Made by a program: the position numbers and the translations under genes. Below the pieces are notes generated by a model, which saw nothing but the letters and a program-made list of their open reading frames with translations, searched no databases and was not told the origin of the DNA. Below, piece after piece: positions 1-28,150 of a stretch of DNA of 28,150 nucleotides (position 1 is its first letter; each line of letters starts with the position of its first letter). The DNA is taken from contig DASZPR010000621.1 of assembly GCA_035550235.1 (NCBI GenBank), positions 1 to 28,150 on the forward strand, written 5' to 3'. Source of the DNA: Verrucomicrobiia bacterium (GTDB taxonomy: Bacteria; Verrucomicrobiota; Verrucomicrobiia; Limisphaerales; DASXHY01).

Positions 1-1
1 G

Positions 2-181
2 GATGCGACCAAGGAAATCGATCGCGTGCCGCCCAAGCCCGCGCTTTTCATGATGCAGCGCACGCGCACCTTCCAGCCCGCACTCCCCAAACGCCGCCTG
101 CCCGTCCGCATCTACCCCGGAGACAACGCCCAACCCGCTCCGGTGCAAATCATTTTTTTGAAGCCTGAACCAAAGGCTTAA
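2..181 (+). CDS. 3' end of an unidentified CDS (5'-truncated by window edge)
   Basis: Frame open from position 2 (DATKEIDRVPPKPALFMMQRTRTFQPALPKRRLPVRIYPGDNAQPAPVQIIFLKPEPKA) to TAA at 179-181, convergent with the next gene; no recognisable motif. Confidence 0.45.
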   Translation, partial: DATKEIDRVPPKPALFMMQRTRTFQPALPKRRLPVRIYPGDNAQPAPVQIIFLKPEPKA

Positions 182-240
182 GCGGCTTTTACTGCACTTT
201 ACGCAAGGTCTTCACCTCTGCGCCATCCTTCCCGCCACCT

Positions 241-930
241 TCAATGTGGCTGATTTTGAGGCACCGCCGTGTCCCGTATTGAGTTCGAGAGAATCAACCC
301 GCCGCCCCCTTCGACACCAAAAGTCGGCAGCGAAACATTCGGAACATTAAATTCCACGCGCTCAAAACCCATCAAATGAAAAAAACTCGCCAGTTGCGTG
401 CGCGCCCTTTCATTCGCGTCCCGCAAAATCCCCCCGCGCGTCGCTGACGTCCGCATATCCTCCACCGCCGTGCGCCGAATATTCTGCTCCAGATCCTTAT
501 CAAACGACCGCAAAAACCCCGTCGTGCGCTCAATCACCTTCGTCTCCTTATCATCCAAATACGCATCCGTCACGCGCGCCGGCGGCAAATTGATCCAAAT
601 CGTTTTTCCCTGGATGCGCAGGTCCTCCGGCTTCAACTGCTTGAAATCCACCCCCGCCTTCACCACCCCGCGCGCGAGCAACAAAATCCGATTATCCCCC
701 GCCACAAACTGCATCAACCCCGACGGCGGATCCTCCCAAATCTCCACCTTCTCCACCACATACTTCACCGTCACCAACTCCGACAACGTCTGCACCTGCT
801 CCAGCAACACCGGCGTCTCGTAACGCGTCGTCCCCTTGCCGGCCCAGAGACGCGTCAGCCTCGACCCGCAATACAGGCCCGCCGCAAACAAAACAATCAA
901 TGCGATCGCGATGCCCACTCGCCGCTTCAT
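241..930 (-). CDS. DUF4230 domain-containing membrane-anchored protein
   Basis: N-terminal TM helix after MKRR, then the DUF4230-like pattern (ELVTVKY..EKV, ILLLARGVVKAGVDF, I.LPPARVTDAYLD, ILRDANERA..L..F). ATG 930 preferred over 984 because a -10 box lies 6 nt upstream. Confidence 0.75.
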   Translation of the reverse strand: MKRRVGIAIALIVLFAAGLYCGSRLTRLWAGKGTTRYETPVLLEQVQTLSELVTVKYVVEKVEIWEDPPSGLMQFVAGDNRILLLARGVVKAGVDFKQLKPEDLRIQGKTIWINLPPARVTDAYLDDKETKVIERTTGFLRSFDKDLEQNIRRTAVEDMRTSATRGGILRDANERARTQLASFFHLMGFERVEFNVPNVSLPTFGVEGGGGLILSNSIRDTAVPQNQPH

Positions 931-936
931 GCCGCG

Positions 937-966
937 AGCATAGCCGGTAGGGCATCGCTGCCGCAA
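937..966 (-). promoter_or_regulatory. Putative sigma70 promoter of the DUF4230 gene (leaderless)
   Basis: Minus strand TTGCGG(966-961)-18 nt-TATGCT(942-937)-6 nt-ATG(930); the -35 lies inside a GTAG repeat. Confidence 0.45.
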
Positions 967-1011
967 TGCCCCATATTCCGTCACGCGCGTTCAGCGCGAG
1001 ACGAAAAATCC
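947..1011 (+). repeat. GTAG-tagged palindromic repeat with 3' extension, copy 1
   Basis: gtagggcatcgctgccgcaatgcccc...; 59 of 65 aligned positions match 3011-3074; internal hairpin gggcat(c/t)gc-tgcc-gcaatgccc. Confidence 0.85.
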
Positions 1012-1048
1012 TTCGCCAGGTTGCAAAGCATTTTGAACCGGCCAATAG

Positions 1049-1110
1049 GTGGGGCGAGCGTCCTCGCGAGCCTTCTTTCGTAGGAGACGACGTGAGGAGT
1101 CTCAAATTAG
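1049..1110 (+). repeat. Two tandem REP-like units (GTGG-tagged 1049-1072, GTAG-tagged 1080-1110)
   Basis: gtggggcgagcgtcctcgcgagcc, then gtaggagacgacgtgaggagtctcaaattag; the latter is the same family as 16509 and 20806. Confidence 0.7.
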
Positions 1111-1138
1111 TTCTTCCTTCTGCATTCTTCCCTCTTCC
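1111..1138 (+). repeat. Degenerate heptamer tandem repeat (ttcttcc x4)
   Basis: ttcttcc ttctgca ttcttcc ctcttcc. Confidence 0.5.
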
Positions 1139-1162
1139 TTTCCGATAGTGTACCCTATCCCC

Positions 1163-2251
1163 ATGAAATTTGTCGGCCAATTCCCCACCTACCGCCCCCG
1201 ACGCTTGCGCGCCACCGCCCCCCTGCGCCGCCTCGTCCGCGAAACCCAATTGAGCGCCGCCCAACTCGTCCTCCCGCTCTTCGCCCGCAGCGGACGCAAA
1301 CTCCGCCGCCCCATCGCCGCCATGCCCGGCGTCTTTCAACTCTCCCCCGACGAACTCCTCCGCGACGCCACCGCCGCCCACGCCGCCGGCATCCCCGCCA
1401 TCCTGCTCTTCGGCATCCCCGACAAAAAAGACGCCCAAGCCACCGGTGCCTACGCCGCCAACGGTATCGTCCAACAAACCGTCCGCCTTCTCAAAAAAGA
1501 ATTGCCCGAACTGCTGGTCATCACCGACGTCTGCCTCTGCGAATACATGGAACACGGCCACTGCGGAATCATCGGCACGGAGCGCGGAGCATCCGCTCCG
1601 CAAGTTGGAAGAAAAGGTAGCCATGCCAAGCAGGCGCTCGGCACTCGGGCCAAAAGTGGCAAGACCGGCACGGTCACCGGCACCGTCCTGAACGACCCCA
1701 CCCTGAAACTTTTGGCCCGCACCGCCGCCAGCCACGCCGAAGCCGGCGCCGACATCATTGCCCCCAGCGACATGATGGACGGCCGCGTCGCCGCCATCCG
1801 CGCGCAACTCGATGCCGACGGCCACCACGACACCCCCATCATGAGCTACGCCGCGAAATTCGCCTCCGCCTACTACGGCCCCTTCCGCGAAGCCGCCGAA
1901 TCCACTCCCAAATTCGGCGACCGCCGCAGCTACCAGATGGACGCCGGCAACGCCGCCGAAGCCCTGCGCGAAGTCGCCCTCGACATCCAGGAAGGCGCCG
2001 ACATCGTCATGGTCAAACCCGCCCTCGCGTACCTGGACATCGTGCACCGGGTGAAAACGGAATTTGGCTACCCCACCGCCGCGTATGCCGTCAGCGCCGA
2101 ACACGCCATGATCAAAGCCGCCGCCGCGAACGGCTGGATCGACGAACGCGCCGTCACCCTGGAAACCCTCCTCTCCATGCGCCGCGCCGGCGCCGACATC
2201 ATCATCACCTACGCCGCCGTGGATGCCGCGAAGTGGCTCACCCAGGGATAA
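1163..2251 (+). CDS. hemB: Porphobilinogen synthase (delta-aminolevulinic acid dehydratase), Zn-type, with a ~30-aa insertion
   Basis: [20 protein letters not shown] (Cys triad), [34 protein letters not shown]. Start at ATG 1163; the ORF-track extension from 1049 translates repeat DNA. Confidence 0.97.
1579..1601 (+). repeat. Palindromic unit at the start of the in-frame hemB insertion
   Basis: ggagcgcggagcatccgctccgc: perfect 7-bp stem gcggagc(1584-1590)/gctccgc(1595-1601). Confidence 0.55.
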
Positions 2252-2253
2252 CG

Positions 2254-2281
2254 CGGAACTCGGAACTCGGAATGCGGAACC
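2254..2281 (+). repeat. Heptamer tandem repeat (cggaact x4) after the hemB stop
   Basis: cggaact cggaact cggaatg cggaacc. Confidence 0.75.
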
Positions 2282-2290
2282 GGCACGGAG

Positions 2291-2490
2291 GTAGGGCGCG
2301 TCACTCCGTGCGCGCCGGGCTGTGATGCAACCGTCGTGCGATCTCCCCCCTCTACGACTTGGCACGATCGGGCACGACCGTCTTTGAATTACAATGGGTT
2401 GCGTGGGCACGACTGCAATGCGACGAGTGAATTGTGAATGGGTTTGCTCCTGATGAATCCGAGCGGCGCGCACGGAGTGACGCGCCCTAC
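2291..2490. repeat. REPIN-like doublet of GTAG repeats
   Basis: Perfect 27-bp inverted repeat gtagggcgcgtcactccgtgcgcgccg (2291-2317) / 2464-2490 around a 146-bp spacer that holds several gcacga(c) motifs. Confidence 0.9.
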
Positions 2491-2590
2491 TTTTCAGATG
2501 CATACCCCGGTTTAATAGGCTGGCACCGTCTGGAACACGTTCTGGAACTGGAAGTTGCGTTTTGGGTTTTCCCCGGAAGATGGATCTAGC

Positions 2591-2618
2591 CACAGATTCG
2601 CGCAGATGAACACAGATT
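2591..2618 (+). repeat. Period-10 tandem repeat (cacagatt-type)
   Basis: cacagattcg cgcagatgaa cacagatt. Confidence 0.55.
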
Positions 2619-2688
2619 AAGCATCCACTACCAGCCGATCCGCCTCCGCCTGACTCCGGCGCAACAAGGGCACGAGGCCCATACTGAA

Positions 2689-2790
2689 AGGGCTGAAGGC
2701 CCGAAAGAGGAAAGCCCAGGGAAAGCGAGTCAGACGAGCGCAGCCCTGGGTAATCCGTCCAAAAATTCGCCAAGCGCTGAAAGTGCGACA
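2689..2790. repeat. TGAA(A)G-loop / cccaggg...ccctggg palindromic element
   Basis: gggctgaaggccc hairpin, cccaggg(2715-2721)/ccctggg(2744-2750) inverted pair, then cgctgaaagtgcg. Confidence 0.5.
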
Positions 2791-2974
2791 GAAATCGATT
2801 AGAGGAAATCCGGCGCACTGCCTGCGTCCTGCTCCCGCGAACCCAATGATGCTTCATGCCCGGTTCCATTTGCCCTTCTGCCCTCCTTCCTTGCGGCTGT
2901 TATAGCATTGATGTCAATGCGTCGCGAGAACGGTGTCGGGAAATTCATTGGTGGCTGCGTCACCAACGGAATAT

Positions 2975-3001
2975 GAGGCGGCGTGGCAGCGACCGCCCTA
3001 C
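2975..3001 (-). repeat. GTAG-tagged REP-like unit
   Basis: Minus strand gtagggcggtcgctgccacgccgcctc, back-to-back with the copy at 3011. Confidence 0.7.
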
Positions 3002-3010
3002 CAATCGTAG

Positions 3011-3074
3011 GTAGGGCATTGCTGCCGCAATGCCCCATTCTCCGTGACGCGCGTTCAGCGCGGGACGAAAATCC
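3011..3074 (+). repeat. GTAG-tagged palindromic repeat with 3' extension, copy 2
   Basis: Direct repeat of 947-1011; perfect 9-bp stem gggcattgc-tgcc-gcaatgccc. Confidence 0.85.
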
Positions 3075-3100
3075 ATAGCGTTCGCCTTCGCATCGCAAAC

Positions 3101-3129
3101 TCGACATAACCGGACGAAATGCCTAGTCT
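3101..3129 (+). promoter_or_regulatory. Putative sigma70 promoter of the ankyrin gene (leaderless)
   Basis: TCGACA(3101-3106)-17 nt-TAGTCT(3124-3129)-6 nt-ATG(3136). Confidence 0.55.
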
Positions 3130-3135
3130 TTCCGC

Positions 3136-5613
3136 ATGAAAGCGAGGTGTCCGTTTTTTCCGCGACGTTGCCATTGGCTCATTGCGACCGCCATTCTTTT
3201 CTACGCATTCCTTATGAAGGGAATTGAACCCAAACCGCAAAATGCTGAACTCAAAATCGGCGATCAAACTCTGAAACCGATTGAGGTGATAACCAATGGA
3301 CGAACCACGCACCTCGCTGGCACGAATCGATTTTTTGTCGCGGGAACTGATGTGCAGCGTCCCGCGATGGGAAATGATACGGCTTGGACTGCCCGCTCGG
3401 ATGACGGCGCGTCACTGGAGTGGATAGCCGCGACCACGAATACGGCTTATCTGCGGGGAAACAAGGCCAGCGAGCGCAGATATTCAGATTACGATTTTCC
3501 ACCACGCATTCGGCAGCTGGATCTCAAGACGGGAAAATGGCTGCCTGATTTACAGCTCCCCGTGCCATCGGAGTCATTCAAACCGAGAAGCGTTTTGGAA
3601 GTGCTGACGGACCGGGATAATCGAGTGGTCGTCCTGATCGGTTTGATAAAACGGAATACTTTCCAACTCGAAAACAACCTGTTCGAAGGTTATAGCCTGG
3701 CCGTGTTCAACGAGCGCGACAACAAACCGCTGTGGACGCATGAATTTGCATCGGAAGGAGCACGACCTTACACGGGCGGTTTTTTGTGGGGCGTCCCGCC
3801 ACCGAGATACGCGGATTCGCAGATTCGCCGGCTGAACTGGCTCGGGGAACGTCTCCTGGTGTGCCCCGAGGCGATGCAGCCCGTTTATTGTTTCAATCCG
3901 GACACGGGCTCGGAACTCTGGCACGTGGAGCGGCTCTGGGAATTTCAGCGAGGATTCATCGGTCCCAGCGTGTGGGCACACTACATCAGCCGGTTTGGTG
4001 ACGAGGAATACACCTTTAACAGATCAACTCCGACAAATTTTGTCCCGCAGCGAAAAGCCTTTGATGAACATTTCACTTGCGCACTTGCCGGTGGTCCCGC
4101 CGTCGTGCCGCTCCATTTCGAACGAGATCAGGACGCGCATAGCGTGTTTATTACGGCGGTAAAAGGGCCTGCGAGGGAATACTCCGGTTATCTTTCCGAT
4201 TGCGTCGTCTATGAGCTTGGAGACGACGGCAAACCGGTCTCGATGGGCACACTGCCGCAAGTGGCGGATGGCTCGGAATTTTCCATTCACGATGGCGACG
4301 CGATTTGGAAATGCCAGCACGAGACGTTCGTGCGGCTGAGCCCCGCGCGCAAGGCACCAACACCGGGTATGTTTGGGGACGCCAACTCGGATGGCCTTTT
4401 CAATTTGGTCTGGACCCGGCGCGTGCAGTATGAGCCGCCCAAGGCATTTTTGCTCACGGGCAAAAATGGAGACCCGGCGGCGTTTGGGGAGTCATGGGCC
4501 TTTTGCAATCCCGGCGGCGGATACGTTTTGCGAGAGGAGGATAAGCGGTTCCACTTTCCGCTCGCCGCGGTCAATCTGTCCAGCGGCGAAGATGCCGCCA
4601 TGATTTTGACCGTGCCGTTTGACGGAAAACTTTTTCTCCCGGATACCAACATCCGCAGCGAAGGCGGGCCGCACGGTTATCACACCACCGTCAATCCGCT
4701 CGAGATGGCTCTCACGTATTTGCAAGCATACGGAAATCGATTGGACGTGATGATTACCACGGAATCCAGCACATGGACGCTCTCGTTCGATGTCAGTAAG
4801 GCGCTCCCGACCACCACGAAAACTCCGGTCGTTCGCAGCAGCAATTCGAAGGTTATCGAACTCGGCTACACTTTACGGACACAAAAGGACAAGGACGAGG
4901 CGTTGCAGGAGTTTGCCCGCGGCATGGATGTCGAGACCGTCAAAATGCTCGTGAAGAACGGCGCCAATCCCAAATACAATTCAACCTCTGGATGGACGGC
5001 GTTGATGGTCGCGGCGGAGCGAGGAACCGGGGACATGGTCGAAACGTTAATCGCAGCGGGCTCTGACGTAAATGCCACGGAAAGAAATTACGGTCAAACG
5101 GTTTTGATGTTTGCAGCACGCAGTGCATATCAACCCAAACAGAAAGTTCGCGCATTGTTAAACGCTGGTGCCGATCTGAATGGTGCCACAACGAACGGCT
5201 GGAATGCGCTGATGGCATCAGCAAATTGGGGCAATCTAGAGATGGTGGAATACCTGCTCGGAGCCGGTTTGAGCGTCTCAAGCCGGGATCACGATGGTGA
5301 CACTGTCTTAATGGCGGCCGCATCCGGGGAAGCAAAGCCAAGCGTAATTTCCACATTGATCAAAGCGGGAGCGGAAGTCAACGCGACCAATAACGAAGGA
5401 ATGACTGCGTTGATGCTGGCGGCCAAATCCGTGGACATCACCGAAGCGGTGGAGGTTTTACTCAAAGCTGGCGCGAATCCCAATCTCAAAGACAAAAAGG
5501 GACGGACGGCGCTTGAGATAGCAATCGAGGCTCAATCGCAAACCGTCGGCGTGAACGACGGCCTCACAAATCTTCTGAAGTCAGCAGCCTCAGCCAAGGC
5601 GAGGGCACGTTAA
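3136..5613 (+). CDS. Exported protein: uncharacterised N-terminal beta-rich (PQQ/beta-propeller-like) region plus about 6 C-terminal ankyrin repeats
   Basis: Hydrophobic N-terminus; propeller-like strings LDLKTGKW and VYCFNPDTGSELW; ankyrin consensus units GWTALMVAA, GQTVLMFAA, GWNALMASA, GDTVLMAAA, GMTALMLAA, GRTALEIA. Confidence 0.8.
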   Translation: MKARCPFFPRRCHWLIATAILFYAFLMKGIEPKPQNAELKIGDQTLKPIEVITNGRTTHLAGTNRFFVAGTDVQRPAMGNDTAWTARSDDGASLEWIAATTNTAYLRGNKASERRYSDYDFPPRIRQLDLKTGKWLPDLQLPVPSESFKPRSVLEVLTDRDNRVVVLIGLIKRNTFQLENNLFEGYSLAVFNERDNKPLWTHEFASEGARPYTGGFLWGVPPPRYADSQIRRLNWLGERLLVCPEAMQPVYCFNPDTGSELWHVERLWEFQRGFIGPSVWAHYISRFGDEEYTFNRSTPTNFVPQRKAFDEHFTCALAGGPAVVPLHFERDQDAHSVFITAVKGPAREYSGYLSDCVVYELGDDGKPVSMGTLPQVADGSEFSIHDGDAIWKCQHETFVRLSPARKAPTPGMFGDANSDGLFNLVWTRRVQYEPPKAFLLTGKNGDPAAFGESWAFCNPGGGYVLREEDKRFHFPLAAVNLSSGEDAAMILTVPFDGKLFLPDTNIRSEGGPHGYHTTVNPLEMALTYLQAYGNRLDVMITTESSTWTLSFDVSKALPTTTKTPVVRSSNSKVIELGYTLRTQKDKDEALQEFARGMDVETVKMLVKNGANPKYNSTSGWTALMVAAERGTGDMVETLIAAGSDVNATERNYGQTVLMFAARSAYQPKQKVRALLNAGADLNGATTNGWNALMASANWGNLEMVEYLLGAGLSVSSRDHDGDTVLMAAASGEAKPSVISTLIKAGAEVNATNNEGMTALMLAAKSVDITEAVEVLLKAGANPNLKDKKGRTALEIAIEAQSQTVGVNDGLTNLLKSAASAKARAR

Positions 5614-5717
5614 AAGCCGGAACTGACCAAATATCATATCATCCCATCAAGATACGATGATTTTATACTTGCGGCCGTTTTCACCCTCCGCTATTTTCGA
5701 ACCAACAAATCAAGCCG

Positions 5718-6626
5718 ATGAGCAATACAACTGAGAACGGCACCAAATTGGTTCGCGATATTTACGCCGCCAAAATCGCCGCGGGCAAGCCGGTGGTTTC
5801 CTTCGAATTTTTTCCGCCCAAAACTCCCGAGGGCGATCAAAACCTGCTCGAAAAAACCCTCCCCGCCTTGCTGCAGGCCAAGCCGGATTTTTGCTCCGTC
5901 ACCTACGGCGCCGGCGGCAGCACGCGCGACAAGACCTTGATGATCGTCGATCGCATCCAGAAACAGCACGGCCTCACCGCCGTGGCGCATCTCACGTGCG
6001 TCTCCGCCACCAAGGACGAGATTCGCGGGTTGCTGGAGCAGATCAAGACGCTCGGCGTGCGCAACGTCCTCGCGCTCCGCGGCGATCCGCCCGGCGGCGG
6101 CGCTTTCAAGGTCACGCCCGGCGGGTTCGAATACTCCAATCAACTCGTGGAATTCATTCGCGGCCTGGACCATTTCAGCATCGGCGTCGCGGGATTCCCC
6201 GAAGGCCACATCGCGTGCAAGGCCGGCAAGCACGTGGATTGGGGTTATCTGAAAAACAAGATCGACGCCGGCGCGGACTACGTGCTCACGCAATTGTTTT
6301 TCGACAATGCGGATTTTTATGAGTTCCGCGATTACCTGCACAAACTCGGCGTGAAAATTCCGGTCGTGCCGGGCATCGTGTCGATTCTCAACGCGAACCA
6401 GATCAAGAAATTCACCGCCATGTGCGGCGCGCGCATCCCCGCCCCGCTCGCGGCCAAACTCGACACCCTCGCCGACGACGAAGCCGCCGCCACGGAATTC
6501 GGCATCGAATACGCGACGGAACAGTGCCGCGACCTATTGAAAAACGGCGTGCCGGGAATTCATTTCTACACGTTGAACAAATCAAACGCCACCTTGCGCG
6601 TGTTGAAGAATTTGGGGTTGGCGTAG
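5718..6626 (+). CDS. metF: Methylenetetrahydrofolate reductase
   Basis: SFEFFPPKT, SVTYGAGGSTR, AHLTCV, LALRGDPP, VAGFPEGH, KIDAGAD..LTQLFFD, GIHFYTLN. Confidence 0.97.
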   Translation: MSNTTENGTKLVRDIYAAKIAAGKPVVSFEFFPPKTPEGDQNLLEKTLPALLQAKPDFCSVTYGAGGSTRDKTLMIVDRIQKQHGLTAVAHLTCVSATKDEIRGLLEQIKTLGVRNVLALRGDPPGGGAFKVTPGGFEYSNQLVEFIRGLDHFSIGVAGFPEGHIACKAGKHVDWGYLKNKIDAGADYVLTQLFFDNADFYEFRDYLHKLGVKIPVVPGIVSILNANQIKKFTAMCGARIPAPLAAKLDTLADDEAAATEFGIEYATEQCRDLLKNGVPGIHFYTLNKSNATLRVLKNLGLA

Positions 6627-6645
6627 TTCTTTGAAAAACGGAGAT

Positions 6646-6790
6646 GGGGAGCGCAGCCGCCTCGGCTGCAGTCCGGTGCGCCTCGCGCCGGACCAGAGGG
6701 CGTAGGAATGCGCCACACCGTGGTTCCATTTCACGCCGTGCGTGAGCCGCGAGGGCGCGGCTCACTGCGCTCGGGGCGGGCGCGCTCCCC
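6646..6790. repeat. 145-bp nested-hairpin miniature element between convergent metF and PFOR genes
   Basis: 9-bp terminal IR ggggagcgc/gcgctcccc; internal stems gcagccg-cct-cggctgc, gtccggtgcg-cct-cgcgccggac and gtgagccgcg-aggg-cgcggctcac. Confidence 0.75.
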
Positions 6791-6792
6791 GG

Positions 6793-6822
6793 AAAAAAAG
6801 AGACCGCCATTGCTGGCGGTCT
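6793..6822 (-). terminator. Intrinsic terminator of the PFOR gene
   Basis: 9-bp stem agaccgcca-ttgc-tggcggtct, followed on the minus strand by C and a T7 run (A-run at 6793-6799). Confidence 0.75.
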
Positions 6823-6843
6823 GATCGAATCGTTAAACGGTTC

Positions 6844-6867
6844 GCACGGGCGAGACGCCCGTGCCAC
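6844..6867 (-). repeat. GTGG-tagged REP-like hairpin
   Basis: gcacgggcg-aga-cgcccgtgc perfect 9-bp stem, 4 nt past the PFOR stop. Confidence 0.7.
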
Positions 6868-6871
6868 TAGA

Positions 6872-9800
6872 TCAAGCAATCTTCGCCACTTCGGCGTCAA
6901 ATAATTCGCGCGTCTTGGATTGCACGTCGGCCAGTTGCAATTCGCCTTTGTCGAGTTTGGCGAGCAGCGCCTTTTGCGCGAGGTAATCTTTGTTCTGCAC
7001 ACCGGCTTTGCTTTGCAGCATGCGCCAGGCCTTGCGGCGTTCCACGGCGAACAACACCATCTGGCGCGACACCGCGAAGAATTTCAGTTTCCCGCCAATC
7101 TCCGCCTTGATGTAGCAACCAAAGTTCGTCACGTAGCTGCGATGGTTCGGGTTGAACACGCGGCGATAGATGACGTCGTCCTGCGTGATGAACACGAGCA
7201 TGTCGTCGAGCGGGATGAGGTCCGCGGCTTCCTCTTCCTTGATGGCTTTGATGTGTTTGCGGAAGCGCGCTTCCGTGAGCGCCCAATGCGCGACGGTGTA
7301 ATTATATTCCTCGCCGTTGCTGGCGTATTTCGTGCGCCACCAATCGCGGTTCGGCGTGGGATTGCCCTTGAGGTCGAAGGCTTCCTGCGCGGTCTCGCCG
7401 TTGCGCGGGTTGAAGACGAACTCAGGCATGCCGCGCGCGTCGCGCACGAGCTTGGCCTGGTCGGCGCTCATGTTGTCCGGCACGCCGTGCTCCGGCTGGC
7501 AGGTGGTGTAGGCCTGGAAAAACGCGGTGCCGCGATATTCGAGGCCGTCGAGCATGGCCTTGTAAAGTTTCGCGGCGTTGGCCATCGAAACCTGCGCGAC
7601 GAACGGCGAACCGTGGCCGCTCGTGAAGGCTTCCGCGACATTTTTCTTCTCGATCAACTTGCCCTGCGAGGCGACGCCGAATTGGTTCATGTCGTAGCCG
7701 CCGAGCATGGTGGACGAGTCGGAATTTTGACCGCCGGTGTTTGAATACACCTGCGTGTCGAGCATCAGCATTTTTACGTTCGGGCGATTTTGCAGAATCA
7801 CCTTCGAGACGTTTTGGAAACCGATGTCGCCGAGCGCGCCGTCGCCGCCGATGACCCAGACTTTGGGCAACTCGCGAATTTCCTGATCGGTCATCAAGGC
7901 GTCATCAAGGTGCGTGAGCGTGAACAGGTCGGCGTCGGAGACGACGTTGTCCTCGCGTTCGAGGAGCATGTCGGCGAGGCGTTCCGGCACGACTGAGCGG
8001 CGGGCGTGATTCAAAATCAACGACTCACCGAGCAGCCAACTGATGGTCGCGCCGTCCTGGAAGAGTGAATTCATCCATGGATACGGATGCGGGTTCGACG
8101 GCGGCGTGGAGCCGTAGACCGTGTTGCAACCAGTGCTCGCGCCCATGAACATGACGCTCATGCCGTTGGCGCGGCGGCCGTCGATGGATTGCAGGTCGCG
8201 GTGATTGAACGCATCCTGGCGCATGACGGCGGAGACGTTTTTGATCAATTGCTCGTCAGTCACGGCGCCGTGTTTGGCTTCGTAACTGGCAATACGTTTG
8301 GCGGTGTCGGCATCGTTCTCGCCGCCGAGGCCCATGATGGTGTGCAGGACTGCGCGGCGGAAGCGATTGTAGTCCGCCTCGCTGCGCGCTTTTAATTTCT
8401 GGAGTTTTTCAACGCCGCTGTTTTCGAGGTGCGTTGCTTTTGCGCGCAGGCGGTCGGCTTTCTTGTGATACAACGGACGCATGTAGGCTTCCGTGACGGA
8501 AGCGCACGCGCGCAGCACGCTTTTCTCACCGCAACCAGCACACGCGCCGTCGCCACTGACGAGCGCCTCGTAATTGCGGCGCACCATCAGGTGATTGCGC
8601 AATGCGGCTTCGCGCGAATTCGCGGCGTCGTTGTCGTTGTAAAGGCCGAGGAATTTCTGCGGCGTGTCGGGCAGCAACCGCGAGAAGATCTGCGCGGTCG
8701 TCAATTCGGCGTTCAAATCCTCCGTCTCGCGCGTCATGCGCAAGGCATCGTGATCGCCGCAGACCTGGACGCATTCGCCGCAGCCTTTGCAAAGGTCGCT
8801 GACGAAAATCGAGAACAACCCGCCGCTGCCGGGCGTCTTGGCCTCAAGCGAACGGAAGATGGCGGGCACATTGTTGTAGGCAAGCGGCAGCTTCGCGATG
8901 ATGCTGACGAATTCAGTCTTCGCCTTGTCGCTGACGGTTGTCAGCGCGTTGACTTCGTCGCGCACGATGTCCTTGAACGGCACTTTCGCGCGCGTCTTTA
9001 CCGCTTCGTTCATCTTTGCACGGGAGCGTTCCTCGATGCCTTTCAATTCGCCCGCGAGTTTCGCGCGATCGTCGCTGGTAGTGACGTAATAATTCAGCGC
9101 GGTCTTGAGAACCGTGCTCACGTCCTGTGATGTGTTTGGCAACGCGGTATCCGGACACGCGGTGATGCATTCCATGCATTGCGTGCAGTTCTCCGCGATG
9201 TAAACCGGCGTCTCGCGGCGCGCAACGTACTTCGATTGCGTGGCGCCGCTGCCCGCGCTCATGACGCCCAAGGACGCGAGCGCGCCCGCGGGTTGATGAT
9301 AGCCGAGGCCGTTGCGGAATTCAGAATCGAATTTGGCGAGCGTTTGGAAAGCGTAACGCGGCGTTTGCTGCGCCGGCGCCGGGATGCCCGTGCCACAACC
9401 GGTGCCGCAACCGGCGGTTGGGATGATCGGCGTGTCGCCAATCGGCCGCACCGGCGGATTGCGCATGGACGAAAAATCCGGATCATCGAACTGGCCGTAT
9501 TTGATTTCCTGAACGCGCGAGAAGCCTTCCATCATGACGGTCATGTTCGAGGTCACGACGTCGTCGCCGAAGCGCCCGAATTTTTTCTGATACTGCTTTT
9601 TAACCGTCGTGTGGAACTGGTCTTCGGTGATATTATTGTGCCCGAGGAACGGCGACACGCGGAAGAACGCGCCGAGAAAACTGTTGCCCTGCATGCGCAA
9701 TTGCAATTCCGCCTTGTTCGTCGCTTTGCGCGCAATTTCAAAACCGGGCAGAATATAGACGCGGATATTATTGTCTTTGACGAATTTCCGGTGTTGCGCG

Positions 9801-11617
9801 GGAATGCGTTGCCAGGCGGTTTCGGGCGTGTCGCTGGATTCCCAAACGATGCAGCCGCCTTTCTTGATGCCTTCCAGCGGGTTGGTGTGCGTGAACGCCT
9901 TCGGATCGCAGCACAGCACGACGTCCACGTGGTTCAACTCGCAGTTCACCTTGATCTGCTCGCGCGCCACCGTTAGATAATAATTGGTCGGTGCGCCCTT
10001 TTTCTCGGAACCATATTTCGGGTTCGCCATGATGAACAACTTTTCCTTGAGCTGACCATGTTCATCGCGCTCAGCATCGCGCTCCTTGATCATCTCGCCA
10101 AAGTTGCCGACGATTTCACCCAGGTTTTTGCCGGTCGTAATCATTCCCCAGCCGCCGATGGAATGGAACCGCACCGCAATGGCCTTGTCGGGCAAAAGCG
10201 AAGGCGTGTCTTTGGAAATCACCGCGTAAGGATGGTCGACACCGAGCACGAAATACGTTTCTCCGTCAGCAGCGCTGCGACCATCTTTGCGTCGTGACTG
10301 GCCGGTGGCAAATTCATACGCGCCGAGCGTGTGTTCGGGACGAAAATCGCGCGAACCAATGCCGTAAGCGCCGCGGAAAATGCGCGGGGTTTCTTCCGGT
10401 TTCAGCGCCGGCAACACGCCACCATATTTCGTGACTTCGTTCGCCTTGCCGAGCGCCACGCGGATATCGCGCGCCAGCGGATTGTCACCCGCGAGGCCTT
10501 CATCGGTGCGTTCCAGAATGATGACGTTCTTTTTGCCGCGCAACGCGTTGATCACCGCCGCTTCCGGGAATGGACGAATCACATTGATATGAATCGAGCC
10601 GACTTTCGCGTTGCGCTGGTCGCGCAAATAATCGCACGCGGCTTCGATGTTATCCGCCGCGCAACCGAGCGACACGAAAACTGTGTCCGCATCGTCGCAT
10701 TTATATTGCGTGATAAGCCCATAGTTGCGGCCCGTCAGCCGGCCAAACTCCTCATAGGCTTGTTCGAGGAATCCGAGGATGGGCTCATTGAAATTATTGC
10801 GGCGCGCCACGACGCCGTTCATGTGATGCTCCTGGTTCTGCACCGGACCGAGCAGAATCGGATTTTTCAAATCCATCATCTCCGGCACGCGACGGCGTTT
10901 GGCGCCGAACAACTCGCGTTGCGCGGGCGTGGGGCAATCAATCATGTCATCGACCGCCCCGAGAAATTCGCGCAGCAGTTCCGCCTCGGGCGCGAGATAA
11001 GTGCGCTCGCTGTGCGTGGTGAGCATGCCGTCCTGGATGTTCATTCCGGGATTGAGCGCAAGTTCGTTGACCTTGCGCAAAATGATTCCCTGGTCCGCGG
11101 CCTGTTGTGCGTCCTTGCTGACGAGCATCGTCCAGCCGGTATCGAGCGCGGCGTAAAAATCATCGTGAGCGCAATGCACATTCAATGCCTGCTTCGTCAA
11201 CGCGCGCGCGCCGATTTCCAGAACCATCGTCGAGAATTTTCCCGGCGCGTGATAATACTGCTCCATCGCGTACACGATGCCCTGGCCCGAAGTGAAATTC
11301 ACCGTGCGCCGGCCAGCGACCGAGAACGCCGTGGCTCCGCCTTGCGCCGCATGTTCGCCTTCGGTCTCGACCGCGATTTTCTGCTGGCCCCACACATTCA
11401 ATTCACCCTGAGCATAGGAACCCTGGTAAATTTCGCCGCCTTCCGTCGAGGGCGTGATCGGATAGAATACGCCGCCTTCCGTGATGCGGGTTTCAACGTA
11501 TTGAGTCACCAGTTGGTTCCCGTTACAAGTAACGCGGACGCCGGGGTATTTGGGGGTGCGAGACGAGGAAGCCGCATTTGAACGGCCACTGGATTCCGCC
11601 GCAGGTTTCTGGCTCAT
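6872..11617 (-). CDS. por: Single-chain pyruvate:ferredoxin/flavodoxin oxidoreductase (NifJ/POR family), long 1581-aa type
   Basis: YPITPS, NFTSGQG, GARAL, FHSIGGWG, YGSEKKG; ferredoxin motifs CTQCMECITACP and CKGCGECVQVCG; GACAGCGE, TGC, GGDGA (TPP motif), DTQVYSNTGGQ, TTCQPEHG. Confidence 0.92.
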   Translation of the reverse strand: MSQKPAAESSGRSNAASSSRTPKYPGVRVTCNGNQLVTQYVETRITEGGVFYPITPSTEGGEIYQGSYAQGELNVWGQQKIAVETEGEHAAQGGATAFSVAGRRTVNFTSGQGIVYAMEQYYHAPGKFSTMVLEIGARALTKQALNVHCAHDDFYAALDTGWTMLVSKDAQQAADQGIILRKVNELALNPGMNIQDGMLTTHSERTYLAPEAELLREFLGAVDDMIDCPTPAQRELFGAKRRRVPEMMDLKNPILLGPVQNQEHHMNGVVARRNNFNEPILGFLEQAYEEFGRLTGRNYGLITQYKCDDADTVFVSLGCAADNIEAACDYLRDQRNAKVGSIHINVIRPFPEAAVINALRGKKNVIILERTDEGLAGDNPLARDIRVALGKANEVTKYGGVLPALKPEETPRIFRGAYGIGSRDFRPEHTLGAYEFATGQSRRKDGRSAADGETYFVLGVDHPYAVISKDTPSLLPDKAIAVRFHSIGGWGMITTGKNLGEIVGNFGEMIKERDAERDEHGQLKEKLFIMANPKYGSEKKGAPTNYYLTVAREQIKVNCELNHVDVVLCCDPKAFTHTNPLEGIKKGGCIVWESSDTPETAWQRIPAQHRKFVKDNNIRVYILPGFEIARKATNKAELQLRMQGNSFLGAFFRVSPFLGHNNITEDQFHTTVKKQYQKKFGRFGDDVVTSNMTVMMEGFSRVQEIKYGQFDDPDFSSMRNPPVRPIGDTPIIPTAGCGTGCGTGIPAPAQQTPRYAFQTLAKFDSEFRNGLGYHQPAGALASLGVMSAGSGATQSKYVARRETPVYIAENCTQCMECITACPDTALPNTSQDVSTVLKTALNYYVTTSDDRAKLAGELKGIEERSRAKMNEAVKTRAKVPFKDIVRDEVNALTTVSDKAKTEFVSIIAKLPLAYNNVPAIFRSLEAKTPGSGGLFSIFVSDLCKGCGECVQVCGDHDALRMTRETEDLNAELTTAQIFSRLLPDTPQKFLGLYNDNDAANSREAALRNHLMVRRNYEALVSGDGACAGCGEKSVLRACASVTEAYMRPLYHKKADRLRAKATHLENSGVEKLQKLKARSEADYNRFRRAVLHTIMGLGGENDADTAKRIASYEAKHGAVTDEQLIKNVSAVMRQDAFNHRDLQSIDGRRANGMSVMFMGASTGCNTVYGSTPPSNPHPYPWMNSLFQDGATISWLLGESLILNHARRSVVPERLADMLLEREDNVVSDADLFTLTHLDDALMTDQEIRELPKVWVIGGDGALGDIGFQNVSKVILQNRPNVKMLMLDTQVYSNTGGQNSDSSTMLGGYDMNQFGVASQGKLIEKKNVAEAFTSGHGSPFVAQVSMANAAKLYKAMLDGLEYRGTAFFQAYTTCQPEHGVPDNMSADQAKLVRDARGMPEFVFNPRNGETAQEAFDLKGNPTPNRDWWRTKYASNGEEYNYTVAHWALTEARFRKHIKAIKEEEAADLIPLDDMLVFITQDDVIYRRVFNPNHRSYVTNFGCYIKAEIGGKLKFFAVSRQMVLFAVERRKAWRMLQSKAGVQNKDYLAQKALLAKLDKGELQLADVQSKTRELFDAEVAKIA

Positions 11618-12022
11618 AGATAGACTGTGTTGTTCTGCCGGCCACCCGGGCAGGGGCTAACCACATTCTCCCGGATGGAAAACAAAATTTGCATGGTCAG
11701 GATAAGCCCTTTGCCTGAAAACTCAAGGAAAAGCACCGCCAATACATCTCAAATTTCGTTGGCTTTTCATGAGAATAAGTAATCGGCCATTTTTGGTTCG
11801 AATGCCTGCCGCCCTGATTGATGCCGTTCACGCAACGTGAGCCGGTGATGTCCCAACGCAGGTCGCAGTCAAAATTTAGGGCAGGGAAGATGCCACGAAT
11901 TGCGGCAGAAGCGTTGCAAAAGTCTACACACAATTTGTCGGTTCTTTCAAGGATTTTATCTTCGGCAAAAAACTTTTACTTCTGGCGCTGATGGCATAAC
12001 GCGTGCACCGTAAACGCTGACA

Positions 12023-12691
12023 GTGAACGAAAAGTTTAACATCGACAGCGTCCAGCCGCTGCAGCCGGTGCAAGGCGAGCCGACGGATTGGCTCGGCAAT
12101 TGGCATCCGCTCGCCGAGCAACTCGGGTCGACGAACGGCCTCGTCGCGCTCAGCGACATCTCGATCTCGATGCAAGTGCCGCTCGTTCACGATCTCGCTT
12201 CGCTGAAACATTTTCTCACCAGTTACCAGAAACAATTGCTGCTGCCGATCGAGTTGCCCGCGATTCAACGCGCCTTCGATCACGCCTGCCGCCATGAGAT
12301 GCGCGAACTCGCCGAGTTCGATCGCCAGCTTGCCGCTGAACCGGCGCTCAAGCCATTTGCTGAGGCCAGCAAACGCATCGGCCAGACGGAATTGTTGAAG
12401 CTGCGCCCGCTGCGCGATGAACGCATTGTGCGGCGTTATCTCGAAAGCGTCGACCGCGGCGAAGCGAACGCCTGGCACACGCTGGTATATGGCCTTACGC
12501 TCGCGCTCTACTCCATTCCGTTGCGGCAGGGATTGCTCGGCTACGGCTACCAAACCACGCGCGGCTTCATTTATTCCGCCGCCAAAGCCCTCCAGCTTTC
12601 CGAAAAAGATTGCCGCGCCTTGCTCGATGAATTGTGCGACAACCTGCCGGCGGCCGTGGAAGGGTTGATTGCGCAGCGCGCAGCGGCGTGA
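12023..12691 (+). CDS. UreF-like protein (orphan, atypical termini)
   Basis: Helical pattern ELPAIQRAF...ELAEFDRQLAA....FAEASKRIGQ..L and HTLVYGLTLA..SIPL..GLLGYGYQTTRGFIYSAAKAL resembles the UreF core; GTG start. Confidence 0.6.
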   Translation: MNEKFNIDSVQPLQPVQGEPTDWLGNWHPLAEQLGSTNGLVALSDISISMQVPLVHDLASLKHFLTSYQKQLLLPIELPAIQRAFDHACRHEMRELAEFDRQLAAEPALKPFAEASKRIGQTELLKLRPLRDERIVRRYLESVDRGEANAWHTLVYGLTLALYSIPLRQGLLGYGYQTTRGFIYSAAKALQLSEKDCRALLDELCDNLPAAVEGLIAQRAAA

Positions 12692-12731
12692 TTCCGGCGT
12701 TAGGCACAATACAAGCCTGACGCTCATCTCT

Positions 12732-13367
12732 GTCTCCCTCTCCGCCGCGGAGCGGGGGAGAGGGCCGGGGTGAGGTGGCGCTTAGAAATCAGGGGAGGCG
12801 GTTGGCTTCCGTTTTTGCTGAATATGCTGTAAATCCGCCGGGATAAATCTCTGCTTCTCAACTTTGTTCCTAATTTGAACAATACCCGTTCGCCGCCGCA
12901 ACGCGTTCCATATTTCGATAAGGCAACCATCGCGGTTTTCGCGCCATTGATGATTCCAGAATCTCAATACCTCGATATTTTCTTCCGCCAGCTTTTTTGT
13001 GCGAGCCTCGTCCTTTTGAACTTCATCGGGCAAACCATGATGAAATCCGTCCAGTTCAACGGCGAGCTTTGCTTCAACGCAATAAAAATCCAAAATGTAG
13101 TCGCCACTCGTATGCTGTCTGCGAAATTTGAATCCGGCAAATTGCCGATCCCGCAACGCGCGCCACAGTTGTTTTTCTTCCTCGGTTTGTTCGTGACGGA
13201 GTCGGCGGGCGATTTCCTTTGAGCTCACGTCGGAAGAATGATCTCTGTGGAGAAAAAAACAAGCTTCCCACGTGTATCACGGAATGGTCAGTCGCGTAAG
13301 CCTGATAAATCTTATCAGCGCCACCTCACCCCAACCCTCTCCCCCGCTCCGCGGCGGAGAGGGGGAC
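12732..13367. mobile_element. Putative IR-bounded DUF559 endonuclease cassette
   Basis: 51-bp inverted repeats at 12732-12782 and 13317-13367 (48/51 identical), each with an internal ccctctcc...ggagaggg hairpin, enclosing only a DUF559 gene and its upstream region. Confidence 0.6.
12782..13228 (-). CDS. DUF559 family (Vsr-like, PD-(D/E)xK) endonuclease
   Basis: ARRLR..QT..E..LW..LR.RQ..GFKFRRQH..G.YILDFYC.E.KLAVELDG.HH.....D..R...L......VLRFWN signature; GTG start. Confidence 0.9.
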   Translation of the reverse strand: MSSKEIARRLRHEQTEEEKQLWRALRDRQFAGFKFRRQHTSGDYILDFYCVEAKLAVELDGFHHGLPDEVQKDEARTKKLAEENIEVLRFWNHQWRENRDGCLIEIWNALRRRTGIVQIRNKVEKQRFIPADLQHIQQKRKPTASPDF

Positions 13368-13478
13368 GGAAGCTACGGTCGCAAGTTTGGCGTTTGAGTT
13401 ATACGTGGCCTTTCCGTGTTTATTTTTTGCGGACGATTTTGGTTGTTTCTCCGCGATTGTCTGGGAAATTACCGTTGA

Positions 13479-13952
13479 ATGAGCCTCGTTCGCATTTTGG
13501 TGGATGGCTACAGCCTGTTGCATAGCTGGCCCGAACTCGCGCCCGGCAAGGCTCGCTATTCCGCCGCCGCGCGCGATGAACTCGTGCGCGTGCTCACGCT
13601 TTACCGTGACGCCACCCTGACTCCCATCACCATTTTCTTCGACGGCTCAAGCCCCAAAATCGAGGGTCCCTCGCAGACTCGATCCACGCCCGAGGTGGAA
13701 ATTCTTTTTTCACGCGCCGGCCAGACCGCCGACCAAATGATCGAACGCGCTGCGCATCGCTTTCAACCCTACGGCGAAGTGCTCGCGGTGACCGATGACT
13801 TTGCCGAGCGCGACACCGTCATTAATATGGGCGGCCTGGCGTCCAGTTGCTGGAATTTCATTCAAACGGTACAAAATACGCTGGTAGAGTTGAACGATGA
13901 GATTAAACATCACAACCGGCGGGAACAGAACAAGTTCAAGCGCCGATCCTAG
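13479..13952 (+). CDS. YacP/Rae1-like NYN domain RNase
   Basis: ILVDGYSLL, IFFDG, EILFSRAGQTADQMIER, AVTDD acidic NYN pattern. Confidence 0.85.
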   Translation: MSLVRILVDGYSLLHSWPELAPGKARYSAAARDELVRVLTLYRDATLTPITIFFDGSSPKIEGPSQTRSTPEVEILFSRAGQTADQMIERAAHRFQPYGEVLAVTDDFAERDTVINMGGLASSCWNFIQTVQNTLVELNDEIKHHNRREQNKFKRRS

Positions 13953-13961
13953 GCAGCCAGA

Positions 13962-15218
13962 ATGAAGAATTGGGACAATAAAGACAGAATGATGGACGGC
14001 TTTCGGGTCTGCCGGGCGATCCGTCGTTCGTCATCCGTCATTCTGCTCGGCCTTTTTTGCCTGTTGTTCGCGGCCACTGCTTCCGCTCAATCATCGAATC
14101 GCTGGCTGTTTATTTTTAATACTTCCGCGTCGATGCGCGACCGCTCCAATGGCGTGCAAGCCGTTACGCAGGATTTGCTGAGCACCGCGATGCACGGGAA
14201 CGTGCGCCCCGGTGATACCATCGGCATCTGGACCTACAATGCCACGCTGCGCGCCGATGAAGCGCCGTTGCAAATCTGGTATCCCAATACCGCACCCGCC
14301 ATTGCGTACAATACGGTGGAGTTTATGCGCCGGCATTCTTACGAAAAAAACGCCGCGTTCGGCGATGTGCTCACGAACATATTGCGCGTGGTCAAAATTT
14401 CGGATGTCATCACCGTGATTTTAATTTCCGACGGCACCGATCCGATCAGCGGCACACCGTTCGATGCGAACATTGCCGCGTTCTACAAAACGAATTCTCA
14501 AAAGCAGAAAAAAGCGCACATGCCGATCGTGACTCTTTTTCGCGGCGAGGGCGGGAAGCTCACGACGAACACACTGACGCTCGGGCCGTGGCCTATAGAC
14601 ATCCCGGCGGTCCCGCCGCCGCGGGTCGTGGCGCAGGCCGCGCCAAAACCGGCTCCGGTCGCACCCGCCAAACCGGTCCCCTCATTGATCGTCATCGGAA
14701 AGAAAGCCGAGACGACTTTCAACGTCCCCGCAGACCTGCCGGATCATTCCGGAGACCTCCCGGATCGGCCGGAGGCCGCTCCACCGCAGACCGAACCCGC
14801 TCCCGCAGTGGCCAAACCCGAAACTCAGGCGCCAGCTCCTGCGCCCGCACAAGTGTCAACGCCAACGGTCGAAGAAAAACCGAACCCGGTTGCGGCCACT
14901 CCAGTCGCCAGCGCTCCCACACCAGCGCCTGCCGCCGCAGTTGAACCAGAAAAACCTCTTCAGACAGCGCAGGCGCCCATCGCAACGACACCTGAATCCA
15001 CCGAGCCTGCAACAAAAGCCGCCGCGCCGGCTGCATCACCGATTGTTGTGGAAGCCGCCACGGCGCCGGAGAAAAATCTTTTTACCGTGCGCAACATCGC
15101 CATTGTCTCCATCACTTTCACGCTGCTGGTTTGCGTGCTTCTTTTTTTGACCGCCCGCAATGCGCGCAACGCCTCCCGTTCCAGCCTCATCACTCGCTCG
15201 CTGGATAGGGAAAGGTAA
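13962..15218 (+). CDS. Exported vWA-like domain protein with Pro/Ala-rich stalk and C-terminal membrane anchor
   Basis: Signal-like hydrophobic stretch ending ASAQ, WLFIFNTSASM (degenerate MIDAS), VILISDG, long P/A/T/E-rich segment, C-terminal TM helix with an Arg-rich tail. Start could be 13989 or later. Confidence 0.6.
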   Translation: MKNWDNKDRMMDGFRVCRAIRRSSSVILLGLFCLLFAATASAQSSNRWLFIFNTSASMRDRSNGVQAVTQDLLSTAMHGNVRPGDTIGIWTYNATLRADEAPLQIWYPNTAPAIAYNTVEFMRRHSYEKNAAFGDVLTNILRVVKISDVITVILISDGTDPISGTPFDANIAAFYKTNSQKQKKAHMPIVTLFRGEGGKLTTNTLTLGPWPIDIPAVPPPRVVAQAAPKPAPVAPAKPVPSLIVIGKKAETTFNVPADLPDHSGDLPDRPEAAPPQTEPAPAVAKPETQAPAPAPAQVSTPTVEEKPNPVAATPVASAPTPAPAAAVEPEKPLQTAQAPIATTPESTEPATKAAAPAASPIVVEAATAPEKNLFTVRNIAIVSITFTLLVCVLLFLTARNARNASRSSLITRSLDRER

Positions 15219-15238
15219 CAGCGCGAATATCTTTCATT

Positions 15239-15320
15239 GGAGCGCCGGCTTATAGTTGGCTTTACGTATCAAGCTCAACTGCGGTGTGCCCGCCCAAAGC
15301 CGACTACAAGTCGGCGCTCC
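15239..15320. repeat. REPIN-like doublet (ggagcgcc-tagged) between convergent genes
   Basis: ggagcgccggcttatagttggc vs reverse complement of gccgactacaagtcggcgctcc (19/22). Confidence 0.75.
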
Positions 15321-15326
15321 TTTTCC

Positions 15327-16961
15327 TCACGCCACCCGCATCCAAACCGTTTTTAAATAAGCCGGCTCCGCTCGCGACACCGGAAAATCCGGCGGTTGTG
15401 GCGCGTAATGTTGGTTAAGTATTTTTCGCTTCGTTGCGCGCACCGCGATCTCCGCCGCCGCGAGAAATTTTTCCGCCGGCCAATCGGCTGCATTGGTGGA
15501 GGCCAGCAAAACACCATCCGGCTTCAATAACGGCAACGCTGTCGCGATGAGCTCGCCGTAATTTTTTTCCACCCGAAAGACTCCCCGCTCCTTCGATTGC
15601 GAAAACGTGGGCGGATCGAGCACAATCACATCGAACGCGCGCGCCTTCTTCGCCAGGCGCCGCAGCCAATCGAACGCATCGCCGAAAATAAAATCGTGCT
15701 CCGCCGGATCGAGGCCGTTCAGCGAAAAATTGCGCCGGCCCCATTCGAGATATTTTTTGGAGAGATCCAGGCTGGTGGTGCGCATGCCGTTCTTCGCCGC
15801 GCAGACCGAGAAACCGCAGGTGTAGGCGAAGACGTTCAACAACTCTGGTTTCGAGTTTTGAGTTTCCAGTTTTGGGTTGAGCAACGGAAAATTCGCGGCC
15901 ACGTGGCCGGTCAACAATCTCCGGCGGTTGTCACGCTGGTCCAGGAAAAGGCCAACCGAGTAACCTTCGTTAAAACTGAGTTCGAATTGAATTCCGTTTT
16001 CGTGAATCGCAAATCGCTCCGGAGCTATTTCACCGAACACATGCTGCGCCGAAGTTTCGCTCGTGCTCGCGCCGCGGACATGCCGTGAAAGAGTTTTGTG
16101 ATACGCGCCGCGAATATCTTGGCCAAATTGTGTGAGGCGTTCTTGTTGCGGTTTCGTGAGCGGGGCCTCGCTCTGGGACAACAAAAAATCCCCCAGCCGT
16201 TCCACATACCATCCGGGCCATCCGTCACTCGCGCCCTGAATCACGCGAAAGGCATTTGTCTCATCGGGCTCAATAATCGCGGAGCGCAAGAGTTGGCGGC
16301 TGTCGCTCGCAAAATCCGGTGGCGCGGAAAAGGTGAGCGCTTCGCCGCTCGCCGGGTGCTTGAACGTAATTTCCATGGCGTGCAGGCAAACTCGGTGAAA
16401 CGGTGAGCCGCCATAAAGCGTATCGCCTAAAATGGGGAATCCATTCTCCGCCGCATGAACACGAATCTGATGTGTGCGACCGGTGAGCGGTTCAGCCTTC
16501 AGAATTTCGTAGGAGCCGAGGTGACGAGACTCTAATTTTTTTGAATTTGAAGTGAGCCTGCTCACGTCGGTTGCTATGGGGCCAAAGCGCGTCTCAGCCG
16601 CTTCTCCCTGCACACCGTTCACGTAACGCTCTCCCGCACGAACAATTTTAGATTTCGCCACGAACTCCTGTTGCTTCACCGCGCGATCCGTCAGGAGCAG
16701 ATATTTTTTTTGAACCTGGCGGCTGGCGAATTGTTCGGTAAGCGAACGGTTCGCCAATGTCGTTTTGCCGAACACGATGACACCGCTCGTTTCCTTGTCG
16801 AGCCGATGAATGATGGCGAGCCTGGCCCAACGCGGCTCGCGGTGCCGCAGCCAATCGTAAATGCCCTCTCCGGCGTACGGGCTCGGCGCGTGCGTGTTCA
16901 TTCCGGCCGGCTTGTTGACCACCAGCAGATGCTCGTCCTCGAAAATCACGCACGACAACAC
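15327..16961 (-). CDS. Fusion: RluA-family pseudouridine synthase plus RlmI/RlmK-like class I SAM-dependent methyltransferase
   Basis: EDEHLLVVNKPAG, HRLDKETSG (catalytic Asp), TGRTHQIRVH, GDTLYG; then SVGLFLDQRDNR, LNVFAYTCGFS, VLDPPTFS. GTG 16961 (or TTG 16958) is a more plausible start than 17153. Confidence 0.9.
   Translation of the reverse strand: MLSCVIFEDEHLLVVNKPAGMNTHAPSPYAGEGIYDWLRHREPRWARLAIIHRLDKETSGVIVFGKTTLANRSLTEQFASRQVQKKYLLLTDRAVKQQEFVAKSKIVRAGERYVNGVQGEAAETRFGPIATDVSRLTSNSKKLESRHLGSYEILKAEPLTGRTHQIRVHAAENGFPILGDTLYGGSPFHRVCLHAMEITFKHPASGEALTFSAPPDFASDSRQLLRSAIIEPDETNAFRVIQGASDGWPGWYVERLGDFLLSQSEAPLTKPQQERLTQFGQDIRGAYHKTLSRHVRGASTSETSAQHVFGEIAPERFAIHENGIQFELSFNEGYSVGLFLDQRDNRRRLLTGHVAANFPLLNPKLETQNSKPELLNVFAYTCGFSVCAAKNGMRTTSLDLSKKYLEWGRRNFSLNGLDPAEHDFIFGDAFDWLRRLAKKARAFDVIVLDPPTFSQSKERGVFRVEKNYGELIATALPLLKPDGVLLASTNAADWPAEKFLAAAEIAVRATKRKILNQHYAPQPPDFPVSRAEPAYLKTVWMRVA
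15847..15881 (+). repeat. In-frame heptamer tandem repeat inside the methyltransferase domain
   Basis: ggtttcg agttttg agtttcc agttttg ggttgag; encodes approximately LNPKLETQNSKP just before SAM-binding motif I. Confidence 0.65.
16509..16577. repeat. In-frame GTAG palindromic element inside the RluA domain
   Basis: 69 bp = exactly 23 codons (IATDVSRLTSNSKKLESRHLGSY); first 31 nt are 29/31 identical to intergenic 20806-20836. Confidence 0.85.
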
Positions 16962-16970
16962 GCCAGCATG

Positions 16971-17010
16971 AAAACAGGAAAGCAGCGAATTAGGAAAGCA
17001 GGAATGCAGG
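16971..17010 (+). repeat. Octamer tandem repeat (aaagcagg x5, degenerate)
   Basis: aaaacagg aaagcagc gaattagg aaagcagg aatgcagg. Confidence 0.6.
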
Positions 17011-17031
17011 AAACCAACTCTGGCCGAAACA

Positions 17032-17700
17032 TCACCAAAAATGCCACGCGCCCCTTCCGACCACCCACAACCCCAGCAGACAATTGGTAATGGCATGGGC
17101 TGTGATGGCATCGCCGAGACGGTTCTTGCTGATGACGAGCCACTGGAAGGCAAAGCCGCACAATATCCCCGAGAGCCATTCGTGATGTTCGAAACCGAAA
17201 ATCATGGAGGTCACAATGAACGAAGTCGGATGAAACCGGTTGAGCGGCATGTTCAGGAAATCTGTTCGCACGAAATACCGGTAGAGAAAGGAGCGGAAAA
17301 AAACTTCCTCAAGCGGTGGGACGACGAGCGTTGCCCCCAGGATGTGCCCGACGATATAAATGGTTGCCAGTGGTGAATGCTCGCCAAATTGCGCGTAGGG
17401 ATTCAGGGGCTTCGTATCGGCGCCCATGTGCGTATAAAGGCCATCGATCCCGATCCACATGATCAACACGGCCACGCCAATCGCGAACGCCTCCGTGGTG
17501 AAGTTCCAGCGCATTTCCGGAACCAGTGTGCGCATTTCCCAAATCAGCCAGGCTCCAACGAGCGATTTGCCGAGATAAATCCAATATTGGCCCGCCTCCC
17601 CGAACATCGATTGCGACACCGTCAACAAAACAAAAATCACGTACGGCGCCACCCGTGCGTAAATCGGCGATGCCTGCATCTTCTCGCGGAACGAACTCAT
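17032..17700 (-). CDS. CAAX prenyl protease-related (CPBP family) intramembrane metalloprotease
   Basis: GATLVVPPLEEVFFRSFL, FGFEH, AHAITNCLLGLWV...WHFW; multiple TM helices; resembles the TIGR03008-type subfamily. Confidence 0.85.
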   Translation of the reverse strand: MSSFREKMQASPIYARVAPYVIFVLLTVSQSMFGEAGQYWIYLGKSLVGAWLIWEMRTLVPEMRWNFTTEAFAIGVAVLIMWIGIDGLYTHMGADTKPLNPYAQFGEHSPLATIYIVGHILGATLVVPPLEEVFFRSFLYRYFVRTDFLNMPLNRFHPTSFIVTSMIFGFEHHEWLSGILCGFAFQWLVISKNRLGDAITAHAITNCLLGLWVVGRGAWHFW

Positions 17701-17827
17701 GTGCGTAAATCATCGCCATCCTGCTGCGAACTCCAAGCACAAATTCACATCAGCGCGGGGAATTAACGCAAAGGCGCAAAGAAACGAAGACGCGGAGCAT
17801 TATTTTCCAGAGCGTTTCCGAAAAATT

Positions 17828-17901
17828 GTAGCCGCCGAGGTAACGAGGCGGATGGCTGATCGCGCTGTAAAACGAATCCGCCTCGTTACCTCGGCGGCTA
17901 C
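17828..17901. repeat. REPIN-like doublet of GTAG repeats
   Basis: Perfect 26-bp IR gtagccgccgaggtaacgaggcggat (17828-17853) / 17876-17901. Confidence 0.9.
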
Positions 17902-17959
17902 GGCATTCGTTGAATCGCTCCGGCACCCTCGTTTCTACGTCAAATGGAAAGTGCCGATC

Positions 17960-17986
17960 GCCGGCAAGATGCCGGCGGCACGCTAC
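17960..17986 (-). repeat. GTAG-tagged REP-like unit overlapping the GspB stop codon
   Basis: Minus strand gtagcgtgccgccggcatcttgccggc; 19/19 match to 21030-21048 in hisC. Confidence 0.8.
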
Positions 17987-18534
17987 TGCTCCTCCAACGT
18001 CATCACATTCGTTTGCGTGGCGCTGACGAGAGTCGCGCTGGTCTGCGTGATGGCCGTGACACGGAAGCCTTTGTAGACATCTCCGGCTTTGACGGTCTTG
18101 CCATTGATCAGGACCGAGGAATGGCCGGGCGCATAAAATATCGCCTGCAATTTCAACTGCGGCGCGGGCGCGCTCACGACCGGTGCGGGCGCTGGCGCAG
18201 GTTTTTCTGTCACGGCCACGACCGGCGCGGCGGGTGCAGAAACCGGTGCAACAACTTCTCGAACGGGCGGCTTCGTTTCCTGAACCGCGACTACCGGAGG
18301 AATTGGCTTCGGCTGGACATTCGATTCCCGGGCAGCGGTTTTGTGCCGGTTTTGTAGAACGACCGACAACCCCACGATAGCCACGCCCGCGATGACCACC
18401 GGCACAACCATGCCGATGCCGCGCGCCGGCGCGGCTGCCGGCTCCGCCGGACGAAATTGCGGCCCGGGGGCCTCCGGCTGGCCCTTCTTTTGCACCTCCT
18501 TGGCGCGTTTTAAAGCATCATTGACCAGGCTCAT
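17983..18534 (-). CDS. GspB/ExeB-like (T2SSB) membrane-anchored protein
   Basis: MSLVNDALKRA start, one TM helix, Pro/Ala linker, C-terminal LKLQAIFY....SVLING.TVK.GD...G.RV..I; 4-bp overlap with the upstream ATPase. Confidence 0.65.
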   Translation of the reverse strand: MSLVNDALKRAKEVQKKGQPEAPGPQFRPAEPAAAPARGIGMVVPVVIAGVAIVGLSVVLQNRHKTAARESNVQPKPIPPVVAVQETKPPVREVVAPVSAPAAPVVAVTEKPAPAPAPVVSAPAPQLKLQAIFYAPGHSSVLINGKTVKAGDVYKGFRVTAITQTSATLVSATQTNVMTLEEQ

Positions 18535-19352
18535 GCGTGGATGTTCCCTTCCAATTCCTCGATGGCCATCCCGACGGTTCGATAATCAATCTTGGTCCGC
18601 TGCTGCACGTAACCCGCGAGCAGGGCTTTGTCGCAAATCGCATTCACCAGGCGCGGAATGCCTTTGGCGTAATTAAAAATCCGCCACAGCGCCGGCCGCG
18701 TGAAATACGGCGCGCCTTTCGCGCCGGAAATTTCCAGCCGATGCTGGATATATTGGTTCACTTCCTGCCGGCTCAAGGGAGCCAGGTGATAACGCACCGT
18801 GATGCGCTGGCGCAATTGCCGCAGTTCGTGTTTGTTCAACCGATCGCGCAATTCCGGCTGGCCCATCAGCACAATTTGCAGCAGCTTGCGATCGTCCGTC
18901 TCGAGATTCGAGAGCAACCGGATTTGCTCGAGCATCGCCTCGTCCAAATCCTGCGCTTCATCGATGATCAACACCGTCTCCTTGCCTTGCTCAACCTGGC
19001 GCAGCAAAAATTCATTGAACACCGCCAGCGAATCAAGGCGGTCTAGATTCAATCCCTGCACCGGCAAGCCGAACTCCGTCGTGATCGCCTTCATGAGCTG
19101 GTCGGCGTTCAGCGCGGGATTTAAAATCAGCGCGGTGGAATAAACCCCGTTGAGTTGCTCAAGCATCGCGCGGCAAAGAGTCGTTTTGCCCGCGCCGACT
19201 TCGCCCGTGAGTTGCACGAAACCTTTGCGCTCGCGAATGCCGTACAGCAGATGATTGAACGCCTCGCGATGTTTGGCGCTGTAAAAGAGGAACCGCGGGT
19301 TCGGCGTGATGTCGAACGGCGGCTCGGTCAGGCTGTAATAACTAAGATACAC
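18531..19352 (-). CDS. ExeA/GspA-family AAA ATPase (short form, no peptidoglycan-binding domain)
   Basis: MYLSYYSL.EPPF..TPNPRFLF, Walker A GEVGAGKT, Walker B LIIDEAQ, LMGQPEL, LRQRI, GIPRLVN.ICD. GTG 19352 chosen as start. Confidence 0.9.
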   Translation of the reverse strand: MYLSYYSLTEPPFDITPNPRFLFYSAKHREAFNHLLYGIRERKGFVQLTGEVGAGKTTLCRAMLEQLNGVYSTALILNPALNADQLMKAITTEFGLPVQGLNLDRLDSLAVFNEFLLRQVEQGKETVLIIDEAQDLDEAMLEQIRLLSNLETDDRKLLQIVLMGQPELRDRLNKHELRQLRQRITVRYHLAPLSRQEVNQYIQHRLEISGAKGAPYFTRPALWRIFNYAKGIPRLVNAICDKALLAGYVQQRTKIDYRTVGMAIEELEGNIHA

Positions 19353-19491
19353 CCCCAAATTCCCAGCAGGAAAGGTGCCTGATTAACGATAACTGGGGAG
19401 ATTGGATGCCAAGGCGTGGAACGCCGGGTTTTAACCGTGCTTAGATTTGCTTTGTAGAAAAGGTCACAATTGCGAGAAAAGGCGTGAATCA

Positions 19492-19650
19492 CCTGACGCC
19501 CTCCGTCTCCCTCTCCGCCATGAAATAGGGGACTTGAGTTGCTTGGGAAGCAACGAAAGGAATCCGCCGAAGGCGGAGGCCCGGAACGGGCCGAGCGAGC
19601 GGGAGCGAGCGAGTCATTGGGCTGGGGAGAGGTGGTGCTCAGGGTTCAGG
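19492..19650. repeat. Composite structured element: ccctctcc/ggggagagg shell around three hairpins and GAGC repeats
   Basis: tctccctctccgcc is shared with the DUF559 IR; hairpins gttgctt-ggg-aagcaac, tccgcc-gaa-ggcgga and ggcccg-gaa-cgggcc, then gagcgagcgggagcgagcgag. Confidence 0.6.
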
Positions 19651-19804
19651 AGAACGCGTTTTCTACTGAGTAGCTTAGATGTTCGCCTGTCCAAAAGTGA
19701 CGAAACTGGAGTTTGAAGTGTCTCAACGTGATGCGCTTGATCCCGCGCGACCTTCCCAGTTATTCCTTGCGCAATTTCGCAGGTGGGCGTTTGATGGCGC
19801 CTCT

Positions 19805-20791
19805 ATGAGCGCGCGCATCCTGGCGTTTTTCATCGGCTTGTTTATTGCCATTAATTTGCTCGGCAACGTCCTTTGGCCCGGCTTCGATGCCAATGTCTGG
19901 TGGATCCATTTCCCGCGTCGGTTGCCCGAATGGATGGCTCAAGGCGCCCTCGCAATTTCCGCCGTCGCACTCCTCGCCTTCACATTTCGCAACCGCCGAC
20001 GCGGCCAACGCTCGCGATTCACCGCGATCACTGCTGCGGGCCTTGCGCTCATCGCGTTCATGAATGTCGCCAGCTTTTATTGGTTGCTCGCGAAGGGCCG
20101 AATCGAAACCGGTTTCCCGCTGCCGCTGTCACTGGTTATCTGCGGTGCGTTGATTTGGATGGCTCGCTCCGCGTGGTCAGAGCCCCAGGCAGATGAACAG
20201 GCGCCTCGCTGGATCATCGCTACCGGCGGCCTCTCCCTTTTCGCCGCGTTTCCACTCGCGCTCATGCTCTTCTTCGGCAACACGGATTATCGCCGTCCGG
20301 CCGATGCCGTGGTCGTGTTCGGCGCACGGGCTTACCAGGACGGCCGGCTTTCCGATGCGTTGCAGGACCGCATTCGCACCGCCTGCGAGCTTTACCGCGC
20401 CGGCTTGGCCAAACGCCTCGTGCTTTCCGGCGGACGCGGCGATGGCCCCATCACCGAAGCCGAAGCGATGCGCCATTACGCGCTGACTCACGGCGTGCGC
20501 GCGGAAGATATTTTCATCGACAATCTGGGCGTGAACACCGAAGCCACTGTGCGCAACACCACGCCGCTCTTTCAACAATGGCACGCGCACCGCGTGCTTG
20601 CCGTGAGCCATTTCTATCATCTGCCGCGCGTGAAACTCGCCTATCAACGCGCCGGCGTGGAAGTCTGCACCGTGCCCGCGCGCCAGGGCCGCTTCCTCGG
20701 CCAAATTCCCTACAACATGGCTCGCGAAGTCGCCGCGTTCTGGGATTATTATTTGAAGGAGAAGCCGACCGCAGTTTCCGCGCGCGCGTGA
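19805..20791 (+). CDS. YdcF/DUF218 (ElyC/SanA-like) membrane protein
   Basis: Several N-terminal TM helices; DAVVVFGA, L.DRI..A.ELY, LVLSGG.G, EAEAMR.YA..HGV..EDI..D..G.NT..T, VSHFYHLPR, REV.A. Confidence 0.88.
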   Translation: MSARILAFFIGLFIAINLLGNVLWPGFDANVWWIHFPRRLPEWMAQGALAISAVALLAFTFRNRRRGQRSRFTAITAAGLALIAFMNVASFYWLLAKGRIETGFPLPLSLVICGALIWMARSAWSEPQADEQAPRWIIATGGLSLFAAFPLALMLFFGNTDYRRPADAVVVFGARAYQDGRLSDALQDRIRTACELYRAGLAKRLVLSGGRGDGPITEAEAMRHYALTHGVRAEDIFIDNLGVNTEATVRNTTPLFQQWHAHRVLAVSHFYHLPRVKLAYQRAGVEVCTVPARQGRFLGQIPYNMAREVAAFWDYYLKEKPTAVSARA

Positions 20792-20805
20792 AGCCCATTG
20801 AGACA

Positions 20806-20873
20806 GTAGGAGACGAGGTGACGAGTCTCTAATTTTATCTCTTTTGACGATTGATTAGAGACTCGTCTCCTAC
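20806..20873. repeat. REPIN-like GTAG doublet between convergent ydcF and hisC
   Basis: gtaggagacgaggtgacgagtctctaat...attagagactcgtctcctac; the right end overlaps the hisC stop. Confidence 0.85.
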
Positions 20874-22033
20874 AAGGGAAGAATCGCCTTCGCCGCCCGA
20901 ACCAACGCCTGTGCTTCCTGCGGCGTGCCGATGGTGATACGAAGATAGTCGCTCACCTCCGGTTGGCTGAACCAACGCACGAGGATTTTTTTCTCGCGTA
21001 GTTTTTGCAACCAATCCTTTGCCGTCAACGTGCCGCCGGCATCTTGCCTGCGTTCCCCCTTCCGGCGAGACGCCGGAGGCACCTTGCCGGGCGGTTTCGC
21101 CAAAATAAAATTCGTCTGGCTCGGCAGCACGCGAAAGCCGAGCAACGTCAACGCGCGGCTCAACTCCTCCCGTGTCGAAATAATTTTCCGAAAATTCGCG
21201 CGGTAATATTTCAAATCCTCCAACGTCGCCACGGCCGCCACCTGGCCCAGGCCATTGACATTGTAACTGTCGCGAATTTTATCCAATGCCGCGATCAATT
21301 CAGGGTGCCCGACGAAATAACCCACGCGTTGAAAGCACAGCGAATACGCCTTGGAAAACGTCCGCGCCACCAGCACGTGCGGATATTTCAGCGCGAGCTT
21401 CATCGCGTTTTCGCGCGCGAAATCCACATACGCCTCGTCCAGCACCACCACGCCTTTCATTGCTCGGCAAAGTTTTTCCAAATCCGCCGTCGGGTAGCCG
21501 CGGCCACTCGGCGCGTTGGGCGTGGTGACGAGCGTGAGCGCCGCGTTGAAATCCCAAAGGCCGCCGCGTTTTAATTCCGCCACACTCGGCATGGTAAACT
21601 TTGCGTTCAGCGGCACCGCGCTTTTCGCCGCGCCATGAATGTCCGCCAGCACGGGATAGAGCGAATAGCTCGGGTGAAAATATTGCACGGTCTGCCTTGA
21701 AGACCTCCGCCTCGTTACCTCGTCGGCTACGGGTTCCACGAATGCGCGCACAGCCATCGCGAGCACTTCATCCGAACCGTTGCCAATAATAATATTCTCC
21801 GGACCGCAGCCGTGCAGTTTCGCCAGTTTTTCCCGCAGCAATTGCGCCGTCGGATTCGGATACAACCGCAACCGTCCATCCACTGCGGCCTTCACCGCCT
21901 TCAACACGCGCGGCGAAGGTGGATATGGATTCTCGTTGGTGTTGAGCTTGATGAGTCCCTTGATCTTCGGCTGCTCGCCGGGAACGTAGGCGTGCAACTT
22001 ATGAACGAGCGGACGGATGAGTGACGAACGCAT
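20870..22033 (-). CDS. hisC: Histidinol-phosphate aminotransferase with two repeat-derived insertions
   Basis: YVPGEQP, KLNTNENPY, GNGSDE, PNAPSG, DEAYVDF, RTFSKAY (PLP lysine), RITIGT; adjacent to hisD. Confidence 0.95.
   Translation of the reverse strand: MRSSLIRPLVHKLHAYVPGEQPKIKGLIKLNTNENPYPPSPRVLKAVKAAVDGRLRLYPNPTAQLLREKLAKLHGCGPENIIIGNGSDEVLAMAVRAFVEPVADEVTRRRSSRQTVQYFHPSYSLYPVLADIHGAAKSAVPLNAKFTMPSVAELKRGGLWDFNAALTLVTTPNAPSGRGYPTADLEKLCRAMKGVVVLDEAYVDFARENAMKLALKYPHVLVARTFSKAYSLCFQRVGYFVGHPELIAALDKIRDSYNVNGLGQVAAVATLEDLKYYRANFRKIISTREELSRALTLLGFRVLPSQTNFILAKPPGKVPPASRRKGERRQDAGGTLTAKDWLQKLREKKILVRWFSQPEVSDYLRITIGTPQEAQALVRAAKAILPL
21030..21082. repeat. In-frame palindromic doublet inside hisC (C-terminal)
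   Basis: gtgccgccggcatcttgcc...ccggcgagacgccggaggcac imperfect IR; encodes VPPASRRKGERRQDAGGT. Confidence 0.85.
21706..21730 (-). repeat. In-frame GTAG REP inside hisC (N-terminal half)
   Basis: 24/25 identical to 17877-17901; encodes VADEVTRR. Confidence 0.85.
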
Positions 22034-22040
22034 GAGGCGC

Positions 22041-22070
22041 AGTTTAACGACTTTCTCACGCCGACTTCAA
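22041..22070 (-). promoter_or_regulatory. Putative sigma70 promoter of hisC (leaderless)
   Basis: TTGAAG(22070-22065)-18 nt-TAAACT(22046-22041)-7 nt-ATG(22033). Confidence 0.55.
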
Positions 22071-22138
22071 CGGTTTAAGAATCGCAAATCCCGCACGCGC
22101 TACTGGTGCGATTGTTGGTCAACGACATAATTCCGAGT

Positions 22139-23434
22139 CTATTTAACCGAACGAATCTCCGCACTGCGCCCATGCGCTCCCAGTCCCTCAATCTCCGCGA
22201 ATTTCTGCACCGCAGGCAAAGCCTTCTTCAACGCACCGGCGTTATATTCCACCACACTCGTGCGCCGCTGAAATTGATCCACCGTCAAGCCCGCGAACGA
22301 CGCACCCGCGCCGCCGGTCGGTAGCGTGTGGCTCGGTCCCGCGACGTAATCGCCCAGCACCGTCGGCGAAGATGGCCCAAGGAAAATTGCCCCCGCCGTC
22401 AAAATATTTTCGGATAATTTGCGCGGATTGCGCGTCATCACTTCGCAATGCTCCGGCGCCAATTGGTTCGTCAGCGCCACACCGTCTTCAATCGTTTTCA
22501 CCTGGATCAACCACGTGTTGTGATCGAGCACGCGCTGGATGAATCCGCGCCGCGCGAGCTTCGGCAATTGCTTGGCAATCTCGCTTTCAACCGCCTTCAA
22601 AATTTTCGCGGACGTCGAGATCAACCACACGCGTTCGTGGCCGGAGCCATGCTCAGCCTGCGCCAATAAATCCGCTGCGGCGAATTTCGCATTCGCCGTT
22701 TCATCCGCCAGCACGAGCACTTCGCTCGGCCCGGGCAGCAAATCAATCGCCACGTAGCCGACGAGCAATCGTTTGGCAGTGACGACATACGCATTGCCCG
22801 GCCCGAAAATTTTCTGCACGCGACGAATTGTTTTCGTGCCGTAAGCCATCGCTGCAATCGCCTGCGCGCCGCCCACGCGATAAATCTCCGTGGCGCCCGC
22901 CGCGCGCGCCGCGAATAGCAACGCCGCATTGATACTGCCATCCTTGCCGCACGGCGTGCACACGACGATTTCCTTGCAGCCCGCCACTTTCGCGAGCGTG
23001 ATGGTCATCAGCGCCGTGGACACCAGCGGCGCCGTGCCGCCCGGGATGTAAACACCGACGCGCTGAAAGGCGTCAAACTTCTCGCCCACTTTCGCGCCAT
23101 GAGAATTCTTTGATTCCCAATTGCGCCGTTTCGATTTCTTCGCGAACGCCGCGATATTCCGCTCCGCCTCCGTCACCGCTGCGCGCAATGATTCGTCCGC
23201 CTTCAGCGAGACCGCCATCAATTCCGCCTGCGTCACCACCAATTGATCCACGCTCAATTTCGCGCCATCAAAGCGCTCGGTGAATTCCAGCAACGCCTCA
23301 TCGCCGCGCGCGTGCACGGCGTCGAGAATCGCGCGCGTGCGCTGCTCGATTTCAGCATCAAACAAACTGGAGGGCGCGGTGACTTCCTGCAATCGGCTGG
23401 GGAAATCCGCGTCGGTGTGACGGATCACTTTCAT
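22139..23434 (-). CDS. hisD: Histidinol dehydrogenase
   Basis: GVYIPGG, GGAQAIAAMAYG, KIFGPGNAYV, PGPSEV, DLLAQAEH, APEH, LGDYVAGPSHTLPTGG. Start at ATG 23434; the 23572 extension translates repeat DNA. Confidence 0.97.
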   Translation of the reverse strand: MKVIRHTDADFPSRLQEVTAPSSLFDAEIEQRTRAILDAVHARGDEALLEFTERFDGAKLSVDQLVVTQAELMAVSLKADESLRAAVTEAERNIAAFAKKSKRRNWESKNSHGAKVGEKFDAFQRVGVYIPGGTAPLVSTALMTITLAKVAGCKEIVVCTPCGKDGSINAALLFAARAAGATEIYRVGGAQAIAAMAYGTKTIRRVQKIFGPGNAYVVTAKRLLVGYVAIDLLPGPSEVLVLADETANAKFAAADLLAQAEHGSGHERVWLISTSAKILKAVESEIAKQLPKLARRGFIQRVLDHNTWLIQVKTIEDGVALTNQLAPEHCEVMTRNPRKLSENILTAGAIFLGPSSPTVLGDYVAGPSHTLPTGGAGASFAGLTVDQFQRRTSVVEYNAGALKKALPAVQKFAEIEGLGAHGRSAEIRSVK

Positions 23435-23441
23435 CGCGTGG

Positions 23442-28150: not shown

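Follow-up and report, generated by a model that had tools for sequence, protein, structure and literature searches.

The window, that is, the whole 28,150-nucleotide stretch of DNA analysed here, carries a discrete cassette at positions 12729-13370, in which one DUF559 gene lies between two 59-nt inverted repeats that are 90% complementary. Each repeat contains a copy of a published intrastrand-triplex motif (TM), and the same repeat–DUF559–repeat layout was found at most of more than 100 Verrucomicrobiota loci. The DUF559–TM pairing is specific and recurs across phyla. We propose the name TM-tron for window 12729-13370, a stand-alone DUF559 gene between inverted copies of the TM/BoxC/PIT class. 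PIT elements and BoxC are former names of the TM/TMECO repeats. No published description of the DUF559–TM pairing was found beyond one table row.

Anatomy of the cassette

The features discussed below are the following.

12729..12787, plus strand: left inverted repeat on the gene-distal 3' side, one TM-type copy, with pyrimidine arm CCCTCTCC (12736-12743), inner stem and loop (12744-12756), purine arm GGAGAGGG (12757-12764), spacer CC (12765-12766), and third-strand tail GGGGTGAGG (12767-12775)
12782..13228, minus strand: DUF559 (Vsr-like PD-(D/E)xK) nuclease gene, 148 aa, GTG start
13235..13262, minus strand: candidate promoter, with -35-like TTGTTT (13257-13262), a 16-nt spacer, -10-like CATTCT (13235-13240), and 6 nt before the GTG
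13312..13370, minus strand: right inverted repeat on the gene-proximal 5' side, a TM-type copy by pattern match, with pyrimidine arm (13356-13363), purine arm (13335-13342), spacer TT (13333-13334), and tail GGGGTGAGG (13324-13332)
19504..19640, plus strand: disrupted solo copy of the same long-stem subfamily, assigned by comparison with the subfamily consensus and by its fold

A repeat search of the window placed the inverted-repeat arms at 12729-12787 and 13312-13370, with 524 nt between them and the tails of both copies directed at the gene. The first-pass annotation had described a 51-bp inverted-repeat core that touches the stop codon of the only gene in the unit. This core is contained in the 59-nt arms, the TAA at 12782-12784 lies within the left arm, whose outer part is shared with the stop codon, and the DUF559 gene is the sole credible gene inside. 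Folded as single-stranded DNA, each arm forms an 8-bp CCCTCTCC/GGAGAGGG stem, followed by a G·G mismatch and then by an inner stem of 4 bp with a GGA loop (left, -15.5 kcal/mol, z = -2.1; right, -15.7 kcal/mol, z = -2.7). Each arm thus folds as the annotation had stated, but what it took for a plain hairpin after (C/T)GTC is the published intrastrand-triplex motif (PMC4666352). As it also noted, no target-site duplication is present at the outer edges of the cassette. Taken as a whole, its observation was confirmed, and its interpretation, a repeat-mobilising cassette, was partly supported.

The encoded protein matched Pfam PF04480 (DUF559) with E = 3.4e-34 and 117.5 bits against a cut-off of 20.6, over profile positions 3-108 of 109, and matched PDB 3HRL with E = 5.9e-19. 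The catalytic core, an Asp followed by Glu-x-Asp-Gly-x-x-His, is intact in the window protein as D47, E58, D60, G61, and H64, which are 98-100% conserved among 132 homologues from several phyla; residues from about 111 to 148 form a C-terminal extension specific to the clade. The Caulobacter DUF559 protein VsrA (CCNA_02930) causes DNA damage and an SOS response in vivo (PMC12907096). Judging from the conserved core and this in vivo damage, it is plausible that the window protein is an active enzyme.

The gene is probably leaderless. The elements of the candidate promoter lie where the annotation had placed them, and the geometry TTGxxx, N16-17, xAxxCT, N6, start also occurs in clade T and clade A relatives and is kept across three clades, but the candidate was not called in a sigma-70 consensus scan of the window. 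From this geometry, TTGTTT/CATTCT may be the promoter of a leaderless mRNA.

The flanking repeats belong to a triplex-motif family

The genome contains about 70 copies of the repeat. A strict motif search returned 69 copies, compared with 0 when the genome was reversed, and the window cassette is the only convergent repeat pair with gene-sized spacing in this assembly; the repeats and their pairing are therefore not due to chance. We state only that the copies are mostly intergenic, since placing them inside or between genes by stop-to-stop ORFs is unreliable for repeats that are open in several frames.

The block order matches the TM consensus CCCTCNCCC, N3-6, GGGNGAGGG, N3, GGGNGAGGG quoted from Holder et al. 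2015 (PMC4666352), and the family resembles TM/TMECO/PIT/BoxC repeats in its 3-nt second loop (CCG, as in TMECO type B) and in being mostly intergenic, multi-copy, and spread over many phyla. In the window copies, CCCTCTCC is followed by 13 nt, then by GGAGAGGG, CC(G) or TT(G), and GGGTGAGG; the first loop of their subfamily, which has its own 4-bp stem, thus exceeds the N3-6 of the consensus. A short subfamily of about 35 copies in the same genome has 5 nt between the 8-nt core arms CCCTCTCC and GGAGAGGG. Two further differences from the published repeats are an A-for-T variant of the tail and the DUF559 gene framed by the copies.

The third block repeats the purine arm in mirror image and follows the rules of the purine motif (G*G:C, A*A:T, T*A:T). 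In the mirror register, 95% of 3111 base triples fit these rules, compared with 45-63% in shifted registers. Among copies with a minority purine base, 86 of 113 showed a compatible change in all three strands, compared with 0-10% when the register was shifted. Compensatory changes of this three-way kind, in the mirror (triplex) register, are new in this analysis, and the covariation is evidence from an independent side that selection in cells acts on the triplex register itself. Holder et al. found that E. coli TMECO forms a stable triplex in vitro and could show neither the triplex nor its importance in vivo; the evidence for a selected register given here is comparative. They also reported more rearrangement near TM sites, which they tied to genomic instability, and found neither mobility nor a partner gene near TMs, with ycjD, DUF559, and endonucleases unmentioned (PMC4666352).

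The annotation had pointed to a gene-less relative of the hairpin at 19504. This copy is real but disrupted, as its 5' arm and half loop CGTCTCCCTCTCCGCCATGAAAT and its 3' end GGGCTGGGGAGAGGTGGTGCT lie on either side of a nested insert, about 95 nt long, with three small hairpins. E. coli ycjD was considered as evidence for the pairing and set aside; its 3' end carries only a degenerate CCCTCTCCC...GAGGGGG.

Recurrence of the repeat–DUF559–repeat layout

We collected 54 and 56 relatives of the window DUF559. A repeat in plus orientation upstream together with one in minus orientation downstream was detected by nhmmer in 37 of 54 relatives and by eye in at least 45. The repeat occurs at 3.8 copies per kb adjoining DUF559 and at 0.10 per kb elsewhere in the same loci, a density about 37-fold higher beside the gene. 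In unbiased samples, flanking inverted repeats above shuffled controls were found in about 38 of 55 same-order DUF559 loci and, with the same motif, in 22 of 38 Pseudomonadota loci, compared with only 2.2% of 268 control ORFs. Five proteobacterial genomes contain 9-145 motif copies each (reversed control, 0), and in G502, G507, and G579 copies directly flank DUF559 genes. The orientation and distance of the flanks are fixed in more than 100 loci, although the sampled genomes are related and all of these counts overstate independence; the upstream tail lies against the -35-like box, at a constant distance. The opposite picture, a gene inherited vertically without inverted repeats and a repeat no more frequent beside DUF559 genes than elsewhere, had been named in advance as the outcome that would count against the annotation, and it was not what we found.

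Abundant intergenic repeats could in principle gather round a small gene without any functional tie, and in fact this genome is full of repeat families and the compared intergenic regions are repeat hotspots. Such a coincidence is strongly disfavoured, and we give it very little chance, in view of the local enrichment, the fixed orientation and distance, the rarity of the arrangement at control ORFs, the occurrence of DUF559 with the same motif alongside in different phyla, and a flank conservation that equals that of the coding sequence. Conservation of the purine arm and the tail reaches 0.88-0.91 in two syntenic groups, like that of the coding sequence, compared with 0.1-0.4 for adjacent intergenic DNA; by this comparison the repeat flanks are under selection.

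The annotation had suggested examining whether the flanks co-vary with protein phylogeny, and they do. The tail variant, GGGGTGAGG or GGGGAGAGG, follows two deep protein clades with support of 100/99, and two genomes hold both DUF559 clades, each with its own tail variant. The genome of the window has clade-T genes, with 49 T-type and 0 A-type copies.

Genomic contexts of the cassette

Similarity to related cassettes stops at the outer hairpin edges, and the cassette occurs in many unrelated contexts (at least five syntenic groups plus singletons), in agreement with the discrete unit of the annotation. At syntenic loci it shows long vertical inheritance over 9-12 species. Its orientation is constant in syntenic groups A and B, and at one site it is present in both orientations (L028 vs L034, one inter-species inversion).

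Inverted repeats round a gene could also form a programmed inversion switch that makes the gene phase-variable. Milman et al. 2023 (PMC9881135) found 'DUF559 domain-containing protein' enriched among targets that were predicted for programmed inversion (with an odds ratio of 14), and the between-species inversion just described is of the kind expected. The cassette shares with such switches only its inverted repeats. The candidate promoter lies inside the repeats together with the gene, rather than having promoter or coding part outside the segment, so inversion would not switch the gene; moreover, no recombinase gene is present nearby in this window, orientation is constant in groups A and B, and about 70 solo copies would be left unexplained. 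We therefore see hardly any chance for this reading.

The annotation had proposed a search for an empty UreF-like/NYN junction in relatives. In the closed same-genus genome G457 the cassette is absent from this junction, where the neighbours are 92-94% identical and an unrelated 1.5-kb lipoprotein-like gene lies between the UreF-like and NYN genes. Synteny with five same-genus genomes starts only at window position ~13430, and other relatives are rearranged at the junction. Absence was thus confirmed, but a base-precise empty allele or a clean filled-empty pair was not found among the same-genus genomes compared. A filled/empty comparison of a solo copy (contig C199 of the window's genome vs G457) gave no definable insertion boundaries because the intergenic DNA is too diverged and full of other repeats. 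Elsewhere, an insert that bears a doublet is flanked by an 11-bp duplication in L029 and L013, compared with an empty site in L011 and L024.

These contexts bear on the possibility that DUF559 is a host housekeeping or repair enzyme, structure- or mismatch-specific and Vsr-like, that acts on triplexes, hairpins, or T:G mismatches. It would then be useful mainly in TM-loaded genomes, and the flanking copies would be regulatory or insulating elements rather than transposon ends. Consistent with this, Caulobacter VsrA has been read as an SOS-linked very-short-patch repair nuclease (PMC12907096), TM sites are tied to genomic instability (PMC4666352), the gene is single-copy and syntenic across many species, the upstream tail keeps its distance to the -35-like box, and presence of the gene is a better predictor of repeats than the reverse. 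However, a housekeeping gene would not be expected to sit as a framed cassette in many unrelated contexts or to be missing at this junction in a close relative, and regulation explains neither the downstream inverted copy nor the flank variants that track protein clades within one genome. There is also no cytosine methyltransferase next to the gene in this window. We consider a repair role unlikely.

Repeats with and without the gene

In the order sample, 31 of the 40 genomes that have a stand-alone DUF559 contain at least 10 T-type copies, compared with 27 of the 111 in which none was found. The association is strongly positive; only pooled figures are used for it, since the T/A/S protein classes, which were drawn from BLAST identity, are crude (at least L073 and L074 are misclassed). 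In the window's own genus the gene is present in 7 of 10 repeat-holding genomes and in 0 of 2 repeat-free ones. Most genomes are MAGs, from which a 0.6-kb cassette between repeats is easily lost, so presence and absence are blurred in both directions. Several good assemblies contain 50-100 copies without a DUF559 gene. G393 (96% complete, 150 contigs) has 73 copies, 16 fixed-spacing doublets, no gene-sized convergent pair, and no stand-alone DUF559; G367, G414, G398, G381, G397, and others are likewise repeat-rich without one. This persistence of repeats in relatives speaks against a strict REP/RAYT analogy and leaves the annotation's term 'REP-mobilising' unsupported, and no cut site was found for the window copy.

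This distribution also speaks for a reading in which the gene is a parasite or passenger and the TM repeats are spread and maintained by something else. As a parasite, it would be a homing-endonuclease-like gene that lodged in a convergent TM doublet and cuts empty doublets; as a passenger, it would ride between two mobile repeats like composite-transposon cargo. Besides the many repeat-rich genomes that lack DUF559, gene-less convergent doublets with the tails inward as in the cassette exist (C622 and C748, 27-nt spacing), DUF559 falls in one clade with the Vsr-like homing endonuclease I-Bth0305I (PMC3424549), both cassette orientations occur at one site, as expected for insertion into a palindromic target, and a genome has only 1-4 copies of the gene. 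Against this, we found no orthologous empty doublet at a cassette site, vertical inheritance over 9-12 species is unlike active homing, and other gene families riding between repeats were not seen, the genome of the window having one gene-sized convergent pair. The repeats would in addition be left without a mobilising enzyme, Y1 transposases being excluded (see below). A parasite or passenger is accordingly a rather improbable reading.

Comparison with known systems

A close parallel is the REP/REPIN-RAYT system, or REPtron (Nunvar 2010; Bertels & Rainey 2011, PMC3116915, PMC3337134; Di Nocera 2013, PMC3733652). In both, a single- or few-copy enzyme gene is framed by inverted copies of its own short folded repeat, the repeat is dispersed tens to hundreds of times, inheritance is mostly vertical with occasional new contexts, and a genome can hold several enzyme/repeat pairs in which the repeat class follows the enzyme clade. 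The present enzyme differs in being a PD-(D/E)xK Vsr-like DUF559 protein and not an HUH/Y1 (IS200-like) tyrosine transposase; its repeat has no GTAG tag and consists of a hairpin plus a mirror-repeat third strand, and it persists in many genomes in which no such gene was found.

An HUH mobiliser (RAYT/TIRYT) was considered because the Di Nocera GGGGWSAS motif of TIRYT terminal inverted repeats fits the tail. None of 26 Y1_Tnp genes in four genomes was flanked by the repeat, and these RAYT-like genes carry other repeats, as the non-HUH label of the annotation implies. TIRYTs are RAYT-like tyrosine transposase genes. Membership in the CGTC-tagged REPs, defined by an 8-9 bp stem starting with A/T, a 4-5 nt loop, a CCA tail, and a terminal CGTC (PMC3733652), was also rejected; the G/C-rich stem CCCTCTCC, the loop, and the tail GGGGTGAGG do not fit, and only (C/T)GTC is shared. 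The cassette has terminal inverted repeats like an insertion sequence or transposon, but the window copy has no target-site duplication, and no DDE, HUH, serine, or tyrosine recombinase is found among the window genes.

With Vsr and Vsr-like DUF559 proteins (E. coli Vsr, Caulobacter VsrA, N. gonorrhoeae 3HRL) the window protein shares the Pfam family, the fold class, and the acidic/His core. Their published role, in contrast, is T:G mismatch repair tied to cytosine methylation, with no published repeat association, and here no methyltransferase is adjacent. EDxHD/Vsr-like homing endonucleases (I-Bth0305I, PDB 3R3P) have a related fold, are grouped with DUF559 (PMC3424549), and share a selfish-gene logic, whereas the present gene is free-standing between folded repeats, has no intron or intein, and has no defined empty target allele among those found.

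A possible dedicated repeat nuclease

The best explanation, to which we give slightly less than an even chance, is that the DUF559 protein is a dedicated partner nuclease of the TM-class repeat family. Its target would be the repeat in folded form, a hairpin together with the purine third strand, most probably while the DNA is transiently single-stranded or supercoiled, and the nick would fall in the repeat or next to it. Action in cis on the two flanking copies, whether to control the enzyme's own gene, to carry that gene, or to do both, would be the reason for their retention, and the scattered gene-less copies would serve as non-autonomous substrates. The logic would be that of REP/REPIN-RAYT with an unrelated PD-(D/E)xK enzyme. 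From the pairing we infer that DUF559 may mobilise the repeats, and that it may bind and cleave them and play a role in spreading or homogenising them. PD-(D/E)xK nucleases cut DNA and do not join it, so the joining chemistry of transposition would be missing, and neither a cleavage site nor a target-site duplication was found for the window cassette. Linkage alone would be expected to produce covariation of flank and gene, and what keeps the motif conserved across phyla could be what triplex formation physically requires, not protein specificity.

In a broader form, DUF559 would be the missing enzyme of the pan-bacterial TM/BoxC/PIT repeats, reading hairpin and third strand, with nicking that drives copying, homogenisation, or movement; we regard this as possible but doubtful. 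If this is true, REPIN-RAYT would have a non-HUH counterpart, and a natural DNA triplex would for the first time be known as the substrate of an enzyme. Action of DUF559 on the repeats would also mean that REP-like repeat populations can arise by a second route, unrelated in mechanism, and could be a source of structure-specific DNA tools. TM/BoxC/PIT elements are orphan repeats that have been known for some 30 years and are present in hundreds of bacterial genomes, and DUF559 is an orphan, very large family 'of unknown function' whose sole tested member has been read as a mismatch-repair enzyme. The DUF559–TM link offers one testable answer for both orphans.

Organization of the Cassette

A repeat search of the window returned a single outstanding inverted pair, whose 59-nt arms are 90% complementary and lie 524 nt apart. 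The one credible gene between the arms encodes a 148 aa protein matching Pfam DUF559 and, more weakly, REase_MTES_1575. The first-pass annotation's description of a DUF559 gene framed by inverted repeats was thus confirmed.

Features of the cassette and its neighbours
12023-12691: neighbouring UreF-like gene
12729-12787: left arm, from the inverted repeat search; the DUF559 TAA stop falls inside
12782-13228, minus strand: DUF559 gene (Pfam E = 3.4e-34)
13312-13370: right arm, from the inverted repeat search
13479-13952: neighbouring YacP-type NYN gene

Predicted folding of each arm as single-stranded DNA gave a hairpin (free energy about -15.5 kcal/mol; z = -2.1 and -2.7) in which an 8-bp CCCTCTCC/GGAGAGGG stem leads through a G·G mismatch to a 4-bp inner stem topped by a GGA loop. 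Beyond each hairpin is an unpaired GGGGTGAGG tail, directed toward the gene on both sides. The proposed promoter (TTGTTT, 16 nt, CATTCT, 6 nt, GTG) was present and its geometry recurred in relatives; because it failed a sigma-70 consensus scan, it stays a candidate. As reported previously, no target-site duplication was visible. The hairpin relative noticed at 19504 proved to be a copy of the same subfamily, namely a solo long-stem copy of the triplex motif repeat (TM) at 19504-19640, with a nested insert of ~95 nt splitting the loop and 3' arm. This insert carries three small hairpins, GAA being the loop in two of them, and then GAGC-type repeats.

The window spans one entire contig. Its assembly is fragmented (819 contigs totalling 4.02 Mb) and 72% complete, and iterated nhmmer searches of it recovered 70 repeat copies; a strict motif search gave 69, and none in the reversed genome. 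Three subfamilies were distinguished, and compensatory changes were seen in the inner stems.

Subfamilies of the repeat in the window's assembly
Subfamily 1 (the window's type): long inner stem, tail GGTGAGGTGG
Subfamily 2: TCC...GGA inner stem, tail GGTGAGGAGG
Subfamily 3: short, tail GGTGAGGGGG

Most copies were solo and, by a crude measure, apparently intergenic. Two tight convergent doublets were found; among convergent pairs, gene-sized spacing was unique to the DUF559 cassette. The assembly contained one complete DUF559 gene. A second is truncated where contig C622 ends, leaving its 3' end, which likewise adjoins a repeat. Some short-subfamily copies also lay inside very long open frames (C672:2237-2268, C661:1033-1064, C703:1350-1381, and C369:1593-1624); these may represent in-frame insertion into genuine genes or read-through artefacts, which a stop-to-stop ORF test cannot separate.

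Recurrence of the Framed Gene

A scan of species-representative genomes yielded a first set of 54 loci, nearly all from Verrucomicrobiota. A plus-strand repeat 30-80 nt upstream and a minus-strand repeat 0-60 nt downstream of DUF559 were detected by nhmmer in 37 of the 54, and by eye in at least 45; repeat density near the gene was 37-fold above that of the rest of the same loci. In a same-order sample of 151 genomes, of 55 stand-alone DUF559 loci about 38 had flanking inverted repeats that exceeded every shuffle; among them were members of a third and more distant protein clade, whose repeats have short stems. Among 151 genomes of Pseudomonadota, such flanks, with a motif identical in kind, accompanied 22 of 38 DUF559 loci; of 268 control ORFs taken from these loci, only 2.2% reached that flank score. 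Five proteobacterial genomes carried 9-145 motif copies (reversed control, 0), and copies lay directly on either side of DUF559 genes in the comparison genomes G502, G507, and G579. That gene and repeat are paired by coincidence was considered scarcely credible.

In G457, a closed genome of the same genus, unrelated DNA has been inserted into the loop of the downstream TM copy of the only DUF559 cassette (L001/L153, G457:C1, ~1949600), truncating that copy. The start codon of E. coli MG1655 ycjD, a DUF559 gene (L223, 1351300-1351840), lies within a perfect 18-bp hairpin, and its 3' end enters a degenerate CCCTCTCCC...GAGGGGG element; these surroundings are only a weak, faint echo of the framed cassette.

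The Repeat Is a Triplex Motif

The G/C-rich intrastrand triplex motif was described as CCCTCNCCC, N3-6, GGGNGAGGG, N3, GGGNGAGGG, is present in more than 260 genomes, and was shown in vitro to adopt a triplex that is stable (Holder et al. 2015, PMC4666352). Rearrangement was more frequent around TM sites, and the authors stated that they had never encountered remnants of a transposase or integrase near them, nor a flanking gene shared between sites; neither ycjD nor any endonuclease is mentioned (PMC4666352). The window repeat has the same block order, including the CCG second loop, whereas its first loop is longer and self-paired. Both the TM class and the DUF559 family are already known. A literature search found no paper linking the two; the nearest printed hint was one table row in which DUF559 was enriched among predicted inversion targets (PMC9881135).

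In an alignment of 328 unique copies from the window's assembly and all fetched loci, the strongest covarying columns were the pairs expected for a hairpin plus an antiparallel purine third strand. Changes from C:G*G to T:A*A occurred in all three strands together at three positions (71, 11, and 4 copies), and 86 of 113 copies with a minority purine base were compensated on both other strands (0-10% when slid), these counts being inflated by subfamily structure, since copies are not independent events. Purine-motif rules were met by 95% of 3111 triples in mirror register, compared with 45-63% when the third strand was slid by 1-2 nt. This covariation, which is new here, supports the triplex register. 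The register is that of a mirror rather than a direct repeat, which favours a folded triplex over a duplex binding site present three times. Purine-motif rules likewise permit both forms of the T/A tail variant (T*A:T or A*A:T).

Association between Gene and Repeat

The DUF559 protein tree contained two clades, T and A (support 100/99), that coincided with GGGGTGAGG and GGGGAGAGG tails, respectively. Two genomes contained both clades, and each clade kept its own tail. Flank type covaried with protein phylogeny, the pattern for which the first-pass annotation had proposed a test. In the window's assembly the genes were of clade T, and the repeat copies numbered 49 of T type and 0 of A type. In the order sample, where clade assignment was crude and the genomes are related and hence not independent, at least 10 T-type copies were present in 31 of 40 genomes with stand-alone DUF559 versus 27 of 111 without, and at least 10 A-type copies in 9 of 14 genomes in which a gene of clade A occurs versus 11 of 111 in which none was found. 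Within the window's genus, a DUF559 gene occurred in 7 of 10 repeat-holding genomes and 0 of 2 repeat-free ones. Conservation of the purine arm and tail in two syntenic groups (0.88-0.91) equaled that of coding sequence; the value for neighbouring intergenic DNA was 0.1-0.4.

None of the 26 RAYT-like Y1_Tnp genes in the window's assembly, G457, G393, and G367 was framed by a TM repeat; all were framed by other hairpins. The window's assembly has at least six RAYT/IS200-like Y1_Tnp genes (contigs C447, C387, C325, C274, C576, and C708; loci L118-L124), each framed by its own, different hairpin family, indicating that several REP/RAYT systems coexist with the TM/DUF559 pair there.

Stand-alone DUF559 was not found in several decent assemblies with 50-100 copies (G393, G367, G414, G398, G381, G397, and others), which counts against strict dependence of the repeats on DUF559; metagenome-assembled genomes can lose a 0.6-kb cassette situated between repeats. 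An alternative reading, which we regard as unlikely, is that the gene is a homing-type parasite, or a passenger of repeats that something else moves. G393 also contained 16 TM doublets with an identical 112-nt start-to-start spacing and outward tails (e.g., C2:157627-157757 and C3:192645-192775), which are a MITE-like composite, and no gene-sized convergent TM pair.

Mobility and Genomic Context

Cassettes of differing contexts were alike only in the gene and its two repeats, and the likeness ended at the outer hairpin edges. The 54 loci formed at least five syntenic groups (12, 9, 4, 4, and 2 loci) plus singletons, none of these groups sharing the window's neighbours. An empty site had been sought at the UreF-like/NYN junction: in G457 (UreF-like 92% and NYN 94% identical) the cassette was absent and an unrelated 1.5-kb gene occupied the junction (G457:C1:1179063-1180698 versus window 12692-13478); a base-precise empty site was not obtained for the window's copy. 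That gene encodes a lipoprotein-like product of ~500 aa. The only DUF559 of G457 is 0.77 Mb from the junction and shares 68% identity with that of the window. G432 and G453 have the two neighbours on separate contigs; in G454 they are inverted and 8 kb apart. The junction is a rearrangement hotspot in the genus.

At locus L029, a convergent TM doublet lies ~1.2-1.4 kb downstream of DUF559; at the same site L013 carries a shortened form, a single hairpin without tail. Each comes with ~60 nt of additional DNA. The insert is flanked by an 11-bp sequence duplicated in direct orientation (GCCCGCTTTTG), and L011 and L024 have an empty site. A different REP occupies the spot in L015. Between L028 and L034, a segment of ~830 bp with the DUF559 cassette (about 2923-3755 in L034) is inverted relative to both flanks, through either recombination between the inverted repeats or independent insertion in the opposite orientation. 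That the cassette serves as an inversion switch was judged very improbable. The picture suggested is that cassettes relocate now and then and are afterwards inherited vertically over long periods, in the manner described for RAYTs.

DUF559 as a Proposed Partner of the Repeats

Residues D47, E58, D60, G61, and H64, together with R11, E18, W22, R37, D73, R76, R89, and N92, were 93-100% conserved among 132 homologues. Clades T and A share a conserved C-terminal extension (residues about 111-148; window 12785-12898) with a Q/H-R-F-I/V-P-P core, which is absent from clade S and proteobacterial homologues. The nearest solved structure was 3HRL, a Neisseria gonorrhoeae DUF559 protein that has been classed with Vsr and with the homing endonuclease I-Bth0305I (PMC3424549). 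Caulobacter VsrA, also a DUF559 protein, causes DNA damage in vivo if a cytosine methyltransferase is missing (PMC12907096). That DUF559 is a host structure or mismatch nuclease, combined with repeat-based regulation, we hold to be improbable. The best-supported explanation, which we put forward tentatively, is that DUF559 is a dedicated nuclease partner of TM repeats. In this scheme the framed gene would act as master unit, with the solo TM copies as substrates of DUF559, and we infer that DUF559 would bind and cut the repeats and bring about any spreading of them.
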